Shown: one piece after another, positions 1 to 64,000 of the stretch
How the letters are laid out: every line of letters begins with the position of its first letter
How positions within the stretch are numbered: the first letter of the stretch is position 1
Origin: an uncultured Candidatus Rokubacteria bacterium
GTDB lineage: Bacteria; Methylomirabilota; Methylomirabilia; Rokubacteriales; CSP1-6
DNA length: 64,000 nt
Direction of reading: 5' to 3'
Assembly: GCA_963771355.1 (NCBI GenBank)
Contig: CAVYTA010000006.1
Span: forward strand, 896,001-960,000
The notes under the pieces: model-generated
The model's input: only the letters and a program-made list of their open reading frames with translations
What the model was told of the DNA's origin: nothing
The model's database searches: none
Translations under genes and position numbers: made by a program

Positions 1-480
1 TCCTGGCTCTTCTATAGTGCCCGCTCCGTGCTGAACGTGTTTCGCGCGATTGACACCCTCGTCTACGCGCTCTTCTTCGTGGCAGCGGTGGGACTGGGGC
101 CCTTTCCCGGTGTCCTCGCGGTGGTGGCCTATACGGCCACCGTGCTGGCCAAGCTCTATTCGGAAGCGATCGAGGCCATAGACCGGGGACCGGTGGAGGC
201 GGTGGAAGCGTCCGGGGCCACGCGCCTCCAAGTCCTTCGCTGGGGAGTGCTGCCTCAGCTCGTGCCGCAGTTCCTGTCGTTCACGCTCTACCGCTTCGAG
301 ACGAACATCCGGGCGGCGGCAATCCTGGGTTTCGTGGGGGCGGGGGGCATCGGCTTCTACATCCAGACCTATCTACGCATGCTCAACTATCCGGCCGCCT
401 CCACGGTGCTGCTTGTGCTGATCGTCCTCGTCATGGCGGTGGACTTCACGTCTTCACGATTGCGCGCACGTCTCGTCTAG
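1..480 (+). CDS. phnE: Phosphonate/phosphite ABC transporter permease, 5'-truncated by window edge
   Basis: Open from base 1. EAA-loop region (LYSEAIEAID..PVEAVEASGA), YRFETNIRAAAILGFVGAGGIG typical of PhnE, hydrophobic helices. Confidence 0.88.
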   Translation, partial: SWLFYSARSVLNVFRAIDTLVYALFFVAAVGLGPFPGVLAVVAYTATVLAKLYSEAIEAIDRGPVEAVEASGATRLQVLRWGVLPQLVPQFLSFTLYRFETNIRAAAILGFVGAGGIGFYIQTYLRMLNYPAASTVLLVLIVLVMAVDFTSSRLRARLV

Positions 481-518
481 CAAAACAAAAGGCTCCAGGG
501 GGTTGCCCCCCTGGAGCC
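481..518 (-). terminator. Intrinsic terminator of the repeat-protein gene (may also act on phnE)
   Basis: Perfect 12-bp stem GGCTCCAGGGGG (491-502) / CCCCCTGGAGCC (507-518), GCAA loop on the minus strand, followed by TTTTGTTTTG on minus. Lies 25 nt after the stop at 544. Confidence 0.85.
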
Positions 519-543
519 CGGTGGATCAGGTTAATTCAGCGAC

Positions 544-1967
544 TTACTTGATCAGGTCCATGGCGGCCCGGGCCTTCTGGGACGCCAGGCTAGAATTACC
601 GGCCTTGCACGCCGCCTCGGCCTCACGAACCAGCGAGGTGGCACGGGAGAAGTCGGCGCGAGGAGCGTTGCCGTCCTGCCCGCGCGGCGCGTTGACATCC
701 TGCGTCCGGGGCGCGTTGACATCCTGCGTCCGCGGCGCGTTCACGTCCTGCGTCCGGGGCGCGTTGACATCCTGCGTCCGGGGCGCATTGACATCCTGCG
801 TCCGCGGCGCGTTCACGTCCTGCGTCCGGGGCGCGTTGACATCCTGCGTCCGCGGCGCGTTGACATCCTGCGTCCGCGGCGCGTTGACATCCTGCGTCCG
901 CGGCGCGTTCACATCCTGGGTGCGAGGAGCCTGCACGCCCTGGCTACGCGGGGCGTTCACGTCCTGGGTCCGGGGCGCGTTCACGTCCTGGGTCCGAGGA
1001 GCCTGCACGCCCTGGCTGCGGGGCGCGTTCACATCCTGGGTCCGGGGCGCGTTCACATCCTGGGTCCGGGGCGCGTTCACATCCTGGGTCCGGGGCGCGT
1101 TCACATCCTGGGTCCGGGGCGCGTTCACATCCTGGGTCCGGGGCGCGTTCACATCCTGGGTCCGAGGAGCCTGCACGCCCTGGCTGCGGGGCGCGTTCAC
1201 ATCCTGGGTCCGGGGCGCGTTCACATCCTGGGTCCGGGGCGCGTTCACATCCTGGGTCCGGGGCGCGTTCACATCCTGGGTCCGAGGAGCCTGCACGCCC
1301 TGGCTGCGGGGCGCGTTCACATCCTGGGTCCGGGGCGCGTTCACATCCTGGGTCCGGGGCGCGTTCACATCCTGGGTCCGGGGCGCGTTCACGTCCTGGC
1401 GTCCGGGGCGCGTTCACATCCTGGGTCCGGGGCGCGTTCACGTCCTGGGTCCGGGGCGCGTTCACATCCTGGCGTCCGGGGCGCGTTCACATCCTGGGTC
1501 CGGGGCGCGTTCACATCCTGGGTCCGGGGCGCGTTCACATCCTGGGTCCGGGGCGCGTTCACGTCCTGGGTCCGGGGCGCGTTGACATCCTGCGTCCGGG
1601 GCGCATTCACATCCTGGGTACGAGGAGCCTGCACGCCCTGGCTACGCGGCGCGTTCACATCCTGGGTCCGGGGCGCGTTCACGTCCTGCGTCCGCGCACC
1701 CGCCAGCGAACGGGGCGCCTGCACTTCCTGGGGCCCCTGAGCCCGCGGGGCGTTGACATCTTGCGTCCGCGGCGCGTTGACATCCTGCGTCCGGGCGCCG
1801 GCCAGCGACCGAGGCGCATTGACATCTTGCGTGCGCGCCTGACGCTGCTCGATCATCGACTTCGCCTGGGCCACTTCGGGCGGGCAGCTGGTCTGCGCCG
1901 AGCTGACCGACGCCGACAGCGACGCCATGAACACCACACTGGTCACCGTCGCCAAAACCTTCTTCAT
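544..1967 (-). CDS. Secreted tandem-octapeptide repeat protein (TQDVNAPR)n, 473 aa after correcting two +1 insertions (about 1399 and 1472); function unknown
   Basis: GAAAGGA RBS before ATG 1967. Sec signal MKKVLATVTSVVFMASLSASVSSA|Q. ORF pieces 1389..1967, 944..1465 and 544..1392 join into one frame: 1424-2=1422 nt. Unique helical C-terminal tail, stop codon and terminator. Confidence 0.85.
658..1832 (-). repeat. 24-bp coding tandem repeat: 40x TQDVNAPR, 5x SQGVQAPR, 1x GQDGNAPR, 1x AQGPQEVQAPR, 2x SLAGAR
   Basis: Direct reading. Plus-strand consensus GGGGCGCGTTCACATCCTGGGTCC, units contiguous without spacers. Confidence 0.95.
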
Positions 1968-2086
1968 GAGTTCCGTCCTTTCAAACTTGGTTAACTGCCA
2001 CCAACCTGCTTACACCGCCGCCGCTTCGAATCATTGGTCAGAGGCGATCCGCCGCTTGTCCGGCCCCAACCTCGCAAAGGAGACAA

Positions 2087-2102
2087 TGCAGATGCGGTGC
2101 CA
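2087..2102 (-). promoter_or_regulatory. Putative sigma-54 (-24/-12) promoter of the repeat-protein gene
   Basis: Minus strand TGGCACCGCATCTGCA matches TGGCAC-N5-TTGCW with exact GG-N10-GC spacing and points at ATG 1967. Confidence 0.65.
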
Positions 2103-2130
2103 TAGGGGACTCGCGGGAGAAACCATTACG

Positions 2131-2143
2131 GATCAACGGTTTA
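2131..2143 (+). promoter_or_regulatory. Putative IHF binding site
   Basis: GATCAACGGTTTA vs WATCAANNNNTTR (1 mismatch), about 30-40 nt upstream of the -24 box, the usual position at sigma-54 promoters. Confidence 0.5.
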
Positions 2144-2272
2144 CCGCCGGCCTGAGTCCTACGCCCCCTAAGCCGAGGGGCGTTCTGCCCGACCATCCCG
2201 CAGGCCCCCATTGCCAATCTGCCGCGGAGCTGGGGCGACGCTGCGCTCCTCCTGACTCGTGAATCCGGATAC

Positions 2273-2301
2273 TTGTGATGATACACGTGGGCTGCTAGGC
2301 T
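2273..2301 (+). promoter_or_regulatory. Putative sigma-70 promoter of the M16 operon (leaderless)
   Basis: TTGTGA-N17-TAGGCT with extended TG. ATG 2310 lies 8 nt after the -10 box, with no SD. Confidence 0.5.
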
Positions 2302-2309
2302 TCACCACC

Positions 2310-3656
2310 ATGACCGGTGCCCAGATGGTAAAACCCTACTCCGTGGTGGCGATGATGAGCATCCTCTTCCTGGGCGCCTGCGCGGCTACCTCCCAGCTGC
2401 CGGCCAAGTCCGCGTCCAGTGGCCCCTCCCGCGAGGTCCTGGCCAATGGACTCCGCCTCATCATCCAGGAGCATCCCGCCAGCGACGTGGTCGCCCTTCA
2501 CGTCTGGGTGGGCGTCGGCGGCCGGGACGAGGCGCCCGCCGAGCGTGGATTCTCACACTTCGCGGAACACATGCTCTTCAAGGGCACCGAGCATCGCGCC
2601 CCCGGATTCGTGGACCGCGAGATCGAGACGGTGGGGGGCCGGACCAATGCGGGGACGTCGTGGGACTACACCTTCTACTACATCCTCCTGCCGGCCTCCC
2701 AGACGGTGAAGGGCATCGAGATCCTGTCCGACATGATCTTCAACTCGGTGTTCGACGAGCGCGAGCTTGCCCGCGAACGGGAGGTGGTATTCGAGGAGAT
2801 CCGACTCGGCGAGGACAACCCGCGCAGCTACCTGGGACGCCGGCTGTACGAGCTGACCTTTCGAGGAGACACTTACGGCTATCCCGTACTGGGCGACCGG
2901 GACATCCTGCGAGCGTCCAGCCGGGAGACGCTCCGAGGCTTCTATGCGCGGCACTACGTCCCGGACAACCTGACGCTGGTGGTGGTGGGCGCCGTCCGGC
3001 CGGACGAGGTTCGCGCCGCGGTGGCCCGCACATTCGCGGCTCCTCCCGCGCGGGGTTACCGCCGTCCGGTCCCGCCCGCGCCCCGCCCGCTTGACGAGAG
3101 CCACCGCGAGGTGCGCCCGCGCCCGGAGCGGCAGAGCTCGATCGGACTGGCCTGGCTCGCGCCGCCCCTCGGTGAGCGCGACATGTTCGCCACGGATCTA
3201 CTGGCGCATATACTCGGCGGCTCCGCGTCGTCCCGCCTCAACCAGACCCTGCGCGAGCGGCTGCGCCTCGTCACCTCGATCAGGGCCAGCTACTCGGCCC
3301 TGCAGGCGACGGGCGTGCTCAGCATTACCGCGCTCTGCGAGCCCGACGACGTCGAGAAGGTGGAGGCCACGGTGCTGGCCGAGGTGAAGCGGATCCAGGA
3401 CGAAGGGGTGAGCCAGACCGAGCGCGACCGCGCGGTCACCGCGGCGGAGAGCCAGCACGCCTTCGCGACCGAGACCGCCGAGGGGCGCGCCTATGCCTAT
3501 GGCTTCGCCGAGACGCTCTGGACGCTCGAGGGGGAGCTCCGCTACCTGGAAGGGATCCGCGGGGTGACGCCCGAGCAGATCCGGGGGGCGGCCCGCCGAT
3601 ATCTGAGCGCTGCGAATTCGCGGCTCATCCTGAACCCCCGGGACCGCGCGCGATGA
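2310..3656 (+). CDS. M16B zinc peptidase, catalytic subunit, predicted lipoprotein
   Basis: HFAEH (HXXEH) in GFSHFAEHMLFKG, NAGTS, EREVVFEE, N-terminal lipobox LGAC. Start may be 2310 or 2325. Confidence 0.9.
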   Translation: MTGAQMVKPYSVVAMMSILFLGACAATSQLPAKSASSGPSREVLANGLRLIIQEHPASDVVALHVWVGVGGRDEAPAERGFSHFAEHMLFKGTEHRAPGFVDREIETVGGRTNAGTSWDYTFYYILLPASQTVKGIEILSDMIFNSVFDERELAREREVVFEEIRLGEDNPRSYLGRRLYELTFRGDTYGYPVLGDRDILRASSRETLRGFYARHYVPDNLTLVVVGAVRPDEVRAAVARTFAAPPARGYRRPVPPAPRPLDESHREVRPRPERQSSIGLAWLAPPLGERDMFATDLLAHILGGSASSRLNQTLRERLRLVTSIRASYSALQATGVLSITALCEPDDVEKVEATVLAEVKRIQDEGVSQTERDRAVTAAESQHAFATETAEGRAYAYGFAETLWTLEGELRYLEGIRGVTPEQIRGAARRYLSAANSRLILNPRDRAR

Positions 3657-4954
3657 TCAGGCACCTCGTGGCCGGCGCGCTCCTCGCCGGTCTCGCCTTC
3701 GCCGGCCCGGCGCGCGCGGCCGAGCCCGTGGTCTTGCGCGAGCGACTTCCCGGTGGGCTCACCGTGCTCGTGCGCGAGAATCCGAGCGCGCCGGTGGTGG
3801 CGGTGTCCGTGCTCGTCCGCGTGGGCTCGCGGTGGGAGCGCGAGGACAATGCCGGCATCACCAATCTCATGCAGCAGGTGCTGGTGAAGGGCACGCGGAG
3901 CCGCTCGGCGCTGGCCATCGCGGAGGCGGCCGAGGACGTCGGAGGGGGCGTCAGCGCGTCGGGCGACACGGACGCTTCCGAGATCCGTGGCAGCGGGCTC
4001 TCGCGGCACTGGCCGCGGGTGCTCGAGCTGATCGCCGATGTAACCCTGCGCCCGTCGCTGCCGGACCCGGAGATCGACGCCGAGCGCCGGGTGGTGCAGA
4101 GCGCGCTGCGAAGCCGCGGGGATCAACCCTTCCAGCGTGCCTACGACACGCTCATGGAGCGCGTGTATGGCCCGCACCCGTACTCGCGGCCGGTGCTGGG
4201 CCGGACGGCCGTGGTGGCGCGCCTGGACCGGGCCGCGCTGCTCGAGCACTATCGCACCTTCTACCGGGCGGGACGGACCGTCGTGTCCGTGAGCGGAGAC
4301 GTCTCCGCGCCCGAAGTGGCGGCGGAGGTGCGACGCCTCTTCGCGGAGATGCCCCCGGGCGAGGGAAACGTGAGCGAGCCGTCGGTCACCCCCGTCACGA
4401 CCCCCGGGCGCGTGCGGGTGGCCCATCCCGCCGCCCAGGCCCAGGTGCTTGCGGGGACGGTCGGGCCCGCCATCGCGCACCGAGACTATGCGGCGGTGAA
4501 AGTGCTGAGCGTCGCGCTCGGCGGCGGCATGGCGGGGCGTCTCTTCACCGAGCTTCGGGACAAGCAGGGCCTGGCCTACTCCACCGGCGCGATCAACCCA
4601 TCCCGCGTCCATCCCTCGGTCCTCATCGCCTACCTGGGCACCGCCCCCGACAATGCCGAGCGGGCCGAGGACGGCATGCGGCGCGAGCTCGAGCGGATCG
4701 CCCGCGAGGCGGTAAGTCCCGACGAGCTCGCGCGGGCGAAGGCGTACCTTCTGGGACAGTTTGTCCTCGACCGCCGGACCAACGCGCGGCTGGCCTGGTA
4801 TCAGGCATATTTCGAATCGGCGGGAGTGGGCCACGATTTCGCCCGTCGCTACATCCGGGCGGTGGAGTCGGTCACCGTGGAAGACCTGCTGCGCGTGGCG
4901 CAAGCCTACCTGGCCGCCCCCGCATTTGTGAGCTTGCAGCCGCCCGCCCGTTAG
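3653..4954 (+). CDS. M16B peptidase, non-catalytic partner subunit, exported
   Basis: M16 fold motifs, but NLMQQ replaces HXXEH. Retains LGGGMAGRLFTELRDKQGLAY. Signal peptide ending ARA. 4-nt overlap with the upstream gene. Confidence 0.88.
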   Translation: MIRHLVAGALLAGLAFAGPARAAEPVVLRERLPGGLTVLVRENPSAPVVAVSVLVRVGSRWEREDNAGITNLMQQVLVKGTRSRSALAIAEAAEDVGGGVSASGDTDASEIRGSGLSRHWPRVLELIADVTLRPSLPDPEIDAERRVVQSALRSRGDQPFQRAYDTLMERVYGPHPYSRPVLGRTAVVARLDRAALLEHYRTFYRAGRTVVSVSGDVSAPEVAAEVRRLFAEMPPGEGNVSEPSVTPVTTPGRVRVAHPAAQAQVLAGTVGPAIAHRDYAAVKVLSVALGGGMAGRLFTELRDKQGLAYSTGAINPSRVHPSVLIAYLGTAPDNAERAEDGMRRELERIAREAVSPDELARAKAYLLGQFVLDRRTNARLAWYQAYFESAGVGHDFARRYIRAVESVTVEDLLRVAQAYLAAPAFVSLQPPAR

Positions 4955-4983
4955 GGCACTGCGCCACCGGCCGATCAACCGGC

Positions 4984-5709
4984 ATGTTTCCGCTCAAGGA
5001 CGACGTTCCCGGCCGCACCACGCCCTTCATCACCGTCGGCCTCATCGCGATCAACGTCGTCGTGTTCCTCTACCAGATCTCACTCGGTATCGAGGGCTCG
5101 ACGCCCGGCGGCGCTGTTCGCGAGCTCATCCTGGAGTTCGGCCTCACCCCCTGCCGGCTCACCGGTCACTGCGTCGATGCACCGCCGGGCCTGCCGTCGC
5201 CCTGGGTCACCATGTTCACGTCCATGTTCCTCCACGGCGGCCTCTTCCACGTCGGCGGGAACATGCTGTACCTGTGGATCTTCGGCGACAATGTCGAGGA
5301 TACGCTGGGCCACGGCCGCTTCCTGATCTTCTATCTGCTCAGCGGCGTGGCCGCCGCGCTCGTACAGACGATGGTGAGTCCGGCCTCCGCGATCCCGATG
5401 CTGGGGGCGAGTGGGGCGGTCTCGGGCGTGCTCGGCGCTTACCTGTTGCTCTTCCCGCACGCCCGGGTGCTCACCCTGCTTATCTTCGGGTTCTTCTTCC
5501 GCATGGTCCATATTCCGGCCGTCGTCGTGCTCGGCTTCTGGATCGTCGTGCAGGCCGTGAACGGCTTCTTGACCGTCACCGTCACCGCCGTCCGCGGCGA
5601 GTCCGCCGGGGGCGGGGTGGCGTGGTTCGCCCATATCGGCGGCTTCGTGGCCGGCATGGGCCTTCTTTTCGTGTTCCGCTCGCGGCGCGACCCGCGCGAA
5701 CCCTACTAG
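4984..5709 (+). CDS. Rhomboid family intramembrane serine protease
   Basis: MFPLKDD start, HGGLFHVGGNMLYLWIFG, catalytic GASG and AHIGG motifs. Confidence 0.92.
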   Translation: MFPLKDDVPGRTTPFITVGLIAINVVVFLYQISLGIEGSTPGGAVRELILEFGLTPCRLTGHCVDAPPGLPSPWVTMFTSMFLHGGLFHVGGNMLYLWIFGDNVEDTLGHGRFLIFYLLSGVAAALVQTMVSPASAIPMLGASGAVSGVLGAYLLLFPHARVLTLLIFGFFFRMVHIPAVVVLGFWIVVQAVNGFLTVTVTAVRGESAGGGVAWFAHIGGFVAGMGLLFVFRSRRDPREPY

Positions 5710-5804
5710 TCTCTGGGTCGGCACCGTCACTTCCGCTATACTGAACGCGCTCCCCAGGTACCGGCGCGGCCCCGACCGCGACCCTCCAGCGCGAGGAGAC
5801 GGAG

Positions 5805-8312
5805 ATGAAGGCAGTCATCATGGCCGGCGGCTTCGGGACCCGCCTGCGCCCGCTGACCACTCACATCCCCAAGCCGCTGGTGCCAGTCGGCAACGTGCCG
5901 ATCATGGAGCACACCGTCCGGCTCCTGAAGCGGCACGGGTTCACCGACCTGCTGGTGCTCCTCTACTTCCTGCCCGAGACCATCTCCGGCTACTTCGGAG
6001 ACGGCAGCCGCTGGGGTGTGCGCATGACCTATGCGACGCCCACCGCCGACCTGGGCACCGCGGGCGCGGTCAAGTTCGCCGCCGGCGACCTGGGCGAGCC
6101 GGTGCTCGTGATCTCCGGCGACGTGCTGACCGACTTCGACCTCGCCGCCGCGGTGCAATCGCATCGCGAGCGGGCCGCGGAAGCTACCATGGTGCTCACC
6201 CGCGTGGACTCGCCGCTCGCCTACGGCATCGTGATCACGGATGAGGGCGGACGGATCGTTCGCTTCCTCGAGAAGCCTTCCTGGGGGGAAGTGTTCAGCG
6301 ACACGATCAATACCGGCATCTACATTCTCGACCCCGCCGTGCTGGGGGCCATCCCCGCCGGCCGGCCCTACGATTTCAGCAAGGAGCTGTTTCCCACGCT
6401 GCTGGCGTCGGGCCGTCCCCTCTACGGCCATATCGCCGAAGGCTACTGGCGCGACGTGGGGGACCTCACCGAGTACCGCATCGCGCATCTCGACCTCCTC
6501 CAGCGGCGGGTGGGGGTGGACATTCCCGGCACCCTCACCGAGGCGCCCGGCTACAGTGCCTGGGTGGGCGAGGGCGCCCGGGTGGACTTCCTCGCAAAGC
6601 TCTCGGGCTCGGTGATCATCGGCCCCGGCGTCCAGGTGGCGGCGGGAGCCCAGCTCTCGAACTGTGTGATCGGCCGGGGGTCCGCGATTGCCGCCGGCGC
6701 CGACATCGAGAGCAGCGTGCTCTGGGACCATGTCGACGTGGGCGCGGGTGCGCGGGTGAAGGAAGCCATCGTGGGCACGCGGGCCCAGATCGGCGCCGAT
6801 GCCTTCATCGCCGAAGGCGTGGTGATCGGCGACTACGCGAAGATCGGCGAGTCGGCCACGGTCAAGGCCAATGCGAAGGTGTGGCCGTACAAGGAGGTCG
6901 AGGACGGCGCCACCCTCGCCATGAGCCTGGTGTGGGCGGAGCGCTGGAGCCGCTCGATCTTCGGCCGCTACGGCGTTTCGGGCCTCGCCAACATCGAGAT
7001 CTCGCCAGAGTTCGCGGCCAAGCTCGGCGCCGCCTTCGGGGCCACCGTGGGCAAGCGCCGCACCATGATCACGAGCCGCGACCACCACAAGGCGTCGCGC
7101 ATGATCAACCGGGCTTTGATGGCGGGGCTCCTCTCGGTGGGCGTCGACGTGCAGGACCTCGGGGTGGCGCCAGTGTCGGTGGTGCGCTACCAGATCTCCG
7201 CGCTGGGGCTGGCCGGCGGGGTCCATGTGCGCAAGTCCCCCTATGACCCCCAGCTGATCGACATCAAGTTCTTCGATGCTCGCGGGCTGGAGTGCGCGCC
7301 GGACCGCGAGAAGTCGGTGGAACGCCTCTTCTTCATGGAGGACTTCTACCGGGCCCCCATGGAGGAGACGGGGGTGCTGACCTTCCCCCACGCGGGGACC
7401 GACCGGTACCGCGACGGCCTGCTCAAGTCGGTCGACGCCGAGGTCATCAAGCGCGCGGGCCTGCGCATGGTGCTCGACTACGGCTTCGGCTCCGCATCGG
7501 CGATCTTTCCCGGGGTGCTGGGGGCGCTGGGGGTGGAGGTCATCTCGCTGAACGCCTACCTGGACGAAAGTCGCATCACCAAGACGACCGACGAGTTCCA
7601 GCGTTCCCTGACCCAGCTCTCCAACATCGTGCGCACCCTCGGCGCGGATCTGGGCGTGCTCCTCGACACGGGGGCGGAAAAGGTCTTCTTGGTGGACGAG
7701 AAGGGAGACATCCTCCCCGGCGATCTCGCCCTCGCGCTCATCGCGCTCCTCGTGATGCGCACCCAGCCCGCCGGCCGCATCGTGGTGCCCGTTACCGCGT
7801 CGCGAACCCTCGACCGGCTCGCCGAGGAGCACGGCTTCCAGATCACGCGTTCCCGGGGCACGCCGCGGGCGCTCACCGAGGCCGCGCTGGCGGATGACGT
7901 GGTGCTGGTGGGCGAGGAGCTCGGCGGCGTCATCTTCCCGCGCTTCCAGCCCGCTTTCGACGGGATGGCCGCCGTGGTCCACATCCTCGAGATGATGGCG
8001 CGCCTGGACGTGCGGCTCCACCAGCTCACCCGCGCGGTTCCGGAAAGCCACATCGTGCGCCTCGAGGTGCCGTGCCCAAACGAGCGCAAGGGGACCGTGA
8101 TGCGGCGCCTCATGGAAGCCACCAAGGGCGAGGACGTGGAGCTTATCGAGGGCGTACGCGTCCGGCGCGCCGAGGAGTGGGTGGCGGCGACGCCGGACGC
8201 CGACCGCGCCTGCTTCCACGTGGTGGCAGAGGCGGCGGACAAGGAACGGGCCCGTGCGCTCGCGGAGGAGTTCCGCGACAAGATCACGGGCTGGCGCCGG
8301 GACCTGGCATGA
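5805..8312 (+). CDS. Mannose-1-phosphate guanylyltransferase / hexapeptide / phosphomannomutase-like fusion
   Basis: MAGGFGTRLRPLT..PKPL nucleotidyltransferase, LbH repeats, C-terminal PGM/PMM fold. SD GAGGAG and TATACT at 5737. Confidence 0.88.
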   Translation: MKAVIMAGGFGTRLRPLTTHIPKPLVPVGNVPIMEHTVRLLKRHGFTDLLVLLYFLPETISGYFGDGSRWGVRMTYATPTADLGTAGAVKFAAGDLGEPVLVISGDVLTDFDLAAAVQSHRERAAEATMVLTRVDSPLAYGIVITDEGGRIVRFLEKPSWGEVFSDTINTGIYILDPAVLGAIPAGRPYDFSKELFPTLLASGRPLYGHIAEGYWRDVGDLTEYRIAHLDLLQRRVGVDIPGTLTEAPGYSAWVGEGARVDFLAKLSGSVIIGPGVQVAAGAQLSNCVIGRGSAIAAGADIESSVLWDHVDVGAGARVKEAIVGTRAQIGADAFIAEGVVIGDYAKIGESATVKANAKVWPYKEVEDGATLAMSLVWAERWSRSIFGRYGVSGLANIEISPEFAAKLGAAFGATVGKRRTMITSRDHHKASRMINRALMAGLLSVGVDVQDLGVAPVSVVRYQISALGLAGGVHVRKSPYDPQLIDIKFFDARGLECAPDREKSVERLFFMEDFYRAPMEETGVLTFPHAGTDRYRDGLLKSVDAEVIKRAGLRMVLDYGFGSASAIFPGVLGALGVEVISLNAYLDESRITKTTDEFQRSLTQLSNIVRTLGADLGVLLDTGAEKVFLVDEKGDILPGDLALALIALLVMRTQPAGRIVVPVTASRTLDRLAEEHGFQITRSRGTPRALTEAALADDVVLVGEELGGVIFPRFQPAFDGMAAVVHILEMMARLDVRLHQLTRAVPESHIVRLEVPCPNERKGTVMRRLMEATKGEDVELIEGVRVRRAEEWVAATPDADRACFHVVAEAADKERARALAEEFRDKITGWRRDLA

Positions 8313-9127
8313 CCACCACGCAGACTCCCCGCCGGCAGAAGGCGCGGCTCGACGCGGCGCTGGTCGAGCGCGGGCTCGCGCCCAGCCGGGAGAAGGCGGC
8401 GCGCCTCATCCTCGCGGGCGCGGTCAGCGTGGACGGCCGCCGGGTGGACAAGGCGGGAACCCTCGTCGCCGCGGGAAGCCGGATCGAGACCGCGGTCGCT
8501 CCGCGATACGTGAGCCGCGGGGGCGACAAGCTCGTCCATGCGCTGACCGCCTTCGGCGTGTCCCCCCGCGGGCGCGTCTGCATCGACGCAGGGGCCTCGA
8601 CCGGCGGCTTCACGCAGTGCCTGCTCGAGGGCGGCGCCACGCGCGTCTACGCGGTGGACGTGGGCGCGGGCCAGCTGGACGCGAGATTGCGTGCCGATCC
8701 GCGCGTTCGCGTGATGGATCGGGTCAATGCGCGCGCGCTCTCGCCGGCCGCGTTCGAGGAACCGCCGAGCCTGGCCACGGTGGACGTGTCCTTCATCTCG
8801 CTCGAGAAGGTCCTGCCCGCCGTGCTCGGAGTCCTGGCCGAGACGGGAGAGGCGGTGGTGCTGGTCAAGCCGCAGTTCGAGGTCGGCAAGGGACAGGTTG
8901 GAAAGGGGGGCGTGGTGCGGGATCCCGTGCAGCATCGGCAGGTGCTCGAGCGCGTGAGCGGGTGGTGTGCGAATGCGGGCTGGCCCGCCCGCGGAGTCAC
9001 CGCCTCGCCGCTGGTGGGCCCCAAGGGCAATCGCGAGTTCTTCCTCCACCTCACGGAAGCGCCAGGGCTCGCCGGCCTCGCCGGGCGCATCGCCGACGTC
9101 GTCTCCCCCGCGGAGTCCCGACCTTGA
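8309..9127 (+). CDS. tlyA: TlyA family rRNA 2'-O-methyltransferase
   Basis: S4 domain, YVSRGGDKL, DAGASTGGFT, DVSFISL, LVKPQFE, GNREF. Confidence 0.93.
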   Translation: MTTTQTPRRQKARLDAALVERGLAPSREKAARLILAGAVSVDGRRVDKAGTLVAAGSRIETAVAPRYVSRGGDKLVHALTAFGVSPRGRVCIDAGASTGGFTQCLLEGGATRVYAVDVGAGQLDARLRADPRVRVMDRVNARALSPAAFEEPPSLATVDVSFISLEKVLPAVLGVLAETGEAVVLVKPQFEVGKGQVGKGGVVRDPVQHRQVLERVSGWCANAGWPARGVTASPLVGPKGNREFFLHLTEAPGLAGLAGRIADVVSPAESRP

Positions 9128-9981
9128 AGCGCATCGGCATCGTGGCCAAGACGGACCGCGAGGAGGCGCGCACCGTCCTGCCGCTGATCCTCGACTGGTG
9201 CGGTTCGCACGGGCTCACCCCTGTGCTGGAAAAGGAGACGGCGGGGCTCTGCCCCGCCACCCTCGCCGCCGTGGCGACCAAGCCCGAGCTGCCGGGGCAG
9301 GTGGACCTCCTGCTCGTCCTCGGGGGAGACGGGACGTTGCTCTCCATGGCGCGACTGGTGGGCGATCTCAACGTGCCCATTCTCGGCGTGAATCTCGGGG
9401 GACTGGGCTTCCTCACCGCGCTCACCGCCGACGAGCTCTTTCCGGCGCTGGAGGCCTTGCTGCGGGACGAGCTCCTCGTCGAGGAGCGGATGATGCTAGG
9501 AGCACGGATCTCCCGCCAGGGGGAGCGGCTGAGCGAGTACGTGGCGCTGAACGACGTGGTCATCACCAAGTCGGCGATGAGCCGGATCATCAACCTCGAG
9601 GTCTCGGTCGCGGGCCAGTTCGCTACCGCGTACCGGGCGGACGGGCTCATCGTCTCCACCCCTACCGGTTCCACCGCCTATTGCCTGTCGGCGGGCGGGC
9701 CCATCGTGTTCCCCACCATGGACGCGGTGGTGCTCACTCCGATCTGCTCGCACACACTCACCAACCGGCCCATCGTTCTCCCCGCCCGGGAGCGCATCGA
9801 CGTCACCCTGCTCTCGGACCAGGACGTGATGCTGACCCTCGACGGCCAGGTGGGCTTCGCGCTGCGGCGGGGCGACACCGTGGAGATCCACCGCGCGGCC
9901 GCGCGCATCCGTCTCCTCCGCTTTCCTCAGAAGCACTTCTTTTCGGTTCTGCGGACCAAGCTCAAGTGGGGCGAGCGTTAG
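9124..9981 (+). CDS. nadK: NAD(+) kinase
   Basis: GGDGT, NLGGLGFL, LND, STPTGSTAY. TTG start overlapping the tlyA stop. Confidence 0.93.
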   Translation: MKRIGIVAKTDREEARTVLPLILDWCGSHGLTPVLEKETAGLCPATLAAVATKPELPGQVDLLLVLGGDGTLLSMARLVGDLNVPILGVNLGGLGFLTALTADELFPALEALLRDELLVEERMMLGARISRQGERLSEYVALNDVVITKSAMSRIINLEVSVAGQFATAYRADGLIVSTPTGSTAYCLSAGGPIVFPTMDAVVLTPICSHTLTNRPIVLPARERIDVTLLSDQDVMLTLDGQVGFALRRGDTVEIHRAAARIRLLRFPQKHFFSVLRTKLKWGER

Positions 9982-10071
9982 CGCCGTCCCCGACCGTCCC
10001 CACGTGGATACGGCTGGTCCCCGGGGCCGACCCCGACGTACCATGGGATCGCGCGCCCGAGCGCGACTGAG

Positions 10072-11793
10072 ATGCTGACCGAGCTCCGGCTCCGGAATCT
10101 CGCGGTGATCGAGGAAATGACGGTGCCCTTCGGCGCCGGGCTCAACGCCGTCACCGGCGAGACGGGGGCCGGGAAATCCATCGTCGTGGACGCCATCCTC
10201 CTGGTCATGGGCGCCCGCGCCCAGCCCGATCTCATCCGCTCCGGCGCCGAGAGCGCGATCATCGAGGCCGTGTTCGAGCTGCCGCCCGGCCACCCCGCCA
10301 CGGAGGTGCTGGAGGCCGCGGGCCACGCCGCGCCCGACGGTACCCTCGTGATCAAGCGCGAGATCTCCCGCATGGGGCGTCACCGCGTCTTCGTGAATGA
10401 CTCGGCGGCCACGGTCGCGCTGCTGGAGCGGCTGGGCGAGTCGCTCGTGGAGCTGCACGGCCAGCACGAGCACCAGCGCCTGATGGAGCCGGCCCGGCAG
10501 CTCGACCTTCTCGACCGCTTCGCGGACGCCGAGGAGGCCCGCGCCCGCGTGGACGGGCTGGTGAGGGAGTGGGAGGCGGCGGGCACCGAGCTTTCCCGGC
10601 TGCGCGACGCCGCGCGCGAGGGCGCGCGCCAGCAGGACCTCTACCGCTTCCAGCTCTCCGAGATCGACGCCCTCGCCCTCCGTGACGGGGAGGAGGAAGA
10701 GCTCCGCGCCGAGCGCCGGCGCCTTCAGCACGCGGAGCGCATCGCGGCGGGGCTCGCCGAGGTCACCGCCCTCCTCTACGACGACGCCCAGTCGGCAGCA
10801 GCGCGGCTCCGCCGGGCGGGGACCTTGCTCCGCGAGCTGGCGGCCTACGACACCGAGCTGGGCGCCCCGGCGGAGGCCCTCGGCGAGGCGGAGGCCTATC
10901 TCGAGGACGCCATCGGACGCGCGCGGGCCCTGCGCGACCGCGCCCCCTTCGATCCCGAGCGGCTCGGCGAGATCGACGACCGCCTCGATGCCGTCGGGAA
11001 GCTGAAGCGGAAGTACGGCGACTCCGCCGAGGCCATCGCCGCCTATCGCGCCGGACTCGCGTCCACCCTCGATCAGATCGAACGGCACGATGAGGTGGTG
11101 GCGGAGCTGGAGGCGCGGGCGGCGCGGACGGCGGAAGCAGCGGGAACGGCGGCCTTGGCGCTCGCGGACGTCCGGGCGGCCGCCGCGCGCCGGCTCGAGC
11201 GCCTGATCCAGACCGAGCTGCGGGGGCTCGGGATGGAGCATGCGCGCTTCCGGGTCGGGCTGCGGCGGGAGCCCGCCGGCGAGGGCGAGCTCGCCGCGGG
11301 CCCCGGACGCTGGCGGGTGGGACGTCGGGGCACCGACACCGCCGAGTTCCTCTTCTCCGCCAATCCCGGGGAAGATCCGCGACCGCTGGCCAAGGTGGTC
11401 TCGGGGGGCGAGCTCTCACGCACCATGCTGGCGGTGCGCACGGTGCTCTCGGCCTCGGGCGAGGTGCCCACCATGGTCTTCGACGAGGTGGACTCAGGCA
11501 TCGGCGGCCGCGTGGCGGAGGTCGTGGGCCAGAAGCTCGCCCAGACCGCTCGCGGGCGGCAGGTGCTCTGCGTCACCCACCTCGCTCCCATCGCGGTGTA
11601 TGCGGCCCACCATCTGATGGTCGAGAAGAAGTCGGGGCGGGGGACGACGCGGACCACGGTGTCACCGCTCGCCGCCGCCGCGCGCATCGAGGAGTTGGCG
11701 CGCATGCTCGGGGGCGAGCGCGTCACCGAGGCCACCCGGCGTGCCGCCCGGGAGCTATTCAGGACCGCCCAGCGTGAGAGCCCCCGGAACTGA
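10072..11793 (+). CDS. recN: DNA repair protein RecN
   Basis: TGETGAGKS, HGQHEH, SGGELSR, FDEVDSGIGG, VTHL. Confidence 0.95.
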   Translation: MLTELRLRNLAVIEEMTVPFGAGLNAVTGETGAGKSIVVDAILLVMGARAQPDLIRSGAESAIIEAVFELPPGHPATEVLEAAGHAAPDGTLVIKREISRMGRHRVFVNDSAATVALLERLGESLVELHGQHEHQRLMEPARQLDLLDRFADAEEARARVDGLVREWEAAGTELSRLRDAAREGARQQDLYRFQLSEIDALALRDGEEEELRAERRRLQHAERIAAGLAEVTALLYDDAQSAAARLRRAGTLLRELAAYDTELGAPAEALGEAEAYLEDAIGRARALRDRAPFDPERLGEIDDRLDAVGKLKRKYGDSAEAIAAYRAGLASTLDQIERHDEVVAELEARAARTAEAAGTAALALADVRAAAARRLERLIQTELRGLGMEHARFRVGLRREPAGEGELAAGPGRWRVGRRGTDTAEFLFSANPGEDPRPLAKVVSGGELSRTMLAVRTVLSASGEVPTMVFDEVDSGIGGRVAEVVGQKLAQTARGRQVLCVTHLAPIAVYAAHHLMVEKKSGRGTTRTTVSPLAAAARIEELARMLGGERVTEATRRAARELFRTAQRESPRN

Positions 11794-11811
11794 TGGTGTA
11801 AGATAACCGTG

Positions 11812-14622
<2,811 letters not shown>

Positions 14623-14662
14623 GACTCCCCGCCGACATCTGGTAGCCCTCGCCACCCGACCC

Positions 14663-14683
14663 CCCCACGCGTGGGGTTTTTTT
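14663..14683 (+). terminator. Intrinsic terminator after secA
   Basis: CCCCA-CGCG-TGGGG hairpin followed by T7. Confidence 0.65.
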
Positions 14684-14738
14684 CTTGGTCGGCTGCCGGG
14701 GCGTGTGGTAACAGTGAGTAGCCCCTGTGGGCGTAGCC

Positions 14739-17700
14739 ATGCGGCTCGAACAAATCGTCCTCCACGGTTTCAAGTCGTTCGCCGACCGGACGGAAGTGCG
14801 CGTCCTTCCCGGCATCACCTGCATCGTCGGTCCCAACGGCTGCGGCAAGTCCAACGTGGCCGACGCGATCCGGTGGGCGCTGGGAGAACAGAGCCCCAAA
14901 ACCCTGCGCGGCCAGAAGATGGAAGACGTCATCTTCCACGGCGCCGCCTCTCGCAAGTCCATCGGCATGGCCGAGGTCATGCTGCAGTTCGGCAACGATG
15001 GGACTCTCGGGGTGCCGTGGAGCGAGGTGGCGGTGGCGCGCCGGCTCTACCGGACGGGCGATAGCGAGTATCTCCTCAACAAGTCGGGGTGCCGGCTCAG
15101 GGACATCCAGGATCTCTTCGCGGGCACGGGCGTCAATCCCAAGGCCTATGCCCTGATGGACCAGGAGCGCCTCAACCACGTCCTCACCGCCAAGCCCTGG
15201 GAGCGGCGGGTCTTCATCGAGGAGGCGGCGGGCATCGCGCGTTACAAGCAGCAGCGCGGGGAGACCCAGGGCAAGCTCGACGCCACCCGGCAAAATCTCC
15301 AGCGGGTGCGCGACGTGATGGACGAGGTGCGCCGGCAGCTGGGCTCCCTCGAGCGGCAGGCGAGAAAGGCCCAGCAGTACAAGGCCCTCCATCAGGAGAA
15401 GCAGGCTCTCGGCCTCGCCATGCTGGCGGCGGACTTCGCCACCCTGGCCGCACGTCACGAGCTGCTGACCCGCGAGATGGAGACCCTCCGCCGCGACTCC
15501 GAACACCGTGAGATCCAGATCGCCGCGCTGGCGGCCCGCCAGGCCACGCAGAGCGCGGTCATCCAGGAGACCGAGTTTCGCCTCAACGACCTGCGACAGT
15601 ACGTCCAGAAGATGCAGGGCGAAGCCGAGCGGCTCATCGAGCGCCGCGAGCAGCTCAACATCCAGATCCGCGAGCTCGACGAGGAGACGGCACGGCTCGG
15701 CGCCGAGGTGGCCGCGGTCACCGAGCGCCGAGGCACCCTCGAGACCGAGCGCGCCGACAAGATCCGTGCGCTCGCCGAGAGCCGCGAGCGTCACGCCGAC
15801 TGGCTCGGGCGTCTCGGTGTCCTCGAGACGCAGGCGGAGGCCGGCCGCCGCGAGCTCGAGGAGCGGCGCCGGCGGCTGGACACCCTGCGGCTGGAGCAGG
15901 CGGGAGCGGGCGGGCGGCGGGCCGAGCTCACGCGCGAGGACGCCGAGCTGCGCGAGCGGGGGCTCAATCGCGAGCATGCCCTGGCGCGACTCGGTAGCGA
16001 ATCCGCGCGGGCCCAGGCGGAGGCCGATGCCATCGCCACCCGGCGGCAGCGGCTCGAGGAGCACCGGCGCGCGGCGGGACAGCAGCTGTCGCTCCTGGAG
16101 TCGGAGCGCCGCCAGGTACAGGGAGAACGCGAGGCCTGCGAGGCGGCGCGCGAGGGCACGCAGCGGTCGCTCGCCGAGCTGCGCCTGGCGCTGGCCGCGA
16201 AGGAGAGCCAGCTCCAGAGCCTGGAGCAGCTCGAGCGCGACCGGGAGGGCTATGGGGCGGGGGTGCGCGCGGTGTTCGCGGCCGGCAGTGGCATCCCGGG
16301 CGTGGTGGGCACCGTGGCCGATCTGCTCGAAGTGCCGTCCGGCCTCGAGGCGGCGGTGGAAAGCGTGCTCGGCGAGCGCTTGCAGTGGGTGGTGGTCGAG
16401 CGCTTCGAGCATGCGCGCGCCGCCCTCGGCTTTCTCGAGCGGGAAGGGGCGGGCCCGGCGACGTTCCTTCCCCTGGAGACGCTCCCCAGCAACGGCTCCA
16501 CGCCCGAAGACTCCGCCGACGTGCGCTGGGCGTCTCGGCTAATCGCCGGGCCCCGGCCGGGGCTCCTCGGCTATCTGCTCGGCCATGTCGGCGTGGTGGA
16601 CCATCTCGACCAGGCCGAGCGGCTGTGGCGCCGCAACGGCGTGGTCGCCACCTATGTCACGCCCTCGGGCGAGGTGCTCTATCCGAACGGTCGGCTCACC
16701 GGCGGTCGGCGCGACGGGGACCGTGAGGCACAGGACCACTCGATACTTCGCCGCAAGCGCGCCATCCGCCAGCTGCGTGACGAGGCGGCGACCACCGCGG
16801 CCGAAGTCGAGCGCGGACGGACGGGTCTGGAGGCGCTGGAGGCCCAGCTCGGCGCCCTGCGCGCGCGCGAGAGCGGCCTCACCACCTCGGTGCAGAGCCA
16901 GGAAGCGGTGCGCCTCACCGGCGACAAGGACCTCGAGGCCGCCGGGCGCGAGGCGGAGCGGCTGGCCCGCCACCTCGACACGCTGCGCGTGGAGCAGGCG
17001 CAGATCCAGGCCGAGCATGAGGAGACGGCACGGCGGCTGGAGGAAGTGGGCATCGTCCTGGCGAGCGTGCGCGAGCGCGAGGCGGCTCTCGACCGCGAGC
17101 TCGGCACCATGCGCGCCGACGTCGAGGCCGCTGAGCAGATCCAGCTGGGGCTAGCCGACGAGATCGGCGATTGCCGGGTGCAGGTGGCGGCGGTGGCCGA
17201 GCGGGTGGAGGGATTCGGGCGTGACATCGAGCGGCTCCAGGAGCTGGAGCTCGAGGCCACCCTGCGGGTCGAGCAGTCGACGCTCCGCCGCGCGCAGCTG
17301 GCCGAGCGGCGCACCGAGCTCTCCGGCGAGGCGGGACGGGCCGACGCCCGGGCGCGCGACGCGGTGGTGGATCGCGACCGGCTGGAGGGCGAGGTCCGCG
17401 CGACCTCCGAGGTCCACCAGTCCCAGGTCGCCGAGCGCCAGATCATCGACACTGAGCTGCGCGCGGCGGGAGCCGAGCGGCACCGGCTCATCGCCCGCGT
17501 GCACGATCTCGAGCTGCAGGACACCGAGGGCCGGGTGCGGCGCGAGGAGCTGCTCGGCGAAGCGCGGCGCAGCCACGGGATCGACGGCGCGGAGTCACTA
17601 CGGGCCCTCCACGACCCCGCGCGCGAGGGGACGGAGCTGCGCACCCGACACGACGAGCTCGTGCAAAAGCTCGAGGCGATGGGCGCCGTCAATCTCGTCG

Positions 17701-18290
17701 CCGACGAGGAGTACCGCGAGCTGGAGGAGCGGCTCGGCTTCCTCCGCACTCAATACGACGACCTCACCGGCTCCATCAAGGATCTCGAGAAGGCCCTCCG
17801 GGGAATGACCCGCACCGCGCAGGAGCGCTTCCAGGAGGCCTTCGCCGAGGTCAACCGGCACTTCGGGGACATCTTCTCGCGCCTGTTCGAGGGCGGGCGG
17901 GCCGAGCTCCGCATGGTCGAGCCGGAAGAGGGCGAGGACGACCCCCTGGAGCTGGGCGTCGAGCTCATGGCGCAGCCGCGCGGCAAGCGGCTCCAGGCGG
18001 TGAGCCTGATGTCGGGCGGCGAGAAGGCCCTGACCGGCCTGGCCCTACTCTTCGCGATCTTCTACTACCGGCCCAGCCCGTTCTGCGTGCTGGACGAGGT
18101 GGACGCGCCGCTCGACGACGCCAATATCCACCGTTTCCTCCGGGTGCTCCGCGAGCTCGTATCCCAGACCCAGTTCGTGGTGATCACGCACAACCGAAAG
18201 ACCATGGAAGCCGCCGATGTCCTCTACGGGGTGACCATGGAGGAGCCGGGGCTCTCGCGGCTGGTCTCCGTCCAGCTCGCCGACGCGTAA
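14739..18290 (+). CDS. smc: Chromosome segregation protein SMC
   Basis: GFKSF, GPNGCGKSN, coiled coils, hinge, MSGGEK, LDEVDAPLD. Confidence 0.96.
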   Translation: MRLEQIVLHGFKSFADRTEVRVLPGITCIVGPNGCGKSNVADAIRWALGEQSPKTLRGQKMEDVIFHGAASRKSIGMAEVMLQFGNDGTLGVPWSEVAVARRLYRTGDSEYLLNKSGCRLRDIQDLFAGTGVNPKAYALMDQERLNHVLTAKPWERRVFIEEAAGIARYKQQRGETQGKLDATRQNLQRVRDVMDEVRRQLGSLERQARKAQQYKALHQEKQALGLAMLAADFATLAARHELLTREMETLRRDSEHREIQIAALAARQATQSAVIQETEFRLNDLRQYVQKMQGEAERLIERREQLNIQIRELDEETARLGAEVAAVTERRGTLETERADKIRALAESRERHADWLGRLGVLETQAEAGRRELEERRRRLDTLRLEQAGAGGRRAELTREDAELRERGLNREHALARLGSESARAQAEADAIATRRQRLEEHRRAAGQQLSLLESERRQVQGEREACEAAREGTQRSLAELRLALAAKESQLQSLEQLERDREGYGAGVRAVFAAGSGIPGVVGTVADLLEVPSGLEAAVESVLGERLQWVVVERFEHARAALGFLEREGAGPATFLPLETLPSNGSTPEDSADVRWASRLIAGPRPGLLGYLLGHVGVVDHLDQAERLWRRNGVVATYVTPSGEVLYPNGRLTGGRRDGDREAQDHSILRRKRAIRQLRDEAATTAAEVERGRTGLEALEAQLGALRARESGLTTSVQSQEAVRLTGDKDLEAAGREAERLARHLDTLRVEQAQIQAEHEETARRLEEVGIVLASVREREAALDRELGTMRADVEAAEQIQLGLADEIGDCRVQVAAVAERVEGFGRDIERLQELELEATLRVEQSTLRRAQLAERRTELSGEAGRADARARDAVVDRDRLEGEVRATSEVHQSQVAERQIIDTELRAAGAERHRLIARVHDLELQDTEGRVRREELLGEARRSHGIDGAESLRALHDPAREGTELRTRHDELVQKLEAMGAVNLVADEEYRELEERLGFLRTQYDDLTGSIKDLEKALRGMTRTAQERFQEAFAEVNRHFGDIFSRLFEGGRAELRMVEPEEGEDDPLELGVELMAQPRGKRLQAVSLMSGGEKALTGLALLFAIFYYRPSPFCVLDEVDAPLDDANIHRFLRVLRELVSQTQFVVITHNRKTMEAADVLYGVTMEEPGLSRLVSVQLADA

Positions 18291-18303
18291 CTTCGCTCCC
18301 TCG

Positions 18304-18333
18304 TTGACTGTTCCGCGTCCCAGGGCATACAGT
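18304..18333 (+). promoter_or_regulatory. Putative sigma-70 promoter before rodZ
   Basis: TTGACT-N18-TACAGT in the intergenic gap. Confidence 0.5.
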
Positions 18334-18353
18334 AGCGGTAGGTCTCCGCGACC

Positions 18354-19190
18354 ATGAGTTCTCTGGGAAGCTACCTCCGCGACCTGCGCACCGCCAAGGG
18401 CATGTCCCTGGACGAGGTCTCGCGCGTCACGCGCGTGGGCCGGACCCACCTCGAAGCCCTCGAAGCCGAGGAACTGAGCGCACTGCCCGCGCCGGTATTC
18501 GTCAAGGGCTTCATCCGCGCCTACTGTGAGTTCCTCCAGGCCAATCCCGCGGAAGCGCTCGGCCGCTATCAGGTGCTCACGGGCGAGCGCATCCCCGGTG
18601 CCGCCCCCTTGCGCGCGGAACCCCTCGGCGCCGGCCTCGGGCGCGGGCCGGTATTCGTCAGCGTGATCCTCCTCGTGGTCTTGGCCGCCGCGCTCTTCCT
18701 GCTCAACTCCGGGCTTCGCGGCGATGCGCCGCACGCCCCACGCCCGCAGCCCGCAACACCGGGCAGTTCCGCCGCCGCGCCCGCCGCCTCCGAGCCGGCG
18801 GTTGCCCCGTCCGCGCCCTCCGTGGCACCCACCACCCCCTCGGCCAAGCCCGAGGCCGTGGCGGCCATGGCGCCGAGCGCGGTAACACCGGCAGTCACGG
18901 CGCCCGCGGTGCCGGTACCGACGGCCCTCGCGCCGGCCTCCGCACCCGCCCGCGGGGCGCAGCGCCTCGTCGTCAGGGCGATCGAGCCCACCTGGGTACG
19001 CGTCCAGATGGACGGAGACCGCTCCGTCGAGGAACTGCTGCCCGCCGGCGCCACGCGGGAATGGAGCGCCGAGAAGCGCTTCACCGTTACCGTGGGGAAT
19101 GCGGCCGGTGTCACCCTTGAGCTCAACGGGCGCACGCTGCCGCCCCTGGGTGCGCCGGGCGCGGTGATCCGCGAGCTCGCACTCCCGTGA
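18354..19190 (+). CDS. rodZ: RodZ-like cytoskeleton protein (HTH, TM, Pro/Ala linker, C-terminal domain)
   Basis: N-terminal HTH with FVKGFIRAYCEFL, single TM, VGNAAGV.LELNG C-terminal motif. Confidence 0.82.
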   Translation: MSSLGSYLRDLRTAKGMSLDEVSRVTRVGRTHLEALEAEELSALPAPVFVKGFIRAYCEFLQANPAEALGRYQVLTGERIPGAAPLRAEPLGAGLGRGPVFVSVILLVVLAAALFLLNSGLRGDAPHAPRPQPATPGSSAAAPAASEPAVAPSAPSVAPTTPSAKPEAVAAMAPSAVTPAVTAPAVPVPTALAPASAPARGAQRLVVRAIEPTWVRVQMDGDRSVEELLPAGATREWSAEKRFTVTVGNAAGVTLELNGRTLPPLGAPGAVIRELALP

Positions 19191-20113
19191 GCCTCTTCGG
19201 CGCTTTCGCCGACCGCTTCAAGGATGGCCTCCGGCGGTCCCGCCAGCTCTTCGACGATGGCCTCGACACGCTCCTGTCCGTCGGCCGGACGGTGGACGAG
19301 CCGCTGCTGGAAGAGCTCGAGGAGATCCTCGTCACCGCCGACGTCGGCGCCGCCACCGCGGCCGAGTTCGTGGACCGTATCCGCGGCGAGGCGAAGCGGG
19401 GCCGGGTGAGTACCGCTCAGGACGTGCGGGCCCTGCTCCGGCGGCTGTTCGAGGAGACCCTGGCGCCGGCGGCAGCCCCGCTGAACCTCTCCGGTCGTCC
19501 CGCGGTCGTCCTCATGCTCGGTGTGAACGGGGCCGGCAAGACCACCACCACCGGCAAGCTCGCCGCTGCCTTGCGGGCGCAGGGCAAGGACGTGGTCCTC
19601 GCCGCTGCCGACACCTTCCGCGCCGCCGCCATCGAGCAGCTCGAGGAGTGGGGCCGGCGGGCCCAGTCGCCGGTGATACGGCAGTCCGCCGGCGCCGACC
19701 CTGCCGCGGTGGTCTTCGACGCAGTCAAGGGCGCCGCCGCACGCGGCGCGGACGTGCTCCTCGTGGACACCGCGGGACGGCTGCACACCAAGTCCAACCT
19801 GATGGACGAGCTGATCAAGCTCAAGCGCGTGATCGAGCGCCAGCTCCCGGGAGCGCCGCAGGAGTGTTTGATGGTGCTGGAGGCGCCCACCGGACAGAAC
19901 GGACTGGCCCAGGCCAAACTCTTTCACGAGGCGGTGGGCCTGACCGGTCTGGTCCTCACCAAGCTCGACGGCACCGCCAAGGGCGGCATCGTGGTCCGCA
20001 TCTGGCGGGAGCTGGGCGTGCCCATCAAGCTGGTCGGCGTGGGCGAGAAGATCGAGGACCTCCAGCCCTTCGACGCGAAGGCGTTCGCCGCGGCGTTGCT
20101 CCCCGACTCGTGA
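19187..20113 (+). CDS. ftsY: SRP receptor FtsY
   Basis: [31 protein letters not shown]. Confidence 0.96.
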
Positions 20114-21246
20114 GCGCGGTCAATCCAGCGGACCATGCGGGCATGCGGCGCGCGCTCGCGCTCGCGGAGCGGGGTCGGGGACTGACCTCGCCCAATCCCA
20201 TGGTGGGCGCGGTGCTGGTCCGGGACGGCGAGGTGGTCGGCGAGGGGTTTCACGCCGAGGCGGGCGGGCCGCATGCCGAGATCGTGGCACTCGCCGCCGC
20301 CGGAGAGCGCGCGCACGGGGCCACGCTCTACGTCACCCTCGAGCCATGCAATCACCACGGCCGGACGCCGCCCTGCACCCGGGCCATCCGGAACGCCGGG
20401 GTGGCCCGGATCGTCGCGGGTGCGCTGGATCCCAATCCGCACGTGACGGGTGGCGGCGCCGACGTGCTGCGCGCATTCGGCCTGGAGGTCGCGGTCGGCC
20501 TGCTGGACGCCGAGGTTCGGGCGCTCAATCGTGCCTTCTTCACCGCCATGCGGCGGGGACGGCCCCACATCACGCTCAAGTCGGCGATGACGCTCGACGG
20601 CAAGATCGCGGCACAGGACGGCACTTCGCGGTGGATCACGGGCGCGGAGGCGCGCGCGGAGGCGCACCGTCTCCGGAGCGAGAGTGACGCCGTCGTGGTG
20701 GGGATCGGCACCGCGCTCGCGGACGATCCCGGGCTGGACGTGAGGCTGGAGGCGCCGTGGCCGCGCGAGCCCTGGCGCGTGGTGGTGGACAGCCAGGCGC
20801 GGCTGCCGGTCCGCGCGCGCGTGATCGGCGCGGGACGGGCCGCGCGCGCCGTCGTCGCCGTCACCGACGCGGCGCCGCTCGAGCGAGTGGCGGCGCTGGA
20901 GGCCGCCGGCGCCACCGTGCTCGCCTGCAAGAGCGCTCAGGGGCGCGTGGACCTCACCGACCTCGCCGCCCGCCTCTTCGCGCTCGACGTGATTGCCATG
21001 CTGGTCGAGGGAGGGGCGGTGCTGAACGCGGCCTTCCTCGAGGCGGGCCTCGTCGACCGCGTCGCCATCTTCCTGGCCCCCAAGCTCCTCGGCGGCGCCG
21101 GCGCGCCCACGCCTGTCGGCGGGCCGGGACGGAGCCTGAGCCAGGCGGTGCGCCTCGCGCGCCCCACCGTGCGCTCGCTCGGCGACGACTGGCTGGTCGA
21201 AGCTGACGTGGCCGCCGAGGTGGCCGACGCCGACGGAGCCTCCTGA
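20110..21246 (+). CDS. ribD: Riboflavin biosynthesis deaminase/reductase
   Basis: [34 protein letters not shown]. Confidence 0.95.
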
Positions 21247-21248
21247 GC

Positions 21249-21860
21249 ATGTTCACCGGTCTCGTGGAGGAGATGGGTCGCGTGGCGAGCCGTGCGGGAA
21301 GCCGGCTCGTCCTCGAGGCGCGCGTCGCGCTCGAGGGGACAGTGCTCGGCTCGAGCGTGGCGGTCAACGGCGTCTGCCTCACCGTGGTGGGACGCGAGGA
21401 CGGGCGCCTGGCCTTCGACGTGGGTCCGGAGACGTTCGTCGTGAGCGCCCTGGGGGATCTCGCTCCCGGCGACCACGTGAATCTCGAGCGACCGCTGCGG
21501 CTGGGCGACTTCGTGGGCGGCCATCTGGTGCAGGGACACGTGGACGGGATCGGGGTGGTGGCCTCGGCGGAGCGGGCGGCGGACACCGCCCGGATCAGGA
21601 TAGAATGGCAGGACCGACGGCTGGCCCCCTACCTGATCCCGAAAGGCTCGGTGGCGGTGGACGGGGTGAGCCTCACGGTGGCAGCGCTGGACGATCGCGC
21701 GTTCGAGATCATGGTGATCCCGCACACGCTGGCGATGACGACGCTGGGGACGGTCCGGCCCGGGCGCCGCGTAAACTTGGAAACGGACATGATCGGAAAG
21801 TACGTGATTCGCGCTCTCGGGCCGGGAATGGCGGGAGTGATCGGAGGAGCCCAATCGTGA
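21249..21860 (+). CDS. ribE: Riboflavin synthase (alpha chain)
   Basis: [28 protein letters not shown]. Confidence 0.95.
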
Positions 21861-23095
21861 CGAGCGACCTCGCGCGCGGCGCCGTCGGTGAGTTCTCCAC
21901 CATCGAGGAAGCCATCGAGGAGATCCGGGCGGGCCGGATGCTCGTGGTGGTGGACGACGAGGATCGCGAGAACGAAGGCGACCTCCTAATGGCTGCCGAC
22001 CGGGTCACTCCGGAAGCGGTGAACTTCATGGCCCGGTACGGCCGCGGCCTCATCTGCGTGCCCATGCTCGGGGAGCGCCTCGACGACCTCGAGATCGGTC
22101 TGATGGTGCGCGACAACACCGAGCCGCACGGCACCGCCTTCACCACCACCGTGGACGCCCGCCGCGGCGTCACCACCGGCATCTCCGCCTACGATCGCGC
22201 CATCACCATCCGCACCCTCGTCGACCCCGCCTCGCGTCCGGAGGACCTCAACCGGCCCGGCCACATCTTCCCGCTCCGGGCGCTGCCCGGCGGCGTGCTC
22301 CGCCGCGCCGGCCATACCGAGGCGGCGGTGGACCTCGCGCGGCTGGCCGGCTCGGCCCCGATGGGCGTGATCTGCGAGGTGCTGGACGACGAGGGGGGCA
22401 TGGCCCGGTTGCCGGAGCTATTCAAGCTCGCCCGCACGCACGGGCTCAAGGTCATCACCATCAAGGACCTCATCGAGTACCGGATGCAGAAGGAGAAGCT
22501 CGTGCGCCGGGCGGCGGTGACGCAGCTGCCCACCGAGTTCGGTGAGTTCACCTGCATCGCCTACGAGACCACGGTGGACGACCGAGTCCCGGTGGCGCTC
22601 ATCATGGGGGACATCACCACCGACGCCCCCGTGCTCATGCGCGTGCACTCCGAGTGCCTCACCGGCGACGTGTTCGCCTCCGAGCGCTGCGACTGCGGCT
22701 CCCAGCTCCACCGCGCGCTGGCCATCATCGCCCGCGAGGGCCGCGGCGTCCTCGTCTACATGCGCCAGGAAGGGCGGGGGATCGGGCTCGTCAACAAGCT
22801 CCGCGCCTACGAGCTGCAGGACCAGGGCAAGGACACGGTGGAAGCCAATCACGCCCTCGGGTTCGGGGCGGACTTGCGCCACTACGGGATCGGCGCCCAG
22901 ATCCTGGTCGACCTCGGCATCAGGAACCTCCGCTACCTCACCAACAACCCGAAGAAGATCGTCGGCATCGAGGGCTACGGCCTGCGGGTGGTGGAGCGGG
23001 TGCCGCTGGAGGTCCCGCCCACCGAGGCCAATCGCCGGTACCTCGCCACCAAGCGCGAGAAGATGGGCCACCTCTTCTCCGCCTTCCCGGACTGA
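21857..23095 (+). CDS. ribBA: DHBP synthase / GTP cyclohydrolase II
   Basis: [44 protein letters not shown]. Confidence 0.96.
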
Positions 23096-23096
23096 C

Positions 23097-23603
23097 ATGG
23101 CGGGCCGCGCCCCCGCGCCACCGCCGCCCGCGGGAATACCGGGCGGATCGACCACGGCACGCTTCGGGGTGGTGGCCGCGCGCTTCAACGAGGCGATCTC
23201 GAAGAAGCTCGCCGACGGCGCGGTGGCGGCGCTCGAGGGGGCGGGCATCTCCGCCGCGCGCGTGGACGTCCACTGGGTGCCCGGCTCCTTCGAGCTCCCC
23301 CTCGCCGCGCTCACCCTGGCCCGGAGCCGCCGCTATGCCGGCATCGCGTGCGTGGGGGTGGTCATCCGTGGGGAGACGCCGCACTTCGAGTACGTCTCCC
23401 GTGAGACGGCGGCGGGGATCCGTCAGGCTGCGCTGGCGACCGGCGTGCCCATCGGGTTCGGCGTGATCACCGCCAATACCGAGGAGCAGGCCTGGGAGCG
23501 CGCGGGCGGCTCGGTGGGGAATCGCGGCGCGGAGGCGGCGCTCGCCGTGCTCGAGATGGCGGGCTGGCTCCAGGCCCGGCGCGGCTCCGCCCGGCGGCGC
23601 TGA
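23097..23603 (+). CDS. ribH: 6,7-dimethyl-8-ribityllumazine synthase
   Basis: ARFN, VPGSFELP, IRGETPHF, FGVIT. Confidence 0.95.
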   Translation: MAGRAPAPPPPAGIPGGSTTARFGVVAARFNEAISKKLADGAVAALEGAGISAARVDVHWVPGSFELPLAALTLARSRRYAGIACVGVVIRGETPHFEYVSRETAAGIRQAALATGVPIGFGVITANTEEQAWERAGGSVGNRGAEAALAVLEMAGWLQARRGSARRR

Positions 23604-24019
23604 TGGGCAAGCGACGGAAGTCGCGCGAGCTGGCGCTCCAGCTCCTCTACCAGCTCGACCTCCAGGACGCCTCCAGCGCCGAGCCCTATCTCGACGAGTT
23701 CTGGACCCGGCATCCGGTGGACGGCGAGGTGCGGGGCTTCGTGGAGTCGCTGGTGCGGGGCACTAAGTTCCACCAGCAGAAGATCGACGAGGTCATCGGC
23801 CAGTTCGCCGAGAACTGGGACCTCGACCGCATGGCGGTGGTGGATCGCAACATCCTCCGGGAAGGGGTGTTCGAGCTGCTCTGGATGATGGAGATCCCGC
23901 CCAAGGTCGCCATCAACGAGGCCCTCGAGGTCGCCAAGAAGTTCAGCACGCGGGAGTCGAGCCGGTTCATCAACGGGCTTCTCGATCGCGTCCACAAAGA
24001 GCTGCGGCCCCCCGCGTAG
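23603..24019 (+). CDS. nusB: Transcription antitermination factor NusB
   Basis: RRKSRELALQLLY, DRNILR, AINEA, FINGLLD. Follows ribH. Confidence 0.95.
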   Translation: MGKRRKSRELALQLLYQLDLQDASSAEPYLDEFWTRHPVDGEVRGFVESLVRGTKFHQQKIDEVIGQFAENWDLDRMAVVDRNILREGVFELLWMMEIPPKVAINEALEVAKKFSTRESSRFINGLLDRVHKELRPPA

Positions 24020-24038
24020 CCACTCCCACGGCCGCCCC

Positions 24039-24779
24039 ATCCGATACGCCGTCCTGTCCGACGTACACGCCAACCATCACGCCTTGCGCGCGGTCCTCGA
24101 GGACGCGGCCCTCGAGGGCGCCCATGCGCTGCTGAGCCTCGGTGACCTGGTGGGCTACGGCGCCGAGCCCGCCGCCTGCGTGGACGCGGTGGCGGAACGG
24201 GCCGTCGCGATGGTGGGCGGCAATCACGAGCACGGCGCCGCCGGTCTCCTGAGCCTGGACTGGTTCAATCCCGCGGCGCGCGCGGCGGCGCTCTGGACCC
24301 GCGAGCAGCTGCCGCCCGACACGCTGGAGTGGCTGGGCAGCCGCCCGCTCACCGCGACGGTGGACGACGCGACGCTCGTCCACGCGAGCCCGCGGCGGCC
24401 GGAGGAGTGGGACTATCTGGTCTCCGCGGAAGATGGCTTCGGGGTCTTCGCGGCCTTCGCGACCCGCGTGTGCTTCGTGGGGCACTCGCACCGGCCCGGC
24501 GTGTGGTCGCTGGGATCGAGCGGCCCGGACCACGAGGCCCGCTTCACGGCCTGGCCGGTGGAGGTGCCGCTGGTGGATGGGCGGCGCTACGTGATCAACG
24601 TGGGCAGCGTGGGGCAGCCCCGCGACCGCGACCCGCGCGCGGCTTACGCCATCTGGGACCCGGAGGCGCGGCGCGTGAGCATTCGCCGGGTCGCCTACGA
24701 TCACCATGCCGCCGCCCGCCGCATCCTCGCCGCGGGCCTGCCCCGCGTGCTCGCCGAACGACTGGCCAGTGGACTCTGA
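24039..24779 (+). CDS. Metallophosphoesterase (calcineurin-like), apparent ATC start
   Basis: SDVHAN (upstream of the ORF-track TTG at 24084), LGDLVGYG, GNHE, VHAS, GHSH, NVGSVGQPRD. Confidence 0.85.
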   Translation: MRYAVLSDVHANHHALRAVLEDAALEGAHALLSLGDLVGYGAEPAACVDAVAERAVAMVGGNHEHGAAGLLSLDWFNPAARAAALWTREQLPPDTLEWLGSRPLTATVDDATLVHASPRRPEEWDYLVSAEDGFGVFAAFATRVCFVGHSHRPGVWSLGSSGPDHEARFTAWPVEVPLVDGRRYVINVGSVGQPRDRDPRAAYAIWDPEARRVSIRRVAYDHHAAARRILAAGLPRVLAERLASGL

Positions 24780-26325
24780 CCGGCTCGCCGCCCTCGAGCC
24801 GGCGCGCATCCGGGTGCCGCTGCTCCTGGCCGGCGGCATTCTCGGCGCGCTGGCCTTCCCCTCGACGGATTGGTGGCCGCTGGCGTGGGTCGCGCTGCTC
24901 CCCACTCTGCTCGGCGCCCTCACGCTGCCGCCCCGCCTCGCCTTGCGCGACGGATGGCTCCAGGGGACCGTGTTCTTCGTCCTGCTCCTCCGCTGGCTCG
25001 ATCACACCTTCCGGCATTACAGCGCGATCCCCTGGCCCTTGACCTGGCTGCCCATCGTGGCGCTGGCGGCGTACTGCGGCCTGTACTTCGGCGCGGCGGC
25101 GTTCTGGATCGCCTGGGCTCGCGGAGCACTGGGACGGGGCTGGGCGCTGGCGCTGGTGCCACCGCTCTGGGTGGCCGGCGAATGGTTGCGCGGCTGGCTT
25201 CTGGGTGGCTTCCCGTGGGGACTCATGGGGTATGCGGCGCACGGGGTGCTCCCGCTGATCCAGATCGCCGAGCTGACCGGGGTCTACGGGGTGTCCTTTC
25301 TCATCGTCGCCGTGAACTGCGTGCTGGCCGGTCTCCTCACGCTGGGCTGGACGCGCGCGCTGCCGGGAGTGGTCGGCGTCGGCGCGCTGGTGCTGGGCAC
25401 GCTCGCGTTCGGCTGGAGCGCGCTGGGCGGCGCGGCCCCCGCGCCCCCGCTGCGGGTGGCCGTGATCCAGCCCAATATCGCGCAGACACTCAAGTGGGAC
25501 CCGGCACGGCACGCCGAGATCCTCGACGTCTACGAGGCGCTCACGCGCGAGGCGGCGCGGCCGGTGGAGGTGACCGACCCCACCTCCCGCCCGGCCGTGA
25601 TCATCTGGCCGGAGACGGCGGCCACCATCTTCCTGCGGGGCGACCCGACATTGCTCGACCGGCTCCGGCGGCTGTCCGCCGAGCTCCGGATCCCGCTCCT
25701 GGTGGGCTCGCTCGACCGGCGGGAGACCCCCCGTCCGCAGTACCTGAACAGCGCGTTTCTCCTGACCGGACAAGGGATTACAGCCAAGTATGATAAGATC
25801 CACCTGGTGCCGTTCGGAGAATATGTTCCCCTAGGCTGGCTCATCGGATTCGTGCGCAGCTGGGCGGAATTCATCTCTGATTTCGGGGCCGGTGAGCAGC
25901 CCACCCTCATGGCCGTCGAGGGGGCACGCTTCGGCACGGTGATCTGCTACGAGATCATCTTTCCCGAGCTGTTCCGGGAGGGGGTCGCGGTGGGCGCGAC
26001 CTTCATGGCCAACATCACCAACGACGCATGGTTCGGTGAGACGAGCGGGCCCTGGCAGCATCTGGGCATGCTTCCGCTGCGGGCGGTGGAGACCCGCGTG
26101 GCCATTGGGCGAGCGGCGAATACGGGGATCTCGGCCTTCGTCGATCCGAGCGGGCGCATCCGAAAGTGGCTCCCGCTCGGCGCGCGGGGCATTCTGGCGG
26201 ATCGCGTGCCGCTCCGCGAGCGCGAGACGCTCTACGCGCGGTGGGGCAACTGGTTCGTGTACCTGTCGCTGGCGCTGGTCGCGGGAGCGGCCGGCTTCAC
26301 CTTCTTCCGGAGGTCGCGGTGCTGA
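24769..26325 (+). CDS. lnt: Apolipoprotein N-acyltransferase
   Basis: GFPWG, QPNI, WPE, YDKIHLVPFGEYVP, ICYE, TNDAWF, NTGIS. Start approximate. Confidence 0.94.
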   Translation: MDSDRLAALEPARIRVPLLLAGGILGALAFPSTDWWPLAWVALLPTLLGALTLPPRLALRDGWLQGTVFFVLLLRWLDHTFRHYSAIPWPLTWLPIVALAAYCGLYFGAAAFWIAWARGALGRGWALALVPPLWVAGEWLRGWLLGGFPWGLMGYAAHGVLPLIQIAELTGVYGVSFLIVAVNCVLAGLLTLGWTRALPGVVGVGALVLGTLAFGWSALGGAAPAPPLRVAVIQPNIAQTLKWDPARHAEILDVYEALTREAARPVEVTDPTSRPAVIIWPETAATIFLRGDPTLLDRLRRLSAELRIPLLVGSLDRRETPRPQYLNSAFLLTGQGITAKYDKIHLVPFGEYVPLGWLIGFVRSWAEFISDFGAGEQPTLMAVEGARFGTVICYEIIFPELFREGVAVGATFMANITNDAWFGETSGPWQHLGMLPLRAVETRVAIGRAANTGISAFVDPSGRIRKWLPLGARGILADRVPLRERETLYARWGNWFVYLSLALVAGAAGFTFFRRSRC

Positions 26326-27438
26326 GCGAGCTGAAGCGGGACGTGGCAGACGTGGAGCGTCGCCTCGAGGACCTCCGAGGTCATCTTTGACCTGCCCGCG
26401 CGGGAGGCCCGGCTCGCGGCCATCGACGCCGAGATGTCCCGGGCGACCTTCTGGGAAGACACCCGGCGTGCGCAGACCCTGGTCCAGGAGCGGGCGGAGC
26501 AGAACCGGACGGTGAGCCGTTTCCGGGAGCTCGCCACCCAGGCCGAGGAGGCGCGCCTCCTCTGGGAGATGGCCACCGAAGCGGCCGACGAGAGCCACGG
26601 CCCCGAGATCGCCGCCAGCCTCGCCCGGCTCCGCACCGAGCTGGAAGCGTTCGAGATCAAGGTCATCCTCTCCGGGCCCCAGGACGCCAAGAGCGCCATT
26701 CTGTCCATCCACCCCGGCGCGGGCGGGACCGAGTCGCAGGACTGGGCCCAGATGCTGATGCGCATGTATCTCCGCTGGGCGGAGCGCGTGGGCATCAAGG
26801 CCGAAGTGGTGGATCTGCTGCCGGGCGAGGAGGCCGGGATCAAGTCGGCCACCATCACGATGACCGGCGAGTACGCCTACGGGTACCTCAAGAGCGAGAT
26901 CGGCGTGCACCGGCTCATCCGGATCTCCCCCTTCGATGCCTCCAAGCGGCGCCACACCTCATTCGCCTCGGTGGCGGTGATCCCCGAGGTGGAGGACGTG
27001 GAAGTGGTGATCCGCGACGACGAGCTCCGCGTGGACGTCTACCGCTCCTCGGGCCCCGGCGGGCAGGGGGTCAACACCGCCGACTCCGCCGTCCGCCTCA
27101 CTCACCTTCCCACCGGCATCGTGGTGGCCTGCCAGAACGAGCGCTCTCAGCTGCGGAATCGCGACACCGCCCTGCGCATCCTGCGCGCGCGGCTCTATCA
27201 GGTGTACGAGAAGAAGCAGCGCGAGGAGCTGGCGGAGCTCACCGGGGAAAAGAAGGACATCGCCTTCGGCAGCCAGATCCGTACCTATACCTTCCACCCC
27301 TACCAGATCATCAAGGACCACCGCACCGGGGTGGAGGTCGGCAACGTGGAAGCGGTGATGGATGGCGACATCGATCCCTTCATCCGCGCCTACCTCACGG
27401 GGGTTCGCGCGGGCGGAACCTCCGTGAAGGCCGACTGA
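26319..27438 (+). CDS. prfB: Peptide chain release factor 2, programmed +1 frameshift at 26385-26391
   Basis: Short GTG ORF ends GAGGT-CAT-CTT-TGA-C. The +1 frame carries SPF and GGQ motifs. Confidence 0.96.
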
Positions 27439-27441
27439 GAC

Positions 27442-29000
<1,559 letters not shown>

Positions 29001-29004
<4 letters not shown>

Positions 29005-30245
29005 TGCGGGGGCGGGGGCTGCCCTTCGAGCTCGTGCTCGGCCTCAAGTACGTCCGCTCCCGGGGCCGACGCAGCAACCTCTCGCTCTTCGTCTGGATCG
29101 GGATCGGCGGCGTCTTCCTCGGCGTGAGCGCGCTCATCGTGGTGCTGGCGACCATGACCGGCTTCCAGGACGGCATCAAGGACAAGATCATCGCCGCCCA
29201 GCCCCACGTCCTGGTGGTGGAGGGCGGCGGCCGCGGCATGGCCGACGCCGCCGCGGTGGCGGCCCGCCTCCGGCCGGTCTCCGGCGTGCTCGCGGCCACG
29301 CCCTTCGTGCTGCAGCAGGCGCTCTTCACGGTGCAGGGCGGAGGGGCCACCGGCGGGCTGCTGCGGGGGGTCGATCTCGACGCGCCCGCGGTGCGCGAGA
29401 CGATCGCCTCCCAGCTCAAGGGCGGCAGCCTCGACCCGCTCCTCACGGGCGGGGAGCCCGCGCTCCTGCTGGGCCGGGAGCTCGCCCGCACGCTGGGGGT
29501 GATTCCCGGCGACACCGTGACCGTCATCTCGCCGCAGGGGGCCATGACCGCGGTGGGCCTCGTGCCCAAGATGCGCCGCTTCCTGGTGGCGGGCTACGTC
29601 GAGGTGGGCATGTTCGAGCACGACGCCTCGCTCGCCTACACCACGCTGGCCGCCGCCCAGGAATTCGCGGGGCTGGGGGACCGCGTCACCGGCGTGGAGG
29701 TCAAGCTCGATGACCCGTTCGAGGCCAAGACGGTGGCCCTCCGTCTGGCCGCCGCGGCGGGAGCGCCCTACTGGATCCGCGACTGGATGGACATGAACCG
29801 GAACCTCTTCGCCGCGCTCCAGCTGGAGAAGCTCGCGCTGTTCGTGATCGTCACCATCATCGTCCTGGTGGCGGGCTTCGCCATCATCGGCCACCTCATC
29901 CTGCTGGTGGCCGAGAAGCGAAAGGAGATCGGCATCCTCAAGGCGATGGGCGCCACCTCGGGCTCCATCGGCGCCATCTTCCTCGCCGCCGGTATGCTGA
30001 TCGGGCTGGTGGGGACCATCGCCGGAAGCGCCTTCGGGCTGGCCATCATCTGGGTGCAAAACACCTACAAGATCATCCGGCTCGCGGGCGACGTGTACCA
30101 GATCGACCACCTCCCCATGAAGCTCTCCGGCGGCGACTTCGCTCTCGTGATCGGCGCCACCCTGGTGATCTCCTTCCTCGCCACGATCTCACCGGCGCGC
30201 CGCGCCGCCGCGCTCGCCCCCGTGGATGTCCTCCGATATGAATGA
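29001..30245 (+). CDS. lolE: Lipoprotein-releasing ABC transporter permease LolC/E
   Basis: [37 protein letters not shown]. Adjacent to lolD. Confidence 0.88.
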
Positions 30246-30924
30246 CGAGCCGCTCGTCGTCGCGGAGGATCTCGAGAAGGAGTACCGCATGGGTCCGGAG
30301 CTGGTCCGCGTGCTCCGGGGGGCGAGCCTCACCGTGAACCGCGCGGAGACGGTGGCCGTCATCGGCGCGTCCGGGGTCGGCAAGTCCACCCTCCTCCACC
30401 TGCTGGGCGCGCTGGATCGGCCCAGCGCGGGCCGCGTGCGCTTCGACGGCGAGGACCTCTTCGTGCGCTCGGAGACGGGGCTGGCCCGCTACCGCCGGAC
30501 GGAGGTCGGCTTCGTCTTCCAGTTCGGCAATCTCCTGGGCGAGATGACCGCGCTCGAGAACGCGATGATCCCCGCGCTGCTGCAGCGGCTCCCCTCGCCC
30601 ACGGCGCGCGCCCGGGCGGCGGAAGCGCTGGGTGAGGTGGGCCTGACCGACCGGATGAATCACCGGCCCGGCGAGCTCTCGGGCGGGGAGCAGCAGCGCG
30701 TGGCCATCGCGCGCGCGCTGGTGGGGGCACCGCGGCTCCTCCTCGCTGACGAGCCCACCGGAAACCTCGATCCCAAGACCAGCGAGGTGATCTGGGACCT
30801 GTTCCTGCGCCTGCAGGCGGAGCGGGGGCTGTCGGTCGTGATCGCCACCCACAATCACGAGCTGGCGCGGCGCGCGGATCGAGGGTACCGGCTGGTAGAA
30901 GGCCGGGCGCAAGCCTGGCCGTGA
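30238..30924 (+). CDS. lolD: Lipoprotein-releasing ABC transporter ATPase
   Basis: GASGVGKST, LSGGEQQR, ADEPTGNLD, ATHN. Confidence 0.9.
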   Translation: MNDEPLVVAEDLEKEYRMGPELVRVLRGASLTVNRAETVAVIGASGVGKSTLLHLLGALDRPSAGRVRFDGEDLFVRSETGLARYRRTEVGFVFQFGNLLGEMTALENAMIPALLQRLPSPTARARAAEALGEVGLTDRMNHRPGELSGGEQQRVAIARALVGAPRLLLADEPTGNLDPKTSEVIWDLFLRLQAERGLSVVIATHNHELARRADRGYRLVEGRAQAWP

Positions 30925-31141
30925 GGCGATTCGGCGCCTTGGATCCGCGGCCCGTAGCCCCCTCGGCCGATGGCCCCGCCGAGACCGCCCTTCGGATCGC
31001 CGGTGTTCCGGGCAGATAGACCCCGAAGGGAAGAAAAGGCTAGGCGCCGCATTGGGCGGGCGTTATACTTTGAGCAGGTTTAGGCAGCATCGAGTGACCA
31101 TCACCTGACCCTGGGGAGCCCCGGGGGAGTGAGGTAATCAA

Positions 31142-33589
31142 GTGTTCGAACGGTTCACCGAGCGGGCGCGGCGGGTCATCATTCTGGCACGGGAAGAGGC
31201 GGGCCGCTTCCGCCACGACTTCGTAGGCACTGAGCACATCCTCCTCGGCCTCATTCGCGACGGTGAGGGGATCGCCACCGCCGTCCTCCAGCGGCTCGGG
31301 CTCCGGCTCGAGACCGTCAAGGCGGAAGTGGAGCGGGCCCTGGCCGGCTTCCCCAAGACCCTGACCTTCGGGGAGGTACCGTTCACCCCCCAGGCCAAGC
31401 GGGTGCTCGAGCTCAGCATTGAGGAGGCCCGTCAGCTGGGCCACAACTACATCGGCACCGAGCATCTCCTCCTCGGCCTCATGAAAGAGGGCCAGTCCAT
31501 CGCGGCCAAGATCCTCGAGTCGCTCGGGGCCAGGCTCGACGAGGTCCGCCAGGAGACGCTCTCCCTCCTCGGTGACCAGTATTATCCCCGCCCGAAGAAG
31601 CGCTCGCAGACCCCGGTGCTCGACGAGTTCGCGCGTGACCTCACCCAGCTCGCCCGCGAGTCCAAGCTCGACCCCGTCATCGGGCGCGAGACCGAGATCG
31701 AGCGCGTGATCCAGATCCTGGCCCGCCGGACCAAGAACAACCCGGTCCTCATCGGCGAGCCCGGGGTGGGGAAGACCGCCATCGTTGAGGGGCTCGCCCA
31801 GCGCATCGTCGGGCACGAGGTGCCGGACGTCCTCGCGCAGAAGCGGCTGCTCCAGCTCGACCTGGGCGCCCTCGTCGCGGGGACCAAGTACCGCGGCCAA
31901 TTCGAGGAACGGCTCAAGGCGGTGATGAAGGAGATCCGGCAGTCGGAGAACGTCGTCCTCTTCCTCGACGAGCTGCACACCCTCATCGGGGCGGGCGCCG
32001 CCGAAGGCGCCATCGATGCCTCCAACATGCTGAAGCCCGCGCTCTCGCGCGGCGAGATCCAGACCATCGGCGCCACCACCCTGGACGAGTATCGAAAGTA
32101 CATCGAGAAGGACGGCGCGCTGGAGCGGCGCTTCCAGCCGGTGATCGTGCGCGCCCCTTCCGTGCCGGAGTCGGTGGAGATCATCAAGGGCCTGCGCCAC
32201 AAGTACGAGGCGCATCACCGCGTGAAGATCACCGATCAGGCCATCGACGCCGCGGTGAAGCTCGCCGACCGCTACATCACGGACCGTCAGCTCCCCGACA
32301 AGGCCATCGACGTCATCGACGAGGCCTCCTCGCGCACCCGCCTCATGGCCCTCATGCCGCCGCCGGAGATCAAGGAGCTCGGCAAGGAGGTCGAGCGGGT
32401 CGTCCGCGAGAAGGACATGTACCTGGAGGCGCAGGAGTTCGAGAAGGCGGCGTCGCTCCGGGAGAAGGAAAAGCTGCTGCGGGGGCGCGACGAGGAGCTC
32501 AAGCGCGAGTGGGACAAGCGGAAGGGCAAGGGCCCCCAGACCGTCAGCGAGGAGGACATCGAGTACATCGTGTCCCGCTGGACGGGCATCCCGCTGTCGA
32601 AGCTCGAAGAGAAGGAATCGGCCAAGCTCGCCCGCATGGAGGACGCCCTGCACGGCCGCATCGTGGGCCAGCGTGACGCGGTGGCCGCGGTGTCGCGGGC
32701 GATCCGGCGCTCCCGGGCCGGGCTCAAGGACAGCAAGCGTCCGGTGGGGTCCTTCATCTTCCTCGGGCCCACCGGGGTGGGGAAGACCGAGCTCGCGCGG
32801 GCGCTCGCCGAGTACCTCTTCGGCGACGAAAATGCGCTGATCCGGGTCGACATGTCCGAGTACATGGAGAAGTTCTCCGTCTCCCGGCTCCTCGGCGCCC
32901 CTCCCGGCTACGTGGGCTACGAAGAGGGGGGCTTCCTCACCGAGAAAGTCCGCCGCCGGCCCTACTCGGTGGTGCTGTTCGACGAGATCGAGAAGGCCCA
33001 TCCGGACGTGTTCAACATGCTCCTCCAGGTGCTCGACGACGGACGCCTGTCGGACTCCGTGGGGCATGTGGTGGACTTCAAGAACACCATCTTGATCATG
33101 ACGTCGAACCTCGGGACGAGCTTCATCGGCAAGCGCGTATCGCCCGGCTTCATACCCGAGGGCGACGACGCCTCCCACGAGAAGATGAAGGGCCGGGTCA
33201 TGGAGGAGCTCAAGCGCGCCTTCCGGCCGGAGTTCGTCAATCGCATCGACGACACCATCGTGTTCCACGGCCTCTCGCGTGAGGACATCTCCAACATCGT
33301 CCGTCTCATGATGAAGCGGGTGAACGGTCAGCTCGCGGACAAGGGCATCACGGTGGAACCCACCACGGCGGCCCTCGATCTCCTCGTGGAGAAGGGGTAC
33401 GACGCCACCTACGGAGCCCGGCAGCTCCGGCGTACCATCCAGAAACATGTGGAGGACCCGCTCGCCGAGGCCATCGTCCGCGGTCAAATCACGGACGGGG
33501 CGCGCCTCGAGCTCGACGTGGAGGGGGATAATTTCGTCTTCCGGGAAGCGCAGGTCGCGGAGCCGCCTCTCGCGCTGGCCGAGCACTGA
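31142..33589 (+). CDS. clpC: ATP-dependent Clp protease ATPase ClpC
   Basis: [12 protein letters not shown], two ClpN repeats, [11 protein letters not shown] domain, [14 protein letters not shown] and TATACT at 31064. Confidence 0.94.
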
Positions 33590-33632
33590 TCGACCGAACG
33601 CTGGGCCGAGATACGACGGGCCGCTCGCTCTC

Positions 33633-35906
33633 ATGACCGCCCTGGGGAGAATCCTTCTCTCCATTTTTTTTGCCTTCCTCCTCCTGCCGGCCCCTCCGGC
33701 AGGGGCGCAGACACCTCCCGAGCTCAGCCGTCAGATCACCGTCAAGGACCTCGTGGTCCAGGGGAACCGCCGGATCCAGGAGGCGGTGATCGTGGGACGC
33801 GTGAGCACCAAGGTGGGCACCCCTTTCTCGCCCAATCGACTCGCCGAGGACATCCGTGCCATCTTCGCCCTGGGCTATTTCGACGACGTCCAGCTCAAGG
33901 TGGAGGACTTCGAGGGCGGCGTGAAGGTCACCTTCATCGTGGTGGAGCGGCCGTTCGTCCGTGACGTGCAGTTCGCCGGCAACAAGAAACTCGATACCGT
34001 CACCCTCGCCGAGAAGATCGACGTCAAGCTGGGAGCGGTCTACAACCCGGTGGAGGTCACCCGGGCGGCGGAGAAGCTCAAGGACTTCTACGAAGAGGAA
34101 GGGTACTTCGAGGTGCAGGTCACGCCCGACGCCACCAAGCTGCCGGATGGCGACGTGGCCGTCACCTTCCGCATCGCGGAAGGCCGCAAGATCACCATCG
34201 AGGAGATCGTCATCGAAGGCGCCAAGGGCGTCACCCCCAAGCAGATCAAGGCGGTGATGGCCACCCAGGAGCGCCAGTACTACATCCTGCGCGGCACGGT
34301 GGAGCGTCAGAAGCTCGACGACGACCGCGACCGCATCGCATCGCTCTACAACGACCACGGCTACATCCAGGCCCGCGTGGAATCGGCCGACGCCATCGTG
34401 GACAAGGAGCGCGCCCGCGTCACCATCCGGATCGGGGTGGTGGAGGGGCCGCAGTTCATCGTGGGTGGCATCGACATCACGGGGAACAAAGTGGTGCCGG
34501 TGGAGGAGATCCGCCGCCGCATCCCTTTCAAGACCGGAGACGTCTTCTCGCGCGGTAAGGTGCGCGACAGCATCGCCGCCATCCAGGCCCTGTACGGCAC
34601 CATCGGCCGTGCCTCCGCCGACGTGAATCCCCAGTCCTCCCAGGACACCCCGAACCGACGAATCAACCTGACCTACGAGATCAACGAGGGCCCCGAGGTC
34701 TTCGTGGAGCGGATCAACATCACCGGCAACACGCGAAGCCAGGAGAAGATCCTCCGCCGCGAGATCCCAATGCACGAGGGGGACTTCTACACCAGCGCCA
34801 AGCTCGAGCGCGCGAGACAGCGGCTCAACAACCTCGGCTACTTCGAGCAGGTGAAGGCCACCACCTCGCCCGGCTCCGCCAAGGACAAGATCATCGTCAA
34901 CATCGAGGTCACCGAGCGGCCCACCGGGCTCTTCTCGATCGGCGGCGGCTACAGCTCCGCGGACAGCTTCATCGCCACCCTCGATCTCTCGCAGCGGAAC
35001 TTCCTCGGGCGCGGCTGGGAGCTGTTCCTTCGCGTCCGCGCGGGCGCGGAGACCCAGCAGGGCACCATTGGCTTCACCGAGCCCTGGCTCTTCGACCGGC
35101 CGCTATCCGCCGGCTTCGATCTGTTCAACAACCGCCGGATCTTCGACGACTACACTGTCAATTCCCTGGGCGGCGACGTGCGCTTCGGGCATCCGCTCGG
35201 CGACTACTCCCGCTGGAATCTCATCTACCGGCTCACCCAGGACGACATCAGCGACGTCGACGACAACGCCAGCTCCAGCCTCAAGAGCGAGGAAGGGACG
35301 CGCATCACCTCCCTCGTGGGCGGCGCCGTCACCCGGGACACCCGGGACAGCGCCTTCGAGCCCACGCGGGGCTCCATCGTTTCCGTCGGGGCGGACTTCG
35401 CGGGGTTGGGCGGGGACAGCAAGTTCGTGCGCGGGCTCGCCAACATCGCCACCTTCTACAACATCTGGCTGGATCACGTGATCAGCGGGCGCGCGCAGGG
35501 CGCCTACATGGTAGGCTGGTCCAACGATCCGGTGCCCCTGTTCGAGCGGTTTTATTTGGGCGGCGCCAATTCCCTCCGCGGGTTCAAGGCGCGTCAGGTC
35601 TCGCCGGTCGACGAGTCGGGAACCCGGGTGGGGGGCACCATCCAGCTCCTGGGGAACGTGGAATACACGGTGCCGCTGTTCTTCGGGGTCCGGGCAGCGG
35701 TCTTCTATGATGTGGGGCAGGTATACGGACCGGACACGTCGTTCGGCACCACGTTCGACCTCAGCGAGCTCCGGCACAATGCCGGGCTCAGCCTGCGGTG
35801 GGCCTCGCCGTTCGGGCCGCTGCGGATCGACTACGGCTTCAAGCTCGACCGTCGCAAGAACGAAAGCATGGGGGAGTTCCAGTTCTCGGTGGGCGCCCCG
35901 TTCTAA
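33633..35906 (+). CDS. bamA: Outer membrane protein assembly factor BamA
   Basis: Signal peptide, POTRA domains, SLRGF, SPFGPLR, C-terminal Phe. Confidence 0.95.
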   Translation: MTALGRILLSIFFAFLLLPAPPAGAQTPPELSRQITVKDLVVQGNRRIQEAVIVGRVSTKVGTPFSPNRLAEDIRAIFALGYFDDVQLKVEDFEGGVKVTFIVVERPFVRDVQFAGNKKLDTVTLAEKIDVKLGAVYNPVEVTRAAEKLKDFYEEEGYFEVQVTPDATKLPDGDVAVTFRIAEGRKITIEEIVIEGAKGVTPKQIKAVMATQERQYYILRGTVERQKLDDDRDRIASLYNDHGYIQARVESADAIVDKERARVTIRIGVVEGPQFIVGGIDITGNKVVPVEEIRRRIPFKTGDVFSRGKVRDSIAAIQALYGTIGRASADVNPQSSQDTPNRRINLTYEINEGPEVFVERINITGNTRSQEKILRREIPMHEGDFYTSAKLERARQRLNNLGYFEQVKATTSPGSAKDKIIVNIEVTERPTGLFSIGGGYSSADSFIATLDLSQRNFLGRGWELFLRVRAGAETQQGTIGFTEPWLFDRPLSAGFDLFNNRRIFDDYTVNSLGGDVRFGHPLGDYSRWNLIYRLTQDDISDVDDNASSSLKSEEGTRITSLVGGAVTRDTRDSAFEPTRGSIVSVGADFAGLGGDSKFVRGLANIATFYNIWLDHVISGRAQGAYMVGWSNDPVPLFERFYLGGANSLRGFKARQVSPVDESGTRVGGTIQLLGNVEYTVPLFFGVRAAVFYDVGQVYGPDTSFGTTFDLSELRHNAGLSLRWASPFGPLRIDYGFKLDRRKNESMGEFQFSVGAPF

Positions 35907-35938
35907 GACATCGGCATAGAAACGAAGGAGGTACAAAG

Positions 35939-36547
35939 ATGCGTGTGGTCCTCAAGGGATTGCTCCCCGTCCTCGCCCTGGTCGCTGCCTGGTCCCTGGG
36001 CGCCTGGTGGTCGCCGCTCCCCGCGGGGGCGCAGGCGCCGGCCCCCGCGCAGGCCCCGGCCCCGGCTCCGGCTCCCGCCACCGGCGCCACCCGCATTGCC
36101 TTCATCGACTCGCAGCGGGTGGTCGCCCGCTCCGCCGCCGGGGTAGCCGCCCGCGACGCCCTCGAGCGCGAGAAGGCCGCCATGCAGAAGAAGCTGGATG
36201 GTGAGCAGGTGGAGCTGACAAAGCTCAAGGAAGACCTCGAGAAGAAGGGGCAGCTCCTGTCGGCGGAGGTCCGCAAGGAGAAGCAAGAGACCCTCGAGCG
36301 CCGGGTGCGTGACCTGCGGCGGCTCGTGGACGACTTCGAGAAGGACTACACGAAGAAGGACCGTGATCTGATGGGCAAGTTCCTCCGTGAGCTGAGCGGC
36401 GTCGTCCAGAAGGTGGGCAAGGAAAAGGGCTTCACCCTGATCGTCGACGCGCGGGGCGCGGGCGTGATCTACGGAGCGCCCGAGGCGGACTTGACCGAGG
36501 AGATCATCCGGGCCTTCGACGACGAAACCAAGAAGGCCAAGAAGTAG
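35939..36547 (+). CDS. skp: Periplasmic chaperone Skp/OmpH
   Basis: SD AAGGAGG, signal peptide, RIAFID, coiled coil, DLTEEII. Lies between bamA and lpxD. Confidence 0.88.
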   Translation: MRVVLKGLLPVLALVAAWSLGAWWSPLPAGAQAPAPAQAPAPAPAPATGATRIAFIDSQRVVARSAAGVAARDALEREKAAMQKKLDGEQVELTKLKEDLEKKGQLLSAEVRKEKQETLERRVRDLRRLVDDFEKDYTKKDRDLMGKFLRELSGVVQKVGKEKGFTLIVDARGAGVIYGAPEADLTEEIIRAFDDETKKAKK

Positions 36548-37591
36548 GTGGCGGCCGCCGGGCCCTACACGCTCGGGGAGCTGGCGGCGACGCTGGGCGC
36601 CCGGCTCGAGGGCGATCCGGGAGTCCGGGTGCGGGGCGTGGCGCCGCTGGAAACCGCGGGACCCGAGGACGTCTCCTTCGCTCTGGGGGCGCGGCACGGA
36701 CGCGCGGCGGCGGCGAGCCGCGCCGGGGCCATCCTGACCGGCGAGGACGTGACCGGGCTCGCCTGCCCGGTGCTGAGGGTCCCGGCCCCTCAGACCGCCC
36801 TCATCGCCCTGCTCCGCCTTTTCCACCCCGAGCCTCCATTGGACCCCGGCATTCATCGCCTGGCCTGGGTGGCGGAGGGCGCCGAGGTGGATCCAGGCGC
36901 GGCGGTGGGGCCCTTCGCGGTCGTGGAGCAGCGCGCGCACATCGGCCGGGGCAGCCGGGTGGGCGCGCTCTGCTTCGTGGGGGAGGGTGCCCGGCTCGGC
37001 GAAGACGTTCACCTCTACCCCCGGGTGGTCGTGCGCGACGGGGTGCAGATCGGCAACCGCGTCGTCGTCCACTCGGGCGCGGTGCTGGGCGCCGACGGCT
37101 TCGGCTATGCTTTCGATGGGCGCGCCCACCGCAAGATCCCCCAGGTGGGCGGGGTGCGCATCGAGGACGATGTGGAGATCGGCGCGAACACCACCGTGGA
37201 CCGCGCCACCCTCGGCGTAACCGTGATCGGGCGCGGGAGCAAGCTCGACAATCTGGTGCAGGTGGCGCATAACTGCGAGATCGGCGAGGATGTCCTCCTG
37301 GTGTCGCAGGTGGGGGTGGCCGGATCATGCCGCATCGGGAGCCGCGCCGTGCTCGCCGGTCAAGTAGGAGTAGCGGACCACACGATCATCGGGGCGGGAG
37401 CCATCATCACCGCCAAGTCCGGCCTGACAGGCGAGATCCCCGCCGGCACGGTGTGGAGCGGAATCCCCGCACGGCCCAGCGGCGAGACCAAGCGGATCTG
37501 GGCGGCGCAGGGACGGCTGCCGGACCTGCTGCGGCGAGTTCGGGAGCTCGAGGTGCGACTCGGCGAACTGGAGAAGCGAACGACGCCATGA
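36548..37591 (+). CDS. lpxD: UDP-3-O-acylglucosamine N-acyltransferase
   Basis: Hexapeptide repeats, GADGFG, IPQVG, KLDNLVQVAHN. Confidence 0.95.
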   Translation: MAAAGPYTLGELAATLGARLEGDPGVRVRGVAPLETAGPEDVSFALGARHGRAAAASRAGAILTGEDVTGLACPVLRVPAPQTALIALLRLFHPEPPLDPGIHRLAWVAEGAEVDPGAAVGPFAVVEQRAHIGRGSRVGALCFVGEGARLGEDVHLYPRVVVRDGVQIGNRVVVHSGAVLGADGFGYAFDGRAHRKIPQVGGVRIEDDVEIGANTTVDRATLGVTVIGRGSKLDNLVQVAHNCEIGEDVLLVSQVGVAGSCRIGSRAVLAGQVGVADHTIIGAGAIITAKSGLTGEIPAGTVWSGIPARPSGETKRIWAAQGRLPDLLRRVRELEVRLGELEKRTTP

Positions 37592-38415
37592 CCGACATTC
37601 ATCCCGCGGCCTTCGTGGATCCCCGGGCACGGCTGGGCGCGGACGTGCGCGTGGGCCCCGGTACCCTCATCGGGCCCGAGGTGGAGGTGGGCGACGGCGT
37701 GATGATCGGCGCCCACGCCGTGCTCGAGGGGCGCGTCCGGCTCGGCGCCCGCTGCCGCGTGGGCCACGGCGCCATCATCGGCGCGGAGCCCCAGGACCTC
37801 AAGTATCGCGAAGACACCGCGACCGGCGTCCGCATCGGAGAGGGCACCGTGATCCGCGAGTACGCGACCATCCACCGCGCCACCCACGAGGGCCACGACA
37901 CGGTGGTGGGGGCAAATTGCCTCCTCATGGCCACCTGCCACGTGGCCCACGACTGCGTGGTGGGGGATCACGTGATCATGATCAACGGCGCGGCGCTCAC
38001 CGGGCACGTCACGGTGGAGGACCATGCCACCGTGGGCGGTCTCAGCGGCGTCCATCCCTTCACTCGCGTGGGCACCTTCGCCTATATCGGCGGCTGCACC
38101 AAGGTCACGCAGGACGTGCCGCCCTACGTGATGGTGGACGGCGTGCCCGCGGTCGCGCGCGCGGTCAACGTCGTCGGCATGAGGCGGGGCGGCATCGACG
38201 TGGCCGGGCGCCGTCAGGCGCAGGAGGCCTTCCGCATCCTCTACCGGTCGGGGCTCGCCACCGCCGCCGGCGTAGCGCGCCTGCGTGAGGAGCTGGGGGA
38301 CGGCGCGGTGGCGCGCCGCATCGTCACGTTCATCGAGGGCTCCAAGCGCGGCATCGTGGGCGCGGGGGCGGGGGTGGAGCGCGACGGCGCCGAGCTCTCG
38401 GAGCGGGTCCAGTGA
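37588..38415 (+). CDS. lpxA: UDP-GlcNAc(3N) acyltransferase
   Basis: IHPAAFV, PQDLKY, IREYATIHR, HVAHDC, QDVPPY. Confidence 0.95.
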   Translation: MTDIHPAAFVDPRARLGADVRVGPGTLIGPEVEVGDGVMIGAHAVLEGRVRLGARCRVGHGAIIGAEPQDLKYREDTATGVRIGEGTVIREYATIHRATHEGHDTVVGANCLLMATCHVAHDCVVGDHVIMINGAALTGHVTVEDHATVGGLSGVHPFTRVGTFAYIGGCTKVTQDVPPYVMVDGVPAVARAVNVVGMRRGGIDVAGRRQAQEAFRILYRSGLATAAGVARLREELGDGAVARRIVTFIEGSKRGIVGAGAGVERDGAELSERVQ

Positions 38416-39443
38416 GCCCCCTGGCGGAGCCTCGGATTCGCGCGGGGGTGGTGGGCGCCGGCCACATGGGCCAGTACCACATCATCGCCCTCATGGAGCT
38501 GTGGGACGTCGACCTCATCGGGATCGTCGATCAGGATTTCGCACGGGCGGAGGCGCTCGCTGCCACCTACGGTACCAAGGCCTTCCGCGATCACCACGAG
38601 CTGGCGGGGCTGGTGGACGTGGCCACGGTGGCGGTGCCCACCGAGCAGCACTTCGACGTCTCCCGGGATCTCCTCGAGGCCGGCGTCCACGTGCTCGTGG
38701 AAAAGCCCATGACGCCCACCCTGGAGGAGGCGAAAGAGCTCTTCCGCGTGGCGCGCGCCCGCAACCGCGTGCTCCATGTCGGCCACGTGGAGCGCTTCAA
38801 CGGGGCGGTGCAGGAGCTGCGAAAGATCGTCGAGCGCCCCATCCTCATCGAGTCCCGGCGCCTGGGCCCCTTCTCGCCGCGGGTCGCCAAGGATTCCGTG
38901 GTCATCGACCTCATGATCCACGATCTCGACATCGTCCTGGGGCTGGTGGACGGCGAGCCGCGCAAGGTCACCGCCATGGGGGCCTCCGTGCGCTCGGGGC
39001 TGGCCGACGTCGCCAACGTGCAGATCGTCTTCGATGGCGGAACCATGGCCACCATCACCGCCAGTCGCGCCACCGAGGAGAAGATCCGCACTCTCGCCAT
39101 CACCCAGCCCGAGGCTTACATCGTGCTGGACTACCAGAACCAGGACATCCAGATCCATCGGCGGGCGGCGCAGGACTACACCGTGAACCGCGAAGCCATC
39201 CGCTATCGGCAGGCTTCGTTCGTGGAGCACCTGTTCGTCCACAAGGACAACCCCCTCAAGCTCGAGCTTCGCCACCTCATGGCCGCCGCCCGGGCGGCCC
39301 AGTCCACCGGACGCGTGGAGCTGCCGGAGGGGGAAGACCTCCGCTCCCTGGCCGTCGCGCTGGAGGTCGAGCGGATGATCCGCGAGGGCCGGGGGGAAAT
39401 CGCCTGGCCGGAGGATCTTCCGTGGAGCGTTGCCTCGGCCTGA
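38412..39443 (+). CDS. Gfo/Idh/MocA oxidoreductase, probable GnnA (UDP-GlcNAc 3-dehydrogenase)
   Basis: GAGHMG, VEKP, VGHVERFN, DLMIHDLD. Located between lpxA and lpxI/lpxB. Confidence 0.75.
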   Translation: MSPLAEPRIRAGVVGAGHMGQYHIIALMELWDVDLIGIVDQDFARAEALAATYGTKAFRDHHELAGLVDVATVAVPTEQHFDVSRDLLEAGVHVLVEKPMTPTLEEAKELFRVARARNRVLHVGHVERFNGAVQELRKIVERPILIESRRLGPFSPRVAKDSVVIDLMIHDLDIVLGLVDGEPRKVTAMGASVRSGLADVANVQIVFDGGTMATITASRATEEKIRTLAITQPEAYIVLDYQNQDIQIHRRAAQDYTVNREAIRYRQASFVEHLFVHKDNPLKLELRHLMAAARAAQSTGRVELPEGEDLRSLAVALEVERMIREGRGEIAWPEDLPWSVASA

Positions 39444-40228
39444 TGGCCGGGGCCGGGATCATACCCGGCCGCGCCGCCGCTGAAGCACGGCGGCAAGGAT
39501 GGAAGGTCGTGGCGTTTGCCTTCGAAGAGGCGCCCGGCCTCGCCGACGCCGCCGAGCGCGTCCTGCCCTCGTCCATCACCGAGATCCAGACCGTGCTCAC
39601 CGCGCTCGCCGCCGAGCGCGTGACCGCGGTCGCCTTCGTGGGCAAGTTCTGGAAGCAGAGCGTGTTCTCCGCCGCCGGGCGCGGTGATGTCGCGGGCCAG
39701 CGGCTCGGCCGGGAGGGCCTCTCCGACGACGCGCTCGCGCGCATGGCCGTGGTCACGCTGGAAGCCATGGGGGTCGAGGTGCTCGACCAGCGGCGCTTCC
39801 TCGGGCCGTGGCTGCTCAGCGCGGAGCAGCTGACCTCTCGCGCGCCCACGGATGCTGAGTGGGAGGAGATCCGAGCCGGCTGGCGCCTGGCGCGCGAGCT
39901 CGCCAACCGCGGGGTCGGCCAGACGCTGGTGCGCGCCCGCGGCGTCACCGTGGCGGTGGAGGCGTCCGAGGGTACCGACGAGACCATACGGAGAGGCGTC
40001 CGTTTATCGGGCCCGGGCGCGGTGGTGATCAAGGCGGTGGCGGACGATCACGACTTCCGCTTCGATGTGCCCGCGGTGGGGCTGGCCACGCTCGACGCCA
40101 TGGCCGCGGGAGGCGCCACCGCGCTGGCGGTGGCGCGGGGTCGAACCCTCCTGGTGGACGGCGAGGCGGTCATGCGTCGGGCGGAGGAGGCCGGCATCGC
40201 GGTGGTGACGCTCGAGGACGGGGCATGA
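39422..40228 (+). CDS. lpxI: UDP-2,3-diacylglucosamine diphosphatase LpxI
   Basis: GLMAGAG, VGQT, AVEASEGTD, DFRFDVP, plus gene context. Confidence 0.85.
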   Translation: MERCLGLMAGAGIIPGRAAAEARRQGWKVVAFAFEEAPGLADAAERVLPSSITEIQTVLTALAAERVTAVAFVGKFWKQSVFSAAGRGDVAGQRLGREGLSDDALARMAVVTLEAMGVEVLDQRRFLGPWLLSAEQLTSRAPTDAEWEEIRAGWRLARELANRGVGQTLVRARGVTVAVEASEGTDETIRRGVRLSGPGAVVIKAVADDHDFRFDVPAVGLATLDAMAAGGATALAVARGRTLLVDGEAVMRRAEEAGIAVVTLEDGA

Positions 40229-41391
40229 GGCCGCCTTCGACGGGCACCATCATGCTCTCGGCGGGGGAAACCTCCGGCGATCTGCATGGGGGCACGCTCT
40301 GCCGGGCGCTCCGCGAGCTGGATCCCGCGCTGCGGCTGATCGGCATGGGCGGCGCCCGCATGGCGGCGGCCGGCATGGAGGTGGTGGCCGATCCCACCGC
40401 CCACGCGGTGGTGGGCACGAGTGAGGCGGTGGGCCGCGTGCCCGCGCTCTACCGCGCCTATCGCGCCCTGGTCCACCGGCTCCGCGAGGACCGGCCCCGG
40501 GTCCTGGTGGTCATCGACTTCCCGGAGTTCAACATGCGCCTGGCCCGCCAGGCGCGCCGGGCGGGCGTGCCGGTGGTGTTCTTCATCCCCCCCCAGGTGT
40601 GGGCCTGGCGCCGGCGGCGGGTGCGGCTCATCGCCCGGCTGGCGACCCGTGTGCTCGCGGTGTTTCCCTTCGAGCCGCCCATGTACGAGGCCGCGGGCGT
40701 CGCCGTCGAGTTCGTGGGCCATCCGCTTCTCGACGTGCTCCCGCCGGGCCTCGACCGCGCGCGGGCCCGCCTGGGGCTCGGCATCGAGCCCGATCTGTCG
40801 GTGGTGGGTCTCTTCCCGGGCAGCCGGCGCGAGGAGATCATACGCCTCCTGCCGGCGATGCTGGACGCCGCCCGCCGGCTGGTCACGCTCGGCGCACCTA
40901 CCCCGCGCTTCGCGCTGGGGCTCGCGCCTTCGGTGGATCGACGGCTGGTGGAATCGCACCTGGCCACCGCCGAGCGAGCCGGCGGTCCGCCGGTGGAGAT
41001 TCTCGAGCATCGCACGTACGAGCTCATGGCCGCCGCCGACGCCATCCTCATCGCCTCGGGCACGGCCACGCTCGAAGCCGCCCTGCTCGGCACGCCGATG
41101 GTGGTGTGCTATCGCGTGTCCCGCTTCACCGAGCTGATCTCCCGCCTGCTCATCCGCATCCCGAGGATCAGCCTGCCCAATATCGTGGCTGGCCGCGACG
41201 TGGTCCCGGAGCTCCTGCAGAGCGAGGTCACGGGCACACGCCTGGCGCAGGAGGTCCGGCGGCTGCTCGTCGAGCCTGGCGCCGCCGCCGCCCAGCGCGC
41301 GACCTTCGCCGAGCTGCGCGGCCGGCTCGGCGAGCCCGGGGTGGGGCGACGGGCCGCGCGCGCCGTCCTCGCCTCCGCGCGCGCGGCATGA
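40225..41391 (+). CDS. lpxB: Lipid-A-disaccharide synthase
   Basis: AGETSGD, IDFPEFN, PQVWAWR, FVGHP, PGSR, SGTATLE, LPNI. Confidence 0.95.
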   Translation: MRPPSTGTIMLSAGETSGDLHGGTLCRALRELDPALRLIGMGGARMAAAGMEVVADPTAHAVVGTSEAVGRVPALYRAYRALVHRLREDRPRVLVVIDFPEFNMRLARQARRAGVPVVFFIPPQVWAWRRRRVRLIARLATRVLAVFPFEPPMYEAAGVAVEFVGHPLLDVLPPGLDRARARLGLGIEPDLSVVGLFPGSRREEIIRLLPAMLDAARRLVTLGAPTPRFALGLAPSVDRRLVESHLATAERAGGPPVEILEHRTYELMAAADAILIASGTATLEAALLGTPMVVCYRVSRFTELISRLLIRIPRISLPNIVAGRDVVPELLQSEVTGTRLAQEVRRLLVEPGAAAAQRATFAELRGRLGEPGVGRRAARAVLASARAA

Positions 41392-42041
41392 CGGCGTCGC
41401 CCCCACTGGCGCTGCGGCTCGGGCTCCCGCTCGGGGCGGCCGCGCTCCGCCTCCTCGCCAGCACCTGCGCGGTGCGCTTCGCGGAGGGGGACGCGGGCGC
41501 GCGCTGGCGGGCGGGCACGCCGTTCGTGTTCGCCACCTGGCACTCGCGCGTGCTCCTGCTGCCCTACCTCTATCGCGGCCGGCGGCTCCGCGTGCTCACC
41601 AGCCGATCGCGGGACGGCGAGCTGGTGGCGCGCCTCTGCGCCCGCATGGGCCTGGAGGTCGTGCGCGGGTCTTCAAGCCGGGGGGGCGCGAGCGCGCTTC
41701 GCGCCCTCACGCGGTCGCTGGCCGAGGGCGTCAGCGTGATGGTGGTGCCGGATGGCCCCCGTGGGCCCCGGGAGATCGTCAAGCCGGGGCTGGTCACGCT
41801 GGCCGCGCTGACCGGGGCGGCGATCGTGCCGGTGGCGCTGGGCGCCTCCGCCGAGTGGCGGCTGCGCTCCTGGGACGGCTTCCGCATCCCGCGCCCCTTC
41901 GCCCGCTGCGTGATGCGCTTCGCCGCACCCATCGCGGTGGCGCGCGACGCCGATCGCGACGTGCGTGAGGCGGCTCGCAAGGAGATCGAGGCGGCGCTGC
42001 ACGCGGTGAGTGGACACGCGGACGCGGAGGCAGCCGCGTGA
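41388..42041 (+). CDS. DUF374 acyltransferase (LpxJ-like)
   Basis: WH, SRSRDGE, RGSSSRGG, PDGPRGP. Confidence 0.8.
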   Translation: MTASPPLALRLGLPLGAAALRLLASTCAVRFAEGDAGARWRAGTPFVFATWHSRVLLLPYLYRGRRLRVLTSRSRDGELVARLCARMGLEVVRGSSSRGGASALRALTRSLAEGVSVMVVPDGPRGPREIVKPGLVTLAALTGAAIVPVALGASAEWRLRSWDGFRIPRPFARCVMRFAAPIAVARDADRDVREAARKEIEAALHAVSGHADAEAAA

Positions 42042-43339
42042 TGCGCGCGCTCTACTCACTGGTCCTGGTCCTGGCGCTCGTCGTCTACGCACCCTTCGCC
42101 GTGCTGAAGCGGCTCCTGCGCCGCGGGCACCCGCTCAACCTCCGCCAGCGCCTGGGGCATATCGCAAGGGGCCTGCCCCCCGAGCCTCGCTGCTGGGTGC
42201 ACGCAGTCTCGGTGGGCGAAGCGATCACCGCGATCCCGCTGGTCGAAGCAATCCGCCGCCGCTGGCCCGAGCTCGCGGTGGTGTTGACCACGGTCACCCC
42301 CACCGGCGCGCGCATCGTGGTGGACCGGCTCTCGCCGGTGGCCACCCACCGTTATTTCCCGCTCGACCTGCCGGGCCCCGTGCAGCGCGCGCTCGGCGCC
42401 ATCAAGCCGCGCTTCTTCATCGGCATGGAGACCGAGCTCTGGCCGAACTTCCTGGGCGCCCTGGCGGGCCGTGGCATTCCGAGCATGATTGCCAACGGGC
42501 GCATCTCCGACCGGTCGTTCCGGCGTTACCGCTGGGTGCCCTTCCTCACCCGCCGCATGCTCGCCTCCGTCACCGTGTTCGGCATGCAGTCGCAGGAGGA
42601 CGCGCGCCGCATCATTGCCCTGGGCGCCTCGCCGGAACGCGTGGTGGTGACGGGCAGCCTCAAGACGGACGCCGAGCCGGAAAGCGCGGGAAACCGCGAG
42701 CTGTGGGAGAAGCTGCTCCGCCTCGCTCCCGTCGAGCGGGTGTGGGTGGCGGGGAGCACCCATCGGGGGGAGGAAGAGATCGTGGCCGAGGTCTTCGGTC
42801 GCCTCCGGCCGGACCATCCCGACCTCGTGCTCGTGCTGGCTCCCCGTCACCCCGAGCGCGTGACCGAGGTGGAGCGCCTCCTGGCCGGCCGGGGCCTGGC
42901 CGCGGTGCGCCGGAGCCAGCTGCCCACCGCGCGAAGGGGTCAGCCCGTGATCATCCTCGATACGGTGGGCGAGCTGGCGCGCCTGTATCGGCTGGCCGAG
43001 GTGGTCTTCGTGGGGGGCAGCCTGGTGCCCACGGGGGGGCATAATATGCTGGAGCCGGCGCTGCGGGCGAAGCCCGTGCTCTTCGGCCCCTATACGAGCA
43101 ACTTCCGCGACAGCGCCGAGCTGATGCTGGAGGCAGGCGCCGCGCGGCGGGTGGCCGACGCGGCGGGGCTCGAGACGGAGCTTCGGGTGCTACTGGAGAA
43201 GCCGGACCTCGCCCGGGCCATGGGCGAGGCGGGCTTCCAGGCGGTGATCCGGCGGCAGGGCGGGGTGCGGGCCACGCTCGAGCTGGTGGAGCGATATCTG
43301 GCGGCGGAGGAGAGCGGCGAGCGACATGGCGAGCGGTGA
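42038..43339 (+). CDS. waaA: Kdo transferase
   Basis: WVHAVSVGE, ETELWPN, AGSTH, APRHPER, GGHNMLEP. Confidence 0.95.
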   Translation: MMRALYSLVLVLALVVYAPFAVLKRLLRRGHPLNLRQRLGHIARGLPPEPRCWVHAVSVGEAITAIPLVEAIRRRWPELAVVLTTVTPTGARIVVDRLSPVATHRYFPLDLPGPVQRALGAIKPRFFIGMETELWPNFLGALAGRGIPSMIANGRISDRSFRRYRWVPFLTRRMLASVTVFGMQSQEDARRIIALGASPERVVVTGSLKTDAEPESAGNRELWEKLLRLAPVERVWVAGSTHRGEEEIVAEVFGRLRPDHPDLVLVLAPRHPERVTEVERLLAGRGLAAVRRSQLPTARRGQPVIILDTVGELARLYRLAEVVFVGGSLVPTGGHNMLEPALRAKPVLFGPYTSNFRDSAELMLEAGAARRVADAAGLETELRVLLEKPDLARAMGEAGFQAVIRRQGGVRATLELVERYLAAEESGERHGER

Positions 43340-44504
43340 AATCGCGAGGAACGAGACGGGAAGGGGACGCGCGAGCAGCGAGTCCGTGGTGCGTCTACGC
43401 CGGGACCCCGAGGGCTGGCTACGGAGCGCGTGGGAAGAGGGAACCCACCCCGTGCTGGCGGCAGGCCTCAGCACGCTCTCCTTTGGTTATCGCGCGGCCT
43501 TGCTGGTCCGCGGGCTGTCCTACGACTGGCGCCTGCTCTCCACTCGGCGTCTGCCCTGTCCGGTAGTCTCGCTCGGCAACTTGACCGTGGGCGGCAGCGG
43601 CAAGACCCCGCTGGTCGAGCTGGCGGCGCTCACGCTGGTCGCCCTCGGTGCCGCCCCCGCCGTGGTGAGCCGCGGTTATGGCCGCTCGACGCGCGGCGTC
43701 TACGTGGTGGCCGACCGTCAGAGCGTGCGGCTCGGGGCACGGGGGGCAGGGGACGAGCCCCTGCTCCTGGCCGAGCGGCTGCCCGGGATCCCCGTGGTGG
43801 TGGGCGAGAACCGTTTCGAGGCCGGGCGCCACGCGGTGGAAACCCTCGGTGCCTCCGTCATCGTGCTCGACGATGGCTTCCAGAATCGCACCATCGCCAA
43901 GTCCCTCGAGATCCTGGTGGTGAGCGCCCGCTCGCCGTGGGGCAATGGCCGTCTCTTTCCAAGCGGTCGCTTGCGCGAGCCCCTCTCCGCACTCCAACGG
44001 GCCCAGCTGGTGGTCGTCACCAATCCGCGCGGGGACGAGGACGTGGAGGCAGTGACGCGCGCGCTGCGGCTGCACGATTCGCCCGCGCCCGTGGCCTCCG
44101 CGCGGTACGAGCCCGTCGAGGCACGCCGCGCCGAGGACGGCGCACGCCTGCCCCTCGCGGACCTGGCGCGGCGGCGGCTGCTCGCCTTCGGCGGGCTCGC
44201 CGCCCCGCGCTCCTTCATGGAAACCGCGCAGGCCCTGGGCATCCCGCTGGCGGGCTTCATCGAGTTCGGCGACCATCACTGGTATACCGACGGCGATCTC
44301 GCGGAGGTGGCGCGGCGGGCGGCGCTCGCGGGCGCCGAGGGCCTCATCACGACCGAGAAGGACGCGATGCGCCTCCGCGATCTCGCGCTGCCGCGCCTCC
44401 CGCTCTGGATCCTCTCGGTGCGCATGGTGCTCGCGACCGGCCAGGCCGCGTGGGTGAACGCGCTCCGCCAGGTCGCCGCACCCGCGCGAACCGGGGGGCA
44501 ATGA
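43326..44504 (+). CDS. lpxK: Tetraacyldisaccharide 4'-kinase
   Basis: GNLTVGGSGKTP, SRGYG, GDEP, LDDGFQ, DHH, TTEKD. Start uncertain. Confidence 0.93.
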   Translation: MASGEIARNETGRGRASSESVVRLRRDPEGWLRSAWEEGTHPVLAAGLSTLSFGYRAALLVRGLSYDWRLLSTRRLPCPVVSLGNLTVGGSGKTPLVELAALTLVALGAAPAVVSRGYGRSTRGVYVVADRQSVRLGARGAGDEPLLLAERLPGIPVVVGENRFEAGRHAVETLGASVIVLDDGFQNRTIAKSLEILVVSARSPWGNGRLFPSGRLREPLSALQRAQLVVVTNPRGDEDVEAVTRALRLHDSPAPVASARYEPVEARRAEDGARLPLADLARRRLLAFGGLAAPRSFMETAQALGIPLAGFIEFGDHHWYTDGDLAEVARRAALAGAEGLITTEKDAMRLRDLALPRLPLWILSVRMVLATGQAAWVNALRQVAAPARTGGQ

Positions 44505-45502
44505 GCGCGGGCGCGGCGCCCGCCGTCGTCGTGCGCGCGCCCAACTGGCTGGGCGACACCGTGATGGCGCAACCGGCCCTGGCCGCCCTTCGCGCGGGCG
44601 CGCCGGACGCCACCATCACCGTGGTGGGCCGCTGGGCCTCCGTGCTGCGCGGGCAGGGCATGGCCGACGCGCTCCTGGACTATCCCGGCGACGGCGGGCG
44701 GGGCCGTTTCGCCCGGGCGCTGGCCGGGGCGCGGCCCGATGTCGCGCTCATCCTGCCGAATTCCTTCGAGGCCGCGCGCGCGGCCCGCCGCTGGCGTGCG
44801 CGCCGCCGCGTGGGCTTCGACACGGACGCGCGCGGCGCGCTGCTCACCGACCGGGTCCCGCTGCCCGAGCCGCGCCGCCATCAGGTGGACGAGTACCGGC
44901 TGCTCGTGGAGGCGCTCGGCATGTCCGCACCCGCGGTGGAACCCCGGCTGTGCCCGCCCTGCGAGCCCGCGCTCGAGGCCGAGGCAGAGGCGCTGCTCGC
45001 CGGTGCCGTATCCGCGGGGGTCCCGCGAGTCGGACTGCATCTCGGCGCCGCCGGAGGCCCCGCCAAGCGTTGGGCAGTGGCGGCCTGGGCAGAGCTGGCG
45101 GAACGTCTCATTCACGATCGGCTCGCCCCGGTGCTGCTCGGCGGTCCCGGGGATGTTGCCGCCGCCGCCGCCGTCCTCCGGCTCGCCGGGCGGGCGCCCG
45201 CGTCGCTGGTGGGCCGCGACCGGCCGGCGCTGCTGCCGCATCTCCTGACGCGGCTTCAGTGCCTCGTGAGCGCGGACACCGGCGTCGCGCACCTGGCCGC
45301 CGCGCTCGGCACCGCCACCGTCACGCTCTTCGGCTCCACCGACCCGAGGCTGAGCGCGCCGCGATCTTCCCGTGCTCTCGTGGTGGCTCCGGGGGCCCCG
45401 TGCGCGCCGTGCTTTCTCGCGGAGTGTCCCATCGAGCATCCCTGCATGCGCGCCATCACCGCCGAGGCCGTCGTGGTCCGCGTGCGGGCCGCCGTCGCGT
45501 GA
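44501..45502 (+). CDS. waaF: LPS heptosyltransferase II (GT9)
   Basis: PNWLGDTVM, LPNSF, GPAKRW, DTGVAHLAAA, CAPC..CPIEHPC. Confidence 0.85.
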   Translation: MSAGAAPAVVVRAPNWLGDTVMAQPALAALRAGAPDATITVVGRWASVLRGQGMADALLDYPGDGGRGRFARALAGARPDVALILPNSFEAARAARRWRARRRVGFDTDARGALLTDRVPLPEPRRHQVDEYRLLVEALGMSAPAVEPRLCPPCEPALEAEAEALLAGAVSAGVPRVGLHLGAAGGPAKRWAVAAWAELAERLIHDRLAPVLLGGPGDVAAAAAVLRLAGRAPASLVGRDRPALLPHLLTRLQCLVSADTGVAHLAAALGTATVTLFGSTDPRLSAPRSSRALVVAPGAPCAPCFLAECPIEHPCMRAITAEAVVVRVRAAVA

Positions 45503-46665
45503 AGACGGTCCTGCATACCGAGTCCTCTCCCGGACTGGGAGGGCAGGAGATCAGGACGCTCACCGAGGCGGGCTGGATCGCCGAGCGGGGGTGGCGCGTG
45601 CTCATCGCGGCCCAGCCCCACGGCCGGCTGCTGCCCCGCGCGCGGGAGCTCGGGCTCGCGGTGGTGGCGCAGCGGATGCGCGGGGCCTGGGACCCCGGCG
45701 CCCTCCTCGGCCTCGTCCAGCTGATCCGTCGGGAGCAGATCGACGTCGTGCACACGCACAGCTCCATCGACGGCTGGCTGGGGGGCATGGCGGCGCGGTT
45801 GACCGGCCGGCCCGTGCTGCGCACCCGGCACGTGTCCATTCCCATCCGCCGCGGCCTCAATCCGGTGTATCGGTGGCTGGCCGACCGCGTGATCACGAGC
45901 GGGGAGGCCATCCGCCAGCTCGTGATCGCCGCCGGCGTACCGCCCGCGCGCGTGGTGGCCATTCCCGCCGGCGTCAAGCTCGACGACTTCGCGGACGGGG
46001 AAGGGGGCGAGGTGGTGCTCCGCTCGCTCGGGCTCGCGGGAGGGCCCCCGCCCGGCGGCCCGACGCCCGGCCCCGACGTTGATCCCATCCGGGGTCCCAT
46101 CCGGAGCAGCCGGGGTCCCATCATCGGGTCGGTGGCCATGTTCCGCGGCTCCAAGGGGCATGACCATCTCCTGGATGCCTTCTCGCGCGTGCACGCCCGG
46201 CGGCCCGACGCCCGACTCCTGCTCGTCGGCGACGGCGGCCGGCGCGAGTGGGCGGAGCGCTTGGCGCGCGAGCGTGGCCTGAGCGAGGCGGTGGTCTTCA
46301 CGGGTTTTCGCACCGACGTGCCCGCGTTGCTCGCGGCCATGGACTGCTTCGTGCTGGCCTCCACGCGCACGGAGGGCGTGCCCCAGTCGCTGCTCCAGGC
46401 CGCCGCGGCCGGCATCCCCCTGGTGGCGAGCCGCATCGGCGGCATCCCCGAGGTGGTGGAGGACGGCGTCACCGGTCTCCTCGTCTCGCCCGAGGACCCC
46501 GCCGCCCTCGCGGCGGCGATCGAGCAGACGCTCGCGGATCCCGCCGCCGCCGCGGCGCGCGCCCGTGCCGGCCGCAAGCGCGCCGAGGAGCGCTTCTCGC
46601 ATTCAGTGGCCATGACCCGGCTGCTCGCGCTCTACGACGAGCTGCTCGCCGCGCGGGGGCGCTGA
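45499..46665 (+). CDS. GT4 glycosyltransferase
   Basis: GGQE, HTHS, KG, EGVPQSLLQA, GGIPEVV. Confidence 0.85.
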   Translation: MKTVLHTESSPGLGGQEIRTLTEAGWIAERGWRVLIAAQPHGRLLPRARELGLAVVAQRMRGAWDPGALLGLVQLIRREQIDVVHTHSSIDGWLGGMAARLTGRPVLRTRHVSIPIRRGLNPVYRWLADRVITSGEAIRQLVIAAGVPPARVVAIPAGVKLDDFADGEGGEVVLRSLGLAGGPPPGGPTPGPDVDPIRGPIRSSRGPIIGSVAMFRGSKGHDHLLDAFSRVHARRPDARLLLVGDGGRREWAERLARERGLSEAVVFTGFRTDVPALLAAMDCFVLASTRTEGVPQSLLQAAAAGIPLVASRIGGIPEVVEDGVTGLLVSPEDPAALAAAIEQTLADPAAAAARARAGRKRAEERFSHSVAMTRLLALYDELLAARGR

Positions 46666-47814
46666 GTGGCGGCACCGGCGCACCGGCGCCTCCGCGTGCT
46701 CCACCTCGTCGCCAATCGCTGGTGGACGGGGAGCGCGGACCCCGTGATCCGGCTGGTGCGAGGGCTCGAAGCGCGCGGCCACCAGGTCCGGCTGGCGCTG
46801 GTGCCCGGGGATCGCTTCGAGGCCAAGGCGCGGGAGGCCGGCATCGAGCCGGTGGCGGGGCTGTCGCTCGACGTGAAGAGCGCGCCGTGGTCCTGGGCCC
46901 GCGATCTGGCGCGGCTGCGCGCTCTCGTGCGGCACGACGCCGTCGACGTGATCCACACCCACCACTCGCACGATCACTGGCTGGGCGCCCTGTCCCGCGG
47001 CGGGGCCGCGCTGGCGCGCACATTCCACAACCACCGCGCGGTGAAGCGGGGGCTCCTGCGGCGCGCGCTCTACCGGCACACCGACGCCGTGCTCGTGGTG
47101 AGCCGCCAGATCGAGGACCGGTGCCGGCTGGCCGGCATCCGTCCCGAGCGCATCTTCCGCGTCAGCGGAGTCATCGATCTGCTCCGCTTCACCGAGAACG
47201 CTGACCCGGCCGGGGTCCGCGGCGAGCTCGGCCTCGACGGCGGCGCGCCAGCGGGCCCCGTCATCGGGACCGTCGCGCGGCTCGCCCACAATCGCGGCCA
47301 CGAGGTGCTCATCCGGGGCTTCCGCCGGCTGCTGCCGCGCTATCCGCGCGCCCGGCTCCTGCTGGTCGGTAAGGGCGAGGCCCGGCCTCGCCTCGAGGCG
47401 CTGGTGCGCGAGCTCGCGCTCGAGCGGGAAATTCTCTTCACCGGCTATCGGGACGCGGATCTCCCCGCCGTGCTCAACGCGCTCGACGCCTTCGTGCTCA
47501 TGGGCGCGGGCTCGGACGAGTCGTGCCGGGCGGCCTTGGAGGCCATGGCCGCCGGGCGCCCGGTGGTGGCCCGAAGGGTCGGCGCGCTGCCGGAGGTGGT
47601 AGAACAGGGGGTGACCGGTCTCCTGGTGGACGACGAGCGGCCCGAATCGGTGGAGGCCGCGCTGGCGACCCTGGCCGGCGATCCGGAGCGGGCGCGGCGC
47701 ATGGGCGAAGCCGGACGCCGGCGCGCGGTGGAAGCGTTCAGCCCGGAGCATCACGCGGAAGAGGTGGAGACCATCTATCTCGAGATCCTGAGGCGTCGGG
47801 GCCGCGCGTCGTGA
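46666..47814 (+). CDS. GT4 glycosyltransferase
   Basis: LEAMAAGRPVV..VGALPEVV..G.TGLLV. Confidence 0.82.
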   Translation: MAAPAHRRLRVLHLVANRWWTGSADPVIRLVRGLEARGHQVRLALVPGDRFEAKAREAGIEPVAGLSLDVKSAPWSWARDLARLRALVRHDAVDVIHTHHSHDHWLGALSRGGAALARTFHNHRAVKRGLLRRALYRHTDAVLVVSRQIEDRCRLAGIRPERIFRVSGVIDLLRFTENADPAGVRGELGLDGGAPAGPVIGTVARLAHNRGHEVLIRGFRRLLPRYPRARLLLVGKGEARPRLEALVRELALEREILFTGYRDADLPAVLNALDAFVLMGAGSDESCRAALEAMAAGRPVVARRVGALPEVVEQGVTGLLVDDERPESVEAALATLAGDPERARRMGEAGRRRAVEAFSPEHHAEEVETIYLEILRRRGRAS

Positions 47815-48944
47815 GGATCCTCCATCTCATGTCGTGCCGGGGCTGGTCCTCGGATGCCTACTGGGCGGCCCGGGTGAGCGTGGAGCTCGAGCGCGCTGGG
47901 CATCAGGTCATCCTCGCCTGCCGCCTCGGTACCGAGGATCAGGTGATCGACCGGGCGCGCGCGGCGGGGGTCCGGCATATCGAGACCCTGAGCTTCCAGG
48001 GCGGCCTGAAGCCCCCATCCGACGCCGCCGACCTGCGGCGGCTGCGCCGGTGGCTGTCCGACGTCGACGTGATCCACGTGCACCGGGGCAAGGAGCACTG
48101 GCTGGCCGCCATCGCCAATCGCCTCGCGAAGAAGCCGCGGCCCCTGGTGCGCACGCGTCACATCGTCCAGGCCGTACGGCCGCACGCGCTGAACCGATGG
48201 CTGTACCGAAAGGCCACCGGCCTCACCGTCACGGTGACCGAGGCGATCCGCCGGCAGTACCTGGCCGCGGAGCTCGCCCCGCCCGAGCGCGTGCTCGCGC
48301 TCCCGGGCGGCGTGGACGCGGAGACCTTTCGTCCCGGCCGCGACGCGCGGCCCTTTCGCCGAGCCATTGGACTGGCTGGTGACGGACCGCTGATCGGGCT
48401 ACTGGGCGGGTTCCGGGTCATGAAGGGCCAGCTCTTCGCGCTGGAGGCGGTGGAGCGGCTGGCGCGTACGGGCCGGTCGTTTCACATGGCGCTGGTGGGG
48501 AGCGGTGCGTTCGACCTGACTATCCGTACCGCGCGAGCGCGAGCGGGGCTCAGCGAGCGCGTGGCCATCGTGGACGACGAGACGGATCCGGTGGAGGCGG
48601 TGGCCGCCTTCGACGTGGCACTCTACGTGCCGCTCGAGTCGGACGGGATGTCGCGTGTGCTCCTGGAGTATCTGGCGGCCGGCCGCGCGGTGGTCGCGAG
48701 CCGCGTGGGGGTGGTGCCCGAGGTGCTGACCGATGGCGAGAACGCCCTGCTGGTGCCGGCGGGGGAGCCGGGACCACTCGCCGAGGCCATCGGGCGGCTC
48801 CTGGGCGACGCCGCTCTCCGCGCGCGGCTGGGAGGGGCGGCCCGCGCGCTGGTCGAGCGACGTCTGTCGGGCGCGCGGGTCGCCCAGACGCTCGCTGCTC
48901 GCTACGCGACACTCGCCTCGGCCCGTCCGGGTCGCCGCGCGTGA
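47811..48944 (+). CDS. GT4 glycosyltransferase
   Basis: MKG, DGMSRVLLEYLAAG, VGVVPEVL. Confidence 0.82.
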   Translation: MRILHLMSCRGWSSDAYWAARVSVELERAGHQVILACRLGTEDQVIDRARAAGVRHIETLSFQGGLKPPSDAADLRRLRRWLSDVDVIHVHRGKEHWLAAIANRLAKKPRPLVRTRHIVQAVRPHALNRWLYRKATGLTVTVTEAIRRQYLAAELAPPERVLALPGGVDAETFRPGRDARPFRRAIGLAGDGPLIGLLGGFRVMKGQLFALEAVERLARTGRSFHMALVGSGAFDLTIRTARARAGLSERVAIVDDETDPVEAVAAFDVALYVPLESDGMSRVLLEYLAAGRAVVASRVGVVPEVLTDGENALLVPAGEPGPLAEAIGRLLGDAALRARLGGAARALVERRLSGARVAQTLAARYATLASARPGRRA

Positions 48945-50080
48945 AGGTCTCCGTCCTCTGCTTCGACCTCTCCGACAATGCGGTGGGGCGGGCGCACCTT
49001 CTCGCGCAGCTGCTGGCGCCCATCGCGGAGGTCGAGGTGGTCGGCCCCCGTGACGGCCCGGGCGTCTGGGCGCCGGTGGCCGCCGACGGGGTGCGCTACG
49101 TCGCGCGGCCGGGCGGCCGGCTGCCACGCTTCGTGGGGACGATTCCCGCGCTGCTCCGCGCCGCCGACGGCGATCTCCTGTACGCGTCCAAGCCGCGCCT
49201 CGGCTCCGCGGGCATCGGTCATCTCAAGCGACTGCTCGGCCGGCGGCCGCTGCTGCTCGACATCGACGACTGGGAAGTGGGCTTCTTCCTCCGGGGGGGC
49301 ACCTGGGGCACCGTCGGCCGCGCGCTGAACCTGGGCAGCCCCAAGGGGCTGCCGTGGACGTGGCTGATGGAGCGTGCGGCGCGCGCCGCCGACGGCATCA
49401 CCGTGGCCTCACGATTTCTCCAGGACCGCTTCGGCGGCGTCCTCATCCCGCACGTGCGAGACACCGACGCGTGGCGCCCCGGGCTCGACGATCCAGCGGC
49501 CCTCCGAGCGCGCCTGGCGCCGCGAGGCGCGTGCCTCGTCATGTTCCTCGGCACCGCGCGCGAGTACAAGGGCGTGGACGATCTCATCGCGGCGATGGAA
49601 GGCCTCCGCCGCCGGGACCTCGCGCTGGCGCTCGTGGGGACGGATCCCGCGAGCCTCGGCGGACGGCGGCTCCTCGCGCGCTATCCGGGCCTGCGGCTCG
49701 TCCCGCCGATCCCGTTCGCCGAGGTACCGCGCTATGTGGAGGCGGCGGACGTGATCGCGATACCCCAGCGGGACAGCCCGGACACCCGCGGTCAGGTGCC
49801 GGCCAAGCTCTTCGACGCCATGGCGATGGCACGGCCCATCGTCTCCACCCGCGTCTCCATGATCCCCGAGATCCTCGAGGGCTGCGGGCTGGTGGTGCCG
49901 CCGAGCGACCCCGCCGCGCTCGGCGCCGCCATCGCGCGCCTCGCCGACGACCGCGCGCTGGCGGTGGAGCTGGGGGCACGGGCTCGGGCGCGCTGCGTCG
50001 CGCGCTATAGCTTCACGGCCGCCCGACGCGACCTGTTTCCCCTGGTGACGGGGCTGGTCGAGCGCCCGACTCCCCGGTGA
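48941..50080 (+). CDS. GT4 glycosyltransferase
   Basis: YKGVDDL, PAKLFDAMAMARPIV. Confidence 0.82.
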   Translation: MKVSVLCFDLSDNAVGRAHLLAQLLAPIAEVEVVGPRDGPGVWAPVAADGVRYVARPGGRLPRFVGTIPALLRAADGDLLYASKPRLGSAGIGHLKRLLGRRPLLLDIDDWEVGFFLRGGTWGTVGRALNLGSPKGLPWTWLMERAARAADGITVASRFLQDRFGGVLIPHVRDTDAWRPGLDDPAALRARLAPRGACLVMFLGTAREYKGVDDLIAAMEGLRRRDLALALVGTDPASLGGRRLLARYPGLRLVPPIPFAEVPRYVEAADVIAIPQRDSPDTRGQVPAKLFDAMAMARPIVSTRVSMIPEILEGCGLVVPPSDPAALGAAIARLADDRALAVELGARARARCVARYSFTAARRDLFPLVTGLVERPTPR

Positions 50081-51180
50081 ATCTCGCCCTCATCTGCCGC
50101 CCGTTCGTTTTTCATGGGGGGGTCGAGACCGCCACCGCGGGGCTGGTGGGCGAGTTGGCGAGGCGCGGCCACGCCGTGGACCTCCTGACCACGCGCGCCC
50201 AGCGGCCCCTTCCCGGCGTCACCGTACGCCTGCTGCCGATGCTCCCCGTGCCGCGCCTCGCGCGAGTGCTCATCTTCGGCCTCGCTGCCCGCGCGGCCAC
50301 GCGCGGGCGCGGCTATGACGTCGTGCAGAGCCATGAGCGCACGCTCGCCGCCGATATCTACCGCGCCGGTGAAGGAACCCACCGGGGCTATCTCGAAGCC
50401 ATGGGGCGTGCCCATCGACAGAGTTCTTACCATCGGCTCCTTATCTATCTAGAAAGACGCTTGTTTCAGCTTCGATCGGCTCAGGCCATCGTGGCCATCT
50501 CCGCCGGGGGGAAAGCCGAGATCGAGCGGCTGTACGGGACGCCGCCTGACCGCGTGACCCTGATCTACAACGGCGTGGATCTCGTGCGCTTCACGCCGGA
50601 CAATCGGGCCCTCCATCGGGCCGCGATGCGCGCCGAGCTCGGCGTGGACGCAGCCGACTGGTGCGTGCTCTTCGTCGGCTCCGGCTTCGAGCGCAAGGGC
50701 CTGGGACCGCTCGTGGAGGCGCTCGCGTCCATCGGCGACCGTCGCGCGCGCCTGATCGTGGCGGGCAAGGGGAACCACGCCCCGTATGCGGCCCAGGCGG
50801 AGAGGCTCGGCCTGCGCGACCGCGTCGTCTGGACCGGGCCGCGCCCCGACGTGGACCGGCTCTACGCCGCCGCCGACCTTGTCGCGCTCCCGGCGCGTTA
50901 CGAGCCCTTCGGCAACGTACACCTCGAGGCCCTCGCCTCGGGTGTTCCCATGCTGTCGAGCGTGCACGCGGGCGGCGCCGAGCTCATCCGGAACGGCGTC
51001 AACGGCTGGGTGGCCGAGGAGGTGAGCGGCCCGCGTATCGCCGAGGGCCTCGAGCGGCTGCGCTCGGCGGACGCAAAAACCCTCGCCGCCCAGGCCCGCG
51101 CCTCGGCGGAACCGTACCCCTATGCCGCCCAGGCCGAGCGGTTCGAGGCCCTGTATCGCCGAAACCCCGCTTTTCATTGA
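50077..51180 (+). CDS. GT4 glycosyltransferase, WaaG/RfaG-like
   Basis: HGGVE, FVGSGFERKG, YEPFGNVHLEALASG. Confidence 0.82.
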   Translation: MNLALICRPFVFHGGVETATAGLVGELARRGHAVDLLTTRAQRPLPGVTVRLLPMLPVPRLARVLIFGLAARAATRGRGYDVVQSHERTLAADIYRAGEGTHRGYLEAMGRAHRQSSYHRLLIYLERRLFQLRSAQAIVAISAGGKAEIERLYGTPPDRVTLIYNGVDLVRFTPDNRALHRAAMRAELGVDAADWCVLFVGSGFERKGLGPLVEALASIGDRRARLIVAGKGNHAPYAAQAERLGLRDRVVWTGPRPDVDRLYAAADLVALPARYEPFGNVHLEALASGVPMLSSVHAGGAELIRNGVNGWVAEEVSGPRIAEGLERLRSADAKTLAAQARASAEPYPYAAQAERFEALYRRNPAFH

Positions 51181-51205
51181 ACCTTCGCCGGGGGAGCATT
51201 ACACT
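51177..51205 (+). promoter_or_regulatory. Putative sigma-70 promoter of gmhB (leaderless)
   Basis: TTGAAC-N17-TACACT, with ATG 51214 8 nt downstream and no SD. Confidence 0.55.
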
Positions 51206-51213
51206 TTCCCTCG

Positions 51214-51795
51214 ATGCCGCACCGCGCCGCCGTCTTCATCGACCGCGACGGCTGCCTCACCGAGGAGGTGGGGTATGTCAATCACGTCAGCCGTATCCGC
51301 CTCCTGCCCCGCACCGCGGAGGCCGTCCGGCGGCTGAATGGGGCCGGCGTGCCGGCGGTCATGGTCACCAATCAGGCCGGTATCGCCCGGGGCTACTTCA
51401 CGGAAGCGCTGCTGCATGCGGCAAACGCCGAGATGGTCCGGCAGCTCGCCGAGGCCGGCGCCCGGCTGGACGGGCTCTACGTGTGTCCCCATCACCCGGA
51501 CGAGGGCGAGCCGCCCTATCGCCTGGTCTGTGACTGCCGCAAGCCGCGCCCCGGTCTCCTCCAGCGCGCCGCGCGCGAGCTGCGCCTCGACCTCGCGGGC
51601 TCGGTGATGGTGGGTGACAAGATCTCCGACGTGGCGGTGGGCCAGTCCGTGGGCGCGGCGGGCGTGCTGGTCCTCACCGGATACGGACGCGGGGAGTGGG
51701 AGCATCAGCGGGCGCAGTGGACGAGCAAGCCCGATCATGTCGCCGAGGACCTGCTCGACGCGGTCGATTGGGCGCTGGCGCGCCGGCACGCCTGA
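51214..51795 (+). CDS. gmhB: D-glycero-D-manno-heptose 1,7-bisphosphate phosphatase
   Basis: DRDG, VTNQAG, CPH...CDCRKP, MVGDK. Confidence 0.92.
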   Translation: MPHRAAVFIDRDGCLTEEVGYVNHVSRIRLLPRTAEAVRRLNGAGVPAVMVTNQAGIARGYFTEALLHAANAEMVRQLAEAGARLDGLYVCPHHPDEGEPPYRLVCDCRKPRPGLLQRAARELRLDLAGSVMVGDKISDVAVGQSVGAAGVLVLTGYGRGEWEHQRAQWTSKPDHVAEDLLDAVDWALARRHA

Positions 51796-52823
51796 TGTTC
51801 TCACCGCGCGCGATCCTGGACGTGGTGGCGCGGCTGCGGGGTCGGCGCATCATCGTCGTTGGCGACCTCATCGCCGATGAGTACCTCTACGGCAAGCCCG
51901 CCCGCATCTCGCGCGAGGCCCCGGTCCTCATCCTGCGCTTCACGGACCGCGAGGTGCGGCTGGGGGGCGGCGCCAATGCCGCCCACAATGTCCGCGCGCT
52001 GGGAGCGCACGCGGTGCCCGTCGGCGTGGTGGGCGACGATGCGGCGGGCGCGGAGATCGCGGGACTCTTCGACCGCGCCGGCATCTCCACCGAGGGGCTG
52101 GTGCGGGCGGCGGGGCGGCGCACGCCGATGAAGACCCGCATCATGGCCGGCGGCTACGAATCGACCCGGCAGCAAGTGGTGCGGCTCGACCGCGAGCCCG
52201 ACCCGATCCTCACCCCCGACGTGGAGGAGCGCCTGCTCGAACGCCTGGCCGGACTCGCGCGGGAGGCCGACGGCTTCGTGCTGTCCGACTATGGCTACGG
52301 CGTGCTGTCCCCCCGCGTGTTCGAGGTGGTGCGCGAGCTGGCGCGGCCGCGCGGCGCCCCGGTGTCGGTGGACAGCCGGTACGATCTCCTCCGCTTCCGC
52401 GGCGCCACCGCGGCGACCCCCAACGAGCCGGAGGTGGAGGCGCTCACCGGGGCCGAGCTCGGCGACGAGCGGACCATCGAGAAAGCGGGGCGACAGGTGC
52501 TGGAGCGGCTCGAGGCCCGCCTGCTCCTCGTCACGCGCGGCAGCCGGGGCATGGCGCTGTTCGAGCGCGACGGGCCGGTCACCTTCATGCCGATCTTCGG
52601 CAGCGATCAGATCGCCGACGTCACCGGGGCGGGCGATACCGTCATCAGCGCCTTCACCACCGCGCTGGCCGCGGGCGCGCTGCCGGCCGAGGCCGCCTGG
52701 CTGGCCAATATCGCGGGGGGCCTGGTGGTCATGAAGCGGGGCACCGCCGCGGTCACGCCCGCGGACTTCGCCCAGGCCCTCGCCACCGAGCCCAGGTCCG
52801 ATGGCCCCGGTCCTCGGAATTGA
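51795..52823 (+). CDS. Heptose-7-phosphate kinase (stand-alone HldE/RfaE domain I)
   Basis: [28 protein letters not shown]. Confidence 0.88.
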
Positions 52824-53286
52824 GGAGGCTGCCCGCTGGGCGGACGCCCAGCGGCAGGCGGGCCGGCGGATCGTCCTCGCCAACGGCGTCTTCGACCTCC
52901 TGCACGTGGGGCATGTGCGCTACCTGGGGGCGGCCCGCGCGCTCGGCGACGTCCTCGTGGTGGCGCTGAACTCCGATGCCTCCGTGCGCCGGCTCAAGGG
53001 CCAGGGCCGGCCGATCATGAGCGCGGCGGAGCGCGCGGAGCTGGTCGGCGCGCTCAGACCGGTGGACGCAGTGGTCGTCTTCGAGGAGGACACCGTCGAC
53101 CGAGTGGTCGGCGCCCTGCGACCCGACGTGCAGGCCAAGGGCACGGACTATACGGAGGCCACCGTGCCCGAGCGCGCGGCGGTGCTGGCGGCGGGGGGCC
53201 GCGTCGCCATCGCGGGCGATCCCAAGGATCACTCTACGCGAGATCTCATTCGGGCCATTGTCGAGCGCTTCGGAGCCGGCCGGTGA
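52801..53286 (+). CDS. Heptose-1-phosphate adenylyltransferase (stand-alone HldE/RfaE domain II)
   Basis: [34 protein letters not shown]. Confidence 0.9.
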
Positions 53287-54317
53287 GGATCGCTCTCGTC
53301 AAGCTCTCCGCGCTGGGCGACGTGATCCACACGCTGCCGGTGGCACGCGCGCTGCGGCGCGCCTATCCCGATGCCGAGCTCAGCTGGCTGGTGGAGGCGC
53401 GCGAGGCGGCCGTGCTGCGCGAGCACCCCGATCTCGACCACGTCATCCCCGTGGACACCCGCGGCTGGCGCCGCCGGCATGGTGCGGCGGGGGCGGGGAG
53501 CTTCTGGTCCGGCCTGCGTGCGCTGCGCGGGCAGCTGCGGATTCGCCGCTTCGACGTCGCGGTGGACGCGCAGGGCCTCCTCAAGAGCGGCCTCATCACG
53601 CGACTCACCGGCGCGCCGGTTCGCGTCGGCTTTGGCGCCGCGCGATGCAAAGAGCGGCTCAGCGCGCTCTTCACCAACCGGCACGTGATCCCGCCCCCCG
53701 GCGCCACCCACGTGGTGGATCAGAACCTCGCGCTCCTGGGCGCGCTCGGCGTCGCCGCCGGCGCGCCCGAGTTCCTGATCCCGCCGCGCCCGGACGCCCA
53801 GCGCCGCATGGACGAGTTCCTGGTCGAGGCGGGCTGGAAGCCGGGCGACCGCCTGGTGGCCCTCAATCCCGGCGCGGGACAGCCCGGAAAACAGTGGGCG
53901 CCGGAGCGCTTCGCCGCCGTGGGCGAGCGGCTCGGCGCGGAGGCGGCCGCCCGCGTGCTGCTGCTCTGGGGACCGGCCGAATCGCATCTGGCGCGGCAGA
54001 TCGCGCTCGGCATGCGCGGCGCGGGCAGCGCGGCCGCGCGCCCGCTGCTGGCGCCCCCCACCGATCTCGACGAGCTGACCGCGCTCCTCCGTCGCACGCA
54101 CCTGATGGTCGCCGGGGACACCGGGCCGCTGCATCTGGCCGCCGCGCTCGGCACGCCCGCGCTGGGTCTCTTCGGCCCCACCAGCGCCGCGCGCAATGGC
54201 CCCTATGGCCCGCGGTGCCGCGGGCTGCAGAGCCCCGACGGGACCATGGGCGGGCTCACGCCGGAAGTGGTTCTCGCCGCCGCCGTCACGCTCCTGGAGG
54301 GAGGCGGCACGCGGTGA
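53283..54317 (+). CDS. waaC: LPS heptosyltransferase I (GT9)
   Basis: [37 protein letters not shown]. Confidence 0.85.
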
Positions 54318-55090
54318 GCCGGCTGAGCGTCACCATCGTGGCCTGGAACGAGGAAGAGCGCCTGCGTGCCTGCCTCGAGAGCGTGGCCTGGGCCGACGAG
54401 ATCATCGTGGTGGACGGGGAGTCCACCGACAAGACGGTGGCGCTGGCGCGTGAGTTCACCGACCGCGTATGGGTGCGCCCCTGGCCGGGCTTCGCGGCTC
54501 AGAAGAACTTCGGGCTGGAGCAGGCCACCGGCGACTGGGTGCTCTCGCTCGACGCGGACGAGCGGGTCACTCCCGAGCTCCGGCAGCGCATCGCGCGGGT
54601 CCTCGCCGAGGACGGAGCCGGCACGCCGGGGGCCGACGGCTACTCGATCCCTCGGCGTAACATGTTCTGGGGCGCCTGGGTCCGGCACGGCGGCCTCTAT
54701 CCGGACTATCAGCTCCGGCTCTTCCGCCGGCGCGCCGGCCGCTTCGTGGATGATGTCGTGCACGAGTCGGTGCGCGTGCAAGGACGGGTGGAGACGCTCG
54801 CCGAGGCGCTGCTCCACCACTCCTACCGGAGCCTGGAGGACTTCGTCCAGCGCTCCAACCGCTACTCGACCCTCGCCGCGGGGGCCTGGCTGGAGCGGGG
54901 GAAGCATGTCGGGCTCGCCGATCTCATCTTCAGGCCGCTGGGACGGTTCCTCTCGATGTACATTATTCGCCTGGGCTTCCTCGACGGCTGGCGCGGGTTC
55001 GTGCTGGCCGTCCTGTACGCCGACTACGTCTTCTTGCGGATGGCCAAGGCCTGGGAGGCCCGCCTCCCTCCGCAGGACAACCCCCACTGA
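54314..55090 (+). CDS. GT2 glycosyltransferase (WaaE/KdtX-like)
   Basis: NEE..L..CLESV.WADE, WPGFAAQKN, LDADE, VHE, GFLDG. Confidence 0.85.
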   Translation: MSRLSVTIVAWNEEERLRACLESVAWADEIIVVDGESTDKTVALAREFTDRVWVRPWPGFAAQKNFGLEQATGDWVLSLDADERVTPELRQRIARVLAEDGAGTPGADGYSIPRRNMFWGAWVRHGGLYPDYQLRLFRRRAGRFVDDVVHESVRVQGRVETLAEALLHHSYRSLEDFVQRSNRYSTLAAGAWLERGKHVGLADLIFRPLGRFLSMYIIRLGFLDGWRGFVLAVLYADYVFLRMAKAWEARLPPQDNPH

Positions 55091-55098
55091 GGAGCGGC

Positions 55099-56091
55099 AT
55101 GGCAGCGAGCAGGCAGCGGGTCCTGTCCGGGATGCGCCCCACGGGGAAGCTCCACCTCGGCAATTTCCTCGGGGCCCTCGAGAACTGGGTGCGCCTGCAG
55201 GCCGAGTACGAGTGCTTCTACTTCGTGGCCAACTGGCATGTCCTCACCACCGACGCCGAGCACAGCGCGGAGGCGGGCGCCAGTACCCTCGAGATGATGG
55301 CGGACTGGCTGGGCGCCGGGCTCGACCCCGAGCAGTCCACGCTGTTCATCCAGTCGCGGGTGCCCGAGCACGCCGAGCTCCACCTCCTCTTCTCCATGGT
55401 GGTCCCGGTGGGCTGGCTGGAGCGCGTGCCCACCTACAAGGAGATGGTGGAACAGCTCGGCATCGCCGCGCCCTCCTACGGGCTGCTCGGCTATCCGCTG
55501 CTGCAGTCCGCGGACATCCTCATGTACAAGGCGCACTGGGTGCCGGTGGGAGCGGACCAGGTGCCCCATATCGAGCTGACGCGCGAGGTCGCGCGGCGCT
55601 TCAACAGCACGTGGAAGCCGGTGTTCCCGGAGCCCCAGGCCAAGCTCACCCAGATCCCCAAGGTGCCGGGCACCGACGGCCGGAAGATGTCCAAGTCCTA
55701 CGGGAATGCCATCGAGCTGTCGGATAGCTCCGAGGAGATCGCCCGGAAGATCAAGCCCATGGTCACGGATCCGGCGCGGAAGCGCCGCACCGATCCCGGC
55801 AATCCCGACATCTGCCCGGTGTTCGACCTCCACCGCATCTTCACGCCTGAAGGGCCACGCGAAAGCTGCGCGCAGGGCTGCCGCACCGCCGCCATCGGCT
55901 GCCTCGACTGCAAGGCCGTCCTGCTCGAGCACATGCTGCCCCCGCTGGCCGCCATTCGCGAACGGCGCCAGCGCTGGGCGGAGCGGCCGAAGGAGATGCT
56001 CGAGATCCTGCACGAGGGCTCGCGGCGCGCGCAGGCCATCGCGCGGCTGACCATGGACGAGGTGCGGGACGCGATCAGGCTGGAGCCATGA
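55099..56091 (+). CDS. trpS: Tryptophan--tRNA ligase
   Basis: SGMRPTGKLHLGN, YPLLQSADI, VPVGADQ, KMSKS. Confidence 0.96.
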   Translation: MAASRQRVLSGMRPTGKLHLGNFLGALENWVRLQAEYECFYFVANWHVLTTDAEHSAEAGASTLEMMADWLGAGLDPEQSTLFIQSRVPEHAELHLLFSMVVPVGWLERVPTYKEMVEQLGIAAPSYGLLGYPLLQSADILMYKAHWVPVGADQVPHIELTREVARRFNSTWKPVFPEPQAKLTQIPKVPGTDGRKMSKSYGNAIELSDSSEEIARKIKPMVTDPARKRRTDPGNPDICPVFDLHRIFTPEGPRESCAQGCRTAAIGCLDCKAVLLEHMLPPLAAIRERRQRWAERPKEMLEILHEGSRRAQAIARLTMDEVRDAIRLEP

Positions 56092-56879
56092 CGGAGGTCG
56101 CGGCCCCCGGCCTCACCGTGCGCGTCGAGTCCTTCGAGGGCCCGCTGGACCTGCTGCTCCACCTCTGCCGTACCAGCGAGGTGGACCTGGCGCGGCTGCC
56201 CATCCGCACCGTCACCGACCAGTACCTCGCCCATCTCGAATCCGTCCGCTTCCAGGACCTCGAGACCGCCGGGTCCTTCATGGTGATGGCGGCGACCTTG
56301 ATCTACCTCAAGTCCAAGCTCCTCTTGCCGCCTACCGGCGAGCCGGGCGAGGACGAGATGGATCCCGAGGGCGAGCTTCTGCGCCAGGAGCTCGCCGCGC
56401 GACTGGCCGAATACGCGCGCGTCAAGACGCTGGGAGGGTGGCTGGCCGCGCGCGAGGCCGAGCAGGCGCTCCTCTTCGGGCGCACCACCGCCGAGCTGCC
56501 GCCGCCGGAGGAAATCCCGCTCCAGGACCTTTCCGTGCACCTCCTCACGCGCGCCATCAACCGGCTCATCGAGGAGCAGAAGCGCGAGCGGCCCCGCGAG
56601 GTAGAGCCCAACCCCATCTCGGTGCTGGACCGCATGAGCGAGATCCTGTCGCTCCTGCGCTCGACGTGGTCGCTCCTCTTCTCGTCGGTGGCGGGCGGCG
56701 AGCGCGTCCGCGCCGAGTGGGTGGTGACGCTTCTCGCGCTGCTCGAGATGGTGCGGCTGGGCCAGGCACGCGCTCGGCAGTCCGAGCTCTTCGGCGACAT
56801 CGTGATCGAGCGTGGCGGCGGCGTCCCGGTGGACGTGACCGACGAGACGGACCCGGCGCCCCAGGGAGAGCCCGCATGA
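56088..56879 (+). CDS. scpA: Segregation/condensation protein A
   Basis: FEGPLDLLL, MAATLIYLKSKLLLP, LALLEM. Confidence 0.92.
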   Translation: MTEVAAPGLTVRVESFEGPLDLLLHLCRTSEVDLARLPIRTVTDQYLAHLESVRFQDLETAGSFMVMAATLIYLKSKLLLPPTGEPGEDEMDPEGELLRQELAARLAEYARVKTLGGWLAAREAEQALLFGRTTAELPPPEEIPLQDLSVHLLTRAINRLIEEQKRERPREVEPNPISVLDRMSEILSLLRSTWSLLFSSVAGGERVRAEWVVTLLALLEMVRLGQARARQSELFGDIVIERGGGVPVDVTDETDPAPQGEPA

Positions 56880-57514
56880 CCGAGCCCATCGACGTTCTCG
56901 AAGCCCTGCTCTTCGCCTCCGAGTCGCCGGTGGAGACGGCTACCATCCGCGAGGTGCTCGAGCTGCCGTCGGCAGACGCGGCGCGCACCCTGGTGGAGGC
57001 GCTCACCGCGCGCCTGCGCGACGAGGGCCGCGCGCTGCAGATCCTCGAGGTCGGCGGCGGCTTCCGGCTGGTGACCCGCCCGGAGGTGGCACCGTGGCTG
57101 GTGAAGCTCGCGCGCGCGCGCACGCGCCAGCGCCTCTCGCGTCCGTCGCTGGAGACGCTCGCCATCATCGCCTACCGCCAGCCCGTGTCGCGGCCGGAGG
57201 TGGACGCGGTGCGCGGGGTGAACTCGGACGCGGTGCTGGACAATCTCCTCGAGCGCCGGCTCATCCGCATCGCCGGCCGCAAGGACTCGCCCGGCCGGCC
57301 CTTCCTCTACGAGACCACCCGCGAGTTCCTGGTCGCCTTCGGGCTCCGCGACGTCGCCGACCTCCCCAAGCCCGACGGCGAGCTGATCATTCCCGAGACG
57401 CCCCCGCCCGATCCTTCGGGGCAGGGCGAGCTCGCCACGGAGCTGGCCGGTGCCGTCGATCCGTCTCAGCAAGATCCTGGCCCAGGCGGGGCTGAGCTCG
57501 CGTCGCGGGGCTGA
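56876..57514 (+). CDS. scpB: Segregation/condensation protein B
   Basis: LEALLFA, LETLAIIAYRQPV, VRGV, PGRP..Y.TT..FL..FGL. Confidence 0.94.
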   Translation: MTEPIDVLEALLFASESPVETATIREVLELPSADAARTLVEALTARLRDEGRALQILEVGGGFRLVTRPEVAPWLVKLARARTRQRLSRPSLETLAIIAYRQPVSRPEVDAVRGVNSDAVLDNLLERRLIRIAGRKDSPGRPFLYETTREFLVAFGLRDVADLPKPDGELIIPETPPPDPSGQGELATELAGAVDPSQQDPGPGGAELASRG

Positions 57515-58208
57515 GACCCTCCTCGGGGAGGGGCGCGTCACCGTCAACGGCACGGTGCGCCTCGAGCCGGGGGCGCAGGCGGACCCCGAGCGCGACGTGA
57601 TCGTGGTGGACGGTCGGCGCCTCGAGCCGGCCGCCGCCCGCACCTATCTCCTCCTTCACAAGCCGCGGGGCTACGTGACCAGCCGCGCCGATCCGGGCGG
57701 CCGCGCGGTGGTGCTGGACCTGCTCCCTTCCGGGCGCGCGCGCGTCTTTCCCGTGGGCCGGCTCGACGCCGACACGGAGGGGCTCCTGCTCCTCACCGAT
57801 GACGGTCCGCTCGCCAACTACCTCCTGCACCCGCGCTACGAGATTCCCCGCGTCTATGACGCGCAGGTGGAAGGGCGGGTGCGCGCGGCCGATCTCGTCC
57901 GCTGGCGCCGCGGCGCCGTGCTCGAAGACGGCCCGGCGGTGCCCAAGGATGTGCGCCTGCTGCGCGCGGACGGGACCACCACCTGGGTGCGCCTCACCTT
58001 CGCGGAGGGACGGAAACGCGAGGTGCGCCGCTACGCTCAGGCGCTCGGCCATCCCGTGCGCCGCCTCATTCGTGTGCAGTTCGGTCCCCTCCAGCTGGGC
58101 ACCCTCCGGGTGGGGGCCAGCCGCCCCCTGACCGACGATGAGCTTGCCGCGCTCAACCGCTTGCGTGGGGGGAACCCATCGCCTATACTGCGTAGGCTCG
58201 ATAGATAG
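57450..58208 (+). CDS. rluB: rRNA pseudouridine synthase (RluB/RsuA family)
   Basis: RLSKILA..G.SSRR S4 domain, HKPRG, VGRLD, EGRKREVRR. Follows scpB. Confidence 0.85.
   Translation: MPSIRLSKILAQAGLSSRRGAETLLGEGRVTVNGTVRLEPGAQADPERDVIVVDGRRLEPAAARTYLLLHKPRGYVTSRADPGGRAVVLDLLPSGRARVFPVGRLDADTEGLLLLTDDGPLANYLLHPRYEIPRVYDAQVEGRVRAADLVRWRRGAVLEDGPAVPKDVRLLRADGTTTWVRLTFAEGRKREVRRYAQALGHPVRRLIRVQFGPLQLGTLRVGASRPLTDDELAALNRLRGGNPSPILRRLDR
58161..58189 (+). promoter_or_regulatory. Putative sigma-70 promoter for the pheA operon, inside the rluB 3' end
   Basis: TTGCGT-N17-TATACT. Confidence 0.5.
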
Positions 58209-58227
58209 ATCGGCTTCAGGAGCCTTT

Positions 58228-59289
58228 ATGAACCTGGACGATTGGCGTTCCAGGATCAACAACCTCGACCACGAGATCCTAGACCTCCTCAATCAGCGCG
58301 CAGACGCCGCCCTCCACATCGGCGAGCTCAAGAGGCAGCAGGATCTTCCCTACTTCGTTCCGGAGCGCGAGGCCCAGGTCCTCGACCGCCTCGTCACGCT
58401 GAATGGTGGTCCGTTGCCCGCCGACGCGCTCCGCGCGATCTGGCGGGAGATCCTCTCCGCCTCGCTCGCGCTCGAGAATCCGCTCCCCGTGGTATACCTG
58501 GGCCCGCCCGCCACGTATACGCACCAGGCGGCGCGCGCGCGCTTCGGCTCCTCGGCCGCCTTCCGGCCCATGCGAAACATCGCGGAGGTGTTCGACGAGG
58601 TCGAGCGCGGCCGCGCGGAGTATGGGGTGGTACCGGTGGAGAATTCCACCGAAGGGCCGGTCAACATCACGCTGGACCGCCTGATCGACTCCGACGCCCT
58701 CATCACGGGCGAGATGACGCTGGAGATCACGCATCACCTGCTGTCGCGGGCCGGCGAGCTCGGCGAGGTCAAGAAGGTCTGCTCCCACCCGCAGGGCCTG
58801 GCCCAGTGCCGGCAGTGGCTGGCCGCGCACCTGCCCGACGTGGCCACCGAGGAGACGTCCTCCACCGCCGCCGCCGCGGAGCGCGCCAAGGACGATCCTA
58901 CCGTGGCCGCCATCGCCTCCGAGATGGCGGGCCGGATCTACGAGGTCCCCGCGCTCCGCCGGCGCATCGAGGACAATCCCTTCAACTCCACGCGGTTCCT
59001 GGTGCTGGGCCGCCGTCCCATGCCGGTCACCGGACGCGACAAGACCTCCATCCTCTTCTCCATGAAGAACGAGCCCGGCGTGCTCTTCAGCATCCTCCAG
59101 CCGTTCGCGGAGCGCGGGCTCAACCTGACCAAGATCGAATCACGGCCGACCAAGCGGCGGCCCTGGGAATACGTCAACTTCGTCGATTTCGAGGGCCATC
59201 GGGACACCGAGGGCGTGGATGGCGCGCTCGCCGCGGTGCGGGAGCGGTGCCAGTTCCTCAAGATCCTCGGATCCTACCCGGCCGCCTAA
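58228..59289 (+). CDS. pheA: Chorismate mutase / prephenate dehydratase
   Basis: CM domain, PVENSTEG, SHPQ, NSTRF, NLTKIESRP, LGSYP. SD AGGAG. Confidence 0.95.
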   Translation: MNLDDWRSRINNLDHEILDLLNQRADAALHIGELKRQQDLPYFVPEREAQVLDRLVTLNGGPLPADALRAIWREILSASLALENPLPVVYLGPPATYTHQAARARFGSSAAFRPMRNIAEVFDEVERGRAEYGVVPVENSTEGPVNITLDRLIDSDALITGEMTLEITHHLLSRAGELGEVKKVCSHPQGLAQCRQWLAAHLPDVATEETSSTAAAAERAKDDPTVAAIASEMAGRIYEVPALRRRIEDNPFNSTRFLVLGRRPMPVTGRDKTSILFSMKNEPGVLFSILQPFAERGLNLTKIESRPTKRRPWEYVNFVDFEGHRDTEGVDGALAAVRERCQFLKILGSYPAA

Positions 59290-59300
59290 GGAGCCCCCGC

Positions 59301-60416
59301 ATGTCCGTACCCTGGGAATCGCTCGCCAACGAACACATCCTCGGGATTGCCCCGTACGAGCCGGGCAAGCCCATCGAGGAGCTCGAGCGCGAGCTGGGGA
59401 TCCACGACGCGATCAAGCTCGCGTCCAACGAGAATCCCTTGCCCCCGTCCGAGAAGGTCCAGCAGGCGGTGGCCGCCGCGCTGAGCCAGCTCAACCGCTA
59501 TCCGGACGGCACCGGCTTCTACCTCCGCCAGGCCCTGGCCCGTCGCCACGGCGTCACCCCCGACCACATCGTCCTGGGCGCGGGCTCCAACGAGCTGATC
59601 GAGCTCGTCGCGCGGGCCTTCATGCGGCCCGGCGACGAGGCGGTGATCCCCCATCCCTCCTTCGTCGTCTACCCCATGATCGTGCAGGCGGTGGGGGGGA
59701 TCCGGGTGGTGGTGACCCTCAAGGACTACCGGCTCGACCTCAAGGCGATGGCGCGCGCCATCACGCCCATGACCAAGATGGTCTTCATCGCCAACCCGAA
59801 CAATCCCACCGCCACCATCGTCACCGCCGCCGAGGTGGAGGACTTCATGGCGCGCGTGCCCGATCGCGCCATCGTGGTGTTCGACGAGGCGTACTACGAA
59901 TTCGCCCAGGGTCCCGACTTTCCCGACTCGCTCGCCTATCTGCGGGAGGAGCGCAAGGTGGTGGTCCTGCGCACCTTCTCCAAGGCGGCCAGCCTGGCGG
60001 GGCTGCGCGTGGGCTATGCGGTGGGCGATCCCGATTGCGTCTCGCTCCTCAATCGCATCCGGGCCCCCTTCAACGTGAACTCGCTGGCGCAGGTGGCTGC
60101 CCTCGCCGCCCTCGAGGACGATGCCCACATCATCGAGTGCCGGCGCATGATCGAGGCCGGACGCGCGTTCCTCTCCGACGAGTTCGCGTCCCTGGGGCTC
60201 AAGTTCCCGCCCTCGCGCGCCAACTTCATCCTGGTCGACGTGGGCCGGAACGCGCTGGATGTCTACCAGCGGCTCCTCCGCGAGGGAGTCATCGTCCGCC
60301 CCATGCTCTCGTTCGGGATGGAGAGCACGCTGCGCGTGACCATCGGCACCCCCGAGGAGAACCGCCGCCTGATGAAAGCGCTTCGAAAGGTCCTGCAGGA
60401 GGCCAAGCGCGCGTGA
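59301..60416 (+). CDS. hisC: Histidinol-phosphate (aromatic) aminotransferase
   Basis: KLASNENP, YPD, NPNNPT, DEAY, RTFSK...LAGLRVG. Confidence 0.93.
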   Translation: MSVPWESLANEHILGIAPYEPGKPIEELERELGIHDAIKLASNENPLPPSEKVQQAVAAALSQLNRYPDGTGFYLRQALARRHGVTPDHIVLGAGSNELIELVARAFMRPGDEAVIPHPSFVVYPMIVQAVGGIRVVVTLKDYRLDLKAMARAITPMTKMVFIANPNNPTATIVTAAEVEDFMARVPDRAIVVFDEAYYEFAQGPDFPDSLAYLREERKVVVLRTFSKAASLAGLRVGYAVGDPDCVSLLNRIRAPFNVNSLAQVAALAALEDDAHIIECRRMIEAGRAFLSDEFASLGLKFPPSRANFILVDVGRNALDVYQRLLREGVIVRPMLSFGMESTLRVTIGTPEENRRLMKALRKVLQEAKRA

Positions 60417-61261
60417 TCCCCCGGCTCTGCGTCGTCGGTCTCGGTCTCCTGGGCGGCTCGGTGGCGAAAGCCGCCCGCGAGCGCGGGCTGGCGCGGGAGA
60501 TCGTGGCGGTGGGGCGGCGCGCCTCGAGCCTGGAGCCGGCGCTTCGCGCGGGCGTGGTGGACCAGGCGACGACGGATCTTGCCTCCGGCGTGAAGGAGGC
60601 GGACTTCTGCCTCCTCGCCACCCCGGTGGCCTCGCTCGAGCGCCAGCTCGCCGCGGTGTGGGCCGCCCTCCCCGCGCGCGCCCTGGTCACCGACGTGGGC
60701 AGCACCAAGGGGCGCATCGTGGCGACTGCCGAGGGCCTCGCCGCCGGGCGGCCGCTCGCCTTCGTGGGCGGCCACCCCATGGCCGGGTCCGAGCGCGCGG
60801 GCTTCGCGGAGGCGCGCGCCGACCTCTTCGAGGGGGCCACCGTCATCCTCACGCCCACCGAGCGCACACCGCCCGACGCGGTGACGCGCGTGCGCGGCTT
60901 CTGGGAAGCGGTGGGCGGACGCGTCACCGTGCTCGATCCCACCACGCATGACCGCGCGGTGGCGGCGGTGAGCCATCTTCCGCATCTGGTGGCGGACGCC
61001 CTGATGGACGCCGTGCTCCGCATGGATCCCGCCTTCCTCGACGTGGCCGCGCGGGGCTTCCGCGACACCACCCGCATCGCCGCCGCCAGCCCCGAGATCT
61101 GGCGCGAGATCTTCCTGGACAATCGCGCGGCGCTCGCCGAGGCGGTGGCCGCCTTTCGCAAGTCGCTGGACCACCTCGAGGGCATGCTCGCCGCCGGGGA
61201 CGCCGCCGCAGTGGAGGCGGAGCTCGAGCGGATCAAGCAGGCCCGGGAGTCGCTGGGATGA
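60413..61261 (+). CDS. tyrA: Prephenate/arogenate dehydrogenase
   Basis: GLGLLGGS, DVGSTK, HPMAGSE, SHLPH, GFRDTTRIA. Confidence 0.93.
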   Translation: MIPRLCVVGLGLLGGSVAKAARERGLAREIVAVGRRASSLEPALRAGVVDQATTDLASGVKEADFCLLATPVASLERQLAAVWAALPARALVTDVGSTKGRIVATAEGLAAGRPLAFVGGHPMAGSERAGFAEARADLFEGATVILTPTERTPPDAVTRVRGFWEAVGGRVTVLDPTTHDRAVAAVSHLPHLVADALMDAVLRMDPAFLDVAARGFRDTTRIAAASPEIWREIFLDNRAALAEAVAAFRKSLDHLEGMLAAGDAAAVEAELERIKQARESLG

Positions 61262-62586
61262 GGATACGGGTGCGGCGGGCGGGCCGATTGACGGGCCGGG
61301 TGGCGGTGCCGGGGGACAAGTCCATCTCCCACCGCGCCGCGCTCTTCGGCGCGCTGGCCAGCGGCCGCACCGAGATCACCGGCTTCCTCGAGGGCGAGGA
61401 CTGCCTGGCCACTCTCAAGGCCGTGCGTGCGCTGGGTGCCGAAGTGACGCGGAAGGGGCCCGGCCACTATCTGGTGGACGGCACCGGGGTCAACGGCCTC
61501 ACCGAGCCGGACAACGTGATCGACTGCGGTAACTCCGGCACCAGCGCCCGCCTGCTCGTGGGCGTGCTGGCCGGCCAGCCCTTCTGGACCGTGCTCACCG
61601 GGGACGACTCCCTGCGGAGCCGGCCCATGGACCGCGTGGCCGAGCCGCTCCGCCGCATGGGCGCCACCGTGGTGGGGCGGCGCGAGGGCAGTCGGCTGCC
61701 GCTCGCGGTGCGCGGCGCGCGGCCCCTCAAGGCGCTCACCTACGCCTCGCCGGTGGCCTCCGCCCAGGTCAAGACCGCGTTGCTCCTCGCCGGGCTCTGG
61801 GCCGACGGGCCGGTGACGGTGCGCGAGCCCACGCCCTCGCGCGACCACACCGAGCGCATGCTGGGCGGATTCGGCGCGCGCCTGACGGTCGGCCCCGAGG
61901 GGATCACCCTGACGCCCGGCGCCCCGCTCTCCGGCCAGCCGGTCGCGGTGCCCGGAGACATCTCCTCCGCCGCCTTCTTCCTGGTGGCGGCGGCGGCGGC
62001 GCCGGAGGCCGAGGTCACGGTGTCGCAGGTGGGCACCAATCCCACGCGCACCGGCGTGCTCGAGGTGCTGCGCGCCATGGGCGCGTCGATCGAATCCGTG
62101 ACGGGCGACTCCGCGGCGGGCAGCCACGCCGTCGCCGAGCCCTTCGCCGACCTGGTAGTCCGCGGCGGGGCGCTGCGGGGCACCGAGATCGGCGGCGCCC
62201 TCGTCCCGCGCCTCATCGACGAGGTGCCCATCCTCGCGGTGGCCGCCTGCCTCGCCGACGGGCCCACCGAGATCCGCGACGCCGCCGAGCTCCGCGTGAA
62301 GGAGTCGGACCGCATCCGCGCCGTCGCCACCGAGCTGGGCCGCCTGGGCGCGCGCGTCACCGAGCGCCCGGATGGCTTGCGCATCGAGGGCGGCACGCGA
62401 CTGCGCGGGGCGGTGGTGCAGAGCGGGGGCGATCACCGGATCGCCATGGCCCTGGTGGTGGCGGGCCTGCTTGCGGACGGGGAGACGGTGGTGGAGGATA
62501 CGGAGTGCATCGCCACCTCCTTCCCTGGATTCCTCTCCGCGGTGAACGATCTGGCGGGCGCCCAGGCGGCACGGGCCGAATCATGA
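61258..62586 (+). CDS. aroA: EPSP synthase (class II)
   Basis: PGDKSISHR, CGNSGT, SAQVK, RDHTE, ELRVKESDR, DHRIAM. Confidence 0.97.
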   Translation: MRIRVRRAGRLTGRVAVPGDKSISHRAALFGALASGRTEITGFLEGEDCLATLKAVRALGAEVTRKGPGHYLVDGTGVNGLTEPDNVIDCGNSGTSARLLVGVLAGQPFWTVLTGDDSLRSRPMDRVAEPLRRMGATVVGRREGSRLPLAVRGARPLKALTYASPVASAQVKTALLLAGLWADGPVTVREPTPSRDHTERMLGGFGARLTVGPEGITLTPGAPLSGQPVAVPGDISSAAFFLVAAAAAPEAEVTVSQVGTNPTRTGVLEVLRAMGASIESVTGDSAAGSHAVAEPFADLVVRGGALRGTEIGGALVPRLIDEVPILAVAACLADGPTEIRDAAELRVKESDRIRAVATELGRLGARVTERPDGLRIEGGTRLRGAVVQSGGDHRIAMALVVAGLLADGETVVEDTECIATSFPGFLSAVNDLAGAQAARAES

Positions 62587-63269
62587 GTGCAGGAGGCCGA
62601 CGCGAGCCCGTGATCACCATCGACGGACCGGCGGGAGCGGGAAAGTCCACCGCGGCGCGCGAGCTCGCGCGGCGCCTGGGCTACCGGCTCCTCGACACTG
62701 GCGCGATGTACCGCGCGCTCGCGTGGGCGGTGCGCGAGGCGGGCATTCCCGCCGAGGACGGCCCCGCCCTGCGCGCCCTGCTCGAGCAAACCACGGTGGA
62801 ATTGCTCGAGGACCGGGTGCTGGTGAACGGCAAGGACGTGACGGGCGAGATCCGCACCCCCGAGGTCGGCGAGCTCACCTCGCTGCTCACCATGCTGCGC
62901 CCCGTGCGCGACAAGCTCACCCCCGTGCAGCGGGCGCTGGCCGCCCGGGGCGGGGTGGTGCTGGAGGGGCGCGACACCGGCAGCGTGGTCTGCCCTGACG
63001 CCGAGGTGAAGTTCTACCTCGACGCCGACCTGGACGCCCGGGCGCGGCGCCGCCAGGAGGAGCTGGCGGAGCGCGGCGTCCGGCTGGACCTCTCCGCGGT
63101 GCGCGCGGAAGTGGCGCGGCGCGACCGGCAGGACCGGGGGCGGGCGATCGCGCCGCTGGTTTGCCCGGCTGATGCGGTGGTGGTGGACACGACGGGACTC
63201 GGTGAGGACGTGGTGGTGGAGCGGCTCGTCGAAGCCGTGGAGCGGGCCCGATGCTCTACGAGATCTTGA
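62583..63269 (+). CDS. cmk: Cytidylate kinase
   Basis: IDGPAGAGKST, DTGAMYR, EGRD, RRD.QD. Confidence 0.95.
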   Translation: MSAGGRREPVITIDGPAGAGKSTAARELARRLGYRLLDTGAMYRALAWAVREAGIPAEDGPALRALLEQTTVELLEDRVLVNGKDVTGEIRTPEVGELTSLLTMLRPVRDKLTPVQRALAARGGVVLEGRDTGSVVCPDAEVKFYLDADLDARARRRQEELAERGVRLDLSAVRAEVARRDRQDRGRAIAPLVCPADAVVVDTTGLGEDVVVERLVEAVERARCSTRS

Positions 63270-63862
63270 AGCCGATCGTGAGGCTGATCACGCTGATCAT
63301 GTGGCGGCTGGAGGTGCGCGGCGCGGAGCAGATGCCCCGGAAGGGGCCGCTTCTCCTGGTGTCGAACCACATCAGCGTGCTCGATCCCCCGCTGATCGGC
63401 GTCGTCACGCCGCGCCAGCTGACGTTCCTCGCCAAGGCGGAGCTCTTCGACATCCCGCTGCTGGGCCGATTCATCCGCGCCGTCAATGCCCGCCCCGTCC
63501 GGCGGGAGGGCAGCGACGCGCGTGCCCTCAAGGACGCGCTGCGGGTGCTCGAAGAAGGCCGCGCGCTGCTGGTATTTCCGGAGGGCACCCGGGGGACCGA
63601 GGGCGTCCTGCGCGAGGCCAAGCCCGGCGCGGGCATGCTCGCGGTGCTGAGCGGGGCGGCGGTGGTGCCCGTGTACATCACCGGGAGCGGCCGGGTCATG
63701 CCGCGCGGCGCCGCGCTCCCGCGGCCGGGCAAGGTGAGCGTCCGCTTCGGGGCGCCGTTACACTTCAAGCCCGGGATCGGGTCGGAGCGGAAGGAGACGT
63801 ATCGCGCGGCGGCGGACGAGATGATGCGGGCCATCGCGCAGCTCAAGGCGCAGGCCGCCTGA
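63251..63862 (+). CDS. plsC: 1-acyl-sn-glycerol-3-phosphate acyltransferase
   Basis: NHISVLD (HX4D), AKAELF, FPEGTR. Confidence 0.88.
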   Translation: MLYEILKPIVRLITLIMWRLEVRGAEQMPRKGPLLLVSNHISVLDPPLIGVVTPRQLTFLAKAELFDIPLLGRFIRAVNARPVRREGSDARALKDALRVLEEGRALLVFPEGTRGTEGVLREAKPGAGMLAVLSGAAVVPVYITGSGRVMPRGAALPRPGKVSVRFGAPLHFKPGIGSERKETYRAAADEMMRAIAQLKAQAA

Positions 63863-63867
63863 GTCGA

Positions 63868-63896
63868 CTGACACAGGATCCACGTAGCACTATATA
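63868..63896 (+). promoter_or_regulatory. Putative sigma-70 promoter
   Basis: CTGACA-N17-TATATA in an AT-rich gap. Confidence 0.45.
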
Positions 63897-63927
63897 TAGA
63901 TAGGGATAAAGGAGGCAGTAAGGACTT

Positions 63928-64000
63928 ATGGCGAGTGACGAGCGGCAGGCGAAGGGCTTCGCGGGCGGGCAGCAGGAGGACGAGTCGCCCCCCGAGGAGA
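63928..64000 (+). CDS. 5' end of a gene, probably 30S ribosomal protein S1 (by synteny only)
   Basis: ATG after AAGGA, open to the window end. cmk-plsC-rpsA is a common order, but no diagnostic motif is visible. Confidence 0.4.
   Translation, partial: MASDERQAKGFAGGQQEDESPPEE

Follow-up and report, generated by a model that had tools for sequence, protein, structure and literature searches.

What does a bacterium do with a predicted exported protein that consists largely of short, nearly identical units, each ending in Arg? The window analyzed here, a stretch of 64,000 nucleotides from an uncultured Candidatus Rokubacteria bacterium, carries the gene of such a protein, and a pair of M16B peptidase genes and a rhomboid gene diverge from it on the other side of a short gap (Table 1). 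A sequence-only reading had proposed that the neighboring peptidases cut the array into many copies of one octapeptide. Rokubacteria are an uncultured lineage of soil and groundwater. The repeat family has neither a name nor a function in the libraries that we searched, and general literature searches returned no description of it.

We recounted the units and obtained the same 49 as claimed: 40 TQDVNAPR, five SQGVQAPR, one GQDGNAPR, one AQGPQEVQAPR and two SLAGAR. The array is well above chance (TRF score 1447, 43 copies of 24 bp). The gene and its Sec-type signal also stood up to examination, but the single open frame did not, because two units have 25 nt instead of the usual 24, so that the 1424 nt of the gene are spread over three reading frames in the assembly. 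In these units the extra base yields ACGCCAG, a fusion of ACG-CAG and ACC-CAG, which are codon variants found in neighboring units, and the gene is intact in a relative from the same genus (L002). Judged from these sequences, the two +1 frameshifts are likely assembly errors. A net frame shift without N gaps was found in four of the 61 loci tested, and all four are long-contig records of one series; a census of unit spacing was noisy, and this frame test was used instead. Short pieces among contigs from RNA libraries span 1850-2016, at the 5' end of the repeat gene, in two of four runs, and 2024-2424 or part thereof in the remaining two. Such contigs reveal neither strand nor level, and they were therefore excluded as evidence.

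Table 1. Features of the repeat gene and of the divergent peptidase operon (positions in the window)
Feature	Position	Strand	Remarks
Intrinsic terminator 3' of the repeat gene	490..519	-	13-bp stem, T tail; also faces phnE
Repeat-protein gene, ~474 codons	544..1967	-	two frameshifts in the assembly
C-terminal cap: second Cys (EAEAAC) and predicted helices 2 and 3	547..657	-	
Array of 49 Arg-ending units	658..1832	-	predicted disordered
25-nt unit, second +1 frameshift	1378..1402	-	assembly error likely
25-nt unit, first +1 frameshift	1451..1475	-	assembly error likely
N-terminal cap: predicted helix 1 and first Cys (CPPEV)	1833..1895	-	
Sec-type signal peptide, 24 residues	1896..1967	-	by eye from n, h and c regions; same pattern throughout the family alignment
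Sigma-54 type -24/-12 element, TGGCAC-N5-CTGC	2088..2102	-	
Two upstream activator-like boxes, consensus GGCAGAATGCC	2179..2223	-	second box degenerate here
M16a, M16B catalytic subunit	2310..3656	+	lipobox LGAC, HFAEH
M16b, partner subunit	3653..4954	+	signal peptide, no HXXEH, R/Y motif RDKQGLAY
Rhomboid protease	4984..5709	+	GASG, HIGG

The repeat gene is predicted to be a sigma-54 transcription unit of its own. At the level of pattern, both a -24 GG/-12 GC element and an upstream activator box are present, together with an AT-rich stretch (2132-2143) that we take to be IHF-like. Across the family, the element scored at least 9 of 11 in 35 of 58 upstream regions, as against two of 58 on the opposite strand and 2.3% of shuffles, and the GGCAGAATGCC box was found in 44 of 55 upstream regions. 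The genome has 24 strong matches to the sigma-54 activator domain, and hairpins similar to the terminator lie 3' of most of the family members listed. As remarked earlier, the repeat gene and the M16 operon differ in promoter type; a scan for sigma-70 promoters returned none. When the genome was searched for a wider regulon combining the box with a sigma-54 site, three places were found, and the two others were unconvincing.

The repeat gene marks the main Rokubacteria family almost universally: the protein occurs in 130 of 158 genomes of this family, and only two weak matches were found among 92 other genomes of the class. We then considered its neighbors. The adjoining genes are predicted to encode an M16B heterodimeric peptidase. 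M16a has the zinc motif HFAEH at residues 83-87, with Pfam M16 and M16_C over the cut-off, and M16b has RDKQGLAY at residues 302-309; in alignments of the partner subunit, the R/Y motif is present in 62 of 64 sequences and HXXEH in none of 64. The export signals and the downstream rhomboid are real, with a lipobox on M16a and a signal peptide on M16b, and the divergent gap given as about 340 bp measures 342 bp. The nearest solved structures are 3hdi and 3amj. Available parts of two reports describe the same pairing of an HXXEH subunit with an R/Y partner in SPH2681/SPH2682, TTHA1264/1265, AlbE/F and Bcn-gP1/gP2 (PMC12731061; PMC8960859), from which the Rokubacteria pair differs in being predicted to be exported and lipoprotein-anchored. 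The mitochondrial processing peptidase (MPP) is described in the former, as far as its text was available, as having a glycine-rich loop instead of the R/Y pair (PMC12731061). M16b has the R/Y pair and only a short GGGM stretch, which falls short of an MPP-type loop; therefore, the Arg rule of MPP is not transferable to this pair.

We also compared gene order. Among loci with at least 1.5 kb of upstream sequence, the repeat gene is head-to-head with the M16 pair in 40 of 55, so that the proposed synteny holds at face value. However, in all 13 outgroup loci examined the M16-M16-rhomboid operon is present and the repeat gene is missing, with a HIT gene directly upstream of the operon in all 10 that have upstream DNA, which leaves the proposed system of precursor, pair and rhomboid weak. 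Gene order within the family also speaks against a dedicated link. At five main loci the pair is wholly or partly lost and arrays of 8-20+ units stay, and 10 paralogous or moved copies of the repeat gene have no M16 alongside. The pair is gone from the locus at L112, L117, L124, L177, L215 and L039 and partly at L142; these losses are differing lesions, and arrays of up to 31 units remain. From these comparisons, the M16 operon is likely older than the repeat gene and an inherited neighbor, and the repeat gene appears to have been inserted, together with an HtrA-like protease, between the HIT gene and the operon.

This membrane-anchored HtrA-like protease is encoded directly downstream of the repeat gene in 38 of 63 main loci, and it is present in 45 of 46 genomes of the family and in none of 14 genomes of the sister family. 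The shared distribution reflects one gain and does not amount to a statistical test. Its gene has its own promoter-like site beyond the repeat-gene terminator, and in the genome of the window it lies elsewhere (C7). By gene content and order, it is a better candidate partner than the M16 pair. We also looked for an enzyme that could cut at the unit boundaries. No exported Arg-specific endopeptidase was found among the S1, clostripain and oligopeptidase-B-like proteins of the genome: Asp189 is present in none of the 14 S1 proteases, the clostripain search gave no match, and the oligopeptidase-B-like protein has no signal peptide by eye. Beyond these classes, the genome has M16B pairs and five S8 proteases, which may include such an enzyme. 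The inspected flanks contain no recurring receptor gene, and no TPR receptor gene was found in 60 flanking proteins scanned, picked from 152 called.

Next, we analyzed the units themselves. The position after QxP holds R or K at 1400 of 1418 sites (98.7%). Pro never comes next; the residue there is S, G, A or T in 91%. Of the 94 proteins (out of 238) that could be scored, 82 have K or R ahead of the first unit. This grammar is compatible with cleavage after Arg. In 77 of 86 proteins the dominant unit ends in QAPR, NAPR or QSPR; its length is 8 to 11 residues (9-11 in 16 of 86); mixed units of 6 to 11 residues, including interspersed hexapeptides, also occur, and modules of every length have an Arg end and a small residue at the start. 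The aliphatic position of the unit is less conserved than QAPR. Within-gene medians over 35 intact genes were 0.49 for pS and 0.067 for pN, and 563 units comprised 435 DNA variants as against 138 peptides. Each unit is thus under strong purifying selection. In one genus, the main copy and a distant paralogue lineage share the specific unit TQ[DE]VNAPR; this pattern gave an AU p of 0.025, for a group named after the first tree was viewed, and it could be gene conversion.

Around the array, exactly two Cys are present in 126 of 127 mature proteins. Two single-chain fold models predict a disordered array (pLDDT <50 throughout it in the L002 model) and a helical cap; neither has strands, and both chain ends fold together. 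The models therefore suggest a three-helix, two-cysteine cap that encloses a disordered array. Copy number ranges from 0 to 40 or more, up to about 50 units, and since some members (L203, L205 and L196) have a single degenerate unit or no unit at all, the cap can stand alone. A fold search with the cap gave generic helical bundles (best Z 9.0, rmsd 3.3, 65 aligned), which makes a family assignment impossible, and the cap and a repeat-less relative, compared with PDB sequences, matched only a short helical part of Atg38 and two designed proteins. The small repeat-less exported three-helix protein L196 combines a signal with Cys-Pro at the N-terminus and resembles the family in its helix 2-3 pattern (hhalign probability 79%, E 1.7e-5, 38 columns); proteins of this kind lack the array and the second Cys at that position. 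Kinship of the repeat-less proteins with the family, including PF27144 PA14_33160 (Atlas), is a lead only.

Precursors with many copies of a peptide are known elsewhere. Yeast prepro-alpha-factor has a signal peptide and many identical or near-identical units with basic residues at their boundaries. This plan is shared by the KEX2-processed repeat proteins (KEPs) of fungi, in the portion available of PMC6339444, and the Rokubacteria protein resembles them in its export signal and tandem near-identical units; it differs in being bacterial, in having a single Arg after Pro and no dibasic KEX2 sites, and in that its array is a predicted loop within a folded two-Cys cap whose processing is only putative. 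Duplicated Phr propeptides of RRNPPA systems are likewise exported from bacteria with more than one peptide copy (PMC11343458; PMC5199041, in part), but they belong to Bacillota and have few copies and a paired intracellular receptor gene (PMC10075063, in part), in contrast to the high unit number and the flanks described above. The thiovarsolin precursor VarA shares a repeated APR motif, and according to the accessible text it requires a cluster YcaO and TfuA (PMC6511847), whereas the Rokubacteria protein has a Sec-type signal. The match to the thiovarsolin model NF033878 (NCBIfam) is weak and below threshold (32.7 bits, cut-off 35), two intact relatives gave no match at E up to 1e-5, and no YcaO was found in the genome of the window (99.8% complete) or in three of four relatives, with control genomes positive. 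Unit peptides were absent from the readable supplement files of soil proteomics papers (PMC5103831 and PMC6784897, covered partly). Among the literature matches listed, none contains QDVQAPR, QDVNAPR or QDIQAPR; they are unrelated 'slagar' text.

Arrays that act intact can also be selected unit by unit, as in the heptads of the RNA polymerase II CTD, the Xr octapeptides of S. aureus protein A and the NANP repeats of Plasmodium CSP. The Rokubacteria array resembles these in encoding identical peptides with varied codons, in variable copy number and in disorder; they are tails or spacers, whereas this array is predicted to be a closed loop, given that the two Cys would join its ends into one bundle. 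We propose, with a probability of roughly 0.4, that the predicted exported protein is an intact multivalent display of about 50 QxPR binding motifs, locked by a disulfide-bonded cap, with the M16 pair as an older neighbor. A dedicated sigma-54 activator would turn on the one-gene transcript, the protein would be exported via Sec, and its two Cys would link both ends into one small bundle. The loop would then offer many copies of Q-[DE]-[VI]-[QN]-A-P-R to a single envelope partner matched to the lineage, motif number adding binding strength; the best candidate is the HtrA-like membrane protease that apparently arrived with the repeat gene. The unit shared by the main copy and a distant paralogue fits a single common partner. 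Intact display is favored because no exported Arg-specific endopeptidase was found, because the M16 operon predates the repeat gene and is lost independently, and because the HtrA-like protease tracks the family and adjoins the gene. It also draws on the predicted disorder of the array beside a helical cap, on the two constant Cys, on the purifying selection of each unit, on a unit end that is conserved at varying unit length and on the members whose cap stands alone. However, the unit sequence features fit a cut polyprotein equally well.

Peptide release by some protease, all enzymes taken together, is a close alternative, itself tentative. A neuropeptide-style version, in which a sigma-54-switched precursor is cut at Pro-Arg into tens of genus-specific octapeptides and an insulin-like two-chain cap, with the co-inserted membrane HtrA-rhodanese protein or the exported M16B pairs as processor or sensor, seems to us somewhat unlikely. 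Cleavage by an envelope protease other than the neighboring pair, namely the co-inserted HtrA-like enzyme, an S8 protease or an exported M16B pair paralogous to the neighboring one, would release many lineage-specific peptide copies and a two-chain disulfide-linked cap; it is unlikely as well. The Arg ends and small first residues of all modules, the synonymous saturation of units with near-identical peptides, the TQ[DE]VNAPR paralogues and the distribution of the HtrA-like protease agree with such cutting, as does a paralogous M16B pair retained in four of four checked genomes that are missing the neighboring one. The negative search for an exported Arg-specific enzyme speaks against it, as do the flanks without a recurring receptor gene and the absence of unit sequences from the searched papers and supplements. 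HtrA-type enzymes, moreover, favor aliphatic P1 residues, yet QAPR is the better conserved part. The neighboring pair, with the rhomboid, as dedicated Arg-boundary processor is improbable. It draws on the head-to-head order, on the export signals of both subunits, given that most sister-family M16a proteins have no lipobox, and on accounts, available in part, of bacterial M16B heterodimers capable of maturing peptide precursors (PMC8960859; PMC12731061). Against this, two outgroup genomes already have the lipobox but no repeat gene, the pair bears the R/Y motif seen in M16B enzymes of general peptide degradation, and the older operon, its varied losses and the differing promoters point the same way.

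Two further possibilities were considered. A protein that acts in bulk and needs no partner, as a disordered protectant or matrix of hydrophilin or LEA-like type that is possibly polymerized by swapping of cap helices between chains, would suit the near-neutral Q/A/R/P/G-rich polyampholyte array (median net charge +0.03 per residue), its free copy number, the strong, regulated one-gene layout and the location of three paralogues beside Hsp20, Usp, OsmC or CBS genes. We consider it quite unlikely, as the exact QxPR motif is kept in each unit and across the deep family, beyond what composition needs. A triple beta-helix fiber like that of T4 gp5 is very improbable. The array scores 68.8 bits against Pfam Gp5_trimer_C (PF22178, cut-off 30.9), and matches at E up to 0.01 came from six of 16 members, but each unit contains Pro, the mixed unit lengths break a strict 8-residue register, and the models are strand-free with both chain ends folding together. 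The PF22178 score is repeat-driven, and the Pfam Gp5 and Peptidase_M23 matches were judged repeat artifacts.

If intact display is correct, the protein would represent a rare architecture, a motif array looped shut by a small cap. Were the units set free instead, a diderm bacterium would have a high-copy peptide precursor whose variants are specific to lineages, and the neuropeptide-style version, if true, would mean family-wide peptide signaling with dialects in Rokubacteria. Under either reading, the M16 neighborhood should not be taken as a biosynthetic cluster.

In the assembly of the window, the repeat gene spans 1424 nt and carries two frame shifts. Two units of its array are 25 nt long instead of 24, and each extra base fuses two codon variants found in adjacent units. 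Given that the gene is intact in a same-genus relative and that a net frame shift without N gaps occurs in 4 of the 61 related loci tested, these sequence comparisons suggest that both shifts are likely assembly errors. Our unit counts agree with those of the sequence-only reading, which hold only if each of the two 25-nt units is counted as one of 24 nt. The 38 in-frame TQDVNAPR units are encoded by 15 DNA variants.

Coordinates of the repeat gene and associated features (L, locus; G, genome, G000 being the source of the window; C, contig)
Feature	Location	Strand	Description
Repeat gene	window 1967-544	minus	signal peptide, short Cys-containing helix, 49 Arg-ending units, 37-residue C-terminal cap
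M16a	window 2310-3656	plus	M16B catalytic subunit; lipobox, HFAEH
M16b	window 3653-4954	plus	M16B partner subunit; no HXXEH, R/Y motif
Rhomboid	window 4984-5709	plus	
phnC-like + phnE-like pair	window 1-480; L189:8989-10481		between HIT and repeat gene
Fusion gene	window 5805-8312		nucleotidyltransferase-phosphomannomutase-like, 835 aa, after rhomboid
HtrA-like gene	L190:6174-7808 (G000:C7:512173-513807); L112:5094-6503; L115:5509-7143		family-specific, no PDZ
Exported-looking ORF	L043:6000-6271 (G006:C19)		TQEVNAPR units, different N-terminus
Second, partial repeat-gene copy	L031:6265-6699 (G010:C33)		transposase-like region between partial and full copies
Second M16B pair	L062 (G000:C6:1929151-1931843)		lipobox, 48-50% identity to window pair

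We searched for relatives with the C-terminal frame of the window protein, which matched 33 of 36 further genomes from the window's own family and gave two weak matches in 24 genomes from other families of the order. A profile built on the C-terminal cap alone was positive in 130 of 158 family genomes, in 0 of 21 genomes of the sister family, and weakly in 2 among all 92 non-family genomes of the class. Copy number rises to as many as seven in some of the genomes. Database searches returned 843 and 1325 matches with uninformative names; most of the named records bear a Rokubacteria or Methylomirabilota title, and the genome-survey loci overlap with the 78 named loci, so that counts are not additive. 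All six records titled otherwise that have a rhomboid in the tree (L111, L119, L128, L171, L180 and L187, titled Binatia, Deferrimicrobiaceae, Limnocylindria, Acidoferrum, Verrucomicrobiia and Nitrosocosmicus) nest within the same Rokubacteria clade, and their titles are likely mislabelled. A description of the family was found neither by literature searches nor in those supplementary files of PMC9361346, PMC5103831 and PMC6784897 that could be read; other files may contain peptide lists. The ORF at L043, recovered in frame except for its C-terminal part, adjoins a pair made up of a histidine kinase and a sigma-54 activator, and the L031 locus is without the usual neighbours.

Within the units, the position after [QNE][ASTL]P is Arg at 1383 and Lys at 17 of 1418 sites (238 distinct proteins), the following residue is never Pro and in 91% of cases one of S, G, A and T, and a basic residue lies ahead of the first unit in 82 of 94 proteins scorable by pattern, percentages that overstate independence because the sets were found with motif-containing profiles and share common ancestry. 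The dominant unit has 8 residues in 67 of 86 proteins; in 16 others it is longer, at 9-11. For 35 intact genes that each have at least six octamers, the within-gene values have a median of 0.49 for pS and 0.067 for pN. In three genomes of one genus, the unit TQ[DE]VNAPR, which is specific to that genus, occurs in a distant paralogue lineage as well as in the main copy; in an AU test of 31 cap sequences a single clade was rejected (p = 0.025; at most 82 columns, the group having been defined once the first tree was known). Unit conservation, the pS and pN values and the unit found in distant paralogues all indicate that the exact peptide matters. Both a released peptide and a binding motif present in many copies would fit this evidence.

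Upstream of the gene, 35 of 58 regions hold a sigma-54 type element that matches at least 9 of its 11 positions (opposite strand, 2 of 58; shuffles, 2.3%), and a GGCAGAATGCC box, frequently doubled at a spacing of about 35 bp, occurs in 44 of 55; a terminator lies downstream. The phnC/phnE-like pair occurs in a subset of lineages, and the phosphonate-binding protein gene is absent at the locus. The fusion gene is kept in outgroups and some family lineages, and is missing between the rhomboid and a tlyA-like gene in many others.

As the sequence-only reading had described, a divergent M16B pair and a rhomboid are present beside the repeat gene, across a gap of 342 bp. A divergent M16a was found in 40 of 55 named loci having at least 1.5 kb upstream; the remaining 15 comprise five main loci that lost the pair wholly or partly, and ten paralogous or moved copies. 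The M16a-M16b-rhomboid operon also occurs in 13 outgroup loci, none of which has a repeat gene. HIT immediately precedes M16a in 10 of 10 outgroup loci having upstream DNA, and within the family its place is beyond the repeat gene (in 60 of 78 loci, and likewise just before the window). On these gene orders, the simplest history would be that the repeat gene was inserted, inverted, into an older HIT-M16-M16-rhomboid run. Losses of the pair take several forms, namely deletion, either clean or partial, and a GGDEF gene in its place; the rhomboid tree (quick method) needs four changes, of which strongly supported branches force only one. Locus-type M16a was absent at E up to 1e-60 in three genomes of genus g28 and in genome G030; their arrays remain canonical, with up to 31 units, and each of these genomes retains a paralogous M16B pair. 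In a quick-method M16a tree of 70 rows, with three short rows omitted, two paralogous clades stand beside the locus genes, and most of their rows have a lipobox. Two more M16 loci lie on G000 contig C6 at about 1.30 and 1.54 Mb. Locus-type M16a of the sister-family genus g35 (L094-L097, L099-L101) apparently has no export signal, which suggests a changed compartment. In one paralogous M16B clade, a conserved small Cys-rich ORF of about 76 aa (L061, L067, L071, L072, L074, L076-L081) faces the partner gene in convergent orientation.

Two AlphaFold runs on relatives gave three confident helices, contributed by both caps, and an array with pLDDT below 50 and no strands. Of 127 mature proteins, 126 have exactly two Cys residues, from which we infer a disulfide joining both ends. 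The cap is similar to small repeat-less exported proteins, with Atlas matches as additional leads, and some family members carry one degenerate unit. The reading that we rank first, at a probability of about 0.4, is that the array would form an intact multivalent motif loop. A bulk disordered protectant seems improbable, and a gp5-like beta-helix very improbable indeed.

The array may instead be processed. That the neighbouring M16 pair is a dedicated processor, as the sequence-only reading proposed, we consider quite unlikely, slightly more so than the protectant. Most sister-family M16a lack the lipobox, which counts in its favour, whereas two outgroup genomes have an M16a lipobox and no repeat gene, which counts against it. 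Another envelope protease is the strongest of these alternatives, though still rather unlikely. The genome range of the repeat gene is matched by an HtrA-like protease that combines a rhodanese domain with one membrane segment and a helical region: it is present in 45 of 46 genomes of the family and in 0 of 14 of the sister family. In 38 of 63 anchored loci with sufficient DNA, its gene is the next one downstream of the repeat gene and shares its strand. From this pattern it may be a better neighbour candidate than the M16 pair. A terminator separates the two genes, the HtrA-like gene of the window genome is on a different contig, and its position 189 is not trypsin-like. Asp189 was found in 0 of 14 S1 proteases of that genome, which also encodes five S8 proteases; clostripain and YcaO were not found there, and an oligopeptidase-B-like protein, below the family cut-off, has no signal peptide by eye. 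Many genomes carry two HtrA-like copies, the second following a paralogous M16B pair in G014 and G019. Taken together, processing in any form is nearly as probable as the intact loop, so that the call between them is close.

Polymerase CTD, protein A Xr, CSP, insulin and HtrA specificity served as general background for these comparisons. Fungal KEPs (PMC6339444) and duplicated Phr propeptides (PMC11343458) are alike in layout, but the repeat protein has neither dibasic sites nor a linked receptor; the thiovarsolin precursor (PMC6511847) has APR repeats in common, but YcaO was not found in the window genome. Reference facts on M16B were drawn from PMC12731061 and PMC8960859. We regard the repeat protein as a real, unnamed marker of its Rokubacteria family and as a new variation on repeat precursors or on proteins with repeated motifs.

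Follow-up and report, generated by a model that had tools for sequence, protein, structure and literature searches.

A predicted disulfide-clasped repeat-loop protein of uncultured Rokubacteria and its likely sigma-54-dependent expression

The repeat-loop gene and its reading frame

The window analyzed here is a stretch of 64,000 nucleotides from an uncultured Candidatus Rokubacteria bacterium (contig CAVYTA010000006.1 of assembly GCA_963771355.1, positions 896,001 to 960,000), and all positions given below refer to this stretch. Its minus strand carries, at 544..1967, the gene of a repeat-loop protein that comprises 473 codons if two extra bases are skipped, from an ATG at 1967 to a stop codon at 544-546. 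Residues 1-24 (1896..1967, minus strand) form a predicted Sec signal peptide ending in VSSA, whose A24 is kept in at least 90% of 58 homologues; a cysteine stands at +4, and the sequence contains no lipobox. The mature protein begins with an N-terminal cap (N-cap; 1833..1895, minus strand) that holds C28 (codon 1884-1886) and helix 1 (residues 30-42 in the model of a homologue). It continues with a repeat array of about 391 amino acids (658..1832, minus strand), predicted to be disordered, with 47 [NQ]APR motifs, mainly in the form TQDVNAPR. The C-terminal cap (C-cap; 547..657, minus strand) comprises helices 2 and 3 and C453 (codon 607-609), which occupies the position of the first histidine of the Cys-His-His family described below. 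The sequence confirmed the layout originally predicted: before the array the mature chain has about 21 unique residues, which include C28 (in TSCPPEV), and after it 37 unique ones, which include C453 (in EAACKAG). It also confirmed that C28 and C453 are the sole cysteines.

A Shine-Dalgarno-like GAAAGGA lies at 1976..1982 (minus strand), and comparable purine tracts occur 5' of homologues. An intrinsic-terminator-like hairpin of 13 pairs (10 of them G-C) with a T tail is found at 480..519 (minus strand); one such hairpin seen against 1.5 expected by chance is non-significant alone, and most homologous genes end alike. The 5' part of the gene is contained, with zero differing letters, in the metatranscriptome RNA contig X17 (1800-2044), a contig whose depth cannot rank expression. 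An open reading frame of 360 amino acids on the plus strand (503-1585) was rejected as a shadow frame of the repeat array.

Two units of the array are 25 nt long as assembled (1463..1487 and 1390..1414, both on the minus strand), each of them a +1 frameshift and each likely an assembly artefact. The original prediction had taken 544-1967 (1424 nt) for a single open reading frame, which is interrupted by the extra base in each of these units, so that the first frame ends after 192 amino acids at 1389. The accompanying numbering, with C453 in a chain of 473 amino acids, holds when both extra bases are skipped but not for the sequence as assembled. Both 25-nt units share one 7-mer, a hybrid of the two codon variants that encode Thr-Gln in the rest of the array. 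Comparison with relatives indicates that the two insertions are most likely assembly errors, because the neighboring genes are read in a single frame (52 of 52 tblastn matches above 60% identity, for 17 genes in four same-genus relatives), because the +1 unit pattern had no metagenome contig match against 15 in-frame stretches (14 of these 15 without out-of-frame spacing) in a collection that may withhold the records closest to the source genome, because a homologue of 471 amino acids is open in the same-genus genome G006, and because other assemblies of few contigs also break inside the homologous array, at different places.

Composition and conservation of the repeat units

The 45 intervals between [NQ]APR anchors consist of 40 of 24 nt, two of 25, two of 42 and one of 33, and Tandem Repeats Finder reported a period of 24 with 42.9 copies and a score of 996. 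Among the 40 in-frame 24-nt units, one and the same octapeptide is encoded by seven DNA versions, with synonymous variants at every codon position, and the repeat is thus constrained as protein. The description of each unit as having one Asp and one Arg breaks down in the five SQGV units. The charged residues of the mature chain are 41 Asp and 5 Glu versus 52 Arg and 4 Lys, a net charge of about +10.

Units were detected without a preset motif in 73 two-cap representatives at 50% identity. Exact tandem units, present in 33 of these, fall into 26 distinct types (one of which is read off-frame), and the wider set holds 55 unit types. All 26 distinct units have a net charge of 0 and none contains an aromatic residue, His or Cys, while P[RK] occurs in 22 and [VIL][QN][AS]P[RK] in 17 of them. 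Within the wider set, every type has Arg or Lys, 51 have P[RK], 45 have [VIL]Q[AS]PR, and the acid-to-Arg spacing [DE].[QN].[PGA][RK] is kept across lineages in 49. The aromatic stickers that bear on a condensate role are absent, with 0 of 55 unit types containing an aromatic residue. The conserved core of the unit is C-terminal and its N-terminal pad variable, the dominant unit differs by lineage, and in 748 of 811 octamers Arg is followed by one of the three residues G, T and S. Dominant periods among proteins are 8 (126 proteins), 9 (39), 10 (18) and 11 (1), together with multiples of these, and periods are mixed within single proteins. Across the family, array length ranges from zero to more than 40 units; the median linker among representatives is 65 residues, a figure that short-read collapse may bias.

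Charge balance is kept more strictly than the motif, which favors a physical role. The degree to which the motif itself is conserved, beyond the needs of a filler, suggests some specific recognition or cleavage. Several roles had been listed for the array in the original prediction. A glycosylation scaffold has no general fit, as Ser or Thr is present in only 14 of the 26 distinct units, and a cation binder is unlikely in view of their neutrality and their lack of His and Cys. A nitrogen store finds weak backing in a content of 1.63 N per residue versus a proteome average of 1.38 (18% higher, at the 99.6th percentile of a sample of 1090 proteins). A periplasmic polymer is the best fit among those roles.

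Predicted fold of the caps

For a short homologue with 96% identity, AlphaFold2 predicted three helices (pLDDT 83-88) and a loop with a pLDDT of about 40 and no strands, and a structure model of the repeat-free member P0295 likewise has three helices. These models agree with the earlier proposal that the caps form a small helical bundle around a disordered loop. The N-cap and C-cap helices of the model jointly superpose on generic three-helix bundles; Foldseek gave no match at E ≤0.001, and a PDB sequence search with an alignment of 36 divergent homologues (A4) gave a single weak coiled-coil match. A C28-C453 disulfide likely closes the modeled bundle. With an up-down-up topology, the two cysteines would share one pole of the bundle, opposite the pole from which the array emerges. 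The pair could be oxidized by the VKOR and DsbA-like proteins that the genome encodes, the strongest DsbA-like match containing one TGA.

Distribution of the family and conservation of the cysteines

With the first 164 residues as query, 563 proteins were retrieved, and all of those with a taxon name belong to Methylomirabilota or Rokubacteria. A C-cap profile matched 130 of 158 genomes of the Rokubacteria family to which the window belongs, with up to seven copies in some, and none of 24 genomes in four other families of the order; within the class, two further families gave weak matches, in six genomes altogether. The family is one lineage, and genome counts are therefore not independent.

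The examined set of 224 proteins included 194 with both caps, 26 without a recognized C-cap (mostly truncated) and four without a recognized N-cap cysteine. The disulfide proposal had been made to depend on conserved cysteines, and exactly two mature cysteines occur in 192 of the 194 complete homologues and in 70 of 73 representatives at 50% identity, C28 and C453 being invariant in the 36 divergent homologues of alignment A4 (29-57% identity). Natural members that are repeat-free or repeat-poor (P0295, P0358, P0357 and P0365) also exist; some short forms are perhaps assembly collapses, but these four carry unrelated linkers. Long open frames in G204 and G229 that resembled fusions turned out to be ordinary family members behind upstream sequence.

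Phage and plasmid collections contained no match to the family, Rfam gave nothing approaching the gathering score, and Pfam searches on the 36 divergent members gave only nine weak single-member matches. The strings QDVQAPR, DVNAPR, QDIQAPR and EAACKAG are absent from the searched full-text literature, and a keyword-level survey of the Rokubacteria literature found no description of a repeat-loop protein. As far as these comparisons reach, the repeat-loop gene is undescribed, and its caps belong to a recognizable parent family.

A parent family of small exported Cys-His-His proteins

The view that no described family could be recognized was too strong, since the caps are homologous to Cys-His-His proteins with precomputed Pfam matches (PF27144). 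Most weak matches outside the family are to exported proteins of 80 residues with CP opening helix 1 and LHKAGxH at the junction of helices 2 and 3, and a precomputed PF27144 match (automatic name PA14_33160) is present on seven of 120 listed relatives. HHalign of the repeat-loop alignment A4 against the alignment A5 gave a probability of 97.1 (E 6e-11, 81 columns). With the mature regions alone, the probability was 94-96% and the score about 40, compared with maxima of 15-19 for shuffled columns and 7-10 for reversed ones. TSCPPEV is aligned to FTCPALI, and ACKAG to LHKAG.

Both groups share a signal peptide, a CP opening helix 1, the pattern KAxxLxxEAxxx(H/C)KAG and a third helix. They differ in that the repeat-loop protein has C453 in place of the first histidine, has lost the second, and has repeats of up to about 390 residues in place of the short loop between helices 1 and 2. 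HxxGxH is found in 120 of 120 and in 52 of 53 parent sequences, the one miss being a false match, whereas the repeat-loop protein has CKAGNS. The source genome also encodes two Cys-His-His proteins (C7:426709 and C6:1042172). In an unrooted tree of 17 parent-type and 26 two-cysteine sequences, one 99/99 branch parts the groups, and the direction from the His form to the Cys form is deduced from the broader distribution of the former. On this basis, a Cys-His-His cluster, probably a metal site, was likely turned into a Cys-Cys pair.

Full-text search of the literature found nothing on PA14_33160, and the parent family is apparently uncharacterized; a presumed correspondence of PA14_33160 to PA2433 was dropped. 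Neighbors of the parent-family genes, named by inspection, are uvrB/uvrC-like, leuS-like, lptE-like and holA-like, that is, housekeeping genes that give no functional hint.

Promoter, enhancer, and candidate regulators

A sigma-54 (-24/-12) promoter, TGGCAC-N5-CTGCA, is located at 2086..2102 (minus strand), 135 nt 5' of the ATG. Farther 5', at 2179..2223 (minus strand), lies a pair of upstream activator (enhancer) sites, GGCAGATTGGC and GGCAGAACGCC, with a spacing of 34 nt. The -24/-12 pattern was found in 24 of 25 gene copies, and the search pattern missed several copies in a second set of loci. In the parent family, a sigma-54-like site within 450 nt was present at only three of 53 loci. The enhancer sites are GGCAGAWYGCC-like, are spaced 34-35 nt apart, and precede the promoter by about 112 or 122 nt, distances that are one helical turn apart. 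A matrix whose training set left out the site of the window gave the enhancer a composite score of 55, against 17 for the next genomic site and a maximum of 11.9 in the shuffled control. Of 73 family genomes, 35 contain the paired pattern, each of them a single time; it is absent from all 48 others and from the reversed control. Thirty of the 35 matching loci were fetched, and the enhancer is followed by the repeat-loop gene in 29 of them, the thirtieth being cut by a contig end; in 26 of the 30, a sigma-54 site follows the enhancer at a distance of 109-124 nt. These patterns indicate that expression is likely under a dedicated sigma-54 activator.

The genome has 24 strong activator matches. 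For two of these, four genomes with the enhancer gave reciprocal best hits, and two genomes without the gene gave no clear orthologue. The best candidate for the regulator, as a lead and not an assignment, is the pair formed by a PilS-like membrane kinase and its activator (G000, C6:1605197 region). The candidate kinase has five hydrophobic segments and no periplasmic domain, and its match to 6TM_PilS is weak (E 0.013). Matches to it reach at least 58% identity in 66 of the 72 family genomes, against at most 44% in 48 others, and it shares a chromosomal block with the repeat-loop gene at one of the nine kinase loci inspected. Co-occurrence of kinase and gene is at the level of one clade, a single event. 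No enhancer half-site was found 5' of the candidate kinase operon. The activator of a degP operon likewise has reciprocal best hits in four of four family genomes; it ranks lower as a candidate, since 20 of 21 genomes of family f4, in which the repeat-loop gene is absent, also match the C-terminal part of this activator.

PrsR is present in the genome and was rejected as the regulator: the enhancer is GGCAGAWYGCC-like, not a PEP-CTERM box, which (motif 1) is an enhancer ending in TTTACA (PMC1569441). The protein likewise departs from PEP-CTERM proteins, as it ends in AAMDLIK, without a PEP motif and transmembrane tail.

Gene neighborhood and putative processing enzymes

The gene lies between HIT/phnCE and a divergent block consisting of an M16 pair, rhomboid, tlyA, nadK, recN and secA (names other than those from Pfam were given by inspection). 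This M16 block occurs without the repeat-loop gene in nine of nine inspected sister-family loci (eight of eight in f4, one of one in f3), and HIT immediately precedes M16 in seven of these nine. Conversely, M16 is not beside the repeat-loop gene at L041, L049, L118 and L120. As the block exists without the gene in sister families, M16 predates the gene and is no dedicated partner. The arrangement indicates that the gene is an insertion into an existing block, with a promoter and terminator of its own.

An HtrA-like gene lies 3' of the repeat-loop gene in many relatives and is not adjacent to it in the source genome. In the five copies that show the motif, its product lacks the Asp six residues before the catalytic Ser, which corresponds to the S1 Asp of trypsin. 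The M16 pair and the HtrA-like protease were consequently rejected as dedicated processing partners, as neither is constant and M16 occurs without the gene.

Possible functions of the repeat-loop protein

The interpretation that accommodates most of these features, tentative and a little short of probable, is an induced periplasmic protective polymer, in which a disulfide-closed bundle holds a disordered neutral loop that acts intact under the control of a sigma-54 activator. The protein would be exported by Sec to the periplasm as a soluble protein. There, the three-helix bundle and its likely disulfide would clasp both ends of the repeat loop. Both chain ends would be buried in the bundle, so that the loop would be shielded from end-recognizing proteases. 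The loop, neutral, free of aromatics and broken by prolines, would stay soluble and might serve as a hydrated zwitterionic spacer or as a holdase that protects the envelope. The PilS-like intramembrane kinase and its activator would switch the gene on. Two features sit uneasily with a protective polymer: the [VIL]Q[AS]PR core (45 of 55 unit types) exceeds the needs of a filler, and the assembled copy is frameshifted.

The same core conservation would suit a multi-core peptide precursor, which we consider unlikely. Cleavage after each Arg would release a lineage-specific signal or effector peptide of 8-10 residues in dozens of copies and leave a disulfide-linked two-chain remnant of the caps. 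A basic residue in all 55 unit types, usually as P[RK], the prevalence of G, T or S after it, and units that combine a conserved C-terminal core with a variable N-terminal pad and differ in their dominant form between lineages are all in keeping with such processing. The neighborhood is not: neither a protease nor a modifying enzyme is dedicated to the gene, the M16 pair is part of a housekeeping block, the HtrA-like neighbor lacks its Asp and is not adjacent in the source genome, and the enhancer is found before the repeat-loop gene only. The persistence of repeat-free members also speaks against a precursor.

Alternatively, the loop could be a multivalent linker or scaffold that carries a short linear motif dozens of times and through it binds an abundant partner in the periplasm or cell wall and draws it into clusters, much as EPYC1 reportedly clusters Rubisco. 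A core motif and an acid-to-Arg spacing (49 of 55) that are kept while copy number is free, in a loop predicted to be disordered, would be expected of such a scaffold. No partner gene is co-located or co-regulated with it, however, the units contain no aromatics, and some members swap the motif for other Q/P/G-rich linkers or have none, which makes this explanation rather doubtful.

The division of the bundle between the two chain ends also allows for a domain-swapped polymer, in which helix 1 of one chain pairs with helices 2 and 3 of another through an inter-chain disulfide, so that covalent chains or a periplasmic gel would form, the mesh being set by the number of repeats. Across a disordered linker, the effective concentration scales with length to an exponent of -1.46 to about -1.7 (10.1101/577536). 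Intramolecular closure over 390 residues would, on extrapolation of these exponents, be about 80-150 times weaker than over 20, an extrapolation that exceeds the 120 residues tested in that study. Many members, moreover, are short-looped, as the median linker of 65 residues shows with its possible bias from short-read collapse, and a swap of this kind appears improbable. It would be an equally long shot to see in the split bundle and its tunable neutral linker a self-assembling, covalent, zwitterionic periplasmic gel that is made from a single gene and has its own membrane-sensing two-component system. Such a gel would mirror, with helices, the donor-strand complementation of pilins, and as a protein it would take the place of periplasmic glucans.

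A beta-structured fiber, either a triple-stranded beta-helix like that of gp5 or a beta-solenoid, was suggested by a match to PF22178 (gp5 triple beta-helix), for which P0003 scored 68.7 bits, summed over repeats, versus a cut-off of 30.9 bits. The T4 gp5 C-terminal triple beta-helix has a period-8 repeat with Val first, as the array does; the register V-N-A-P-R-T-Q-D recalls the VxGxxxxx motif, and the conserved Q, V and A alternate. The conserved gp5 motif is VxGxxxxx (PMC4576200), and where it has Gly the array has Ala, in 791 of 811 octamers, followed by Pro. The period of the array is also variable, with 9, 10 and 11 common and mixed; the PF22178 cut-off was exceeded by four of 12 full-length homologues, as happens with long octamer arrays, and three homologues with mainly 9-residue units gave no gp5 match at all. 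A PDB sequence search with the array gave no match at E up to 10, and AlphaFold2 predicted no strands. A rod would, besides, part caps that belong to one bundle. Peptidase_M23 matched equally spuriously, and its share in an Atlas cluster was rejected as a repeat-summation artefact. The PF22178 match of the array is accordingly best read as spurious and a fiber as very improbable.

Scarcely credible, finally, are an exported nitrogen store, which the elevated nitrogen content would favor but which stands only 18% above average and would be poorly placed if exported, and a pseudogene in the source strain, for which the two frameshifts speak but against which stand the intact promoter, caps and terminator, the 99% identity of the C-terminal 89 residues to G003, and the absence of +1 units from metagenome stretches (0 versus 15 for the in-frame unit).

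Significance and comparison with known systems

In uncultured soil Rokubacteria, the gene is near-core in the best-sampled family (130 of 158 genomes) and has its own family-wide regulatory element that serves the repeat-loop gene only. The homology of the caps offers a traceable route to a new protein type, in which a small, probably metal-binding bundle exchanged a His for a Cys, gained a likely clasp, and acquired a loop that grows from nothing to about 390 residues in length while keeping strictly to neutral charge. If it is indeed a protective polymer, the protein would be a natural cyclized, zwitterionic, disordered protein of relevance to envelope physiology and to protein design. By means of the enhancer sequence and the candidate kinase, the signal that induces the gene becomes open to direct tests in a heterologous host.

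Among structures, LanD of Methylorubrum extorquens (PDB 9c8w) is described as a small three-helix bundle with one disulfide, which joins helices 1 and 3, and with a metal site formed by Glu70, Glu73 and Glu75 (PMC11551332). Superposition with LanD gave Z 6.8 (rmsd 3.0, 58 of 60 residues) and also Z 7.1 (rmsd 2.9, 59 aligned), values to be read with the caution that a Z below about 13 for helical bundles may mean a mere common arrangement and that the LanD Z ties with unrelated bundles. In the repeat-loop protein, by contrast, the second Cys ends helix 2, and the C-cap has one Glu conserved at 90% and no Glu triad.

With respect to regulation, zraP and pilA encode exported products under dedicated two-component systems with sigma-54 activators. 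The ZraP/Spy/CpxP proteins and the PilS/PilR-controlled pilA thus share with the repeat-loop gene the principle of an exported product under a dedicated two-component system. Those products are folded and have no repeat loop, and no homology to them was detected.

E. coli Asr is a strongly basic protein that is not known to have a folded disulfide cap. The units of the repeat-loop protein are neutral, its loop would be cyclized by the bundle and its expression sigma-54-dependent, and no sequence match to Asr was seen. The two would nevertheless have in common that they are exported and disordered, as the pLDDT of about 40 over the loop predicts for the repeat-loop protein. Asr is described as an intrinsically disordered chaperone of the periplasm that is induced by stress and supports the integrity of the outer membrane (PMC10746267), and as a small exported protein under two-component control by phoBR (PMC3396692). 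By analogy, E. coli Asr would be the closest functional precedent for an induced polymer that protects the envelope.

Loop diversity and paralogues

Loops other than the [NQ]APR array occur among the two-Cys proteins, the homologues of the repeat-loop protein. A two-Cys cap protein in locus L082 (G099:C128; L082:1501-2247, minus strand), which belongs to a different family of the class, carries a different repeat (GQNEVSGAGRSTMP-like), and its sequence suggests a loop expansion that was independent or has diverged. In the two-Cys members P0320, P0355, P0363, and P0367, the QAPR array is replaced by a Q/P/G-rich low-complexity tract. Paralogues of the repeat gene also exist (L032, L038, L108, and genome G204), some of them 3-4 kb apart and with up to seven per genome; several retain a sigma-54 site and lack the paired enhancer, that is, the two upstream activator sites. 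Antisense to the repeat array, a 360-aa open frame with TSCVRGAL repeats (window 503-1585, plus strand) gave no sign of a coding role and was rejected as a gene, being a shadow frame of the array.

Neighboring and candidate regulatory genes

A membrane-anchored HtrA-like protease is encoded co-directionally after the repeat gene in many genera (L040, L041, L043, L044, L047, and L048, among others). Its best match in G000, the window’s own genome, lies away from the repeat gene (C7:512266, 55% identity).

The candidate sigma-54 activator of G000 (C6:1603800-1606130; L069:1800-4130) is continuous, with no intervening stop, with an enoyl-CoA hydratase domain in a frame of 777 aa, and was found as a separate regulator of 463-479 aa in all four relatives inspected. 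The long frame may represent either a fusion or a lost stop. In the small genome G032 (L347, C20:10219-12900), the candidate kinase and activator are flanked by secA and smc, with the repeat gene roughly 10 kb away, a placement absent in eight other kinase loci inspected.

Repeat-free relatives and the cap terminus

G000 encodes two repeat-free Cys-His-His proteins (C6:1042172-1042423 and C7:426709-426957). One of these genes is flanked by uvrC-like and leuS-like genes, an arrangement recurring in 29-35 of 55 related loci. The other is the last gene of a cluster that also contains two sigma-54-like sites, an OmpA-domain gene, and genes for a two-component system. A further small CP-helix protein of G000 (C4:15839-16144), also exported and containing several His residues, shows weak similarity to this family (E 0.005).

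Among 128 representatives that have a C-cap, the last residue (window codon 547-549) is Lys in 82 and Arg in 24. Braun’s lipoprotein is bound to peptidoglycan through its C-terminal Lys, of which the terminal Lys of the repeat-loop family is reminiscent, although the repeat-free parent family also frequently ends in Lys (71/120).
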